Shown here piece by piece: positions 1 through 64,000 of a stretch of 64,000 nucleotides of DNA (position 1 is its first letter; each line of letters opens with the position of its first letter). The notes under the pieces were generated by a model that worked only from the letters and a program-made list of their open reading frames with translations, was not told the DNA's origin and ran no database searches. The translations under genes were made by a program, and so were the position numbers. Origin of the DNA: Somniosus microcephalus (lineage: Eukaryota); contig CM126211.1 of the NCBI GenBank assembly GCA_052327205.1, positions 25,854,001 to 25,918,000 of the forward strand. Reading direction: 5' to 3'.

Positions 1-244
1 GGTTCTACTTGAAAAGTTACTGGTAAATGTTAATTTTTCACTGGCCATTCTTGGCTGTTGCCTTCCAACTGAACAGTAATTGTAGTCAACTGATCTGCTC
101 TATAAAAAATGACATATACCATTTAAATAAGTGGGTGTGTTGTTTCTGGTCAGGTTTTTCTCACAGTTTACTGTGATTGTCCAGTTACACATTAAATCAA
201 GTCATCAACCGTAACAATTTCATTCTCATCACTCATTCCTCTGG

Positions 245-983
245 TGCAAGAAATAGAACAGAAAAATAAACGGCAGCAAGGTCAGATAACGAGCACAAAT
301 GACCGAGGCCAGGACACGGAAGTGATGAGGCAGCCATAAAATACAAGACAACATGAACCAGAAAGTCTCAAAATGTTCTTAAAGAAACATAACAAGACCT
401 TTAGAACAGAGATAAGGAGGAAAATGACCTCATGAGGCAGGGAGGGGGCTGTCAGAGATACCCTCTTCCTTGTAACTGAACAATGGGATGGGTAAAATTT
501 ATTCACACTAGGCAATCACCAGCCCATCGGAATAAAGTATAAAATAGGGGACTGAGAAGGAAAGTCAGACAGCTAGGGGCGAAGGCTTCCTCGAGGTGGA
601 AATCAATGCTGGCGTATGCCTAACACCGTGGTCAAGTTTAGCCTATGAGGTGGATCAATGCTGGCTGACGGCCGAACACCTCCAACAGCTCGAGGGATGA
701 CCCAACTGAAGTGACTACTGCTGCAGGCTGCAGAGATCCGCTGGCCCAAGACCTCCTTGCTGTCTCATCGGGCATCTAACTGTCTGTCCGCCCAGTCGTG
801 GCATTCCACTTTGGGAGTCGTAGATCACTCTCTACTGTCACAGGTTGTATGTCTATTATGCTCATCTTAACCACATGTAATATCCAATTATGCTTTGAAC
901 TATAGCTCTTTAATAAAATACCGTAAAACTCCCAAGACCCTTTGGGTATGTGTGTGTGTGAGACCTGTGATCCAAATCTTACA
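245..983 (+). mobile_element. Solo LTR, 739 bp, ERV-like
   Basis: Ends TGCAAGA...TCTTACA; 4-bp TSD CTGG (241-244, 984-987); TATAAAA at 538; AATAAA at 912; internal ~35-bp direct repeat (593-627, 647-680). Confidence 0.75.
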
Positions 984-1045
984 CTGGTTCAATTTGCTTT
1001 CAAGTCCCTGAATATGACTAATTTAATTTTTCAGTCTAAGACTTT

Positions 1046-1203
1046 AGGTTGAATTTCTGCAGAGCGTCTCTCACTTGTCCATTGTTAACTTCAATGCAAG
1101 AGCTGCAGAAATCCCAGAAACACATTGTAAGCACCACTTACACTGTTTGTCAGGGTTTTCGCAGCTCTTCCGCTGATCTTGCATAAGGTTGTAAATCCAC
1201 CCC
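1046..1203. mobile_element. Short fold-back MITE, Harbinger-like ends
   Basis: Central hairpin AAGAGCTGC..TGTAAG / CTTACA..GCAGCTCTT; ends AGGTTGAATTT / AAATCCACCCC; TTT on both flanks. Confidence 0.5.
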
Positions 1204-1734
1204 TTTACAATTACATTTAAAATCTGCTTAATTTTATTTATTACCTATACAGGAATCCCGCCCCAACTGCGGTTTTGCCATACGCGGATTTCAAGTATAC
1301 ACAGTTTCCTCTCTGCGACAACTTTTGCCAACCGCGGCAGTGAATTTTGCGTTTACGTTGTTTTTAATTGATGATTAAGGTAAATAACATGATTTTATCG
1401 CTTTTATATTCTGTGTGTTATTTGAACATTTATACTGTATTTACCAACCACGACTTTACTAACCACGGGGGTTTTCAGGGACATATCCATATATATATAT
1501 AAAAATACACACACACTTATTTGTACCAGTTACTGATACAGAAGTCGAAAGACTTGACTAAAGCATCAATAACTTCCCGATTAATGTACTTGTTAAATTA
1601 TGTTCTTGATCGTATTTGTAGATGGAGTCATATTACTTAGATAATTTTATTTAAATATTTCTCTCTCACTCATATATAACTTATATTATTGTACAGTAAA
1701 GATTCAACACCCACTATGTTAGATTAAACTTAAA

Positions 1735-2571
1735 GGCCTAGAAATTCAGTTGTTTGCGGCAGCCGCTAGCGCCTTAGGAGGAGATGTGGGGCGCTAGGCG
1801 GCTAGCGGCCGGGCGCAGCGCGATCTGCGCCTCTCCCCAACTTCAGTAAAGATTTAGCGGCGGCGCAAAGCCTTTGCGCGCGCTCAGCTGCGTGCGCAGA
1901 TCCTGCCGTCATTTCATCGTGCAATGCCCTTTGTGCGCCCCAAACCGGAAATTCAGTGGCGCCGGCCTATTGTGTGCCTGGCGCCCCTAGCGACTGGTAG
2001 AGGGGAATGGTTCCCAGTCGCTGCGGGCGCTAATTAAAGGGCACTCCTCCTACAGTAGAAAAGGCAGCCATTTTGCAACACTCCTTCTTTGTGAGAGACG
2101 GATCTTTGCAGAGAGACAAAGGTAGAGAGCTTTCTGGTTTGGCTCAACACTTGCACAGGTACTTGTGGCTTCAGGCCACAGCTTTCCACTTGTCTTTAAC
2201 TTCAGAGCCATATCATTGATTGGAAACATATAATGGGGGCTGCAATGGGTGCAAACGTTGGCCTTCTCCATTGCATTCAAAGGACTCAGAGACGCCGTGA
2301 GAGAGTGGCAGTCAAACAAATCCACCCTCCCCCTTTAAAGAGCTCACCGGCGCCAGAGTGTCTGCCGTCAATCAGCAACTCGCCGCACCTGCGCTGCGCC
2401 CGCCCTTGGGGGTATCGCCCCGGGCCGCCGGCTTAGCGCCTAATGATAGTCGTGCATCGCCTGTTTTAGCGCAGCAGCAACCTCTTGGGGTGATGCCACT
2501 GAATATCGGTGAAACTTTAGCGGCCGCCCGGCTGTAGCGCCCCAAACGTGGCTATACTGAATTTCTAGGCC
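1735..2571. mobile_element. Non-autonomous DNA transposon, PIF/Harbinger-like, GC-rich
   Basis: Perfect 16-bp TIR GGCCTAGAAATTCAGT (1735-1750 / 2556-2571); AAA on both flanks; many TAGCGC/GCGCTA subterminal motifs. Confidence 0.85.
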
Positions 2572-3183
2572 AAAATGTAATATGGCCAGGGTCCCTTTAA
2601 GGATCCCAGCTTAAAACATGTAATGAATGAAGTCACCAGACTCGCTCCATCTAATTGGGCCAGGTAATGTGCTGGGTGGGCTTAATAGGCCCCATTAAGG
2701 TAAGTTCATTTTGTACAACAGGATGGAGCCAGCAGCGGGGTTGGGACCCACCAGAGACACTAGCACAGCCAAGGTAAGGATAATTCTGGCCTTTGCCTTA
2801 GGATCTGAATTTCAGTCTAACCCAAACAGATGGGATGATTGCCTTCTGAAGGATTTTAGTTAAAATAGGTTTGAGCAATCTTAACCCTTTGCTTATTATA
2901 AATTCACAATGTAAAACTGTCCACAATTCAGCACAAATTTCACAGGTCAACAGAATGGATGCGAAAAATAGAAAATATCACACTCTGCAGAGCATGAAGA
3001 ATAGGGACATTTAGCACACCAAGCCTATTTTCTAAAATATCATATGCAATCTGCTCTTTCATCTGCCTTTTTGATAATCTGAGCAAGATTCTACAAAGTT
3101 ACTCTTTCTCCCACACCTTTCCCCAAGACAAACTAAGTGAAATTTTCAGTTTATTTATCTAACCTTATATCCTATACCAAGTA

Positions 3184-3517
3184 CAGGAAACTTTGGTTTA
3201 TCCGGAGGTTGTATGTCCGGAATACTCGATCTAACGGCAAAAATCAGGAGCCGTTTTCTGTAAGTTTTTTTAGATCTCGTTCTTTTTTTTCCCCCCAGTC
3301 AGCCACTGCAAGGTCTGTAGCTATAGCAACAGCTTCAGCTAGAGACGCTTGCAGCTGCAGCCGACTCTTTAGAAGCTGTTGCTAAGCAACAGTGTTTGTT
3401 GTCAGATACGGAGATGAAAACCTCCGTATGCTTCAACATTAACTTTGTATGTCCGGCAGTTTTGATAGATCGGCAACACGCCGGTCCCGTCGGTGCCGGA
3501 TATCACAAAGTTTCCTG
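3184..3517. mobile_element. Tc1/mariner (pogo/Tigger-type) MITE
   Basis: TIR CAGGAAACTTTG..TATCCGG at both ends; TA TSD (3182-3183, 3518-3519). Confidence 0.85.
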
Positions 3518-3588
3518 TACTTGATGGGTTGTCTTTTTTAGCATGATATTTCCATAGCCTCAGCAGCTCAGGAACCATTATGTTGGAT

Positions 3589-3887
3589 ACATAAGAAATA
3601 GGAGCAGGAGTAGGCATTCAGCAAGATCATGGCTGATCTTCCCTCAACTCCACTTTCCAACCCTATCCCTTGATTCCCTCCCTCAGTGCCCAAAAATATA
3701 TTATCTCAGTCTTAAATATACTTAATAACTGAGCATCCACAGCCCTCAGAGGTAGAGTATTCCAAAGATTCACAACCCTCAGTGAAGAAATTTCTCATCT
3801 CTGTCCTAAATGGCCGTCCCCTTATCCTGAGACTATGACCCTTAGTTCTGAACTCTCCAGCCAGGGGAAACAGCCTCTCAGCACCTA
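3589..3887 (-). mobile_element. CR1 LINE 3' fragment
   Basis: Encodes RT C-terminus [19 protein letters not shown]; tail shared with the other CR1 copies. Confidence 0.85.
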
Positions 3888-4174
3888 AATACAACATTCA
3901 TTCAGCTCTGTTTTTATAATTCTCAATCCCATTTACCAGATATTTATCAAGTTGGTTATTTTTTTTTTTAAACAAGAGAGATCGCCAATATAAGGAGCAA
4001 AGAGCATTTAACCAATTATCATTGTCTTTCTAGTTACATGTTCTAACTGCAACTCTTCTCTTAGCTCAAAAGGTGTGACACTATGGACACCCATTAGACA
4101 GAGAGCTTTTAATGACAAGATTAACAATTAGAATATACATTTGCAATACAGTAACAGTTTTATTTAGCACATAC

Positions 4175-4393
4175 CTTCAATTGACTGACGCAAGCTGGTT
4201 TATAAGGATGGTCGCTCTCCACCACAGCATAATGGCTAGAAGTAGTACAAGCTGAGAGGCCTTGCTCAGGCTGATTCCCTGTTGCACTGTCTGTTGACTG
4301 ATTTGGGTTGAAGGCAGGCGGAGCATATTTCTGGTTTAATGTTGCAACTGGGGGCAGGAGCTCCTGTATAAGACCAAAAACTTCAACTGCCGC
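4175..4393 (-). CDS. MYCBP2: MYCBP2 exon ([14 protein letters not shown]...[15 protein letters not shown])
   Basis: AG/GT boundaries, 219 nt. Confidence 0.93.
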
Positions 4394-7300
4394 CTATTCA
4401 AAAAAAAAGCAAAATGGCATTCTGTAAAACTCAAAAGGAATAATTCCGAGGGTGAGAGTAAGCACATGATAATAAAAACAGCACTAAATACGTTGAAAGA
4501 AAGAGAATTACTTACTTTTGGGACATTAGCAGCCACTGGCGCAATGTAAGCCAAAATAAGCGGAAGCAGCATAGATAATAGACTGGAAGAGCTAAGTAGT
4601 TCTGGAATATCTTCAGCTAAATAAAAATATAAACAGCTTTATCCATTCTTATAGTTTGTGAGTAAAACATGACAGTTTACTGATTTTAACACAAGTAAGT
4701 AGCATTATATAAAACATATACTGCACAGAAAGATATTTGTTAACTAGCAAGCTGTACATTCTTACTTCTCTGCAGGCAGACCCAGTTTCCTGACAGGTAG
4801 TGCATATAATGACCATGGTTAATATTTCCGCTATTATGCCATAGATGCTTCTCCAATGTATCAAGGTCTGCTCACCAGCTAAACTGAGACTGCATCACCC
4901 AAATCAGTGTAATCAAAAGAAAGCTGTGATTAGAGATAAATGGAAGAGAAGCCCCAACGACTTTCTATGTCGAGTGCATTTAAAATTTCGTTCAATCTAT
5001 GTTGACCCAGCAGAGGGGACAAACAGGTAGTGTGTGCTCCCTGCCTTTGGCAAATGCTGCTCTCAAGGAGGTGCACAAGGTGGCCCTGCTGGGACCCACA
5101 GTGCACGGAATACTAATGAACAATAGTGCACCTTTAATGCCTACATACCAAATTCTGATGGAATTGAAAGTTGGGTTTTAATGAAACAGATCGCTTGTTT
5201 TAAAACAAGAAATTCCAGTTTCAGTAACTTAAATAAAGTTAAGCTGGCAGGCGATACACATGAGGGGTGCCTACAAATTTGCCCCACAGTAAAAGGGTAA
5301 ATTCATAAAGAAAACTACCACATTTATCCAGTTTGCATTAAACTATAAGTATTTCCAGGTTAGGTACAAAAAGAGTTGACGGTACAAAAAAGTACTTAAA
5401 TAGGCTATTCATCCTTGGACATGCAACTTCTACATAAAAGTATGATAATGCTGGGACAGTGTCACTTTTAGAAACTTCAGAGGCTGAATGGCCAGGGATC
5501 ATCCTCTATTCTGCTTTATGAAAGACCTCATTCTGGGCCACACTAGCTCTTTCCTAGAGGCAGCAGCATTGGGATCCCAACAGGAAGAACACAAGGAACA
5601 AAACTAAATACAGCTACAATCCAGTTTAGAGGGATGCTGTGGAGGATTTTGTGTAAGTTCAACAACAAGTACAATGCTTAATGTAGGCAATTTAATATTC
5701 ATCCAATTTTACCGATCTCTAAATATAAATGAGAAAAACACAAAGTAGTACAAAAGCTGGGAGTAGGTGACTTGTATCCTTATAGTTTGGAACACAAAGC
5801 TCAAAAGTCAGTACAAAATAATGTCCCTCAGCTGGTTTCCATATGTTGACCAAGATGTGACCACTGCACAAGCAAAATGAGGTTGCCAGGGAATAAATAT
5901 AAGCAAGACCTTCACCACTACTTGATTGCTAACCTCATTTTAGCAATTAATTTCCCCAAGATCTCAATCCCAAATGAACTGACTGCACACATGGATAAAC
6001 TCTCTTTTCCCCTATCTACATGGTAGACAAGTGCCTCTTTATATTGACTAAATAAACAATGGCAGAAAATAAGGTTCAGCAACTATGGTTTCCTGAAACA
6101 AATAAAGTTCACAAAAAACTTTAGCAAAAATTAAGGAAAGCTTGAGAACTGCGCAACTTGCATGTCAAATCACAAAGTGGATTTACCATTAAGATGAGGT
6201 TTGCTAATCTCTTTGCCAAAACACTGTTGGCAAATGCTCATATTTGTTGTACAGTTAATATGAATATATAATTATTGCAATACTGTATATACATTTACAG
6301 ATGTCAAAGTACCACTGAATTTATTTTAGTCTCAACAGGATTTACAACATCTCACTTTTTCATCAGTCCTGACAATTTTACAGAGCAGAATGTTCATATT
6401 TTTAGAAGAAGATTGGATTCTTCCCAAACTATGCTGGTGCCCTTGAAAAATAACTCTTTCAAATATCTTCTCGTCTTGGGAGTAGACTGATGTGTAAAGT
6501 TTCAAACTTATTTTGCTTTGCATTTGATGAAATTAAGCTCAACAAGACTGCCACACTTGTTTAACACAGAACAGTTGGCAGCTGCCATAGCTCACTTCCT
6601 TCAGGCCAGTTCACCTGCCCAGCATCGGCCACATATTTTTCCCCTTAAAATGTCCACATACTACTGACAATGACTAACATTTCAAGTTACTGATTTAAGA
6701 AAATGCATACATACCATCTACAGCCAGGGCCCTATGCAACAAATCCTTAGCCGCACGAACAACTGCAGACACAACAGAAAGGGCTCTGCTGCAGTTTTTA
6801 TCCTCCTCATTGGCTTTGCTGAGCAGCTGCGATTGCAAATCTCCATCAAACTCACTTCTAAAAGTTAAACGGGTACATATTACTAGTGTGAAATACTTCA
6901 TTAGATTTGATTCTCTGTACATTGTAATTCAGCTAATCTATTTAATCAGAACAATATTTGACAAGCCCTTTTGTACAAACCAGAAGCCAACCAGTCACTG
7001 CATTGAAGTAAAGAGGATTCACAACAATGAGAACAGCCAAGAAAATCCCCCTAGAGTTTATGCAAAACCTAACATTAGAGAGTCTGGATTTTAAAACTGC
7101 AGTTTTCCCCAGACAAAATGTGACCAATAGCTCACAGAGAAAAAAAGAGACACAACCAGGAACAATGCTTTTAGTCAACACTAAGATAGCAAATATATTT
7201 GGGCTCCGCATTGGCTCCATGAGTTTACCTAGGGAGCCATACAGACTAAGAGGTCCCAGGTCTGATCCCCAGTGGGCTAGCTGATCTGAGTCATGGGACC

Positions 7301-10300
7301 ATGTGTTAGAATTGGTGACAGCGCTCCTGGGTTAGGGAGAGAAGAACTGCTCTCGCTCCGAATTGCTAATCAGCCACTCCTACTGTAAATGCACATGTAT
7401 GGATGTCATGTAAGGAGGGCTCCACCATTGCTGCAATATTCAACTGCCTTTCTGTAGATCAGCCAGAACTTCCATCAACTAAACAATAACCAGACCAAAG
7501 TCATCCAGTTCAGTGTGCACCATAAACTTCAAACCCTGGCCCTCGACTCCCCAGCTGCTTGCTCAGACCTCAACCAATGTGCAGCTGCTTTTTGTTCAAT
7601 CCCGAGCCGAGCTTTGCCCCAACAAATCCAGAGTGCTTGTTTCTACCTCAGATATTAACCACTTCCATCATACCTCATTCCCATCACTCCCGAAACCCAC
7701 AACCATCCCTTTGTCACCTCCATTTATCTAAATGTCTCCACAACCAACTCCCAAGCAACACCTTATAAAAACACCAACTCGTCTAGAACTCTACCGTCTA
7801 TACTCTCAATCATCCCATCACCTGGTTTTGGCTATCCCCAATGGCCCACCCTCTACCCAATGTATTAAATTAAAAATTCTCATCTGCAAACCACACCATG
7901 TCCTCACTCCAACTTCTCCCCTGCAGCTTTCTTTATCCCAGCTCTCTCACTCTGCTCTTGAATCAGGACTACTATGTGTTCACACCTCCTCCTTCCATTC
8001 CACCTTCAGCGTCATGCTCTCTGCAATTTTTTTCCTAAAGTCCACCTTACTTTATCTCGTCCACCTTGAAAAACCTTTTCGTCTTTAGTTACCTTCCAAC
8101 TCTTCTCCCACCTCTTGTCGTAGGGCTTAGATCTCAGATCTCCATGGTTCAATAGCCTGCCAACACTCAGAATTAGGGCTCACAAATGGTAGTCACTGGG
8201 GCGAGACTGCCTTGTATTTATGGAAACATATCCAAAGCTAGAAGTCAACATTTTCAGGAGAAAATTGGACAAAGGGTTTCCTCTCTTTCACACCCCCACT
8301 CCCCTCCAGTGATTATGAAACTACATTGGAGATTTTAACTTTCATGCACAAAGAATCAAAAGGTCCATTTTTAGTTAGATGAAGTTAAAACTTCTTAACC
8401 TCATCTGGCATCCACACACAAATCACTTTACCAACACTGGATTGGGATTAGGACCAGGAGAAACCTGGTAATTATTCATCATCCTAACCCAGGGGTGCAG
8501 AGGCCAACCATTGTACTCTTACCACTGGTCATCATCACATTGCTGTGTGTGGGAGCTTGCTGTGCGCAAATTGGCTGCCGCGATTCCTACATTACAACAG
8601 TGACTACACTTGAAAAGTACTTCATTGGCTGTAAAGCACTTTGGGACGTCCTGTGGTTGTGAAAGGCGCTATATAAATGCAAGTCTTTTTTTCTTCCTTC
8701 ATGATTAGCAGATCCGCAGCAATTGGCATGCATTTTCTGTTTTAATTTCATATCTTCTGCATGCGCAGATTTCTCCCTCTCTTATGCTTGTACACAGGCC
8801 TCTCTTGTATCCTTTCACTCTCCCCTACAATCTTTTAATTCTTTTGTCCTTTCTACATGTCTGCAGTATCTTACTGCTGATGATCTTTCGTAGCTATCTT
8901 CTATTAAGCAGGGTGTAGGTCATTTAACAAGTTAACGCCCTCTCTGTGATTGGTGTATCCGTTGGCTCTCTTCCCCCACTTTTTATTTTTCCAACCTTAC
9001 TAAAATGCCTATAATGCCCTAGCCTTCAATCTGACGAAAGGTACATAGATGAAATGTCATAAACATTTTCTTTTTACAGATACTAACTTATGTATTCCCC
9101 ATCTCTCTGTTTTTATTTTGGATTATTTAATGACTTTGCAATTCAAGTATATTAAGCTAGAGGGAATAGGTAGTGTAGCAAACTAGCACACTGGTCTTTT
9201 ACATCTAATGCCTGGTTTGGATCAAGTCTACCCAGACTGATGGTCTCCTCTCTTACTGTTATCTGAAGGGTCTTCCACAAAACGAGTTTGGGCAGACAAT
9301 CCAGTACTGAATTAGGATGAGTCCACGATACAAAATTGTTCCTAGTTCAGTGAAAACTGACAATCTGTAAACAGGCCATCCCAAACTACCAATTGTCGAA
9401 ATTCCTTCCTCATGCAGCAAAATGTTTGTAGAATTGTTTTTTAAAAAATTAAAAAGACACATTTGGGGCAGTGAATAGAAGCGTTAGGCTTCCCAATCAT
9501 GAGTTTCAATCCTAGTCTTGGCTAATATTCTAGCTTGGTTACTTTCACAAGTTTAGAAGTTCTCACCCAGCTGTTCGAGGGAACACAAGACGGCTTCATA
9601 CAAGGTGATCAAAAATCAGCAAGACTAATTATAGAACGCAAACCGCAATGCCTTTTGGTCATTCTTGGATAAGCTTTTTCATGCTAGGATGTATCTAAAG
9701 TTAAAATACAACTAGACTAGAATAACACAAAATGTCATGTAAAAGCAATAGCTTCAGGTATTTATTAGTACTTGGAGTCTCCTTAGTAATACTGTTTCAT
9801 AAACACAAAAGGTACTGAATTATGTTGGAAAATCTTAATTTAAAAAGGATATACGTATTCTTACCTATAATAAAGTACCTGAGGGATCTGACCTCGAGTC
9901 TGATTAGTTCCATTACTGCTAAGGCTACAAGTACTAAAAGTGAATGTTACACCATCTGGGCATTGAATGGTCGTCATTCCTCCATCTCCATTTGCAGTGC
10001 GACTGCCATAGTTCCTTAGACGTACTGCATATTTTACATTTTCCTAGAAATGCAATATATTTAGTAGGCATTACACAGAACCTTAAAAACTAGGCACAAA
10101 ATATATTAATGCTAGAAATTTGTAACATCATAATTTCTCATGTAATAGTTTAAATCTGCATTTGTTTCAACGGCAAAAGTGCTGGCCCATTTGCTACAAA
10201 AACCTTAGGGTACACTAAATGGGTTATCTAACCTTTTCAGAGCAAGGAGTATCTGCTCAAACATACCTTTAAAGGTACGGCTTTATCCAGTCTGATTTCT

Positions 10301-13300
10301 GCTGTGTCATTGGACGAGTCATCAGTGCTGTAAGTCCCTTTTACTAGTTCTAAGGATGTCCACCTGTGAGAATGTGCTGAATCACCAGTGTGCTCACTCT
10401 GTCAAAAAAAAATATTCAATTATAATCAAGGGACCATTGGATTCCTCAGAATAGAACATTTACTCAAAAACACAACTATTTACTATTTCAAGTTAAAAAC
10501 AAACTAAACTTACGTCATCAACCAACACTTCCAGCTCGTATTCATGAATGCCACCTCCTCCATATACGTGGTACCCTACCACAACTACCCCAGGTTTGTC
10601 TACAGAAAAGCAGATTGCATCTGGTGACCCATTACCAGTGTTCCAACTTCGCCCTTGACTGGTTTTAATAAACCGGTTTGGTGTGGCTTTGACAGAATGG
10701 AGGGAACTCAATCCATCAACCTGTGAAAGAAACCAAGACGTTCAAAGAAGCTAGTCTTTAACCAAATACGGCTTTCTCCAGTCTTGCATAGTATTTACGG
10801 CACAGAAGCAGGCCATGGAATACTAAATGCTGAAAAAAAGGCTTCTGAAGCCCCTGCCCAGTCCCAAAAATAGCTCTGCATCAGTGGCATTTGATACATT
10901 TAGTTTTTATGCTTAATGTTACAAGAACTGGAGGATAAAACAATGCATTACAAGATGCATTACAAAACAATTACAAGATCGTGAAGAGTAATAAACTGAG
11001 GATAAAAAGCTCATTATCTTTCGGTTTGAGAATTAAACCAAAACCTTCAATTTCAGGGCCTAGCTTGCTAGATGATTTTCTTCCTCACTTTTTTGCTTCA
11101 TTGTCCACCTGCCATCTCTGACTTACATCTTCAACATGTGGTACAGGTCTAGTAATTTTTTTCAAATGTGGATTTCTTGTAGCATTTCATTAATTCTTTA
11201 TCGATATATAATTACAGCATTACATGTAATGTGTTGAGTGTGGCTACCTTATTTGACATGTTTATATGTATACCAGAGCACATGTTGTCTTAACTCAGTA
11301 TTTCTCAAACTTAACTGCAAAGGTGATTCTGAAAATTACTACAATGTGCTCTACTTAGTACAACACTGAGTTAATATGTTGCTCACAAGAGTTATTTTCA
11401 GGCACAAGTACACAAAATTCATATGTTGTAGAATATTAAACTTCAAATAGTTCAGAAAGTCACAAAAGCCTGCTCTAAATCTTTCAGCTCAGGTCTGGAC
11501 TCTTACCTCAGATCCCAGTGCTGACGCAGTGAGTTCACTCACTATACTGGCAAGGAGACCACAAGTATTGGACACTAGGAGAGGAGAGAAGAGTTCTACC
11601 TCTCTTCTGAGACTCTTTCGAACTGGAAGCACGACAATGACCAACATTTTTTCTAGCACTTCTCGAAAACTGGTCATACTTGTAATATTTTCTTCAAACT
11701 AGGGGAAAATAGATGAAGATTTTATTGCATATCCAAGAATATCTGATTTTCGTTCATTTTAATGTTTACTATTTATTCAAGCTCCTTTTAGCAGAATGCT
11801 CCTAGTCTCAGTATTCCATATTTTAACAAGATGCATTGGGCCTCCAGGATTTCATCCACACCATACCAGAAAAAAAAATATATATATATATATATATATT
11901 GTGAATTTGATTCGTGTTTCAAACTCAGATCTTGGCTAGCACAACTTCTGGTGTTTTTACATGAGTGTGAGGCAGCAAACTAAAGTTTACAATTTCACAT
12001 TAGTCATCCAAATGGACAATTAATGTCAGTTACTTTTGCAATAGCTAGAGTATCAAGATGCAGGAAATATAATCTACAGCATTTTTGGTAATAATACTTT
12101 TGTTGGTGTACATGGAGGGAGACTTAATTATACATTACCCTAGTCTTGCTCAACTGGCTAATGTATTTTATAGTTCTTCAACCAAAAGGGGAATCCCTGA
12201 AATACAACTGACAACAACTTGTGTTTGCCTTTCTCACCTGGCTGAGTTTCTCCATATGAGCTACTAATAGAGCAAATCTGTGAACCATGGCTGATTCATT
12301 CTCTGTGCTAGTCTGCTTCACCAAGGTCCGAAGCATCACCTCACCATCATAGGCAATGGGAAGGATTGTGGTCAGTTTGACTGACGAGTGGCAGAGTGCA
12401 GACATGACTGCTGCAAGTAACCGACTACTCGATGTTTTGAAGTTAGCTTCCTGTATGTCCTAATGAGAAAAAAAACCCAGATTAATTGCCAAGTATAAAA
12501 AATTAAAAATTAACATGAAATTGTCCAGACTGCAGAAGACGAGACTACAGAGGCATTTTTTTTAATAATTGGTTTTGATAATCCAACTGTCTACCATTAG
12601 ATTACTAAAAAATTCACCATTGATATTCAAGCAGAATTCACCTCAAATAAACAGATACTGGCTTAACTGTCAGAAATGAGCTCAGTAGTATTCTCCTTTA
12701 CTCTAAGCAAGTAGCAAACAGCAACAACAACAAAAAATCACATTTAACATATCACCAAAACCAAACTTTTCCAATGTCTCAGTAAAAATATATTAAAAGC
12801 AAAAAACCCAAACCAGAATAATAATAGCATAAACCTGTCAAACAGCTTGGATTTATATTGGGACATTTTCCTATGTTAAAAGTGCAAGGTGCTTCACATA
12901 AGCATTACCAAACAAAAATTGACATTGAGCCGAAGAAGGAGATACTAGGATGGGTGATAAGTTTAGTCAGAGAGGTAGGTTTTAAGGAGGAGAGAATGGT
13001 AAAGAGGCAAAGAGGTGTAGGGAGGGAATTCCACAGCTAAGGGCAGCGACAGCTGAAGGTACGTCCATCAATGGTGTGGCAAAGGAAGTGGAGATGAGTA
13101 AGAGGCCAATGTTGGAGGATCGATTGTAGGGCTGGAGGAGGTTAGAGATCGAGAGGGGCAAGGTCATGAAGGGTTTTGAACACGAGGATGAGAATTATAA
13201 ATTTGAGGGGTTGGTGGACTGGGAGCCAGTGTAGAGCATAGGGTTGATGGGCGAGCGGAAATGCAGGATAGCATATGGGTAACAGAGTTTTGGATTAAAC

Positions 13301-16300
13301 TCAAGTTTATTAAGCGTGGAGGATGGGAAGTCAACCAGGAGAGCATTGGAATAGTCGAGTCTTGGAGTGACAATATCATGAGGTTTTTGGCAGCAGATGG
13401 GCTGAGGCAGGGGCAGAGAAGGGCAATGTTACGGAGGTGGAAGTGGGTCTTTGTGATGGAGGATTTGAGGTGAGAAGCGCTGCTCGGAGTCAAACAGGAC
13501 GCTGAGGTTGCAAACAGTCTGGTTTATCACAATATGTTGGCCAGGGATGGAGATGGAATCGTGGAGAGGGAAAGAATTTTGTGGGGGGAGTGAAGACTAT
13601 CGCTTTGGTCGTCCCAATGTTTGGTTGCAAGAAATTGCAGCGCATTCAGGACTGGATGTTGGATAAGCAGGCCGACAGAGGCAGTGGAGAGGTCGAGAGA
13701 GGTAGAGCTGAGTGGAACCTGATATGTCTTCGGATGTCACTGTGGGGCAGCATGTAGATGAGGAATACAACAGGGGCAAAGATAGATCCTTGGAGACTCT
13801 CCGGACGTAACGATGCGGGATGGGAAGAGAAGCCATTGCAGGAGATTCTCTGGCTATGATTGATAGTTAAGAGTGGAACCATCCGAGGGCAGGCCCACTC
13901 AGCTGGACAACGGAGGAGAGGCATTGGAGAAGGATTGTGTGGTCAATAGTGTCAAAGGCTGCAGAAAGGTTGTGAAGGACGAAGGCGGATAGTGCACCAA
14001 GTTCACAGTGGATGTCATTTGTGACTTTGATTAGGGAAAATCAGTGCTGTGGCAGGGATGGAAATTTAATTGGAGAGGTTCAAACATGACTTTGCAGGAA
14101 AGGTGGGCATGCATTTGGGAAGAGACAACACAGTCAAGGACTTGAGTGGAAAGGAAGTTTGGAAATGGGGTGGTAGTTTGCAGGGGACAGAGGGGTCAAG
14201 GGAGAGTTTTGAGGAAGGAGCTAATGATGCCAGTTCTGAAAAGGGAGGGGCGAGAAAAGGGAACTGTTTAAAATGTCGGGTAGCATGGCAACCAGGGAGG
14301 GAAGGAAGTTGGGTGGTCAGCAATTTAGTGGGAATAGAGTTGAGAAAGAAGGATGTGGGCCTCATGGACAAAATGGGCACAAGGGGAGATAGGAGAAAAA
14401 CTAGAGGAAGATACGGGTTCAGTATATAAACTTGGGGAAAGTAGGGCTTGGCAGGCAAGGGGAAGGGGTTGATGCAGCAGAACCAGTGACGATCAAGTCC
14501 AGGAGCTCCTCGCACTTGTTGTAGGTGAGAATGGAGGGGCAGGGTAGATAGGTTTATGGAGATGATTGATAATGGAGAAAAGAAGCCAGAGATTATCTTT
14601 CATTCCAGGATGAGCCAAGAATAGTGAACAGTTGTGGCACAGGAGAGCAGAGCCTGGTAGTGCTTGATATGGTCCAGCCAGATCTGGTGATGAACGTTTA
14701 AACTAGTTGCCCACCAAATACATTTAAGTCTGCGCCCCTTGGGCTTAAGGGAACAAAGATGAGGGCTGCACTGGGGCAATGGCCAAAACTCAAGTTGGCA
14801 CATTGTCAAAAATTGGTAAAGAATTTACCAACAGATGAAAGATTCCCTCTTCATCTTTGTCATGTAGGTTTTCATTTATCAGACTCCACTTGTCCCACAC
14901 TACCAGTCGGAGACAGTTGCTATGCAGTGTGGAGTGCAGCTGGTAAGACCAGAGCTGTACTCTGGGCTGAAAATTGCACTCTGCCTTAGGCATATGAAGA
15001 GCTCTAATCTGCAGCCAATATGTTTTTTATTAGAAAAGTGCAAGTGGGAGCATCCATTTTCTCATAACATTGAAGACTCAATACTCGGTTTACAGAGTGC
15101 ACAGGAGATCACGCAGAGTATTTTTTCATCTAGAGTTGTACTCCGCATGGCGTCAAGCACAAACGATACAAGACTCCCTATAACAGGCTCTCATACTATT
15201 TAGCTTTAGTGCATTCCAGAGATAAGCATCCAACTCCAGAGATAAACATCCTACTCCAAGAGTTATGCTGCCACTGGTGTATGTGCAAAATTACTTTACT
15301 TCAGAGCAAAACTGTGGCATTAGCGATACAAAAATTTATAATCAAAACTAGAATTTATAAAAAGACACGCGCATACATATATATCACACACACACACTAA
15401 TTATATGTCTCCATTACAAGAGACTCACCAAATTTAGCTTTTGGCATAACGCAAAATCATTTTTATTCCAATAAAAATACCCCATGTATTGTATTATATT
15501 CAGATGCATATTAAAAACTAGAAAGAATTAAGCTTCTATTAAAATAAAGCAGTCTTTTTCTCTCCAACTTACCTGATCTAGGCAATTAAGCAGGTCACAA
15601 AGACAAGCCCACTGCAATCCAGGGGTAGGATAAAAAGAATGAAAACAGGCTGTAAAAGTGTTGTGGCATTCCTGAAGAACTGCTTCCAATAGAGTCCTGG
15701 GTTGTGAATGGTAGCCATGAGGATCATTGTCAAGCCTCAACATACAATGGTCAACTCCTTCTGATAAAATCTTTCTCAGGAGAGATCGAGTCTTTCCCAC
15801 ACATTCTGCCAGTTTGCTGGTTTCCTCCACCACTGCTTTAGCACCAACTGCAAGGCAAAATAACAACAGATCAACATATTCTAATAAACCTGCCATCGAA
15901 TCAGAATTGTGATGGTAGATGTTGCTGAACTGGAGAATGCTAAATGCACTTTTAAATGTACACAAACTTTTAAATCAATGATCAACTACTACTAGTTTGC
16001 ACTCAGTTTGGAAGCAGAATTTTTTTTTATTTTTTTAAAAACACTATAGCAAGCCTGATCAACCCATTACTAGAAATGTGTTGTAAATAAAACAAAGCAC
16101 CAGAGCCATAGCTTTGTACGAAGAACTGCCAGTACTAGCGCCTTCCACTTCACCACCCCACCCATTGTTCAGTAAACTGCTGAATGTAGGATCCACTTTG
16201 ACTGGGAGAAGGAAATAAAGGAGTCGCTGTACAAAATTGGGAGAAAATGAAAGAATTATTAAAAGAAATAAGTAAAACTGAAGAAAATAAATGTTTAAAA

Positions 16301-17554
16301 TTAAGGTTAAAATGCTCTTTAAAAAAAAATATAGCATAAACAGTAAAGGAGTGAAGGCCAGACTGTGACATTCCACCCATTCACTTTAAAAGGAAGAAAA
16401 TTATGGAGTGTCAGGTGCAGAAGCAAAATTTCCCAGCCAAAGTACTTAATCTTAATGGTATGTGTAATCTAAGAGAGAGCACCAATATTTTGAAGAGTAT
16501 ATACATCTACCAACATATGAATAAATGTTTTCTGTCATATTACCACTTTAACCAATCATTTCCTAGAACTATGTTAAAAGGGATCAATTAGATCCTAGAA
16601 CCGTGTCGTTGATATTTCTAATTGGGTGAGTCACATCGCCTATCCGAATCATTAAGCCATCTATGACTTTAAGCACAGCCAATTGCTACACACAAACACG
16701 ATCCTCAAATGGACTGAATGAAATGTACTCTTTGAATCAAATGCTGATCTAACATAAGGGCCTTACTGTACATCTGCTGTTCTGAGATCCACCAAAAGTA
16801 GTAAAAACTACATCCTGATCAATAATTTTTAATAACTCAATTGACAGTGCGTTCATTATTTGCTGGGCCTACAGTACCTGATATAGGGTATATCTCACAG
16901 ATGTAGACACGCAGTAGTCGCAGGCAACAAGTACCAACAAATTTTAGCCGTTCCAAGTCTAGCAGAGTGGCTGTATATTGAAAGCCTTTTAACCCCTGCA
17001 GCTCCTCCACTCCCAATACCAGGGTTGTCCAACTCCACTGTAGAATGCTCAGCAATGACTCAAAACACTCCTATATATAGGATTAATAGATTTAATAAAA
17101 AGGTAATGTATTTCAACTGTATTTTCACATGTACACCCATGAAGAACTAAGTTCACGTTTCCTTTAGAATGAATTTACAACACACTTAAGTAACACTATC
17201 TTACCAGCATTTTATTTTTCAACTGAATACTCAACTAAATATATAATGATGAAATTAATGTAACAGAACATGGGGAATTTTCCAACCAGCTTCCCTTCGA
17301 CTAACAATCTTATAAGAATTTTTTTCGGACTGAGATTATGTAGAAAAAACATTCATTGTTAATTCTCCTTCAAAATATGCCTCATCACAGTAAATATATG
17401 AGTTGTACTCCATTTTTTCCTCTCTAACTGGAGTAGCTCTTAAATATGCTTCTGCAAACATTAAAATACGTTCCCATTTAGTTTGAGATCTGGTAAGAGG
17501 GCGGGTGCCATGATTTCCAGCAACAAGTGGGGGAAAAGAAAATTATTGCAGAAA

Positions 17555-17585
<31 letters not shown>

Positions 17586-20500
17586 AGTGTGAAAGCTGCC
17601 CTATCATGTGCCATGCAAGGTAAAGGGGGTCCACCACTCGCATCTGCAGTTCACAATCCATACAAATTTGAGGGCAAGTAAAGCAATCATCTCGAGTGAC
17701 AGAAATCTAAACTCTCAGCCCAGAATTCAATGGACTCTAGATTTAGCTTGCTCAGGATCATAGAAAGTTCTCGATTCCTTTGACTTTTTTTCAATCCTAC
17801 AAAAATACTTGCTCATCTCCAGCTTCCATTTCAAACAGTGGGCCCACACCCAAAATGTTAATCCATCTTATCTTTTTACAGAGATTTATGGGCTTCCTGT
17901 GTATTTCCAGTATTTTATTACAGATTTAGAGCATTTGATTACCCCCTACCTGCCTATGTTCTCAGAGCTTAATTATGCTGTATTAAGATGAGCTATATTA
18001 GACAAAACAGACAAATGTCATGGAAAGGATCTGTGGCACAATGGGGGAAGGGAACGGCCCATGATGGCCAGAGTTTAGATAGCCAAATTCCGAAAGCAAT
18101 GTTATCCCAGTTTATTCCTGTCTAGATACTGGTCCCAATGATTATTTGCAGGCTGAATGAATGCAGAGTAATCTTGTATTTAAAGATGAACTCAATGAAT
18201 ACTTCCCCACCTCTAGGTTTGCACCATTTCAAATTACAAACAATGTTTATTCTATCAACCAAATAGTTCAGGAAGAATGTAATTTTGATTAGCTGTCTGT
18301 AAGGAACTGCTAGAACCACTCCAACAACAAAATTAGTTTGAAACTGTATTAGTTAGTCTGTAATCTGATGTCCATGTCAAAGGAATCTCTTATAGATAAG
18401 ATTCTTGAATACATTGGCCGGAATTTTATTCGGGAGGCGGGGGGAGGGATGGATTGAGGCCGGAGCATTGGGGGTTGGGCACAAGAGAAGAATGGATTCA
18501 GGCTGGAGCATCGGGGGGGGGGGGGGGGGGGGGAGAAGGGGAGGGTGAGGAACAGGGAGGGCCTGAGGATCATCGATAGGGGTGGGGTGCAGGGGGAGAA
18601 TCTTGGATCCCTATTGGGTTGGGGGGGGGGGGGGGGGGAGAGAGGGAGAATCTGAGGCCTCATGGGGGTGAAGGGGAAAAAAAAAATCAAAGGCCTTGCA
18701 GGGGGTTGGGGAAAATCTCAGATCACGGTGGATGGGTGAGGCAGGGACACTGGATCCAAGAGGTAAGGCACTTACCTCCTGGATACATCATTCCTTGCCT
18801 TACTTTAGCTGACGGGTTTCTCCGAGGCCTGCGAAACCCACCCGCCCACAGTTAAATTTTAAATGCTGGTTAAATCCGAGGCAGGCCAGCCTCATTATAT
18901 TTAAATGAACGATCCACCTCCTGGGAGCGGGTTGGCTGCCCGCTGCCCCCCACCGCCATCCTGCCTCTGTTAAAGCTGGAAGTGGGCAGATTGTGGTTGG
19001 GATTCAGTTTAACCTCCCACCCAACTCCACCCTACCTGTTTTTTGGGGTTAAAATTCCCCACCATTGATGTACTAAACTATGGTTCTAGATAGCAAACTG
19101 AAAATAACTTGTATTAAAATTCATTCACTCACCACTGAGACAGTCCTTGCAAAAGATCGTCTCAAAATATGCACTGGTTCACTGGGTTGTTGCTTTCCTT
19201 TTCCAGAGTTTCCATCATTTGATGGTAACCTGCAACCAAGACAATCAAATTCAACATAACTTAATTCTAGCAAACGAATCAGCCAAATTATAAATGTTAT
19301 AAAAATACAAGTTCAATGCCTAAATCAACAGATCATTTACAATGAAAAAAAATTGACCTTGCAATAACATACCTGTACAACAACTGCGGTATTTGGCCTG
19401 CATTCACATCTGTCCCATTGTTGGACTTCTTTGAGCTTTTAAACTGGAAAACAACCCTGAAACAGGAACATGTATATTTAAAAACACATTTATTAAAGTT
19501 ACTCAGGTTAATCTTTCAGCCTGGTGACCCAAATTCAAATTCAGCCTAAACTATGTAGGATGCACGTCTCTTCGCTCTGCTGAAGTGTTTCACTTGAACC
19601 TAATTTGGGTAGTTTCAACCCTATTGTCATTTGGGAATTGGCCCATAGCACTAACTCGCACCAAACAGCGAAGGTGGAAACAGTCACACTTCCATAGGGA
19701 TTGTTCGAAGCTTATAGTGTTGAAGCAGTGTTTGGTAGAGTTGAGGCTGTTTTACTCTGAATCTGGCCACGATGTACAGAACCTGGGAGAGTTTCAATGT
19801 GAAGATTGAATGTAAATTGCACTGACATGTCTCATTTGAGAAGCGAAAACATTTACCAACAAAGAAATAACTACAACATAGAAGTGGGGAAAAAATTCTT
19901 ACCCATCATCAGTGGTGATAGAGGCCTGGCCATGGGAGCCACAATCACTGCTGGGCCCTGAAACTCGAGCCCAAGCCACGTACCACCAACCAGCCTGCAA
20001 CAGCACAGGCTCATCAAACATCATTGCATATTTCTCTCTGAAAAATACAGAAGGTTGTGTGAACGGAACTCAGTATAAAATAAATTCTTTAATTTTGTAA
20101 TTAAACTAGTTGATCGCTATGGCAAAGCGCACAGGGAGTCAAGACAAGTATAGTTTACAGATTAAGCAGCGGGGGAGGGTATGGGATAAATGGATCATGG
20201 CGCAGAGATACAATTCAGTCCCCATTTTAAAGCCATACATTCTTTCTGTATTTTTTTTTATAATACTTTGAAAATATATTCACAGTTAAGAAGCAGAGCA
20301 TAGAGCAATTTGAGAAACAGAGAAATAGAATGGGATACAATGTAGAAATTTCTCTGTAGTACAGGTTGAGGAGCTGAGAAGCAAAATTGAGGTGCTTTAG
20401 TGTCATTAGTGGCAAGAAGCTGTAATTACAGTGTAACATGTTTACATAGGCAGCTTCAATTATAAAAGGTAGACACAAGTTTATAATGGAGAAAAAACTT

Positions 20501-23500
20501 GGGACAGGAAAGCGCATGTAGATTCAAAATTAATATATTTTTAAGATTTTTCAGCACAACATAAAACATTTGTATTCTAAAAATGATAGTTTGCTAAACA
20601 TATCACAAGTACACGACAGAGCTGGTAAATACCTAAAAGGGAAGATTTAGACAGAAATTAAGTTACCAACTTACCAAAAATATAAAGTAAGTGTACAAGC
20701 ATTTCATTTATGCACAACCAGATCAATAATATTGCTATATTGTTACTAAGCACTCTGGACACAATGCATTCTTAATAAATCACCACCAAATGTTGGCATT
20801 GACATTTTTATAGTACTCAACGTAAAACAATATCCGAGTGTTTTACAAAGGGAAGAGGTGGCTGTTATGTTTAGATTTTTTCTGTTCTAGATTTGTCAGC
20901 TTCTGAATTTGAGAGAACTCAGACAAGTCCTGACTCCCCGGGATTCGTAGAGTCTTTACTAGCCTGATCAAGATACACTAATAGGAACAATCATTCTGTT
21001 TATTTTTAGCTACCAAAATTATCCCATGCCTCATGTCGCACGTTGCTTCGTTAAGTGTTTGAGCATCACAACTTCAGATCTCATTTTAAGTTTAAATCAT
21101 TAATTTATTTTACAAAAGATGAATAACCTATCAATACAATACATATATATTTACAGTAGAAATCCTTCTCTGCTCAAAATGAAAAAAGTTGCAATCTAAC
21201 GCTAAGCTATTCTGTAAATAACACCTTTTTTATACAGTTCTTTTCTTATAATCTTTACCAATTATGGAAGCTAGCTAGTCTATCATGTCTTTGTGAAGAT
21301 TTCAATATGCTCGACGTGGCCTCCACTCAACTCTTCTAACCCATTTTATATCGCTCAAATGGGTGCCGAGGCTTATTTTCATGACTGTCAGCCCCATTGA
21401 AAAATACCAGTCATATCCATAACTGAAGCAATTATGAAGTCGGTGGATTGGCTCCTTTCGGAAATCAGTTACCATAGAAACAACCACAAACCTTGCAACA
21501 TCTAGTAATTCAGGTTAGGGCAAAGCAGGAGGCTTTTCAAACATTTTATGCATTATGACCAAATTTAACAGACAGCTACCAGATAAAACAGCTTCAACTT
21601 GTCAAAGTGGACAGTAAGCAAGAATCAAAGGAATCTGGGAAGGAGAAAAAATAAAGAAGACATGATCAAGGAATTGTTCTTAAATGGAGATTTCTGGTGC
21701 CGGGGCTGGGGGGGGGGGGGGGGGGGGGGCGGGGTGGGGGGGGAAGGGGAGAAGAGAGCGTGGTAAACTGGTTCTGAAAGAGAGCTTGAGAGAGGAGCGA
21801 TGCTGTGGCTGAAAAATTAACTTCCAATGGTGTCCTGGAAAGGGACATGCAGGAATCTGGAGTCAGAGGAACAATGAGTGCGAGTTGGCAAATGGCAGGA
21901 CAAAATTATTCAAAAAGGGTGAACCAAGGCAGTGGGGGAGTTGGTAACAAAAACAAGGAGCCCCTTGAGCTCAGTGAAGACAGGGCCGATGGGTGCTGCA
22001 GAGTTCTTTGAGAGGGCAATACAAAAATGCATTTGATAAAATCCACCCTCGAGGCAAAGGTAGCGAGAATATTACATGCAGTGTCCAATCCAGCACAAAT
22101 TTTAATCATTAGCCTCTGTTCACTGTGTACATCAATGATTTGGATATAGGACAAGAGGGAGCGGTGTCTAAATTTGCAGACTGTACTAAATAGGAGGCAT
22201 AGTAAATAATTCTGTGAAACCCAAATGAAGCTGGAAGGGGATATTGATAATAGAGAAACAACAAAAAAAGGTATATGAATTCAATGTCAATAAATAGGTG
22301 GTACATTTTGGTAAAAAAAATTAAATAATTATATGTTGAATGGTGGGGGTTGGGGGAGGGGAAAGCTGGATAATGTGGAAGAATTAGGAGGTTCTGGTTC
22401 GAAGATATTAAAAGCAGCACCTCAGGTAGATGAGGTCATAAGAATGCTGAAGGAATACTAGGTTTTAGGAACACCGGTATGGATTCACTAGGATGCTGCC
22501 CGCTATGATAAATAAATACAAAGAAAAAATTGGAGCAGTTCTTACTAGAACAGAGGAGATTAAAGGGATGATTTGGTATGAAGGACAGAGCAGATAGAAA
22601 CAGACAGTTTCCAGTAATTGAGGGGTCGAGGGACATAGATACAAGATTAAATGCAAGAGGTTTAGGAGACAGCAGAACGTTTTTCTTTTACACAGATTGA
22701 GGCAGTGGAATTCATGGTTGAAGCAGAGAACATGTCAATATTTAAAAGGAGCTTAGATAGGTAGTTGACAGGGGACTATCAACATATGGGAACATAACAT
22801 AAGAAATAGTAGCAGGAGTAGGCCATTTGGTCCTTCGAGCCTGCTCCGCCATTCCGTAAGATCATGGTTGATCTTCTACCTCACCTCCACTTTCCTGCAC
22901 TATCCCCATATCCTTTGATTCCCTTAATATTAAAAAAAACTATTGAGCTCAGTCTTGAATATACTCAACGACTGAGCTTCTACAGCCCTCTGGGGTAGAG
23001 AATTCCAAAGATTCACCACCGAGTGCAGAAATTTCTGCTCATCTCAGTCCTAAATGGCCGACCCCTTATTCTGAGACTGTGACCCCTGGTTCTAGACTCC
23101 CCAGCCAGGGGAAACATCCTCCCTCCATCTACCCTGTCAAGCCTTCTATGAATTTTGTATGTTTCAATGAGATCACCTCTCATTCTTCTAAACTCTAGAG
23201 AATATAGGCCTAGTCTACTCAATCTCTCCTCATAGGACAATCCCCACATCCCAGGAACCAGTCTGGTGAACCTTCGTTGCACTCCCTCTATGGCAAGTAT
23301 ATCCTTCCTTAGGTAAAGAGACCAAAACTGTACACAATACTCCAGGTGTATATAATTGCAGTAAGATGTCTTTACTCTTATACTCAAATCCTCTTGTAAT
23401 AAAGGCCAACATACCATTTGCTTTCCTAATTGCTTGCTGTACCTGCATATTAACTCAGTGATTCGTGTACAAGGACACTCAGGTCCCTCTGAACACCAGC

Positions 23501-26500
23501 ATTTCCCAATCTCTCATTTAAAAAATACTCTGCTTTTCTATTTTTCTTACCAAAGTGGATAACTTCACATTTCTCCACATTATATTCCATTTGCCATGTT
23601 CTTGCCCACTCACTTAGCCTGTTTATATCCCCTTGAAGCCTCCTTGCATCCTCCTCACAGCTTACATTCCCCCCCAGCTTTGCACTATCAGCAAACTTGG
23701 ATATATTGGCCCAGTAATTTGGGTCCCAACGCGTGAGTAAGCATCGTGTACTCACGCGTGGGCCCGATGGAAGTGCCGGTTTTCAGCATGCACAGCGCAT
23801 GCGCGGAAAACCGGCATTTCCTTTCCTCTGAACCAAGGGGTTCAGAGGTGGAACGCGTGCGCGCAGGAGTCTGCGTGCGCGCGCTGAAATTCTTTTTTTT
23901 TTTTTATATACAGGGTTGCCCGTGCGATAAGGCCTCCAGTTTTTACGCGAGAAAAAAGCAGATGTAAGTACTTAGTTTTAAAAGGTAAGTGATCTATTAA
24001 TTAAAGTTAGAATTTTTTTCCCACAGGTTTATTTTCAAAAATTTGAATAATTGTTTAAATTAGTTTTTTACACTTATTAATAGTTCATTTTATTAGTGTG
24101 ATGTTTTTTTAACTTTTATTTGAAGTTTAAGTACTGTTTTGGGCGCCCGGAGTTTTCATGAGTTTGACAGTTCTTACTATCAAACTCACGAATGAACTTT
24201 TGCAACCTCCGATTGGTTGCCCAGTGCTCACGTGATCCCAGCCAGCTCATCGCACTAACTACGCCGCTAGATCACGCAAGCACAGCGCGCCGGGAGCTGA
24301 ACCAGGCCACTGATAGGAAATCCACGCAGGGCCAAGCTTCAACTGTCGGCGCGCTATGTAAGTGTAGGTCGGGGGCTTGCACCCGCGGGAAGCCCCCCCG
24401 ACACCAATTTCTGGGCCATTGCCTTTGGTCCCCTCATCCAAATCACTGATGTAGATTGTGAATAGCTGTGGCCCAAGTACTGATCCTTGCGGTACCCCAC
24501 TAGTTACAGCCTGCCAACCCAAAAGTGACCAGTTTATTCCTACTCTGTGTTTTCTGTCCGTTAACCAATCCTCAATCCATGCTAGTATATTACCCCCAAT
24601 CCCATGAACCCTAATTTTGTTTAAGAACATAAGATGTAGGAGCAGGAGGTGGTCATATGGCCCCTCGAGCCTGCTCCGCCATTCAATAAGATCATGGCTG
24701 ATCTGATCTTGGCCTCAACTCCACTTCCCTGCCCACTCCCCATAACCTTTGACTCCCTTATCGTTCAAATATCTGTCTATCTCCACCTTAAATATATTCA
24801 ATGACCCAGCCTCCACAGCTCTCTGGGGAAGAGAATTTCAAAGATTCACGACCCTCAGAAGAAATTCCTCATTTCAGTTTTAAATGGGTGCCCCCTTATT
24901 CTGAAATTATGCCCCCTAGTTCTAGATTCCCGACGTCAACCCGCCTCCAATCACTCTTCCCAAGTGTCGGGTCCCCAATTTGCGCATGGACCAGACACCT
25001 AGCAGCGGGAAGAGGATTATAGCCACTTAACTGCCTGTTAACAGGTACTTGATAGTTGTTAACAGGCTCTTTTTCAATTTTGCAGCTTCTGCCTCGGGTT
25101 TCCCGACATCCGGACGCCACGCCAGGTAAGTGTGGCGTGTTGCGAGTCTGCTGTAATGTTTCTGCACTGATGAGAGCTACAGAAGTGGTGTGAAGGATCC
25201 AATGGTACATTGGTGAGTTTCAGAGGTAAGAAAATGTTGGGAAAATCATTTTTAATGCATTTACACTTTTCTGTAGGTAACTAGTTTTGAATCTGATGTC
25301 TAGTCCCATCTCATTGGGAGAACCTCTCTCACCAGTGACAGATCACTTCTGTAACCTCACCTGCAGCTGCCATCTGTTCTAGCCTAAGGAGGGAATCACT
25401 GGAGAGCCTGGGTGCAAGAGCTCAGTTTTGTACGGTGATTGTCAGTGTTTGCAGCACCTCAATGCTGTCAAACACTGAGATATAAGCTGTCAAAAAAAGT
25501 GCGCGCGGTCCCTTTAAGAAAACCGGCAGATGTCGCGTCATCAAATTACTTCATCTGACCGGCTTCCTCTCAATTGGCCGGCAAGCCCGCAGGTCAATCG
25601 ACATAAAATCACGTCCGTGGGCCGGATGCAGTTGGGGGCGGGACTGGAACCTGGAAAACAGCTGACCCGCTCCCAAGCCGCATCCAATGACAAAATCGCG
25701 GCCAAAGTATTTGTTCAATTTCTCTGCCATTTCCTTATTCCCCATTATAATTTCTCCTCTCTAAACCTGTAAGGGACCCACATTTACTTTTGCTAATCTT
25801 TTCCTTTTTACATACCGATAGAAGCTTTTACAGTCTGTTTTTAAGTCTCTCGCTAGTTAACTCTCATATTCTATTTTCCCTTTCATTATCAATTTCTTGG
25901 TCCTCCTTTGCTGAATTCTAAAATCCTCCCAATCCTCAGGCTTGCTACTCTTTTTGGCATTATAAGCCTCTTTCTTTGATCTAATATTATCGTTACCTTC
26001 TCTTGTTAGCCACGGTTGGCCCACTTTTCCTGTGTGGTTTTTTGTGCCTTAATGTATATTTATTGTAAATTATGTATTAATTCTTTAAATGCTAGCCATT
26101 ATCTACCGTCATACCTTTTAATGTAGTTTCCCAATCTACCGTAGCCAACTCGCCCCTCATACCTATATAGTTTGCTTTGTTTAGATTTAAGACCCTAGTT
26201 TCAGATTAAACTAAATTACTTTCAAACACAATATAAAATTCTATCATATTATGGTCACTCTTCCCTACAAGGTTATTAATTAACCCTTTCTCATTGCACA
26301 ATACTAGATCTAAAATAGCCTGTTCCCTAGTTGGTTCCTCAACATACTGATCTTGTCTACATTCCATGAATTCGTCCTCCGCACTATTACTGCAAATTTG
26401 GTTTGCCCAGTCTATATGTAGATTAAAGTCACCCATGATTACTGTATTACCCTTGTTACATGCACCTCTAATTTCCTGATTTATACTCTGCCCTACATTA

Positions 26501-29500
26501 TAACTACTGTTTGGGGGCCTATAAACAACTCCCACCAATGTTTTCTGCCCCTTGCTGTTTCCTAGCTCCACCTAAACTGATTCTACTTCTTGATTTTCAG
26601 AGCTAAGATCCTTTCTCTCTACTGTCTTTATCCCATCCTTTATCAGGGCTACACCTCCTCCTTTTCTGTTTTGCCTATCTCTTCTAAAAGGTAAGTATCC
26701 TGGAATATTTAGTTCCCAACCTTGGCCACTTTGCAACTATGTCTCCGTTTTGGCTTTTAGAGCAAACTTGTTACTTTCTATCTGCGCTATTAATTCATCT
26801 ATTTTGTTGCGAATGCTTCACGCATTCAGATATAGTGCCTTTAGCTTTGACTTATTCTATTTTTCCCCTGATGCCCTATTACCTTTGTTACGCTCTGTCC
26901 CTTCCTGACCCACTCTGCTTCGTTTTACCCAAAACTCTGCTCTAGAGCCTTGACATTTCTCTTGCTGCTTTTAAATTTACTCTTTCCTGAAGCCTCCCAC
27001 CTCACCTTCATTAGTTTAAAGCTCTGTCTACTGCCTAGTTATTCGGTTCGCCAGGACACTGGTCCCAGGGAACATAGCAGGCACATGGGATTAGAACTAC
27101 TGCCCGTGTGAAAGAAAAACACAACCAGCTGGGTCGATCTGTCTGTCCCCTGTTGTCATTTCTATGTAATTTGGGTACGAGTACAGATTTAAAAATCGAA
27201 TTGTAAAAAGTGTGAAAGTGTGCAAGACTGCATCAACAATTTTACTATGGGTTAGTACCTGTGATCAATTCATTTTGGATATCAGTACATGAACTAGTAC
27301 TAGTCTCCTGGTGCTATTTCAAATAATTCAAGGGAATCAAGTCACCGGTTATAAACTGGTTTGGTCAATGAAAACTTCACTTTAAATGTAGATTGCACAT
27401 ATACCTTGCAGCACAGTCATATGCCAGGACATCAGTTTCTGCCAGCAGGTCACCATCAGTTTCATGATCTCCTCCATCAGGACCCAGCTCAAACAACTAG
27501 TAAAAAAAAAAAATTCCAGTAATGTCAAAGTATACTTTATATTTTCAATTTAGGTTGTTGTATTCCTCTTTTTTTTTTAAAAAAAAGCAAGCACCATACC
27601 ATCAGTGCGGCTTCTATGTTAAACCACCAAGTGGCATGCTTGAACGAACCATAAATCAGACCCAATTTTCTTTCATTTCCTTAGATAACTCAGCAAAATC
27701 CAAATTGCCCCCAGGGTATCAGAAGGGATGCCTTCTGCTGTTGTACAAGCTGTACTTGTACTAGTCCAGTACTCGTACCATCTGTCCCCAATTTGTACAG
27801 TTACTATCCTTTTAATAGGAATTTAGGACTACCTGCTGCTGACATAAAGCAAGAATAGATCATGCTTGAATTGCATTTAATTTGGTTACAAAGAAATATG
27901 AACTTTTATTAATACAAAAGCAAAATACTGCGGATGCTGGAAATCTGAAATAAAAACAGAAAATGCTGGAAACACTCAGCAGGTCAGGCAGCATCTGTGG
28001 AGAGAGAAACAGAGTTAACGTTTCAGGTCGATGGCCCTTTGTCAGAACTGGATTAGGCACTTTACAGCCTCCTGGACTCAACATCGAGTTCAACAATTTC
28101 AGACCATAACCTCGGCCCCTATCTTTTTTCCTCTCTCCCACATGGCAGCTGTCTTTCATTCTGCCAGTGCCATTTACACTTCATCTAGAGCCATCTTTTG
28201 TTTCTTAACTTATCCCATTACCATCTCCTTTTGCCTTGCACCATCATCTCTTTTGTCTCGTAATCTCTCCTGCCTTCCATCCTATCACAGACCTTCTCCC
28301 TTTCCCTACCCCTGCACTTGCTTAAAAACCTGTTCCATCTCTAACTTTTTCCAGTTCTGACGAAGGGTCACAGACCTGAAACGTTAACTCTGTTTCTCTC
28401 TCCACAGATGCTGCCTGACCTGCTGAGTATTTCCAGCATTTTCTGTTTCTATTTTTGAACTTTTATTAGTTGCTTTGCTAGTTAACTCACCTTTATTTTT
28501 GCTGTGTATTCACCTCTCCCACCAAACAGGCCAAGACCTCCAAGTAGTATGTCTGTATCTGCACAAAAGCGAATGGCTTCCACAGAATGAGCAGAATACC
28601 CCCAGCCACCTCCATGGCCTAAACGTTAATAGCAGATACAAATATAGTTAATGCAAATTGCTTGTCAGAAGCTAAAACAAAAATAAAAGGTAAATGTATT
28701 TATAGATATATAAAAACCTACTTTCAAATCGATTAACCACACTATAGTCTTCTTTGGAATATACTTTAGTAACTGCTTGTATCTCCTCCTCTGTATTAGT
28801 GACTCCCATTTTCAGGTCCTGCATAACAGCCAATGTGTCCAAACAACCTGTTTTAATATTTGAAAAGAATTATTCAGGAAAATAAATACTTCACACTTTG
28901 CACCCACTGACAGTATTGGACTAAGGAATTTAGTTCAGATGATACATAATTATTGTTTACTATATTTTTACTTCCTCCTCCCAAAAAAATACACAATTAG
29001 GACATGTCCATTCATAACAATCCTAAACTAAGTAATCATAAGTTGTGGGACTTTACAAAAGCTGAATGCTCAAATATTAATGGTATGGCCCAATTTCACT
29101 GAATGAACATGTTAAAAAAAACTGGAGATCAAAAATATATTAACTGCAATGTAAGAAATGTCAGCATTACTCAAGAGTGATGTGCAAATTAAAAGGTGCC
29201 ATGATCTTCATTTCATGAAAAGTTAGTTCAGTAATCACTTACATATGCCAAATGATATCCGAGGTCAACTACTGTTGTGCAAGTTAAAAATCCTAAACAA
29301 ACACTTTCATAAGCACTGGTGTTCGTTACATTAACTACAAACTTTGAATATACATTCATTGAGTACTTTAATCGCTATAAAAGCAGATAAAAAGTGACAA
29401 CTCACTACTACACTGCAAAAAACAAACTGTGGCACCTATATGTACACAGCAACCATGAATGGTTACTTATTTTCTTATATCAGAGGGTCAAACTTTACTT

Positions 29501-32500
29501 AGAATAGACAATCTAGTGTCACAGGAGCATAACAGTGTTTTGAGGACATGGCGATTACTCAATGGAGCAGGACACGAAGGATTTGAAAATTAGAATTTCA
29601 GGATCCTGAAGTTGATTTCACTCGGCAGCGGGAGCAGTGAAGCTTATTGGGAATGGAAGATGATGGATGTGCAGGGGATAGATGGTGAAGTTCTGAACAA
29701 ATTAGGAGTCTGTGGCTGGTGAGGAGAGGGTTAAGAAGTCAATCCTCAAGGTTCAAAAGTATGGATTATGGTTTAGGCAGCCATAAGAGGGATTTCGAGG
29801 CATACACAGTAATGATCTGAAGAAAGGCAAGACTCTTAACAAATGAACCTAATATGGGTTAGTAAGCTCAGGGTCAAACATGACACCGAGGATGTAACTA
29901 GGGAGATCTGATGGAAGTCTAGATTAAAAAGGGACATAGGCACTAGCAGGAACTGGAGAGAATGGCCTTGATTTTGAAGTGAAGGAAATTCTGACTCATC
30001 CAGGGCTTGAAGTTATATAGGCAGTCAGAAAATATTGCAACAGTTTTGGAATTGATTGTAGAAATGGAAGGTAGAATGGGACACCGTCACCATATTTGTG
30101 GATGCCGACACTTCGCTTCTAAATGATGACACGGGGGAATGGGGTTAGGTGTACCGTGTTAAGTGAAGAAGAGGAGACCAAGGACGGAGCCCTGAAGAAT
30201 GGTCACTTGCACGAGGTACTGAAGTGCTATTACTGCATGCAAACTGTATTCCAACGTAAGCCAACGTAGTTACAAGAGCATGGGAGAAAATTTAGAAATT
30301 AAAAAGCAATCCCCTGAACATCCATGGAGAACGCAATTTTAATACTCAGTACCTTCCGAAAATTGTTGCTGCAAGTCTGGCTAACAAATTCAATACAAAA
30401 ATCAACTGATAGCTACCGAAGATACTGGTAGAATTCCAATACGGCGTCAGCTAGTTTATTATAATGATGAATCGCGCACTCATTACTATTTTTTGCATCA
30501 ACACCCCGACACATCAAGGTTGTACATAACCATACCCAACAATCTCACTGGTATCTGCGCGCCCCTAATTCTTGCCTCTTCAATGTTCTTGATTTTAATC
30601 ACTCAACCATTGGTGGTCATGCCTTCAGCTGCCTAGGCCCTAAGCTCTGGCATTCCCTCCCTAAACCTCTCTTTCCACCTTTAAGATGCTTCTTAAAGTC
30701 TACCTCTTTGACCAAGCTTGGTGTCAAATTTTGTTTTGGAACACTTCTGTGAAGCGCCTTGGGTCGTTTTACTATGTTAAAGGTGCTATATAAATACAAG
30801 TTGTTGTTTTTGTTGGTGCTTAAGCATGAACGCAACTTTGCAAAAACTTCTGAATGAATACTGCATCTCGCTGCAGAGCTTCAGGATTAACATATGCACA
30901 TAATAATTATCCAAGTAGCCATACCTAGAATGTGCAAAACCCCATGAGACCTGGTGGTATTTGCTTTAGATCCTGTTGGTAGAGCAAGTTCAGGACTCAG
31001 TATACTGCATCTACTGTGCATATCTGATGCTGCAGGAAGCCTGGCATCTGCTGTAACCGCATTGTAACACCAAACTTCTTTTGTACCTGGTATGAACCTG
31101 GAGAGAAAGAAGAACCTGTCAATTTTACAACTGTTGGGATTTTAAGAGTATTGGCTTATGAATTTAATGACTAAAGGTGACCCAAATTTTGCTCATCACA
31201 TGCCCCATTTCTCTTTTTTTTTAAGATAGCAAACCAGAAATAGTGTTACACTTAGGAACAGGTGTAGGCCATTCAGCCCCTCAAGCCTGTTCCGCCATTC
31301 AATTAGATCTGTACCTCAACTCCATTTACCCACTGTAATGAAATGTGTTTGGCTTGCCTGTATTCGTTTTGCACTCATGTATATTACCCTCCCCCACACG
31401 GTGTATAGTTTCACTTCCTCTTTCCTGACTAACCTGGAATGTTCCAGGTCTTGGCTCTTGGCTCCACCCCTGACTTCTCTTACATAAAGATCCCAGGATC
31501 TTTATGACTCATTCCTGCGAGCCAGTCAGTGTGTTGAGATGTTAGCTCTGATCTTAGTGATTAAAAGCCAACTTGTTAAAGTTTATAACTTCTAGTTTTG
31601 TGGTTATTGAAGGCACATCACCCACCGTTGTTCCATATCCCTGGATACCCTTGCTGAACAAAAATTTATCAAAATGGGTCATTAAAATTGTAATTAACCC
31701 AACATCCACAGCCTGCGGAGAGAGGAGAGCAGAGTGGAGAGATCCAATTACCCTTACTACAGGGTTGGCATTTCAAGCATAAAGCAGAGGTATTCAGACA
31801 TCAGTCATAAAATTTGGGAATGTGTCAATTTGGGTATTTGAAATGCAACTATAGTGAATTCTCTTCATGCACTTAAAACATCTGATAAGACTAAACTTGC
31901 TATACTATTTGATTTTTTAAAAAATAAAACAAATTAAGGACTGCATAAAATGTGGATGCCCAACATGGGTTCTGAAGATTCAGATAACAGCTCTCATCTA
32001 GCCTACTAAAATCAGGAAACAAAAACCTCAAATGAAAATAAGGGAGCATAATGGGTGACAAAGGCCAACAAGCAATAGTTATTAATACCAAGCATTGAGG
32101 GGAAAAAAACAAAAGCAGAGTTTGGCTATGGATTTCAGCAAGAAAGTTTGATGGAAGACATTGTTTAAACAGAGGCTAATGATTCATTGTCCAGTCTTGT
32201 GGTCATCATAGGAATGTTGAACTTAAATTCAAAGCAAAGGAACAAATCGTATTCCCATAAGAGCACTCCTAAATAATAGGAGCCAGCCTCTCTCAATCAT
32301 TTAACAGGGTGCTTAGTTCTGTGTTTTCTCCACTTGTAAGAGTAGAAGAACTGAAGGAAAATGGAAAAATCACCTTTAATGTGGTAGAAAATGAAAGCTC
32401 AGGGATTCTCCAGCTGCACAAGAGCCTCCAATTAGCACCAACATAGCTATGGCAGCATAGCCGGTGTACTCCTTCCATGCAGCAATCTGGGGTAAAATGT

Positions 32501-35500
32501 CTTAAAAAAGTTTCTAAGCCATGCCAGATGTTGATCCAATTGTAAACCATGGCCCGTAATTTGCGGCCCCTACGGGCGCGTACAAGGTACAAGAATCTTC
32601 TAGACAGGTCATCCACATCCCCAGGAAAAGGGCATCCGCAGGCAGAGTGTTCTACCTAGTGAATGCCCGAGAAATTCTGACGCCTGGTAAAAGCAGACCA
32701 GCTTTTACTAGCGTAAGCGTTTAAATGAACATAAAAATACATTTTTTTCAAACATTAAAAAAACCTGTGAAATAAAGTAGGTTTATTTTTAGCCCCTTTA
32801 AAACATGTAAATTTATTTTTCAAATTTTTTAATTTGTTTTAAATATTTAATTAAATGACATTTTAATTAATTTTAAATGTAATTTAAAAACATTTATTTG
32901 GTGTAGATATATTTTTGGAGGTATTCTCATTCATGCTTATGGGGTTCCCGTACACACGGAATCCCCATAAGCATGAGTGGAGATCCCCTTCTTTCATTCA
33001 TTGGGCTGGCCTACGTGATCCCAGGGTTGTTTGCAAACCGCCTACGCCCCTGGGCTACGTGGACCTCTACCCACGGGTACCCGGAGAGGCCCAGGACCGC
33101 GAGTCTCCGTACCTCCTGGACCACCAGGGAGGCAGGCATTTTATTTGCGGATCGGAGGCATTTCTCCGCAGGAAGCCTCCGACCGCAAATTCAGGGATAA
33201 TGTTTTTTCCTACTGGGCTGGAGAATGCCCCACTGAATTTCAAGTGTAGATTTAATACATCAAGATTTATAGCTCTACAAATGAAATATTCAAACAAAAT
33301 CAATTATGTAGGCTGTGGGACTAGACCTTACCCTCTGTTACTGGGAATGTGCTTTGCACAAAAAGATCAAACTAACTGTTGTAATAGTATTGTACAGAAT
33401 CACTCTGAAGCTTGAACAATAGAAACTCAAGGCCTATTGTATTTAGTCCTACAGGTACACAGTGACAAGCAAATGAACTCATTTCCTTAACTGCATTTTA
33501 GACTCTTTGCAATAAACCTAAAGTAATCTTTTTTATAACATATGCTGCTGAATAAACTGCATGCAGATAGCACAATAAATGTACAAACCTATAGTTTAAG
33601 AGTTAGTCATCATGCTTTTCAATATTCAAATTCAATAGAACTGAAAACGAAAATATCAAGGCAACCTTAACATTTTCCCCACAATCTTTTCAATGGTGAA
33701 TTGGATTTCAGTGCATATTTTCACACGCAACTGTAGGAAACAAACTTGAATATACAAGGCTCAGTAAACACAGCAACATGTTAATATGGAGTAAAGTATT
33801 TGAGACATCTGAAGATCCCCAAGATAATAAACAGTATACTGTACCAAACTTAGTTCCTTAAATACCCATTTTTCAGATTTCCGCAAGTTTACATGAGCAT
33901 CTCATATCTGACTATGTCTACAAGTTTAAAATCCAAAAATGATGGAAAATTACATTACAGCTTTGTGCTCACAAGTTCTATTGCAGGGAAATATTGCAAC
34001 ATTACCTCCAAATTACATCATATACAGGATCCAAGCAAACTCCAAATCCTCTTAAGTCTTCCTGTTCTGAATCATTAAATGTCCTGCAGCTTCCGTCCAC
34101 CTTATTGATTAACAGGCATTTAAAGGGCGGTGGTTCAGTTATGGATGCAGGAACCAAACCTGTATGAACAAACACCATAGATCAGACTTCCACAAGACAT
34201 TTAGCCATACCATTACAGCTCTTCAAAAGTGTCCAGATTTGTAATAAAACTGGAAATCAAGAGCTCACCCCTATTTGCCCCTCCTCTCCAGCAACTTATC
34301 CTAGATCTTAGTTCCTAGTCTACATTGCTCAAAACAGCACACTGTACAGTGAATTTACCTCTGCAATATCAAGAAAGCCAATCTAGCTCTACTTAAAATT
34401 GAGTTATTTTGCTTTGTGGTATATTATTCAGGTTGCATTTTGATAAAATCTACATTTTAAAACTTTGGCTTCAATTTGCAACGAGCGCCTGATTTCTGTT
34501 AAGTTTTAAAAATTCACAGCACAATTGAGTACCAAAGTGAAAAATCTGTCTTGCCTATAATGCTTCTGCTGGCAAAGATTTCTGAAGTTGATAAAACATG
34601 CGAGTTGATAAGTGCTTCATCAATGCGTAGGAAGGTCTGGTCTCCACTTGCACCTATCCAGGTAGCCTTTCGACCATACTTTGAGCCTATGTTTGGCATA
34701 GGAGATGGTTTTGTGTTCCAGAAAGGCACATCCAAAATTGGTCTACCAAGTTGCCCTTTCTACAAGGGAAAGGAAAGATCTTAAAAATGTCACAGTTTCA
34801 CTTCCACTAGTATGAACTTAATTAACAAACTGCATTTAACAGCCCAAGGTGCTTCACAGAAAAACAAATAATAAAATAAATAGACACCAAGCCACAGAAG
34901 GAGATACAAGGAGGAGCGATGAAAAACTTGGTTAAAGAGGTGAGTTTTAAGGAGGTTGATAAAAGTAGGAGAGGGAGATGGAGAAAGAGTGAGGTTTAGG
35001 GAGAGAATTGTAGCGCGTAGGGCCCAGGCGGCAGAAGCCACCGCTGCCAATGGTCGGGAGAGTGATGTACGAGAGGCTGGAGTCAGATACAGAGAACTTT
35101 TTTTTGGGGGGGGTGGGGCGGGAGAGATTTGCACTGAAGATTACAAAAAGGTAGGGGACGAGACAAGGCCATGGAAGAATTTAATCATGTGGATGAGAAT
35201 TTTAAATTTGAGACACTGAGGAAACCAGGACCCAATGTAGGTCAGCGAGGAGGATGGGAGGACAGCCAGAAAAGCATTATAATAATTGAGTCTGGAGATG
35301 ATAAAAGCATGAAAAGGTGTTTCAGCAGTGGATGGGCTGGGTGGGAAATGTTATGGAGGGTGAAATAGGCAGTCTTTGTATTGGAGAGAATATGGGATCA
35401 GAAACTCAATTCAGGACTGAATAGAGCATAGAGGTTGAGAACAATCTGGTGCAATCATCACTTAATACATTCAAAAGGTCTACATTTCATTTCAACTGAA

Positions 35501-38500
35501 ATTATTTTGGGGCCAATTTTATGCTCAATAAGGTGAGGGACACTAAGGAACAAAACACTTTTCACAGAGGAGTCCCAAGTAATTTAGCAGGAAAGGATAT
35601 AACTCACAAGCCACAGTTGTGACTCAGCAATTACATCTTCATCTTGAAAACTAATAATCTTGTACTAAATGATTAGGATCATTACACAAGAAAAAAAGTG
35701 AATTAAATGGTGTGCAGGCTGCTGTCATAATGACAGACTGCATTTGAAAATAGTGAGGAAATACATCTTCAAAAAATTCTCTGTTACATTTATTCCATAT
35801 AATCTACAGTCTGATGTTGTAAAGCAGAGATTTATCATGGCTTCTGAAGCACTCTGCTTTGCTTCTGTTGTTATATTGCATGTAAAATGTTTTATATCAA
35901 TACAATTAACTTGTATAAATCCTGATTTATTGAAACATTACTTAAAATAGCAAGCAAATCCTAAAAAATAATTCTTACAGAGAAGCTTCCAAATGTGAAG
36001 ACTTGTCCATCTGCTAACAGTAGAGCTGTGTGGTTACTGCCTGCAGTTACTTGGGTGCAAGGAGCTGGTAAGGCCTGTACCAATGTGGGTGCCCCTCTGA
36101 AACAAAGAAAATATTTAGCAAGGTAATGCAAAAAAAATACAAATGCAAAGTTTTCATTGTTTTACTTATTACCTTGAATTTACATCGCCATGTCCAAGCT
36201 GACCATGTTGTCCATATCCAAATGTGTACACATCACCATTCTCCATCAGAATCACTGTAGATTATTTGTAAAACATTAAAAACCTTGGAGTAATAATTTG
36301 AGTACCAGTAGCATATAAACATTTACTCCTCTGCAAAAAATGCAAATATATTGACTAGTGCAAGTCAAAATTTTACGCAACTGTCAATTTACAAACTTTT
36401 CGAATTACTGGAAATTACGAAAATTTTCCAGTCAAGTGTTGGAATAAAAAAAATGCTTGGCTCCTCTAAAAAGGTCAGTGAGTTTAGCCAGCAAATAGCT
36501 TGGTCATACAGCCCAAAAAGGGCACAAGTACAATGCTCAGTCTATCCCGAGATAGCTGGCCTCAGCTCAGGCAGTACTGAAGCCACAATTTACTAGTGTC
36601 CTTGTATTTTGGGGGTGGCCTGGGATGGAGAAAGAGGGGATAGGGGGATCAGGGAGGGAAAGAGGGAAGGAAATATTAGCAAGGTTTCCAACTCCCTATC
36701 ACAATCCAGCAGAAACTGCTGGTATTGTTTGTGTATGCATGGAGGTCAGGTGACGATAAGATGGACACCACTGCCGAGTCCTACCATCGAGAATTAGCCT
36801 TCTTACACGAAGCATCGAAGCTCAGATATGAATAATGACCACGTGGAAAGGGTACCAGAGGATGCCCAGAACCCATATCCCAGGGATTCAATGTCTTTAG
36901 GAGAGGAAGGTGTGTGGAGAAAAAAAAAACTGGAGAGAGAAATTTTAAAATTCCAAATAGTATTGTTTGAACAATATTTGAAATTCAAGTACCATAGCTT
37001 TCAAAGGGATAATTACTTCAGTTAATAAATAAGTTAGCTACTGTAATTACGGAATATGTCAAGACTAAAACAGATCAATAGCTGAACTTTGTTGTGGGTC
37101 TCAGGAATGTATATGAATTAATATTTTAGAAACACTGACGGGCACAATAACATCTTTCTCACTAATGTTGATTTAAATAGAATGTAAACTAAATGATCTT
37201 ATCTAAATATGATATAATTCAATTATTGTCCCTTAGGTCAACGAACAGGACTTTCCACTTTGCTGATACATTAACAGCTCCTGGTCCACTTCTCGATTCA
37301 TATAATGTTCACAGACCTATTCTCATAATTAATGAATGCTATTACCCAGAGTTGGATTTAAAAATGATGATCCAATACTTCTACATTTGGAACATGTTTT
37401 GGAACATTTTATAGAACAAATTATGCTCATGTGAGCTTTATGCTGACTTTTCTACACTCAGAATTACTAATAAACCACTCGATTTACAAATAGTAATGTG
37501 CAAGCAACAAGAACATAGTTCCCTTGGAGGATCACAATTCTTCCTAAAATTGTTCTGTGAATTCCACAAGAACCATATTGTTTTTAAACAAGTTTTCTTT
37601 AAAAAAAGTTATACAAGATGAGAGTATTGCAGCCTTTATGGGTTAACATGGACAACTTCCGAGTTGAAATAACCCTATTAATTAAAAATAAGTCTGAAAA
37701 TTGTTTTTTTGATTATGGGTGAACTATTTTAATAATCCAAAAGAAATGAAGTATGCCTACATACCTAGCATCAGACACCTTAGCTATAAAGAGAGCCTAC
37801 AGAAGCTTTGAGGGGAACTTATGGAGACATTCAAGATTCTTAATGAAACTGGGTCCTGAGAAACTGCTTGCCATGACCCAAGGAACAACAAGGGGCTGTG
37901 GGATCAAACTCAGAAAAGGGATGATGAAGAGACCGATCAAATATAACAATTTTTTTTTTTAATGGTGAATGTCTCGAATGGACTATCCAGGGAGTCAATT
38001 AGTAATTTTAAAGTGGGTTGGTCAGATATCTGGTGAGAAACGTAACCAAGGATACAACAGTGAACCGTGCATCATGTTTTTGAACATTGGGGTCAGGAAG
38101 ATGGACCAAAATGGTCTCTTCTGGTCCTGTACGTCCCTGTAACAAAAGTGACTGCACTTCAATGTGATTCATTGGATGTGAAGCACTTTCAGATTTCCTG
38201 AGAACGTGAAAGGCACTGTATAAAAGTTATTTTTAAAATGTCTACTTATTCAGCTCCCAACATAGTATGCGTACCGGAATGATGGAATCCACAGCTAACC
38301 TGGACTGCTTGGAGCTCATAGTCAAGACATACAGCACCTGGAGGGTATGTTGTAATCTTGCTGGTGTCCTTATCCCCCCTTTCTCCATTTGCATCTGAAA
38401 AGAAATTCCCAACCACAGTGATCCACAACATTGAAACTGAGAGAAAAATCAGCACAACAGTCAAGCCTTATATTTGTAGAAATTTCTTAACTATAACACA

Positions 38501-41500
38501 TGGCAACTTAGGTATCACCACAAAGCCAAAACACTCCTTTTGCAAACATTATGCAAATTTTGAAAATGCAGTCTTTGTACTTTTCCTATTAAACTGAAAT
38601 TGTGGGTGTGCATTATTTAGAGTCACGACCACACTATATCTGGATTTATTTCCTTTTTTGAAAAAAAAGCGTAGTTATGAAAACATACCAAAAATACAAT
38701 TTCGTATAATGTTTATACAATGTGAATACATCAAAATCTGCAGCTACTTGGACAGTCATAAATCATTTGACTTGCAGTGTGAAAGCCCGCCCGCCCCCCT
38801 AACTCAACCCAACCCCCAAGTGGGGACAAAAAAAAATAACCATTAGTGGAAAGGGCAGCAGATATATGCAAGTCTTCTTTTGGAATAATGTTCCTCTGGA
38901 GAAATATACAAATGAAGGGCTAATGATAGCTTAACTTAGACATCAGAATTATTATTATTTTTTTTTTTTTTTTTAAACACATCATTGGTATACTTGTCCT
39001 CATTCTTTAAAAGTTAAACCTCCACATCCATAGGGGGGGAATATACCAAGGTGTTTGTCCTCTAAGGAGGTCTCATCATGGGGGTCACTTGATCTTTCCT
39101 AGTCACATTTTCTTCTGGTCAGCTGGGTGCCCGACACATGCAGAAACCCAACATGTTTAAAAATCTAGAAACCAAGCTACTGAAAAATCGATACCTATTT
39201 TGAGGCCTTCTGTTTGCCCAATATGCAATGCACACACTACCTCTGTAGGGATACATCCTACTTACCCAAGTCCAGAAAGATGAGATGCTGTTGGCAAAGC
39301 TGAAGTTTCGAATTATGTAGAATGTTACAGCACAAAAATAGGCCATTCGGCCCAACTGGTCTATGCCAGCGTTTATGCTCCACACGAGCCTCTTCTCATC
39401 TGACTTTATCTCACCCTATCAGCATATCCTTCTACTCCTTTTTCCCTCATGTACTTATCCAGTTTCCTCTTAAATGCATCTATACTATTCACCTGAACCA
39501 CTTCATGTGGTAGCAAGTTCCAGATTCTAACCATTTTCTGGATAAAGAACTTTCTCCTGAATTCTCTATTTGAATTAGTAGCAGCTACCTTATATTTATA
39601 ACCCTAGTTTTAGACTCCTTCACAAGTGGAAACATTTTCTCTTATGTCTATATATTAGTCAATCTCAGTGAGTCGGAGGCTATACTGTTCTAGAACAGGG
39701 GTGTGAATGCCACATAACATGCAAATGCATTATCAGGGCCCCTGATCTGTAATGACTGAAGGTGAACGGTATTTTGGATTTTTTCCCACCTGGGGTTTTG
39801 GCGATCAAGCCTCATGACTGTCCATTTTACTATGGACCGAAGTAGAAACAGAGGTATTACTGGAGTTTAATCAGTTGGAACTTTACAGCTTACTAGAGCT
39901 GTTTCCTGCTGTCAAGGTGATGCTTTTGCTGAACATTACTACGCATAAGGTGGCTGCCTGGTAGTAGGTCTCGAGAGAGACCCTCACCATCGCTGAGACC
40001 GAGCTCCAACTTTCCCTGCCATAGAGTAACACAAGGGGATACACTCCACCACCCCATTTTCTACCTCAAGTAATGGGTTTCAGTAAAACCTTGCTCATAA
40101 GGAAAAAGATTTATGTTGAAGATCCTTGTACTTCATCTATAGGGAAGGCTGCTACCCTGTGCACATCAACTAATACTTTCAATTAAAGCAAGATGAGGTA
40201 GTGGACAAAACCTGGCACCATTATTTCCTGATGCAAGCAAAATGCAATCTGACAAAACCGATATATGGGGCTTGTGAGCACATGCCAGACAAGATAGGAT
40301 AGTCCACCATTAATAGATTCAGTTAATTTTCAGCATCAATAGAACTGTTTTGAGCAAAACTAATTTTCAAGAAGCCCCAACTTCCAAATGTTCTTTCATT
40401 TGCTTAGAACCAAGCTGAAGTCCTAAGCAGGAACAAACTAAAGGGACAAAAGGCCAAACTTTTAAATAACTTGTGTAAATCATTTCACCAGGAGATATTC
40501 TTCCAGGTAGTCAGTAGTGGTCCCTATGCCAGATCTAAGCTAGAATGAGGTCAGTACCAAGGGAGTGGAGTTTATGGATGGAGTCAAAAACAATGGCATA
40601 GATTATCTTGATGTTCAGTTGGGAGTAATTTTTTCCCCCATCCACTCATTAATCAAAGTAAGCCAGACCAAAGAACACAAATTAAAACTAGCATTAAGTA
40701 TATTTGAACTGCTAAAGTAAATTTGAACCAAAATGAGAAAAGATTACTCAAAAGATATGACATGTTCCTCCAAGTAACTGATTACATTCAAAGTAATTAA
40801 AGGGCATTTAAAATGATGGAGTCTAGGCTAGAAGAGTTAAGAGTACTAGAAGAACGAGCTCCCATGGCCAAATGGCCTTTTTTCAGCCTTGGCTTTCTCT
40901 GAATGCTTGGCTGTAAGCATCATATGGCAACCTTGAATGCACCACAATAATAGCCTTCACAACTAGGATATGAGGTAACAATGCACCTATATCCCCGATC
41001 GTGGTTAAGTCATACATGAATGGTTGTCAATTTGTCTGATCGGAGGGAGACAAGTCCGATTTGCTTCCGGTGACATCTAAACTATTCCTGCAGCTGGGGT
41101 GAGAGAGGGGTAAATAATCCCACGTGACCACCTTACTGAGGGAAAAAAAAAGACAAAGATGCCACAATTCTCTAATATCAAGAGAAGTCCAGCTTCAACA
41201 TTCTTCAGCCATGACCGCCTTCCAGTTTATGAAATAGTCCTTGTGCTGAGTTTCAGATTAAGTAATTTTCACAGTTCAAATCGCTGTGCAAAGGAAAACA
41301 GAAAAGATGGATGTAATTCAAGGCAGCCACTGGGAAGGATTCAGAATGTGGTGAAAACTTCAAAACTCAGTGCTGACATCAACTCATGGCCAAGGCAGGA
41401 TCTACTGGGGTTGGCCCGATTGGGTTAGGCTGAATTAAAGACTGCATTGATTAAAGACACAACTGTAGATTTAAGCTACAAATAAAAATGAAAAACTTGG

Positions 41501-44500
41501 TAAAGAACCCAAAAGTATATTTACTCCACATGTTCCAGAACTGTGGATCAGCATAAAATTATTTTTTTTTTAACATAAAACAAAGAACCCAGGAACAGCT
41601 TGTTCTGGTGTGGGAGATAAGTGACTGGTCTGCTTCTGATAAAGGCAGAAAAAGGACTCAATGGTACAGCTCAAAGCAAAACAGTGGTGTAGGGGATCAT
41701 TCAACAACATAAGACAAAATCACCAGGAGTGTGTTCACAGGTCTTCCACTTGAGGTCCCAGTATCTTTTGTGTGGAGGCTAACTGGTGTTACAGACTACA
41801 GGGATCAAAAGCTTCATTACTAATGTTTAACACATCAATAACAAAGTGTACAGTCAGGTTTACTGTGCACTTCCCATTACATAACCAAGAGTGTTTTCTC
41901 TAGAGGAACAAGCTCAGAAAAAAATTGCGCAGGTATACAATTTTAACATTCATAAGCTGCAAATCATGCAACCAAAACACAAGAAAAGTGTGAGATATGG
42001 CTATATGATTACTACCAATTACCTAGAATCAACAGTTTGGAAATGAACATAAAAAAGCATCAACGGCTGGAAAATAAAGCGTTGCTACTAGGATTTCAGC
42101 AAAGTATTAACTGTGTGTAAAATGTTCATACAATGGTACTTAAGTGTGAAAAACACCCAGCAGTACAATTGTCTTTCTATATTTGTAGTATATCTGGAGA
42201 AGTGCATATCAACACAAAGAACTGGTGGTCACCTATTGGTCACTCAAGTGGTGGGAACAACTTGATATGATTTATTTAAAAGCATCACGCAATATTAAAG
42301 CCCAAGTGCAATTAAAGCTGAAGTACAATCTTCATAAAGTAGATTAGTGCCAATACATTAAAGAAGCATGGCGACAACACGATAGTTAACTGTGCATTCA
42401 ATCCTTGAGTATTTAGTCCAGGGGGAAAAAAATGGGTTGCTTGACCCAGAACTCAATGCAGAATTGTGCCCAAGTTGGCCAAACGCGTGAGTAACAAGAC
42501 ATCAAGGATCAGTCTGTACATTTTCAATAAATACTGATGAAACCCTCCAATTTGTTTTTAAATGTGGAGAAATTAAAATGAATTAATCAGACTGCTCACT
42601 TGCAATTACATTTTGTCAGCAGAGTTCAGGTTCAAGAAGAAAATTCATACATTTAACCTTTTTCAGTCAAAACAAAAAGCATGTACCAATCACATTTTTT
42701 TTACAAGGAGTAATCTGATCTTTACTCTGCCCAACTCGGAGATTAAATGTTAAGAGATTTTAATACCGCTCAAAAGGAGGCAATTTACACGAGTATTCTC
42801 ATCACAAAGTAACTACGTGCATCACAATTGCTTCCCTAATTCCATCATAAACCAGGTCAAATGGCTTTAGTAATTTAATTATTTCCATTTTTTTTGGGTA
42901 CATGGACCAACAAACCTCAAAATTTAACGTTAAGTCTCAAAATAGAATCTGCGAAGAGAAACAAGATAGCCAATTGATTCTACTCATTAGGGGAGGCCCT
43001 GAAACTATAAGTCAGCCAATTGTGGATCATTAGGTGCATTAAATTGAAAATCTCACTATTATCCATTAGATGGAGCGTGCATACAAAGGCAGAGAGATGG
43101 TCAATGCAACACAGTGACCACTTACAATCAAGACATTTTTGACTGGAAAGGGTTAATAGCAATCATCAAAACAAATCAGCTGACAAGTTACTTTCAACTC
43201 AAGAGAAAGCACAAATGCAATGCAGTAAGTGATATAATGTACAGCAACCTGTAAGCAGAGTAACATTTGAGCATATACAGTAACTTATTCTCCCTTTCTT
43301 CAATATAACAATCTCCATTCTTCAAAATGGAATTGCACAATTTCAGAACAAAACAATGACAAAGTACAAACATCTGAATAAAAGCAAGAGGCATTATTTC
43401 TTGTACAAAGTAAAGCAACTAAGCAATGTTCCCATTCCCTAGCCAATCTTAAACCAGAGTGCTTTATTTTCTCCTCTGGTTACTCAACATTAAGACATAA
43501 AAAGCAGAATCAGTTCTGTACAGTTGTCCACGTTAGACAGAGACTCAGCTGACAGAAGAATATGACTGGCAGGATAGGTTGCAGTCCTCCAGCCAGTAAG
43601 GAAGGATGACCAAGTACCTTTATGCTTGTCCCGTTTATGCTTTAGCTTTGCTGGTAAGGGTCTTAGCCTGGCTATGGCCTGTTCTCGATGATTCAAATAA
43701 ATGGGACCAGGAAATACAATGGGGCCTGAGGAGAAATAACTTGCACATGCATAGGAAAGCTCACAAATGAAATAACTGTCAAAATTAAAAGCAAAAAATA
43801 TAGTTTGTCTATAATATAAAAAGAACAATGGCATCTACTGCAATTGAGGCATGAGTAAAAGGCTACATTGAATGTAGTAATACGGTATAGAAAATTAAGG
43901 AAAAATATGAACAGTAAAGTGGTAACATGACAAATTATAAACATGACAAATTTCAAATTCTGGTGTGCTCTGTTTAATCAATGACAGCCCACACAAATCT
44001 CAATAAATTCACAATTACAAATTTTGTAGACTAGAATCCAGTTCCCTTGCTAAAGTGGTAGCTTAGATTTTATTTCCCATATTACTATGTTAAAATGCAC
44101 ATTACAAAAATGCCTGTGTAAGAAAATTTATTTAACTACAATGTAATTTTGTACATTTTTTTTTAGCACAAAATAGCAGATACTTTAAAAATAAACACTC
44201 AGTATTCAGGTTATCATGCTGCTGCTTTGAAACTACGGTTCCAAATAGAATTCAGTAAACCCCTTGCTCCCACTAACAATCATGATGACCTCATCAAATA
44301 AGAGAATTTATATAGTGATGTAGGCAAAACATTTATAAGACAGGTGTGGTCTCAAACCATTTTAAAAGCTTAACTGAAACAGATTGCCATGATCATTTTT
44401 GTGAATGATACTTTTTATGAAATAATTACTCGTGTCATAATAAGCTTCTATATAAATACATTTAAGTCTTTAGGGCATGTCTTCACCCAAACAGAGGTCG

Positions 44501-47500
44501 CTTTTCAGTAAAGAAATACTGTGCACCTAAATTGGTAATTATAGTATTGGAACATATACTTGCAACACTTCATAACACAGAACAGAAGCAATACAATATT
44601 CCAACCTATTAAAAGCTAAGGCTAAGGGAGTTAATCTTTGACTTAAGACAATTAACTAATCTAAAAATGTCCACACTGTATTGATATGGATAACTAAAGT
44701 AGAGAAAAAGCCAAAGGAAAATAAATTATATTACTTTTAAAATTAAAGATCTACAAACATTGCAACCAACATTGGAACTACAGACCAGTTAGCCCAACAT
44801 CAGTAGTAGTGAAAATGCTGGAACCTTTTTATAGGTTTGGGCAGAGTCAACACGGATTTATGAAAGGGAAATCGTGTTTGACAAATCTGTTAAGAGTTTG
44901 TTGATGTTGTAACTAGCAGAATAGATAAGGGGGAACCAGTGGATGTAGTGTATTTGGTTTTTCAGAAGGCATTCGATAAGGTGCCACACAAGAGGTTATT
45001 AAACAAAATTAGGGCTCCTGGGATTGGGGGTAATATACTAGCAAAGATTGAGGATTGGTTAACGGACAGAAAAAGAGTAGGAATAAACGGGTCATTTTCG
45101 GGTTGGCAGGCTATAACTAGTGGGGTACCGCAAGGATCAGTGCTTGGGCCTCAGCTATTCACAATCTACATCAATGATTTGGATGACATGACCAAATGTA
45201 ATATATCCAAGTTTGTTGATAATACAAAGCTGGGTGGGAGTGTAAGTTGTGAGGAGGATGCAAGGAGGCTTCAAGGGGATATAAACAGGCTAAGTGAGTG
45301 GGTAAGAACATGGCAAATGGAATATAATGTGGAGAAATGTGAAGTTATCCACTTTGGTGAGAAAAAATAGAAAAGCAGAGTATTTTTTAAATGGTGAGAC
45401 ATTGGGAAATGTTGGGTGTCTAGAGAGACCTGGATATCCTTCTACACAAATCACAAAGTTAACATGCGGGTACAGCAAGCAATTAGCAAAGCAAATGGTA
45501 TGTTGGCCTTTATTACAAGAGGATTTGAGTATAAGAGTAAAGATGTCTTACTGCAATTATATAGGGCCCTGGTAAGATCACACCTGGAGTATTGTGTACA
45601 GTTTTGGTCTCCTTATCTAAGGAAGGATATACTTGCCATAGAGGGAGTGCAACAAAGGATCACCAGACTGGTTCCTGGGAGAGGGGGGGATTGTCCTATG
45701 AGGAGAGATTGAGTAGACTAGGCCTATATTCTCTGGAGTGTAGAAGAATGAGAGATGATCTCATTGAAACATACAAAATTCTTACAGGGCTTGACAGGGT
45801 AGATGCAGGGAGGATGTTTCCCCTGGCTGAGGAGTCTAGAACCAGGGGTCACAGTCTCAGAATAAGGGGTCAGCCGTTTAGGACTGAGATGAGGAGAAAT
45901 TTCTTCACTCAGAGGGTGGTGAATCTTTGGAGTTCTCTACCCCAGAGGGCTGTGTAGGCTCAGTCGTCGAGTATATTCAAGACAGAGATCGATAGATTTT
46001 TGAATATTAAGGGAATCAAAGGATAGTGCAGGAAATTGAGGATGAGGTAGAAGATCAGGCATAATCTTGTTGAATGGCAGAGCAGGCTCAAGGGACCAAA
46101 TGGCCTACTCCTGTTCCTATTTCTTATGTTATGATATCTGAGCATGGGAAAAAGGAATGTTACTGAGTTTAGACATTTACCAATCTAATCAGTGTAGCAC
46201 TTGTGCCTCTGGGTCAAAAGCTGTGGATTCAAGCTCCAAGCCAGGAGTTAGGGTTCATAACTTAGACTGACATTCCAATGCAAAACTGAAGGAGTGCTCT
46301 ATTGTCTGAGGTGCTATTCTTTAGGGGAGACATTAAATCGGGGCCTCATCTGCCTATTTCCATGATTCATATGGACATTAAAGATCCCATGGCACTGTTT
46401 AAAAAGGAGCTGGAAATTCTATGTCCTGATAAATATTCTCTACTAGTACCATAAACAAATTAATCGGTTAATTATCGCATTACTGTTTATGGGACCCTTC
46501 CAACAGCTGCTATATTTGCCGAGATAACAATAACTGCACTTCAAAGTAATTCAATGTATATGAAGCACCTTGAGGTGTTGAGACGTGATCAGGAACTACA
46601 TAAACACAAATCTTTCTTTGTAATCTGGATCTGCTTGAAGTTCAAGTCTAGTCAGTTGCTGTGTGAAGCAGTCAAGCCACTTAAAGTGAGATCCCCGCCC
46701 TACAAGTAACTAAAGCCAGCAAACGGTGCCAAGGCTGCGCAGCTGCAGCTCAGTCACCAACGGTAACCATCCAAGGTGGACAAACAACCATGCTGTGTGT
46801 TGACTTCTTCAGACAATAGAGAATATGCAAACCACTTGGCTGAAGCTATTTCTCTGTAGCAAATAAACCTTTAACTAGCAATCTTCTAGAGTTTGTAAAA
46901 GTTCTTTATTTGTTCACCTCAGACTACTTATTTTAAAATTCTCATCCTGGTTTTCAAATTCTCCATGACCTCACCCCCCCACCCTGTAACCTCCTCCAGC
47001 CCTACAAATCTCTGCGCTCCTCCAATTCTAGCTTCTTGCGCATCCCTGATTTTCTACACCCCACCACTGGCAGCTGTGCCTTCAGCTGCCTAAGCCCTGG
47101 AATTCCCTCCCTAAACCCCTCTGCCTCGCTACCTCTCCTCCTTTAAAACCTACCTCTCTGGCCAACCTGTCCTAATATCTCCTTATGTGGCTCGGTGTCA
47201 GATTTTGATTATCGCTCCTGTGAAGTACTTTGGGACGTTTTAGGTTAAAGGCAATATATAAATGCAAGTTGTTGTTAGTTATGATTCAACTTTTTAATTT
47301 GAGAGTACTTTTTAGGCCAGCTAAAATGTGCTATATATTATAGCTACAGTGCATTCTCCAGTAGATTGTATGGTGGAATATAAGACACAATTAATTAAGC
47401 AATTACATACAAATGCAAGATCAAAATGCACAGTTAACGAACTGAAGATTGTACTACAACCATTAGTAGTTTTAAATCATTCAATCATTCAGGGTGACTC

Positions 47501-50500
47501 TTCAAATTTAGATTTTTATACTGTGCATGATTCAGGAGTCATCCATTCAAAATAGTTAAAATGTGTAAAGATAATCTTTAACTTGTGTCTGAAAAACACC
47601 AGTTTAGAAGGATGTCAACTGTCACTCAAGCCGTTATAGAAAACATACCTCTCACTTCTTCCAGCCTGTGTCTTCTGCTCAACCGCTGCCTCTTCTCTTC
47701 TTGTCTTAGTTGAATATGTTCTTCTATATTAACTCCTGGTGGGACAGGTCCTGCTGAAGAAAACACTTATTTAAAGAAAACAAAACCGGTGTGTGCAGTG
47801 GAAGCAGTACTGGAAACATATACTGTTGAAATATTCTTCCAATATTCTCAATTTCATTTCATCTTGTAGCAATAAGGAATAAAAATCTCCCAAAACCCTA
47901 TTTGAGAGTATTTTAACAGCTAAAATTGAATTTATAGTAACCATTTCATTTATTTTATACAGAGCATTGGGGTTTTACTGAAAGCTTTCTTCTGCATTTC
48001 AAAGCTAAATGATATTCTTCCATCCTGCAACAAACTTAATTTAATGCAATGTTTTCTGTTATGTTGTGTAGAGCTGCCAATAACTAAATACTGCAGTACT
48101 ATGTGATATTTTATCAAAACAGCAAACATTTTTCAATTGTTAGGGTTGAATGTCCAGAATTAATGAACGGTAGTCATCCACGATAAACTGAAAATGTAGT
48201 TACTAGTGAGCAAGTTTTACAAATAAGTGCCTGGAATGCTTCAGCACAAAATGGTTATCAAAGCAGAAACTTTCACGTCAATTAAAAGCGAAGTGGGTAC
48301 GTATTTAAAAAGGATACAAGGAAAGAGAAGTGGGAGTAGAACAGATAGCTCCAGTTAGAGAGCTAGCAATCCCCATAAGTTCAGTATGCCAAAGGGCCTC
48401 CAGCTGTGTTGGAATTTCTAGGATTCTATGAAATATATTTTACTGCATCACTTAACATTATATCCTTCTACAACCTAATGTTAAAAGTCATATCAAATGG
48501 AAGCTACTTCGTGGATTGTAAAGATCTAAACCAGTACCTATAAAACTCATTAATCTGAAATTGCAGGGCAAACCAATTACTTCTCAAAAAACTTATTTTC
48601 CTTTCGGCTGAAATTTTAAATACACTGCAGGAATTCTGCTAACACACATTGTTGGATCTTGTTTTGATACATGCTAAGCGGAACTTCAGAGAAATCAAAC
48701 TGTGCTGATAAAAACACTCACCTAAAAGAAGATCTAAAGGGATCATCTCTTTAACAGCATCAAGAATCCCTCGCTGCCTTGCCTCTTGTCCATCCAGCTC
48801 TCGGGCACAGGCCTTACAGCAACCGCATAGAGCACAACCAGACTCACCAGACCCACATCCACAAAGCCTAAAATAGACCACGATAAAAACATCTAATTGA
48901 AGCAAATAAAGACTTCCCTATACATGTTCCCAGCGTTTATTATAATCCACTAATGCAGTTACCTTTTAACTTGGATTTTCAGACACCACAAAAACAACAG
49001 ATGCAGCACTGACTTTACAAGTTATAACATAGAAGATTTCTAACAAACTGAAGATGAATCAGCAAAAAGATAATGCGGCAGTCAGTAATGTGGAGAGAAA
49101 CGTACAGCAGTGAAACCAGAGCCGACAAGTAATATTAGACTAAATGCTCTAACAGTTGATGCAATTGATTTGGACTTTTACAGAATTGGAACTTGATCAC
49201 TCAAGTCAACCAAACTAAATATTTTTAAAGGATTAGAAAGAAAATATGAAAAAGCAGATGTACAATATATAATAAACTGAGAAACTATATATAAATTGAG
49301 GATGCATGCGAGACTCATAGGTACATTCTGGTCAGAGTGCGAAGAATTGAAATTGGAGCTAGTCTTCCTCATGCGTTGACTGAAGTTCACCTCAAATTAG
49401 GGCAACTGAGAGAGAGAAAAAAAATCATCTAGGGACAGTGTCCTTTGCCGCTTTGATCAGATGATCTTCCCCCACTCTGTCTTGTGTACAATACCCCGTT
49501 CTGAAATAAACTTAGTTCTTTGCATAGAGTAGCAAATACTGCAGGCACGGCAATACAAAAATTAAACCGAGCACCAAGATTCAGGTTAATTTAATGCTGA
49601 GCAGCCATCAATAGCCACAACCGATCACCTATTTGCCATTTAGTTGAAATTATGATACTTCAGAAATTCTATTTAGAGAAACAACCTTGGGTGTCACTTT
49701 GATCAAAAATCATGATGGATGAACTTTCAAAATGAGCAATTGGGAACTCTGCCTATTGAGTCTCACTGCTAAGGCGGACCTTACACCTGCTGAAAGTACC
49801 CATCATGAAGCTCTGAATTGGAGCAAGGTGTTGAGCAGAAAGGAGTGGAAGTTTGACTTGATTACATCCACAATTTACTATGTCCAACCTTGTGAAGGAA
49901 GCAGAAACTACAGCGAGATGGGCTAGAGACTAGAAAGTGAAGTGCATAGTTCACTGAAGTTTACCATCTCAATGAACAGCTAGTGTACTCAATCTTGACT
50001 TTTTTGGATTTTGGAAGTGTGTTAGTGACCAGGTTCAGTTACTGTAGTCTCATGAGCTGCCTTGATTCATTAACTATAAATACAGCTGCTGCCATCAGCC
50101 TTAGGATATGCACTACAGTGTCCAAGACTGGAGAACTTGATCTGAAAGCCCAAGGTATAGTTTCACCATCGATTGTGCTAATGGTAGTGACAGCACAACC
50201 TGAAGGTCAGAGAAATGGCTTCTTAAGAACACAATGTCCTGCAATAACTGGCATTCTTCTCAATTTACAATAAACCCTCAACTCAGATCTCAGAAATTGT
50301 TGGATGAATGCTGGTGCTACATTCTGGAAAGGATCTCTAATCAGCCATTCATCTGGAAAGAGATAGATGAATAGGTAGCCAAAGGTTGAAAAATGTTACT
50401 TCTACCAACAGACATTTGGCAAAAAGCACTTGTTGCGAAAGTCCAGGTAACAAGATTATCAGTAGTTTAACTGAAGAGACTCTAACGCCAAAACAAAGTA

Positions 50501-53500
50501 TGCATCTTTTGAGAATTGCCAGCTGTCAGGCAATCTCCTGAACAAATCACCAGAATTGTTTCCACTAGTGTCACCATCTTCAATTTTTATACATTTATAT
50601 TAAACTACTTCCTATAGCTTGAAAAAGCAGCAGTTTCTGCATTTAACAGGTTAATCCCTGATCAAAAACACTCCGCTGAATTGTGGGGGTCAGTGAAATA
50701 TACATCCTCCCCTGCTGAAGTATCTAATGAGACAAACAGGCAGGCATATAATATAAAAGCACCCACATATAATTGAGCTCACTACATTCACAATTTTCTG
50801 GTGCTCTAGGGCACATGCCAGCAACCGTGAAGGGCTGCCAGCTGCCTGTTCTGCACTCCGATTTTCTGCTGCGGCAAGGAGGGGCGGCCGATATACAGAC
50901 CACTCAATTATGGGGCAGCTGCCAAATTTTCATCAAAGTCAGAACATAATTGTTTCAGTTTGCAAGCAGGCTCCCAAACGCCTCTGCTCTACTTGCATGT
51001 GTTTGAGTGCATTGGGCACCTTATAGGGCTTAGACCGTTGCACCCAATTATACAAGGAGCAAGAGATCCATGTGCACATCGAGTGCCTGGCATTGCATGA
51101 TCAAAACTAAAATCTCACTTGCTTAAAAAAAATATGGACCTGTACTTCAGAAGCCATGACCTCAATTAACTGCTGGTGAGTGAAGGAGTTGAAGTCATGT
51201 TCAGGGTCGCTTTTAAACTTAGCTTGCGTTCGATGAAGCCCTTTAGGGTGGCCTCCATTTAATTGTAGAGCCCTTTAAGAAAGGTAATTCCAGAGTTTAA
51301 TTTGGATGCCCATCAAGAACTGAAATTCTTAGTCATGCACACGTGCACAGCAAGGAACATCAAGTGGAAGTCTTGGCCTCCAGATCAAAAGCCTTCCTAT
51401 GGACTGCTGCAACAATCTGGGTTGTATTCAGCTTAGCATACTGGCAACTGTCATAGCAGTTTGTGCTAGAGTAGCACTGATCTGACAGAATCTTCTACGT
51501 AAAGAAACCAGAGTCAGATACAAATATATCCTCACTTAGAAAGTGCCTTGAGAATGTCTTATTTTGGCTTCTGGAAGAATTGATGCATTGATATGAATTG
51601 AGCATTTTCTACACTGGGTTTTATGCACCAATGACCAGATGTTCTGTTACAGGCCATGTAAGCAAGTGGCTCTAAAAACTCAATTTCTGGCTAGATGGAA
51701 TGCTGTATTTATTGGCCCAGAAATTCGGGTCGGAGGCTTCCCGTGGGCTCAAGCCTCTGACCTGCACTTACCTAGCGCGCCGGCCATTGGGCTGTGGGCC
51801 CGCGTGGGATTCCAATCCTGGCCTCCTCCAACTGCCGGCACGCAGTTAGTTCGAAGCGTCCCCTGGGATCACGTGGGCCATGGAGAGCCGATGGCAGTTG
51901 GGAATCTGTATTCATAGATTTGACAGGAAGAGCTGTCAAATCTATGAATACAATTCAGCCCCAAAACATCACTAAAACTTCAAATAACTAAGTTACATAA
52001 AATAACTTTTAAACAATAATGTAAATTTTTGAAAAAATTAATTACAGTTTCTAACGGGGCTAAAAATAAAGTTACTTTTCATTAAAGTATTTAAAAATAA
52101 TAAACTTGTGGAAAAAATGTTTTAATTTAACTTAATTCACCACTTACCTTGTTAAAAGCAGGCCTTGCGACTGCTTTTTACAAGCGTAGCTCCTGGAGAC
52201 TTACCCTCCCGGAGAAACCTGCAAAAAAACTGGAAGTTCCAGGCATACGCGCTGCCTCTCCGGCGCACGCGTTCAACCTGTGAACCCCTTCTTTTAAGGG
52301 AATGGAAGTTCCGGTTTCCCGCGCATGCACGAAACCGGCACTTTCGTTGGGCCTATGCGCGAGTACTCACCCGTGGGGACCCGAATTTCTGGCCCATTAG
52401 TAGTGTCAAAAACACTTTTTCTTGGAGAAATTTGACAAGTCATTGCCAAAAATGAGAGAGAAAGGACTGAAGCCTGGTTCAGAATACAACAGAGTGAGAG
52501 AACATCACTGGACAAAAAGGCAGAAAAGACATGTTATTTTTAAAGAAAAGGAATTTCTGTGTGGTTTGCTTTTCTTCTCTTACTGTACTCCCCCTTGCAA
52601 AATACAAGGCCATGAATCATATTTGATGTGGCATTTGAATAAGATGACAATGTCAATTGGATCACCACATTTAACCAGTTTTGTGTTAAGCAAGGCTAAT
52701 CCATTATGTATATAAAAGACACAAGACCTCCACAGGATTAAAAAAAGAAAAAGACTTGCATTGGATATAGTGCCTTTTATGACCACCGGACGTCTCAAAG
52801 CGCTTTACAGTCAATGAAGTACTTTTGAAGTGGAGTCACTGTTGTAATGTGGGAAACACGGCAGCCAATTTGCACACAGCAAGCTCCCATAAACAGCAAT
52901 ATGATAATGACCAGATAATCTGTTTTTGTTATGTTGGTTGAGGGATAAATATTGGCCAGGACACCGGGGATAACTCCTACTCTTCTTCGAAATAATGCCA
53001 TGGGATCTTTTACGGAAAGCAGACGGGACCTCGGTTTAACGTCTCATTCGAAAGACAGCACCTCCGGCAGTGCAGCACTCCCTCGGCACTGCACTGGAGT
53101 GCCAGCCTAGCTTTATGTGCTCAAGTCTCTGAAGTGGGACTTGAACCCACAACCTTCTGACTCAGAGGCGAGTGTGCTCCCAACTGAGCCACAGCTGACA
53201 CAACAAAGAAGCTGCAAGATGAACATTTTTATGGAGGTTGATTTAAAAAAAAAAACGATTTGACTGTTTTGAACTGCAGCTTCTGACTGGCACAAAGAAA
53301 ATGGATAATTTTGTTTCAAGCAGGTGCATAATTAAATTGACTAGACTACTGATCAAGTTTTGACGAAAGATCATCGACCTGAAACGTTAAACTCTTTCTC
53401 GCTCCACAGATGATGTCTGACCTGCTCAGCGTTTCCAGCATTTTCTATTGTTATTTCAGATTTCCAGCATCTACAGCATTTTGCTTTTGTTAGATTATGT

Positions 53501-56500
53501 TTACTAACACTTCAGTACATTTCTCAGTTATTCATTTTACTGGCTGATACTTTAAGACATACATTACTGGCTTGTGGTGATTATTCTTTATGTTTAGTAA
53601 GAAGTATTGTGATTGGTTGTTTGTTTCCTGCCTTGGGATATATGCTGTAATCTCATTGGTAGTTGATGTCATGTGATTTGTGGTGGCCATCTTAAATTCA
53701 GTTCTTTCCAGCCTTTAGTTGGGACTGGGTGTTGAAGATGTGCTACAGGCTTTTTAAGTTAATAAAGCCTAGATTAGAAAGGCAAATCTATTCTTTATTT
53801 CAATTTATTAACTTTGTGTCAGAATGGAGCGATATCTTCAACCAGAACGATTCAATGCTGACCCTAATTCTGCAGGAGTGGATGATAAATGGAAACACTG
53901 GTATTGTACATTTAAAAACTTTTTGGGCGTGTTGGATCAAGAGTCTCTAAATAAGCTGAATATGCTGATCAACTACATTGCTCCGGATGTGTATAAGTAT
54001 ATTTTGGACTGTAAAACTTACGAAGTGGCTATTTCTACATTGGAAAAGATTTTTGTTAAACCAAAGAATGAGGTATTTCCACGTCACCTTCTATCTGCCC
54101 ATAGGCAGCAGGTGGGAGAATCTTTGGATACTTATTTACAAGCACTTCGGTGCCTTAGTGTTAACTAATTATAAGGCCGTGACGGCTGAAGAATGTAAGG
54201 AAGAATCGGTACGGGATGCTTTTATTAATGGATTACTGTCTAGATCAATTCGTCAGCGGTTGTTAGAAAATAAGACTTTGGATCTTAAGAGTGCTTTTGA
54301 GCAAGCTTCTACATTGGATGTGGCTCAGAGAAGTTCGGATTCTTATGCTCTTTTTAATCGGCCTGTGACTGTGGTTTCGGCAGTTCCGGATGAAAAGGAA
54401 TTATGTGGACTTAATAGGAGTGGTTTACTAGATTCTGAAACAGTTTCTACTTCAGCGGCTGTTGCCTCTAGGATTCAGAAGTGTTATTTTTGTGGGAACG
54501 TCCGGCACCCTCGTCTGAAGTGTCCTGCTCGGGAGGCTGTGTGTAGTAAATGCGGCGAGAGAGGTCATTACACACGTGTGTGTAAATCATCAGGTTCAAT
54601 TACCTCCTCTGTGACTATTCAGCCTTTAGACAGGGCGTTTATTGCATCAATTTCTGCTGCATTTGCTCATGGCCTAAACAAAGCTATAGTTACGGCCCAA
54701 GTTAATGGGTTGGAAGTGAAGGCCCTTATAGATACGGGCAGTACCGAGAGTTTTATAAGTCTTCAGTTGGCAAAGGAGAAGCATTTGAAAATTTCACCTG
54801 TTTCCTATCAGGTGTGTATGGCTCAGACGACTCTCACTTCACAAGTAGCTGGTTGTTGCCTTGTGAAATTGATTCTTCTAGGTAATACGTATACTGATAT
54901 ACGCCTATCTGTTTTGCCTAATCTCTGTGCGGATATTTTGATTGGTCATGATGTGCTTCAGTTACAAGAGTCTCTCAATCTTTCATTTGGAGGGACTAAG
55001 CCACCTTTATCTATTTGTGGATTAACCTCTATCCATTTCTCCATTATCACTTTTTTCCAATTTGATGCCGGATTGTAAGCCAATTGCTACCAAGTCAAGA
55101 AGGTATAGCAGTCAGGATAGAGAATTTATTAATTCTGAAGTTCAATGTCTCTTATTGGAAGGAATCATTGAACCTAGTTGTTCGCCTTGGCGGGCACAGG
55201 TAGTTGTCACGACTAACGAGAGACATAAGAAACGAATGGTGATAGACTATTCCCAAACTATTAATAGGTATACTCAATTAGATGCGTACCCTTTGCCTAA
55301 GATTGATGAGCTTATCAATAAAGTATCTCAGTATAAGGTTTTTAGCACTATTGACCTAAAGAGTGCTTATCATCAGATTCCTATTGTTAAGAAGGATCAA
55401 CCATATACGGCCTTTGAGGCTGGTGGAAAGCTGTATCAGTTTTGCCGAATACCATTTGGTGTTACTAATGGTGTTGCTTGTTTTCAACGGGCAATGGATG
55501 CTTTTATAAGTGATAACTCCCTCTCTGACACCTTTTCATACTTAGATGACATCACGGTGTGTGGCAAATCAAGGGTGGAGCATGATTCTAATTTAGAAAG
55601 ATTCCTTCAAGCTGCGGAAAAAGTTGGTTTAACTTTCAATAAAGAGAAGTGTACCTTTTCGACCACTGAGGTAAATCTACTGGGGTACATTATCTCGGGA
55701 AACAAGATTAAACCAGACCCAGAACGTCTGCGACCATTGATTGATTTACCTTGTCCTACTAATTCTAAGGCTTTGCAACAAGTTGTTGGACTGTTTTCTT
55801 ACTATTCTAATTGGATTGCAAATTTCTCACAGAAGATCCGGCCTCTTATTCGGGTTACGACATATCCTCTATCATGGGAGGCCAGGACGTGTTTTGATAA
55901 TTTTAAAAAGGATATCCTTGGAGCAGTTGTGCATTCTATTGATGAGCAGGTTCCTTTTGTGATTGAGACGGACGCTTCTGATTTTGCAATTGGGGCTACT
56001 CTGAACCAAAATGGAAGACCTGTGGCCTTTTTCTCACGTACCTTGAACAATAGTGAAAAAAGGCATTCTTCAATAGAGAAAGAGGCGTATGCAATAGTAG
56101 AAGCACTGCGTAAATGGAGACATTATTTATCGGGGCGACATTTTACGTTGGTAACTGATCAAAAGTCTGTGTCCTTTATGTTTGATGTCAAACATTTTGG
56201 AAAGATTAAGAATGATAAAATAATGAGGTGGAGGATTGAGTTGGCATGTTACCATTTTGATATAGTTTATCGTCCGGGGAAGGATAATGTTGCTGCTGAT
56301 GCGCTGTCGAGGGCTTATTGTTCTGTGATTCACGGAGATACGCTTATTAATCTTCACAATGCCTTATGCCATCCTGGGGTTACGAGGATGATACACTTCG
56401 TACGCAGTAAGAATTTGCCCTTTTCAGTTGAAGACGTCAAGCGGATGACTTCATCATGTTCTATCTGTGCTCGGTGTAAACCGAGTTTCTTTAAGCCTCA

Positions 56501-59500
56501 ACGAGCTCATCTTATAAAGGCTACTTCTCCTTTTGAACGTTTGAGCGTCGATTTCAAGGGGCCTCTTCCTTCAACTACTCAAAACTGATATATATTTACT
56601 GTTGTGGATGAGTTTTCAAGGTTCCCTTTTGCTTTTCCTTGCGCAGATGTATCAGCTGCTACAGTTATCAAATGTCTGACTCAACTTTTTGTCATCTTTG
56701 GGATGCCTGCGTATATCCATTCGGATCAGGGAAGTTCTTTTATGTCTTCCCAGTTGAAGGAATACCTTCAGAGTCGGGGAATTTCTACTAGCAGACTACC
56801 CCGTATAATCCCCAGGGTAATGGACAGTGCGAACGATACAATGGGGTGATCTGGAAGGCAGTTATGTTGGCTTTGACATCCTGGAACCTTAAGAATACAC
56901 AGTGGGAAATGGTACTGCCTGATGCCCTGCATTCCATTAGATCATTGCTTTCAACGGCTACTAATGTGACCCCCCATGAAAGGCTCTTTAACTATCCGCG
57001 GAGATCTACTACGGGATATTCGGTACCTTCATGGCTTACTATGCAGGGACCTGTGCTGCTTCGACGCCATGTTAGATTGTCAAAATATGATCCTTTAGTG
57101 GAGGAGGTGGAGCTGTTGGAGGCAAATTCCCAATATGCTCATAATCGATTCCAAGATGGGAAAGAAAGTACCGTTTCAACTAAAGACTTGGCTCCTTGTG
57201 GTGGCCAGCCCTCTTCTGAGGATATTAACAATAGTCATGATTCAGATAATGTGGATGCTGTTACAGATACTACGAATATTTCCAATCCGACTGCAGATAA
57301 TTATACTTCTATTAGTCAGCCTTCGATGGATGTTCATGACCGTCCCAGTTTACCTCCTGATGGGATTTCTAATCCGGAAACCGTTGAAATTCGGGATATG
57401 GATAGCCTTCCTGCAGAAGATACTTCTGTGTCTCCTGGTGTGGGAGGGCAAGGAATTTCACCAAGGTTAAGAAGGTCGACACGAACAAGATATTCGGTCG
57501 ACCGATTGAAAATGGACTTTTAAATTGATAGTAATGTTTTAAAATTGTTGAAATATTATATTATATTGTTTTAGTTGAGAGATACTTAATACTTATGTAC
57601 AATGTTACTATTTGTTGTTGCTCACTTAGTATTGTGTCATGTTGAATAGTTTTATTTTGTCTGTGCATAGTTTTAGTTGTAAATAATTAATTATAAATTG
57701 TAAAGGTTATTTAGGTTGGAGTATATTTTAAAAGGAGGGGTGAATGTGGTGATTATTCTTTATGTTTAGTAAGAAGTATTGTGATTGGTTGTTTGTTTCC
57801 TGCCTTGGGATATATGCTGTAATCTCATTGGTAGTTGATGTCATGTGATTTGTGGTGGCCATCTTAAATTCAGTTCTTCCAGCCTTTAGTTGGGACTGGG
57901 TGTTGAAGATGTGCTACAGGATTTTTAAGTTAATAAAGCCTAGATTAGAAAGGCAAATCTATTCTTTATCTCATGGCTCAATACGAAACAATGGCACATT
58001 GTAAACCCACCCTCCAGGGACTCTGTCTGGTCGCCCACTGCTGACACAACTGGCTCCATAGCCTGTGCAGTCTCCACACACAGTGCAGACCATGCACTGG
58101 TCCAGCTTCCATTTGTGCATTCCAGGGGAGCACATTATGGATTTCTCATCCTTTTCATCCAGCTCCTCTTCCAAATCCTCATCCATTGCTGTTGCCATGT
58201 TTTCCACATTGTAACCTACTTAAAAAAACAAACATGGGTCACTTCATTCACAATATTTCTGCCTAAATTAGTCTTACCATTTATTTAACATCCAATTAAA
58301 ACTGGCCAAGAATAAGACTGTTCACGCCATTAAATGATTGTACAGAATGATTACGTTGAAGTGCCTTTGGATTTTTCCTATTTGTCAAGGTGTGAAATAT
58401 CCAAGGATGTCATCTCATCCCCCAGCATCATCTTCTAGTGAGTCAGCCATCAATAGGTCACTCACCTTGCAAAACTACAATGCTGGGAGACAAGCGCAAG
58501 GCACTGCTCCTAAATGTCATAGCACTGGATATTTGAGGGTCTCAATCACCATGCCAAGTATTAAAGGATGTGGAAATGTGCTCTAACCATTCCAGCACAA
58601 CATCCAATGGGGGAAGAGGCTATTTTTTGTTGCTATTTTCATATTTGACACAACATGGTAAGTGTAACAAGTCTGACTGAGCTCAAAGTATTAGTGCTCA
58701 TCAAAAAAGTTCAGTGAAGCACTAATTGGTTGTCTCAGTCAGAATAGCCATATGGAGAGCTGGTATGGAAAACTGAAATGTTCTGACTCAGAGATTTTCC
58801 CTTCATTTAACTTGCTGGATATTAAAGCTAATGCTGGCTGCAAACATGCTCCAATCGTCAGCATTGACCTTTCTCACCTTATGGAAGAAACACCTACACC
58901 AGTACTTTAAGTTTTAAGTACTTTTGGACAAAGATACATGCTTTTAAAAAAAAAAAAGTACCTGCTACCTTGGAGGAAAGAATTTCAATTTAGAGGGACA
59001 CTGTCTTGTACCACTGACCATTTTCACCTGCACTCAAAGCCGTTCAATGATAACATCCAAGTAGCTTCATACCAGTCTAGGTCCAATCTGGAGGCAACTA
59101 AGTTATAAAACAAATTCGTAATGCCCGCGTATGCAGCATCCATGCCTGAATTAACTTTTCCCATCTTTGGTACCTGTATCCAGGCCAATCCAAAGCACCA
59201 TCGTCCATGAAAACCAATAGTGCTGCCCTGGCACATATCAGTTACCTCCATACTCTTAATTCATTGGTAAGACTACAGGTGCAAATGGAGACTAGAGTGG
59301 ATCTCCATGGCAGGATGCTGACAAAAATCAAAATTCTCTCCTGCTTTAAAAATAATACAACACTTTTACAAAGGTCTCTACCCAAAACATTAACCTTTTC
59401 TCTTTTCAGATGCTGACAGATCTTTGTATTTTCGATTTATAAATCACTTACAATACAAAATACTTTTTACAAGGTAGCAGACTTTACAAAGTTCCTGGCA

Positions 59501-61749
59501 AGAATCCGAGTTTGCTCAAAGGAAACGGATTATACGTAATAGATTCTTTTACCAAAATGGAGTGCTCCCGACAACAAATATGCTTCTCACAAAGAGAAAG
59601 TATGAGCTGCTCCTGAATGACACGGCTTACCTTTCCCCCCTTGACAGAGTGCACCAGTCTCCCTTCCACATTGTCCTTTATTGTTCACACCAAATGTCCA
59701 AACCTCTCCATTCTTGGTCAATACACAGGCATGAGCTTTACCCATGGCTACTTGTGTCACAAAGTGGCCCTTCAACTCAGTCACAAGACCTATTTATAAA
59801 TAAAAGTTTAAGAACATGTGCTTAACCAAATGAAAGATCATTGAAGAAAAAACTTTGGCAGAAAGACAAAATACAAATATTTATGTATTGACCATTTTAG
59901 ATTACCAACCTGAGCTGTCACAGTAAACAGCATCTTTTCCAAACATGTACAGTTCTCCCTCCTTTGTTGTGATAGCGCTGCTTCCATTGTTACATGCTGT
60001 ATAGATTGCAGTTTTACTTTCCATTTTAATCATTTTCTTTGGCTTATAAGGTTTTGGTTGGCGTCTGCTTTTAGCTACAAGGGAGTAGAAAATCTAAGTC
60101 AATAGTTATACATTTCAATTGTAGTATACACATTAATGGTTATGTCTATTTGAAAAGAAAGGCAATTCCAGAGATAATTAGCTCCTCTAGAGCCTGGATT
60201 ATGCTTTGCACTCAGTTTATTTTTAAATCTTAAATGTCCAGGCCTTCTCTAGGGAGGACAGTTGCATGAAAATGATAAGGCTATCAGGAGGAATGGCAGT
60301 ACTTTTGTTTATGCGATGTACCCAGCTGAAAGCATGTTTTCCCCATGGTTAGGTGGTTGTGCATCAGCTTGTAAGCTAGTTTCAAGTGGCAAACCCCAAT
60401 GAAATGAATGGGGCTGCTCCATGGTACAGGTATCTCCACCCCATCACTGACAGCATTGGAAGGCAAACGCCTCCAAATGGGATGTGTTCAGAGAGGGAAA
60501 TTTTAAAGACTTAGTTTTAAAGTGGTACTTATATGTTGTTTCCAATTGTCCATCTCCTCAGGATATCAGAGTAATTTGAACAGACTTTCCTTCAAGACAG
60601 TAATCCAGATAAAAACCAAAAAAAAACCTCCTGGGACAGAGCAGCTAGACCAATGACTTAGAAACTATGATAAAGATTTTTCTATTTTTACTCATCTTAG
60701 ACTAGTAAGATTTTGTGATACTTGTAATCACTTAAAATTGTGTATCCATTTAAACACGGAATGTCAGGAGGTGGTTCTTTTCCCAGAGAATGGTGGGCCT
60801 CTGGAACAGGCTGCCATCTTGTGCGGTGGATGCTGATTCACTGAATTCCTTCACCTGGACCCGTTTCTGGTTGGGGCAGAGATCACCTTATAGAAGGTAG
60901 GTACTGTAGGGAATTCAGGACCCGAGTGATCTTCTGGATTAGTCTGATCACCTAGATGGGTCAGAAAGGAATTTCCCAGATTTTTCCCTCCAAATTGGCC
61001 TGGTTTTTCGCACCTCCCAGGAGATCACTTGGTTTCGGGTGTGGTGGAGTGTATATATTGTGATACACCAGGTATCGCAATTTTGTGGGACAGGCACGAT
61101 GGACCAAGGGGTCTTTACCTGTCAGTCATTGTTTTTATGTTCGTATACCAGGATGTTGCACATTTTTCTATTAAGCAATTTTTTTCATTGTTCATAGCTC
61201 TGAATATGAAACATCAAAACCTTGCATTATTCCTTTTATTTTTTTTAAATTGGCACGGAAGAGTTAACTTTGAAGGATGAGTTCGCATTAAAAGGATCCT
61301 TTTGGAACTCTTCATAAAGTAGGGTTCCATCAAACTCATTTCCATCATTTCCAATAGTGCTAATCATTTTCCTATTTATTGTTGTCATACATGTCTGACT
61401 ACCACTACAATTTTATCTCCCTGCTTTTAGAAGTACTCGTGCCCTGAAATGGCTGAGTAGTTTTATACGCTCATAGCTATTTCATATCAGCAAATGACAC
61501 ACACAAACATTCTTAGTTAAATATGTCCACTTCCAAGCTTGTACCTGATTCACCATCCTCTCCTTTACTAGCCAACCCAGTGAAGAAAACGCTTCCATCT
61601 TCAGCCACCATTAAGGCATGAGAACCATCATGGCCCACAGAGAACTGTACAATCTTTGGTGATTTTGTGATGGGCAGTTCAACCCATTTCCCTGCAGTAG
61701 GACCTCCTTGTTTGATTCCAAGACTCTGATATTTGCCAGTATAATACAT
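4175..61749 (-). CDS. MYCBP2: MYCBP2 E3 ubiquitin ligase, internal part of a multi-exon gene (29 coding exons in window; start and stop lie outside)
   Basis: Exon translations match vertebrate MYCBP2 as I recall it ([63 protein letters not shown]). Splice phases are consistent and exon lengths sum to 4470 nt = 1490 codons. Confidence 0.98.
4516..4616 (-). CDS. MYCBP2: MYCBP2 exon ([18 protein letters not shown]...ANVPK)
   Basis: AG/GT boundaries, 101 nt. Confidence 0.93.
6715..6857 (-). CDS. MYCBP2: MYCBP2 exon ([12 protein letters not shown]...RALAVD)
   Basis: AG/GT boundaries, 143 nt. Confidence 0.93.
7520..8100 (+). mobile_element. Degraded L2 LINE 3' region
   Basis: Pyrimidine-rich; TTAAAATTCTCATC motif shared with the L2 copy at 46930; boundaries approximate. 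Confidence 0.45.
8525..8690 (+). mobile_element. Deu-domain SINE 3' part (SacSINE1/AmnSINE1-like)
   Basis: GCTTGCTGTGCGCAAATTGGCTGCCG...GCGCTATATAAATGCAAG, matching the reverse complement of 52755-52915. Confidence 0.8.
9865..10043 (-). CDS. MYCBP2: MYCBP2 exon, PHR2 end ([13 protein letters not shown]...GQIPQVLYY)
   Basis: AG/GT boundaries, 179 nt. Confidence 0.94.
10267..10398 (-). CDS. MYCBP2: MYCBP2 exon, PHR2 ([17 protein letters not shown]...AVPLK)
   Basis: AG/GT boundaries, 132 nt. Confidence 0.93.
10514..10720 (-). CDS. MYCBP2: MYCBP2 exon, PHR2 start ([10 protein letters not shown]...LEVLVDD)
   Basis: AG/GT boundaries, 207 nt. Confidence 0.94.
11507..11698 (-). CDS. MYCBP2: MYCBP2 exon ([14 protein letters not shown]...ALGSE)
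   Basis: AG/GT boundaries, 192 nt. Confidence 0.93.
11878..11899 (+). repeat. (AT)n microsatellite
   Basis: Direct reading. Confidence 0.9.
12238..12459 (-). CDS. MYCBP2: MYCBP2 exon ([14 protein letters not shown]...MEKLSQ)
   Basis: AG/GT boundaries, 222 nt. Confidence 0.93.
12841..14755 (-). mobile_element. L2 LINE, 5'-truncated, degenerate ORF2
   Basis: Fragments FHLRNIA..PCLS, QGSIFAP..F.IYMLP, IPTKLL are L2-type RT; L2-type 3' tail at 12841-13000. Confidence 0.85.
15573..15847 (-). CDS. MYCBP2: MYCBP2 exon ([12 protein letters not shown]...LLNCLDQ)
   Basis: AG/GT boundaries, 275 nt. Confidence 0.93.
16878..17070 (-). CDS. MYCBP2: MYCBP2 exon ([14 protein letters not shown]...EIYPIS)
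   Basis: AG/GT boundaries, 193 nt. Confidence 0.93.
17558..17585 (+). repeat. G homopolymer (~28 nt)
   Basis: Direct reading; further G runs near 18513-18533, 18621-18638, 21708-21743. Confidence 0.9.
18416..19063. mobile_element. Harbinger-like non-autonomous element with G-rich interior
   Basis: Ends GGCCGGAATTTTA / TAAAATTCCCCACC; ATT on both flanks. Confidence 0.65.
19133..19229 (-). CDS. MYCBP2: MYCBP2 exon ([14 protein letters not shown]...ARTVSV)
   Basis: AG/GT boundaries, 97 nt. Confidence 0.92.
19373..19456 (-). CDS. MYCBP2: MYCBP2 exon, PHR1 end ([27 protein letters not shown])
   Basis: AG/GT boundaries, 84 nt. Confidence 0.94.
19903..20037 (-). CDS. MYCBP2: MYCBP2 exon, PHR1 ([19 protein letters not shown]...ITTDD)
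   Basis: AG/GT boundaries, 135 nt. Confidence 0.94.
22000..22790 (+). mobile_element. Old degraded CR1 RT-to-3' fragment
   Basis: Remnants YINDLD, SKFAD and CR1-type 3' coding sequence with many stops; boundaries approximate. Confidence 0.6.
22791..24624 (-). mobile_element. CR1 LINE 3' half (RT domain), interrupted by a MITE at 23708-24417
   Basis: ORFs give [69 protein letters not shown]. Confidence 0.93.
23708..24417. mobile_element. Harbinger-like MITE (family A), nested in CR1
   Basis: TIR GGCCCAG(T/A)AATT; ATT TSD (23705-23707, 24418-24420); the CR1 frame resumes across it (TKGN|ISKFAD). Confidence 0.9.
24622..24931 (-). mobile_element. Second CR1 3'-end fragment, nested
   Basis: AAGAACATAAGA..GGAGCAGGAG tail as at 22791; runs to TCTAGATTCCC. 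Confidence 0.8.
24932..25703. mobile_element. One-ended Harbinger-like non-autonomous element
   Basis: Right end CAAAATCGCGGCC abuts CR1 ORF2 (EKLNKYF); CpG-rich; no left TIR seen. Confidence 0.6.
25704..27068 (-). mobile_element. CR1 LINE 5' ORF2 (APE endonuclease) fragment
   Basis: ORF 26206-26571 has [31 protein letters not shown]. Confidence 0.92.
27405..27496 (-). CDS. MYCBP2: MYCBP2 exon, PHR1 ([15 protein letters not shown]...YDCAA)
   Basis: AG/GT boundaries, 92 nt. Confidence 0.93.
27912..28455 (+). mobile_element. Penelope-like element remnant with inverted pseudo-LTRs
   Basis: About 120-bp inverted copies (27947-28052 vs 28350-28455); centre encodes [16 protein letters not shown] (GIY-YIG C-terminal type); 13-bp TSD TGAACTTTTATTA (27899-27911, 28456-28468). 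Confidence 0.85.
28353..28389 (+). ncRNA. Minimal type I hammerhead ribozyme motif in the Penelope-like pLTR
   Basis: AGTT-CTGACGA-AGGGTC aca GACCT-GAA-ACGT-T-AACT: full core, stem II, palindromic ACGU stem III, 4-bp stem I. Confidence 0.7.
28491..28618 (-). CDS. MYCBP2: MYCBP2 exon, PHR1 ([17 protein letters not shown]...TAKIK)
   Basis: AG/GT boundaries, 128 nt. Confidence 0.94.
28722..28847 (-). CDS. MYCBP2: MYCBP2 exon ([14 protein letters not shown]...VVNRFE)
   Basis: AG/GT boundaries, 126 nt. Confidence 0.93.
30540..30808 (+). mobile_element. L2 LINE 3' end
   Basis: GCCTTCAGCTGCCTAGGCCCTAAGCTCTGG...GCTATATAAATACAAGTTGTTG, same family as 12841 and 46930. Confidence 0.8.
30925..31097 (-). 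CDS. MYCBP2: MYCBP2 exon ([14 protein letters not shown]...HIL)
   Basis: AG/GT boundaries, 173 nt. Confidence 0.92.
31334..31620 (+). mobile_element. Solo LTR, 287 bp, inserted in a CR1-type tail fragment (31252-31715)
   Basis: TG...CA ends; 5-bp TSD CCCAC (31329-31333, 31621-31625); ATTAAA near 31560; the interrupted repeat resumes after it. Confidence 0.8.
32551..33198. mobile_element. Harbinger-like MITE related to family A
   Basis: Ends GGCCCGTAATTTGCGG / CCGCAAATTCAGGGAT; GC-rich arms around an AT-rich core; shares TAAAAGCAG..GCTTTTAC.AGCGTA with 52153-52190. Confidence 0.7.
34006..34159 (-). CDS. MYCBP2: MYCBP2 exon ([16 protein letters not shown]...YDVIW)
   Basis: AG/GT boundaries, 154 nt. 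Confidence 0.93.
34555..34759 (-). CDS. MYCBP2: MYCBP2 exon ([14 protein letters not shown]...FASRSII); GC donor
   Basis: AG acceptor; donor AG|GCAAGA is needed to give IIG-LVPAS; 205 nt. Confidence 0.9.
34825..35452 (-). mobile_element. Degraded L2 LINE 3' region
   Basis: LLKTHLF motif; similar to 12880-13520. Confidence 0.7.
35979..36096 (-). CDS. MYCBP2: MYCBP2 exon ([12 protein letters not shown]...FTFGSFS)
   Basis: AG/GT boundaries, 118 nt. Confidence 0.93.
36173..36254 (-). CDS. MYCBP2: MYCBP2 exon ([26 protein letters not shown])
   Basis: AG/GT boundaries, 82 nt, RCC1 GQLG motif. Confidence 0.93.
38275..38394 (-). CDS. MYCBP2: MYCBP2 exon ([19 protein letters not shown]...CGFHHS)
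   Basis: AG/GT boundaries, 120 nt. Confidence 0.93.
39320..39650 (-). mobile_element. CR1-type 3' tail fragment
   Basis: GGCCATTCGGCCC tail motif and an RT C-terminal remnant. Confidence 0.6.
43618..43725 (-). CDS. MYCBP2: MYCBP2 exon ([16 protein letters not shown]...KRDKHK)
   Basis: AG/GT boundaries, 108 nt, phase 1-1. Confidence 0.9.
44774..46133 (+). mobile_element. CR1 LINE, 5'-truncated (RT to 3' UTR)
   Basis: ORFs [42 protein letters not shown] with frameshifts; ends TTCTTATGTTATG. Confidence 0.94.
46185..46620 (+). mobile_element. Degraded full-length tRNA-head Deu SINE
   Basis: Colinear but diverged relative to the reverse complement of 52741-53200. Confidence 0.65.
46930..47276 (+). 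mobile_element. L2 LINE 3' end
   Basis: TTTAAAATTCTCATCCTGG...TATATAAATGCAAGTTGTTGTT. Confidence 0.8.
47649..47753 (-). CDS. MYCBP2: MYCBP2 exon ([23 protein letters not shown]...EEVR); alternative acceptor at 47750
   Basis: CAGCAG tandem acceptor, GTATG donor; 105 or 102 nt. Confidence 0.88.
48722..48867 (-). CDS. MYCBP2: MYCBP2 exon ([11 protein letters not shown]...IPLDLLL)
   Basis: AG/GT boundaries, 146 nt. Confidence 0.93.
51714..52395. mobile_element. Harbinger-like MITE (family A), inverted relative to 23708-24417
   Basis: TIR GGCCCAGAAATTCGGGTC / GACCCGAATTTCTGGCCC; ATT TSD (51711-51713, 52396-52398); first ~70 bp match the reverse complement of 24349-24417. Confidence 0.9.
52741..53200 (-). 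mobile_element. Full-length tRNA-derived Deu-domain SINE (SacSINE1-like)
   Basis: A box TGGCTCAGTTGG, B box GGTTCAAGTCC, Deu core, L2-like tail. Confidence 0.85.
53356..53490 (+). mobile_element. Penelope-like pLTR fragment with degenerate hammerhead
   Basis: TTGACGAAAGATCATCGACCTGAAACGTT...TTTCCAGCATTTTCT, homologous to 28353-28455. Confidence 0.75.
53573..53802 (+). repeat. 5' LTR of the Gypsy element
   Basis: 230 bp direct repeat of 57745-57973; AATAAA at 53761. Confidence 0.95.
53824..57523 (+). pseudogene. Disrupted gag-pol polyprotein of the Gypsy element
   Basis: Two zinc knuckles (CYFC..H..C, CSKC..H..C), protease DTGS, RT YLDD, RNase H ETDAS, integrase HHCC and D-D-E; frameshifts near 54165, 55035, 56795 and TGA at 56586. 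Confidence 0.93.
57745..57973 (+). repeat. 3' LTR of the Gypsy element
   Basis: 229 bp, preceded by the PPT and followed by the TSD. Confidence 0.95.
58011..58215 (-). CDS. MYCBP2: MYCBP2 exon ([14 protein letters not shown]...RPDRVPG)
   Basis: AG/GT boundaries, 205 nt, Cys-rich insert. Confidence 0.93.
59631..59789 (-). CDS. MYCBP2: MYCBP2 exon ([19 protein letters not shown]...QGGK)
   Basis: AG/GT boundaries, 159 nt, RCC1 repeat. Confidence 0.93.
59910..60074 (-). CDS. MYCBP2: MYCBP2 exon ([13 protein letters not shown]...KDAVYCDSS)
   Basis: AG/GT boundaries, 165 nt, phase 1-1; not in ORF track. Confidence 0.92.
60745..61145 (+). mobile_element. CR1-type 3' fragment
   Basis: TTCTTTTCCCAGAGAATGGTGGGCCTCTGGAAC (FFSQR.V.LWN) followed by a GATGGACCAAGGGGTCTTT tail. 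Confidence 0.6.
61545..61749 (-). CDS. MYCBP2: MYCBP2 exon (RCC1-like; MYYTGKYQ...GEDGES)
   Basis: AG acceptor 61751-61750, GT donor 61544-61543; 205 nt. Confidence 0.93.
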
Positions 61750-62425
61750 CTAGGGACAAAAAAGAAAAGTGAACTCTTTGAAAAAGTAACTGCACGATTT
61801 TAATATCCATATTCTATCACTTTTTAAGCAGAATAGCAACATCCATCATGCTTTATCTGCAACCCTGCAGATTTGAAGAAGAAATTATTGCAGGGATATG
61901 GCTGAAGAAGAAAACAATTGCAGGGATATAGGGAAAGAGCAGGGGAGTGGGACTAACTGGATTGCTCGAAGAGCCAGCACAGTCTTGATGGGCCAAACGG
62001 CCTCCTTCTGTGCTGCACGATTCTATGATTAACCACAGTAAAACCATAAAATCACAACTAAAAATGTAATTGGGATTGAAGATGCACATTATTGTCACAA
62101 AAAATTCATGTTCCAAAATATATACTGTACTCCATATATTGGAATTAGCCGAGTCCAAGTATATTTTTGCAGGCTGTCTTTTGCCAGACAAAGAACAAAT
62201 TTTCTTTTACTGCGATGATCATCAGTGTAACAGCATTCATTCTATGCTATGTTTACTAACAGCCATACAAGACCACATCACATTGCTGAGTTAGTACTGG
62301 GTTAATTATAAACGACTTGTAATCAATATCCCAGAAAGAATTCATTTCAACTTCAATTATGCCAATACTAAGCCCGTGGCCAAATTATGCAGATCAAAAA
62401 TTAGACATCTAACCACTCAAACTTT

Positions 62426-63015
62426 GACCTGGACTTTGCGGTCAGCGGCAAACGAATGGCGTTCGCCCTTCATTATACCTACCCACAGACATTCTGTGGG
62501 GTTTTTTGCACAACAACTTGCAGTAATTAGTGTGAAAACATTCTGGACCTACCATGTTTTTTTTCTTTACAATGGATTAATTACCAGATCAAAATGACTC
62601 AATCCATAAAGTGGACCATAATTGACAAACACAAATCATTCTGAACTCATTATTTCATACAAGATACAGAAACTCGCTTAAGCCTTTGCTATAATACTAT
62701 ATGCCATTATAAAAATGTTACTATTCGTAATAGTTGCATGGTAGATTTACCAAACTTGTACACAGTGGTGGAAGAAGTAAAGTTTGTGCCTTAAATTAGC
62801 AATACAGAAATCATCACAGGCACATACAGGCAAAGGAAAAGAAAAATCAACTTGCTATACAGGGGATCTGTGTGAAGAGGGCAAGCAATGGTGTTGCCTC
62901 CTTAATCAATCACATTGAAGAATCCTTACTAAGACACAGCAAAGGTAAGTTAAAATATTTAATTCAATGTCAAATCATGTATAGAAAGTGAAATGAGGGA
63001 AAGAAACACGGGATT

Positions 63016-63047
<32 letters not shown>

Positions 63048-63468
63048 AAAAAGACAAAATCTCCAACTATAATTAAAATCTGAAGGAATAAGACTCCACA
63101 TTTTAAAAGTAAATTTTCAGTGCCAGAGAGGCTGTTTGGCAGTAATCATGACTTATCACGCTGTTAAAAATTCACTTCCACTTCAATGGACAAGCCCTAT
63201 CCTTTTTTTGGCATAGTTAGTGGGTATCTGTTGGGTAAGTACCGCAATTTCATGCCCTTCCATGTGTTTGAATGCCGAGTCTGTCGGTGAGACACCGGTG
63301 TAGTAAAACTTCTGGAGGAGCAGGGTGACTCGAACAGCAACTTCCTTATTTCCACGTTCAACTATGCATGTGCAGATGCTGGAAGTTGCTGTCCGATTTA
63401 CTCCTTAATAACGGTGAACGTTGATAACCTCAGTTATTCTTCCTGCAAAATCCGGTCCATTGTGTCGA
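62426..63468. mobile_element. Old Harbinger-like non-autonomous element (tentative)
   Basis: Imperfect TIR GACCTGGACTTTGCGG / CCTGCAAAATCCGGTCC plus inverted subterminal CGTTCRCC motifs. Confidence 0.4.
63017..63047 (+). repeat. (GA)n microsatellite
   Basis: Direct reading. Confidence 0.9.
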
Positions 63469-64000
63469 GCAGCAGTAGAAAGTAGAAATTATAAGATCTG
63501 GCCCTTCAGAAAATGATTTAGGTTTTCAGCTCATACTGTTGCACTATTGCAGTAATAAAAGGGAGCTTTATTATAGTATTGACGCTACATAACTAAAACA
63601 ATTGGAAACACTAGTTCTGCACATTCCACCTGCGCCCGCTAGCTCCCCCTTTTCTCTCTTTTGCTTTAGTTTTAAATTTTAATTCTTCTGCCCGCCCCAC
63701 CCCCCACCCTAACTTATACTTTCTTTTCTAATCCTAAAAAATCTTTTCATTTGTCTTGTTTCTTTCTCCTTCTGGCTTCCAATGAGAGTTTTGGAGATGG
63801 ATGCAATTTTTTAAAAATATGAGTTTTCATGAACTGAACACACTTAATAGTCTTTTGTAAGTAATCAAAAGACCAGTCAGTCAGTCACGTAGGCAGTTCA
63901 CAGCTATTGCAAGACGAGCTTTAAAATGGTATGGGGTCCCATTGTTTCTCCACAACCCTCTCCCCTCATTTCAATAGCCCCACTTATTCGTTTCGATGTA

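Follow-up and report, generated by a model that had tools for sequence, protein, structure and literature searches.

A self-complementary putative primer site in a family of Gypsy retrotransposons without a chromodomain, from a copy in Somniosus microcephalus

Results

Structure of the element

The sequence analysed here, referred to as the window, is a 64,000 nucleotide stretch of the Somniosus microcephalus genome (contig CM126211.1, positions 25,854,001 to 25,918,000). It contains a Gypsy LTR retrotransposon of 4.4 kb, with LTRs at 53573–53802 and 57745–57973 and a target duplication of 5 bp. The limits of the LTRs were set from the direct repeat, the TG..CA ends, the duplicated TGGCT, the polypurine tract and loose ends of RNA reads at 53573 and 53802, the last of which confirm both limits of the 5′ LTR. 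The domains are in the order gag, protease, reverse transcriptase (RT), RNase H, integrase. TG..CA LTRs, a target duplication, a polypurine tract and protease–RT–RNase H–integrase order together identify a Ty3/Gypsy LTR retrotransposon. The features are as follows.

53568–53572, +: left target-site duplication TGGCT, same letters as 57974–57978
53573–53802, +: 5′ LTR, 230 bp, TG..CA; 98.7% identical direct repeat of 57745–57973, with loose read ends at both limits
53756–53766, +: predicted self-primer (LTR arm); exact complement of 53804–53814, covarying across families; putative primer
53767–53783, +: conserved hairpin GCCT/AGGC, beginning at the base that follows the predicted cut, 53766|53767; a corresponding stem occurs in 17 of 24 families, against 3.9 expected
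53803, +: one-base spacer from LTR end to primer site; the same offset in five of eight loci with a perfect target duplication, window included
53804–53814, +: predicted primer-binding site, from its sequence complementarity to the element's own LTR; no TGG
53787–53828, +: possible extra helix in this copy, 53787–53794 with 53821–53828 (U5 with AUG region); own versus cross-family test, P = 0.26
53824–54165, +: N-terminal part of gag, frame broken near 54165; 1,286 relatives at E ≤ 0.001
54170–55075, +: C-terminal part of gag and aspartic protease; two zinc knuckles at 54482–54583; frame changes before RT
55026–56585, +: RT, RNase H and integrase zinc domain (Pfam RVT_1, RT_RNaseH, Integrase_H2C2); in-frame stop at end
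56589–57520, +: integrase core and C-terminal part, in two frames with a break near 56800; SH3-like C-terminal domain, no chromodomain
57730–57744, +: polypurine tract; sequence matches loose read ends before 53573
57745–57973, +: 3′ LTR, 229 bp, direct repeat of the 5′ LTR
57974–57978, +: right target-site duplication TGGCT, identical to the left copy

This copy is dead, since its reading frame is broken at four places (near 54165, near 55050, at 56586 and near 56800). No tRNA gene was found in the 64-kb window, Rfam gave no match across 53500–54100, and comparison of the Gag profile with solved structures gave no convincing match. Assignment to Troyka or the Kuafuorterviruses was considered and rejected: duplications in those groups measure 3 bp and their motifs are non-YXDD, where the present element has 5 bp and YLDD. 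A high-copy short repeat lies just upstream of the element (53360–53490), and LINE fragments that we take to be CR1-like are present in the flanks (23013–24714 and 44894–45370).

A self-complement adjacent to the 5′ LTR

The original prediction, made from the window sequence alone, was that a self-complementary 11-mer stands in place of a tRNA primer-binding site. The 11-mer TTTATTAACTT (53804–53814) is indeed the exact reverse complement of AAGTTAATAAA (53756–53766) within the LTR. As also described there, it starts one base past the terminal CA of the LTR (53802) and contains no TGG, and the gag ATG lies at 53824, 21 nt beyond the LTR. The final six bases of the LTR arm are AATAAA. The polarity suits a minus-strand primer: the 3′ base of the arm, 53766, pairs with 53804, and extension from it would enter U5. 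When the LTR was dinucleotide-shuffled 20,000 times, a complement of at least 11 nt arose in 10 cases; in the window it occurred at 38 of 21,247 background positions.

A second hairpin in the loop (AATAAAG/CTTTATT) had also been proposed. Its AATAAAG arm (53761–53767) overlaps the 11-mer, so that it is incompatible with the main helix, and it also loses its last pair in the 3′ LTR. The inner stem that is kept in relatives is a different one, formed by GCCT at 53767–53770 with AGGC at 53780–53783. Another hairpin, AGGCTTT/AAAGCCT, appeared in some folds of the 5′ LTR; it was rejected, as it needs a base, at 53750, that the 3′ LTR and most reads do not share. When 53756–53830 of the window copy was folded alone it was no stabler than shuffled sequences (z = −0.15). 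A single copy therefore proves little, and the evidence comes from the family.

Covariation across the family

A search with the RT region retrieved 1,258 long proteins at E ≤ 1e-50, of which the best 120 are mostly single reading frames of about 1,200 amino acids, 59–70% identical. Their named hosts include Trichuris, Armadillidium, Periplaneta, Narcine, Hypanus, Actinostola and Mytilus, the named vertebrates among them being rays only; Pocillopora, Acropora, Montipora and Penaeus are further named hosts of related proteins. By gag alignment, 80 of 127 confirmed metagenome loci were retrieved, together with three genome loci. Seven loci without a gag start and seven with less than 120 nt upstream were left out, and the remaining 69, with the window, fell into 28 families at 80% nucleotide identity. 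No relative turned up when viral contigs were scanned four times.

Two tallies were made. The first was by motif only, with CA plus one base upstream of gag as the anchor and no choice of the best member. A complement of at least 11 nt was found in 37 of the 69 loci and in 17 of 27 families (first member of each), against 0/69 loci and 0/27 families in the gag control. The second tally was based on 24 anchored families out of the 28, those in which the best inverted repeat begins at CA plus one base. Each was represented by its best-pairing member for the position counts, permutation test, second stem, RNAalifold and covariation score, and this choice inflates the pairing figures that follow.

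Among the anchored families, helix positions 1–11 comprise 260 Watson–Crick pairs, one G–U pair and three mismatches out of 264. Pairing continues at positions 12–15 (73/96 Watson–Crick) and falls away at positions 16–20 (28/120); as it reaches position 15, the primer length is not fixed at 11. The 24 families contain 21 distinct 11-mers. When the two arms were compared over positions 5–13, pairing was 8.5/9 within the same family and 4.5/9 with other families, and none of 100,000 permutations reached the former value. RNAalifold, run on 22 of the 24 families (two with long loops were omitted), predicted 13 pairs, 12 of them with changes on both sides. The covariation score was 0.645, against 0.150 after shuffling and at most 0.123 after sliding. 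The two 11-mers therefore change together in a compensatory manner, and the relatives retain the complementarity seen in the window copy.

A TGG at the primer site is present in none of the 24 anchored families, which goes against an intact tRNA site, and in all five tRNA-primed Gypsy controls, which were taken from genome G003 and have self-complements of at most 6 nt. The ends of the LTR are fixed independently, by a perfect target duplication and a direct repeat, in 8 of 20 repeat-bearing loci (four families, window included). Five of these eight have a complement of 11–14 nt at an offset of one base; the other three have less than 11 nt at that offset, and each has a better-pairing sister copy.

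From the way the loci are scattered among named proteins in the tree, the pairing appears to be spread across phyla. The self-complementary primer site is a trait of the whole clade.

There are some exceptions. The three mismatches in positions 1–11 (in L030, L062 and L067) are all an A opposite C at position 10, which is G–C in 19 of 24 families; they represent either decay at the same site or a tolerated wobble. Of the unanchored families, L055 has lost its 5′ LTR end by deletion and retains the arm and hairpin in its 3′ LTR, L056 and L065 look decayed, and L045 (region 575–775) has no self-complement upstream and is unexplained. Locus L021 (1–119) is without a self-complement and departs from the TAAA|GCC layout, and may be a chimera or a variant. 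In L053 (130–253) the LTR end and primer site are tandemly duplicated upstream of gag.

Architecture around the helix

In most families the LTR arm has TAAA at its 3′ end, followed by RCC. A second stem of at least 4 bp, beginning at the first loop base and hence at the predicted cut, is present in 17 of the 24 families, compared with 3.9 expected. In 15 of the 24 the last six bases of the arm are AATAAA or ATTAAA. Six families have neither hexamer in the arm end or the loop and still pair over 9–17 bp, and in two, L009 and L064, the hexamer sits in the loop, outside the helix. The start of gag lies 15–46 nt from the primer site in most families.

We also looked for the additional duplexes known from Tf1. 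A U5-end duplex of the Tf1 type was not above shuffles across the families. A leader duplex was slightly above shuffles (P = 0.006) and not above the leaders of other families (P = 0.26). A family-wide pretzel of three duplexes was accordingly rejected; the window copy alone can form one 8-bp flanking duplex. Upstream of the cut, the base at −11 is A in 17/24 families, and AGY is found there in 14/24, which hints at a transcript start. A strict initiator consensus at −11 was not enriched, and a TATA box was found in one of the 24 families.

RNA reads over the LTR

Two RNA runs (X18 and X19) and two sets of contigs were aligned to 53453–54352; the reads derive from many copies and from both strands. 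Among the loose read ends listed, none from this mixture of copies and strands marked a transcript start at or near 53756, and none listed from the two runs over 53453–54352 was a poly(A) end. Read depth over 53573–53812 was mostly in one orientation in X18 and in the opposite orientation in X19, and reads passed from the LTR end into varied flanks. This pattern suggests read-through and antisense transcription of many copies.

The reads also report on variants near the helix. The commonest variant at 53755 is carried by 288 of 553 reads in X19, and G is missing from 53816 in 212/224 reads in X19 and 43/45 in X18. A copy that carried the commonest variant at 53755 together with the one at 53816 would pair over 13 bp.

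Placement of the element

The original prediction held that the element has two zinc knuckles and no chromodomain, and both points were borne out. The two knuckles are present in 104 of the 120 closest relatives. A chromodomain or Tf2-type SH3 domain was found in 0/16 full-length relatives that were scanned, and in 0/120 according to precomputed domains. In a search for chromovirus sequences to compare with, a scan for chromodomain homologues was empty, and Tf2-SH3 or RT-RNase H profiles run over about 1,000 genomes added nothing. The integrase's C-terminal region resembles the SH3-like domain of retroviral integrases. Some chromoviruses have lost their chromodomain.

The Gag with its double zinc knuckle aligns end to end with that of L109, an element that we take to be of Mag type, as we do L106; the Gmr1-type labels of other control sequences are likewise our own assignment. 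The RT does not group with Mag. In a quick tree, rooted at the midpoint and composed of 39 family, five Gmr1-type and three Mag-type sequences with no chromovirus among them (two loci had too little RT), the family lies apart from the eight others on a long branch with 100% SH-aLRT support, and the three Mag-type sequences join the five of Gmr1 type. Scored against Ty3, the RT-RNase H of the clade reached 209 bits, where a Gmr1-type element, a non-chromovirus, reached 337 and a Mag-type element 181; a long branch could mimic such a distance from Ty3. Ty3 is described, in the part of the source available, as a relative of the sushi chromoviruses (PMC3601003). The non-chromoviral status that had been proposed thus has indirect support from the missing chromodomain, the Mag-type Gag and the Ty3 score, the tree itself being one without Tf1/sushi sequences.

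Within the family, the window RT (55101–56330) is 68–70% identical to P0003 and P0004, 67% to an isopod element and 62% to two ray elements. The closer match to the isopod than to the rays may reflect horizontal transfer or old paralogy, on weak tree support. Three genome entries listed as prokaryotic (G001–G003; loci L081, L082 and L083) contain animal-type retrotransposons, which points to host contamination. One of them, G003, has 13 RT-RNase H matches and two chromodomains; these lie in integrase genes with no RT nearby, which are presumably Polinton-like.

Discussion

A model for priming

Elements of this family probably begin reverse transcription by self-priming in the manner of Tf1, without a tRNA, and this reading of the original prediction is well supported by the compensatory change seen throughout the family. 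In the portions of the Tf1 literature available, the transcript's first 11 bases pair with the primer site and the RNase H cut falls between bases 11 and 12 (PMC7175516), the primer is copied into the end of the cDNA (PMC11042837), and two further duplexes flank the primer site in the folded RNA (PMC10085805).

From the sequence evidence we infer a transcript start, a cleavage, a priming step and a copying of the primer as follows. The transcript would begin 11–15 nt upstream of the TAAA|GCC junction, and its 5′ end would fold back to pair with the primer site. By analogy with Tf1, a cut at TAAA|GCC by the element's own RNase H would free a 3′ end, which would then be elongated into U5; the conserved hairpin at the junction probably assists in placing this cut. 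Plus-strand synthesis would copy the primer back into the primer site in every cycle, which would explain why the pairs are nearly all Watson–Crick and why the two arms change together. A poly(A) signal within the arm or close beyond it, acting in the 3′ LTR, would leave a short downstream repeat for the first strand transfer.

Alternative explanations

Three other accounts of the complementarity have to be set against self-priming by the transcript's own 5′ end. The element might be self-templated by another route, with a separate short RNA as primer or with the 3′ region of the transcript, whose 3′ LTR copy of R contains the arm. A full transcript would carry the arm at either end, the pairing reaches about 15 nt, and the RNA reads gave no mapped start site, all of which would accommodate such a route. 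It would nevertheless require the same precise cut at TAAA|GCC and would destroy the repeat needed for strand transfer, and intramolecular pairing is predicted with a probability of 0.56–0.98 for an RNA starting at −11; we consider it unlikely. The original prediction offered a different possibility, that the helix serves to mask the poly(A) signal in the 5′ LTR, in which case something else would act as primer. Because the partner of the arm lies outside the LTR, only the 5′ end can form the helix, and the arm ends in a poly(A) hexamer in the 15 families noted above. As a sole purpose this is unsupported, the signal being absent from the arm end and loop of 6/24 families that pair all the same, and lying beyond the reach of the helix in L009 and L064. 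Nor does masking predict a fixed start one base past the LTR, the near absence of G–U pairs, or the loss of TGG in all 24 families. It is quite improbable as the explanation of the helix, and can be a side benefit of self-priming.

The third account is a decayed tRNA site with a chance complement in AT-rich DNA. The 11-mer is AT-rich, complements of its length occur at the background rate given above, and 53814–53824 resembles a tRNA-Leu site as given in the original prediction. This look-alike was rejected: its distance from the LTR is 11 nt too great, and its G at 53816 is missing from most reads. A decayed site leaves the family-wide covariation and the lack of TGG in 24 families unaccounted for; the covariation refutes it, unless 21 tRNA ends each happen to match the LTR of their own family, and we regard it as extremely improbable.

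Comparison with known systems

Tf1, Tf2, Tj1 and the Tf1/sushi group, as far as the available parts of the reports describe them, have a primer site beside the 5′ LTR that complements a stretch of about 11 nt in the LTR, no tRNA site, and Gypsy domain order (PMC7175516, PMC10085805, PMC4600332), as does the present clade. Here, as there, the site begins 0–5 nt after the LTR. The clade differs in having neither a chromodomain nor a Tf2-type SH3 domain, in the two zinc knuckles of most of its members, and in having a local hairpin at the predicted cut and no family-wide pretzel. Its poly(A) signal is often within the primer, and the short distance from primer site to gag start in most families is a further difference. 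We predict with considerable confidence that the element works like Tf1, yet it lacks two of the features by which Tf1/sushi membership is judged, the chromodomain and the three-duplex pretzel.

Self-primers have also been predicted for the plant Ty1/Copia TAR lineage (Houba, Osr-1) and for Tcn1 chromoviruses, on the basis, in the part of the report available, of a complement of at least 10 nt starting 0–5 nt after the LTR (PMC6317226). The present element has such a complement; TAR and Tcn1 belong to another superfamily or clade, with plant hosts. The TAR lineage suggests that self-priming has arisen outside the chromoviruses before. Mag-type elements share with the clade the double-zinc-knuckle Gag layout, a mostly single reading frame and the absence of a chromodomain. 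They differ in that L106 carries a tRNA site with TGG (L109 yielded no LTR), in an RT that is only 25–34% identical, and in being separated from the clade by the fully supported long branch. The lack of TGG within 5 nt of the LTR in any of the 24 families likewise distinguishes the clade from the tRNA-primed Mag and Gmr1 clades.

An independent origin of self-priming is indirectly supported by these comparisons, with a tree that lacks chromovirus sequences. It is quite possible, though we would not call it probable, that self-priming arose separately in a large non-chromoviral Gypsy clade of cnidarians, molluscs, arthropods, nematodes and cartilaginous fishes, that the clade has its own architecture (a poly(A) signal in the 3′ end of the primer, a hairpin stacked at the cut where Tf1 has its pretzel, and a primer site rewritten from the primer in every cycle), and that none of this has been described. 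Two surveys of mollusc and annelid Gypsy elements contain no priming terms in the portions available (PMC6238403, PMC8556966), and a third contains general mentions only in its available portion (PMC8220671). The literature that could be searched, which is partial and leaves most subscription journals and Repbase outside, describes self-priming for Tf1/sushi, Tcn1 and plant Copia TAR and gives no account of this clade. The chief candidate for an earlier description is a Repbase group named Smaug, reportedly self-primed, non-chromoviral Gypsy elements of animals and possibly the same clade; if so, the basic fact is already on record.

Implications

To our knowledge, self-priming has been demonstrated in Tf1 only, and has been taken as characteristic of the Tf1/sushi group. 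Annotation software that searches for a tRNA site would record elements such as this one as having no primer site. The family provides at least 21 natural primer sequences from which the rules of RNase H cutting could be derived. Self-primed elements would presumably also escape control by tRNA fragments. A second widespread clade of animal Gypsy elements that prime themselves, in which the RNA folds differently, is relevant to the question whether priming without a tRNA is ancestral or has been invented repeatedly.
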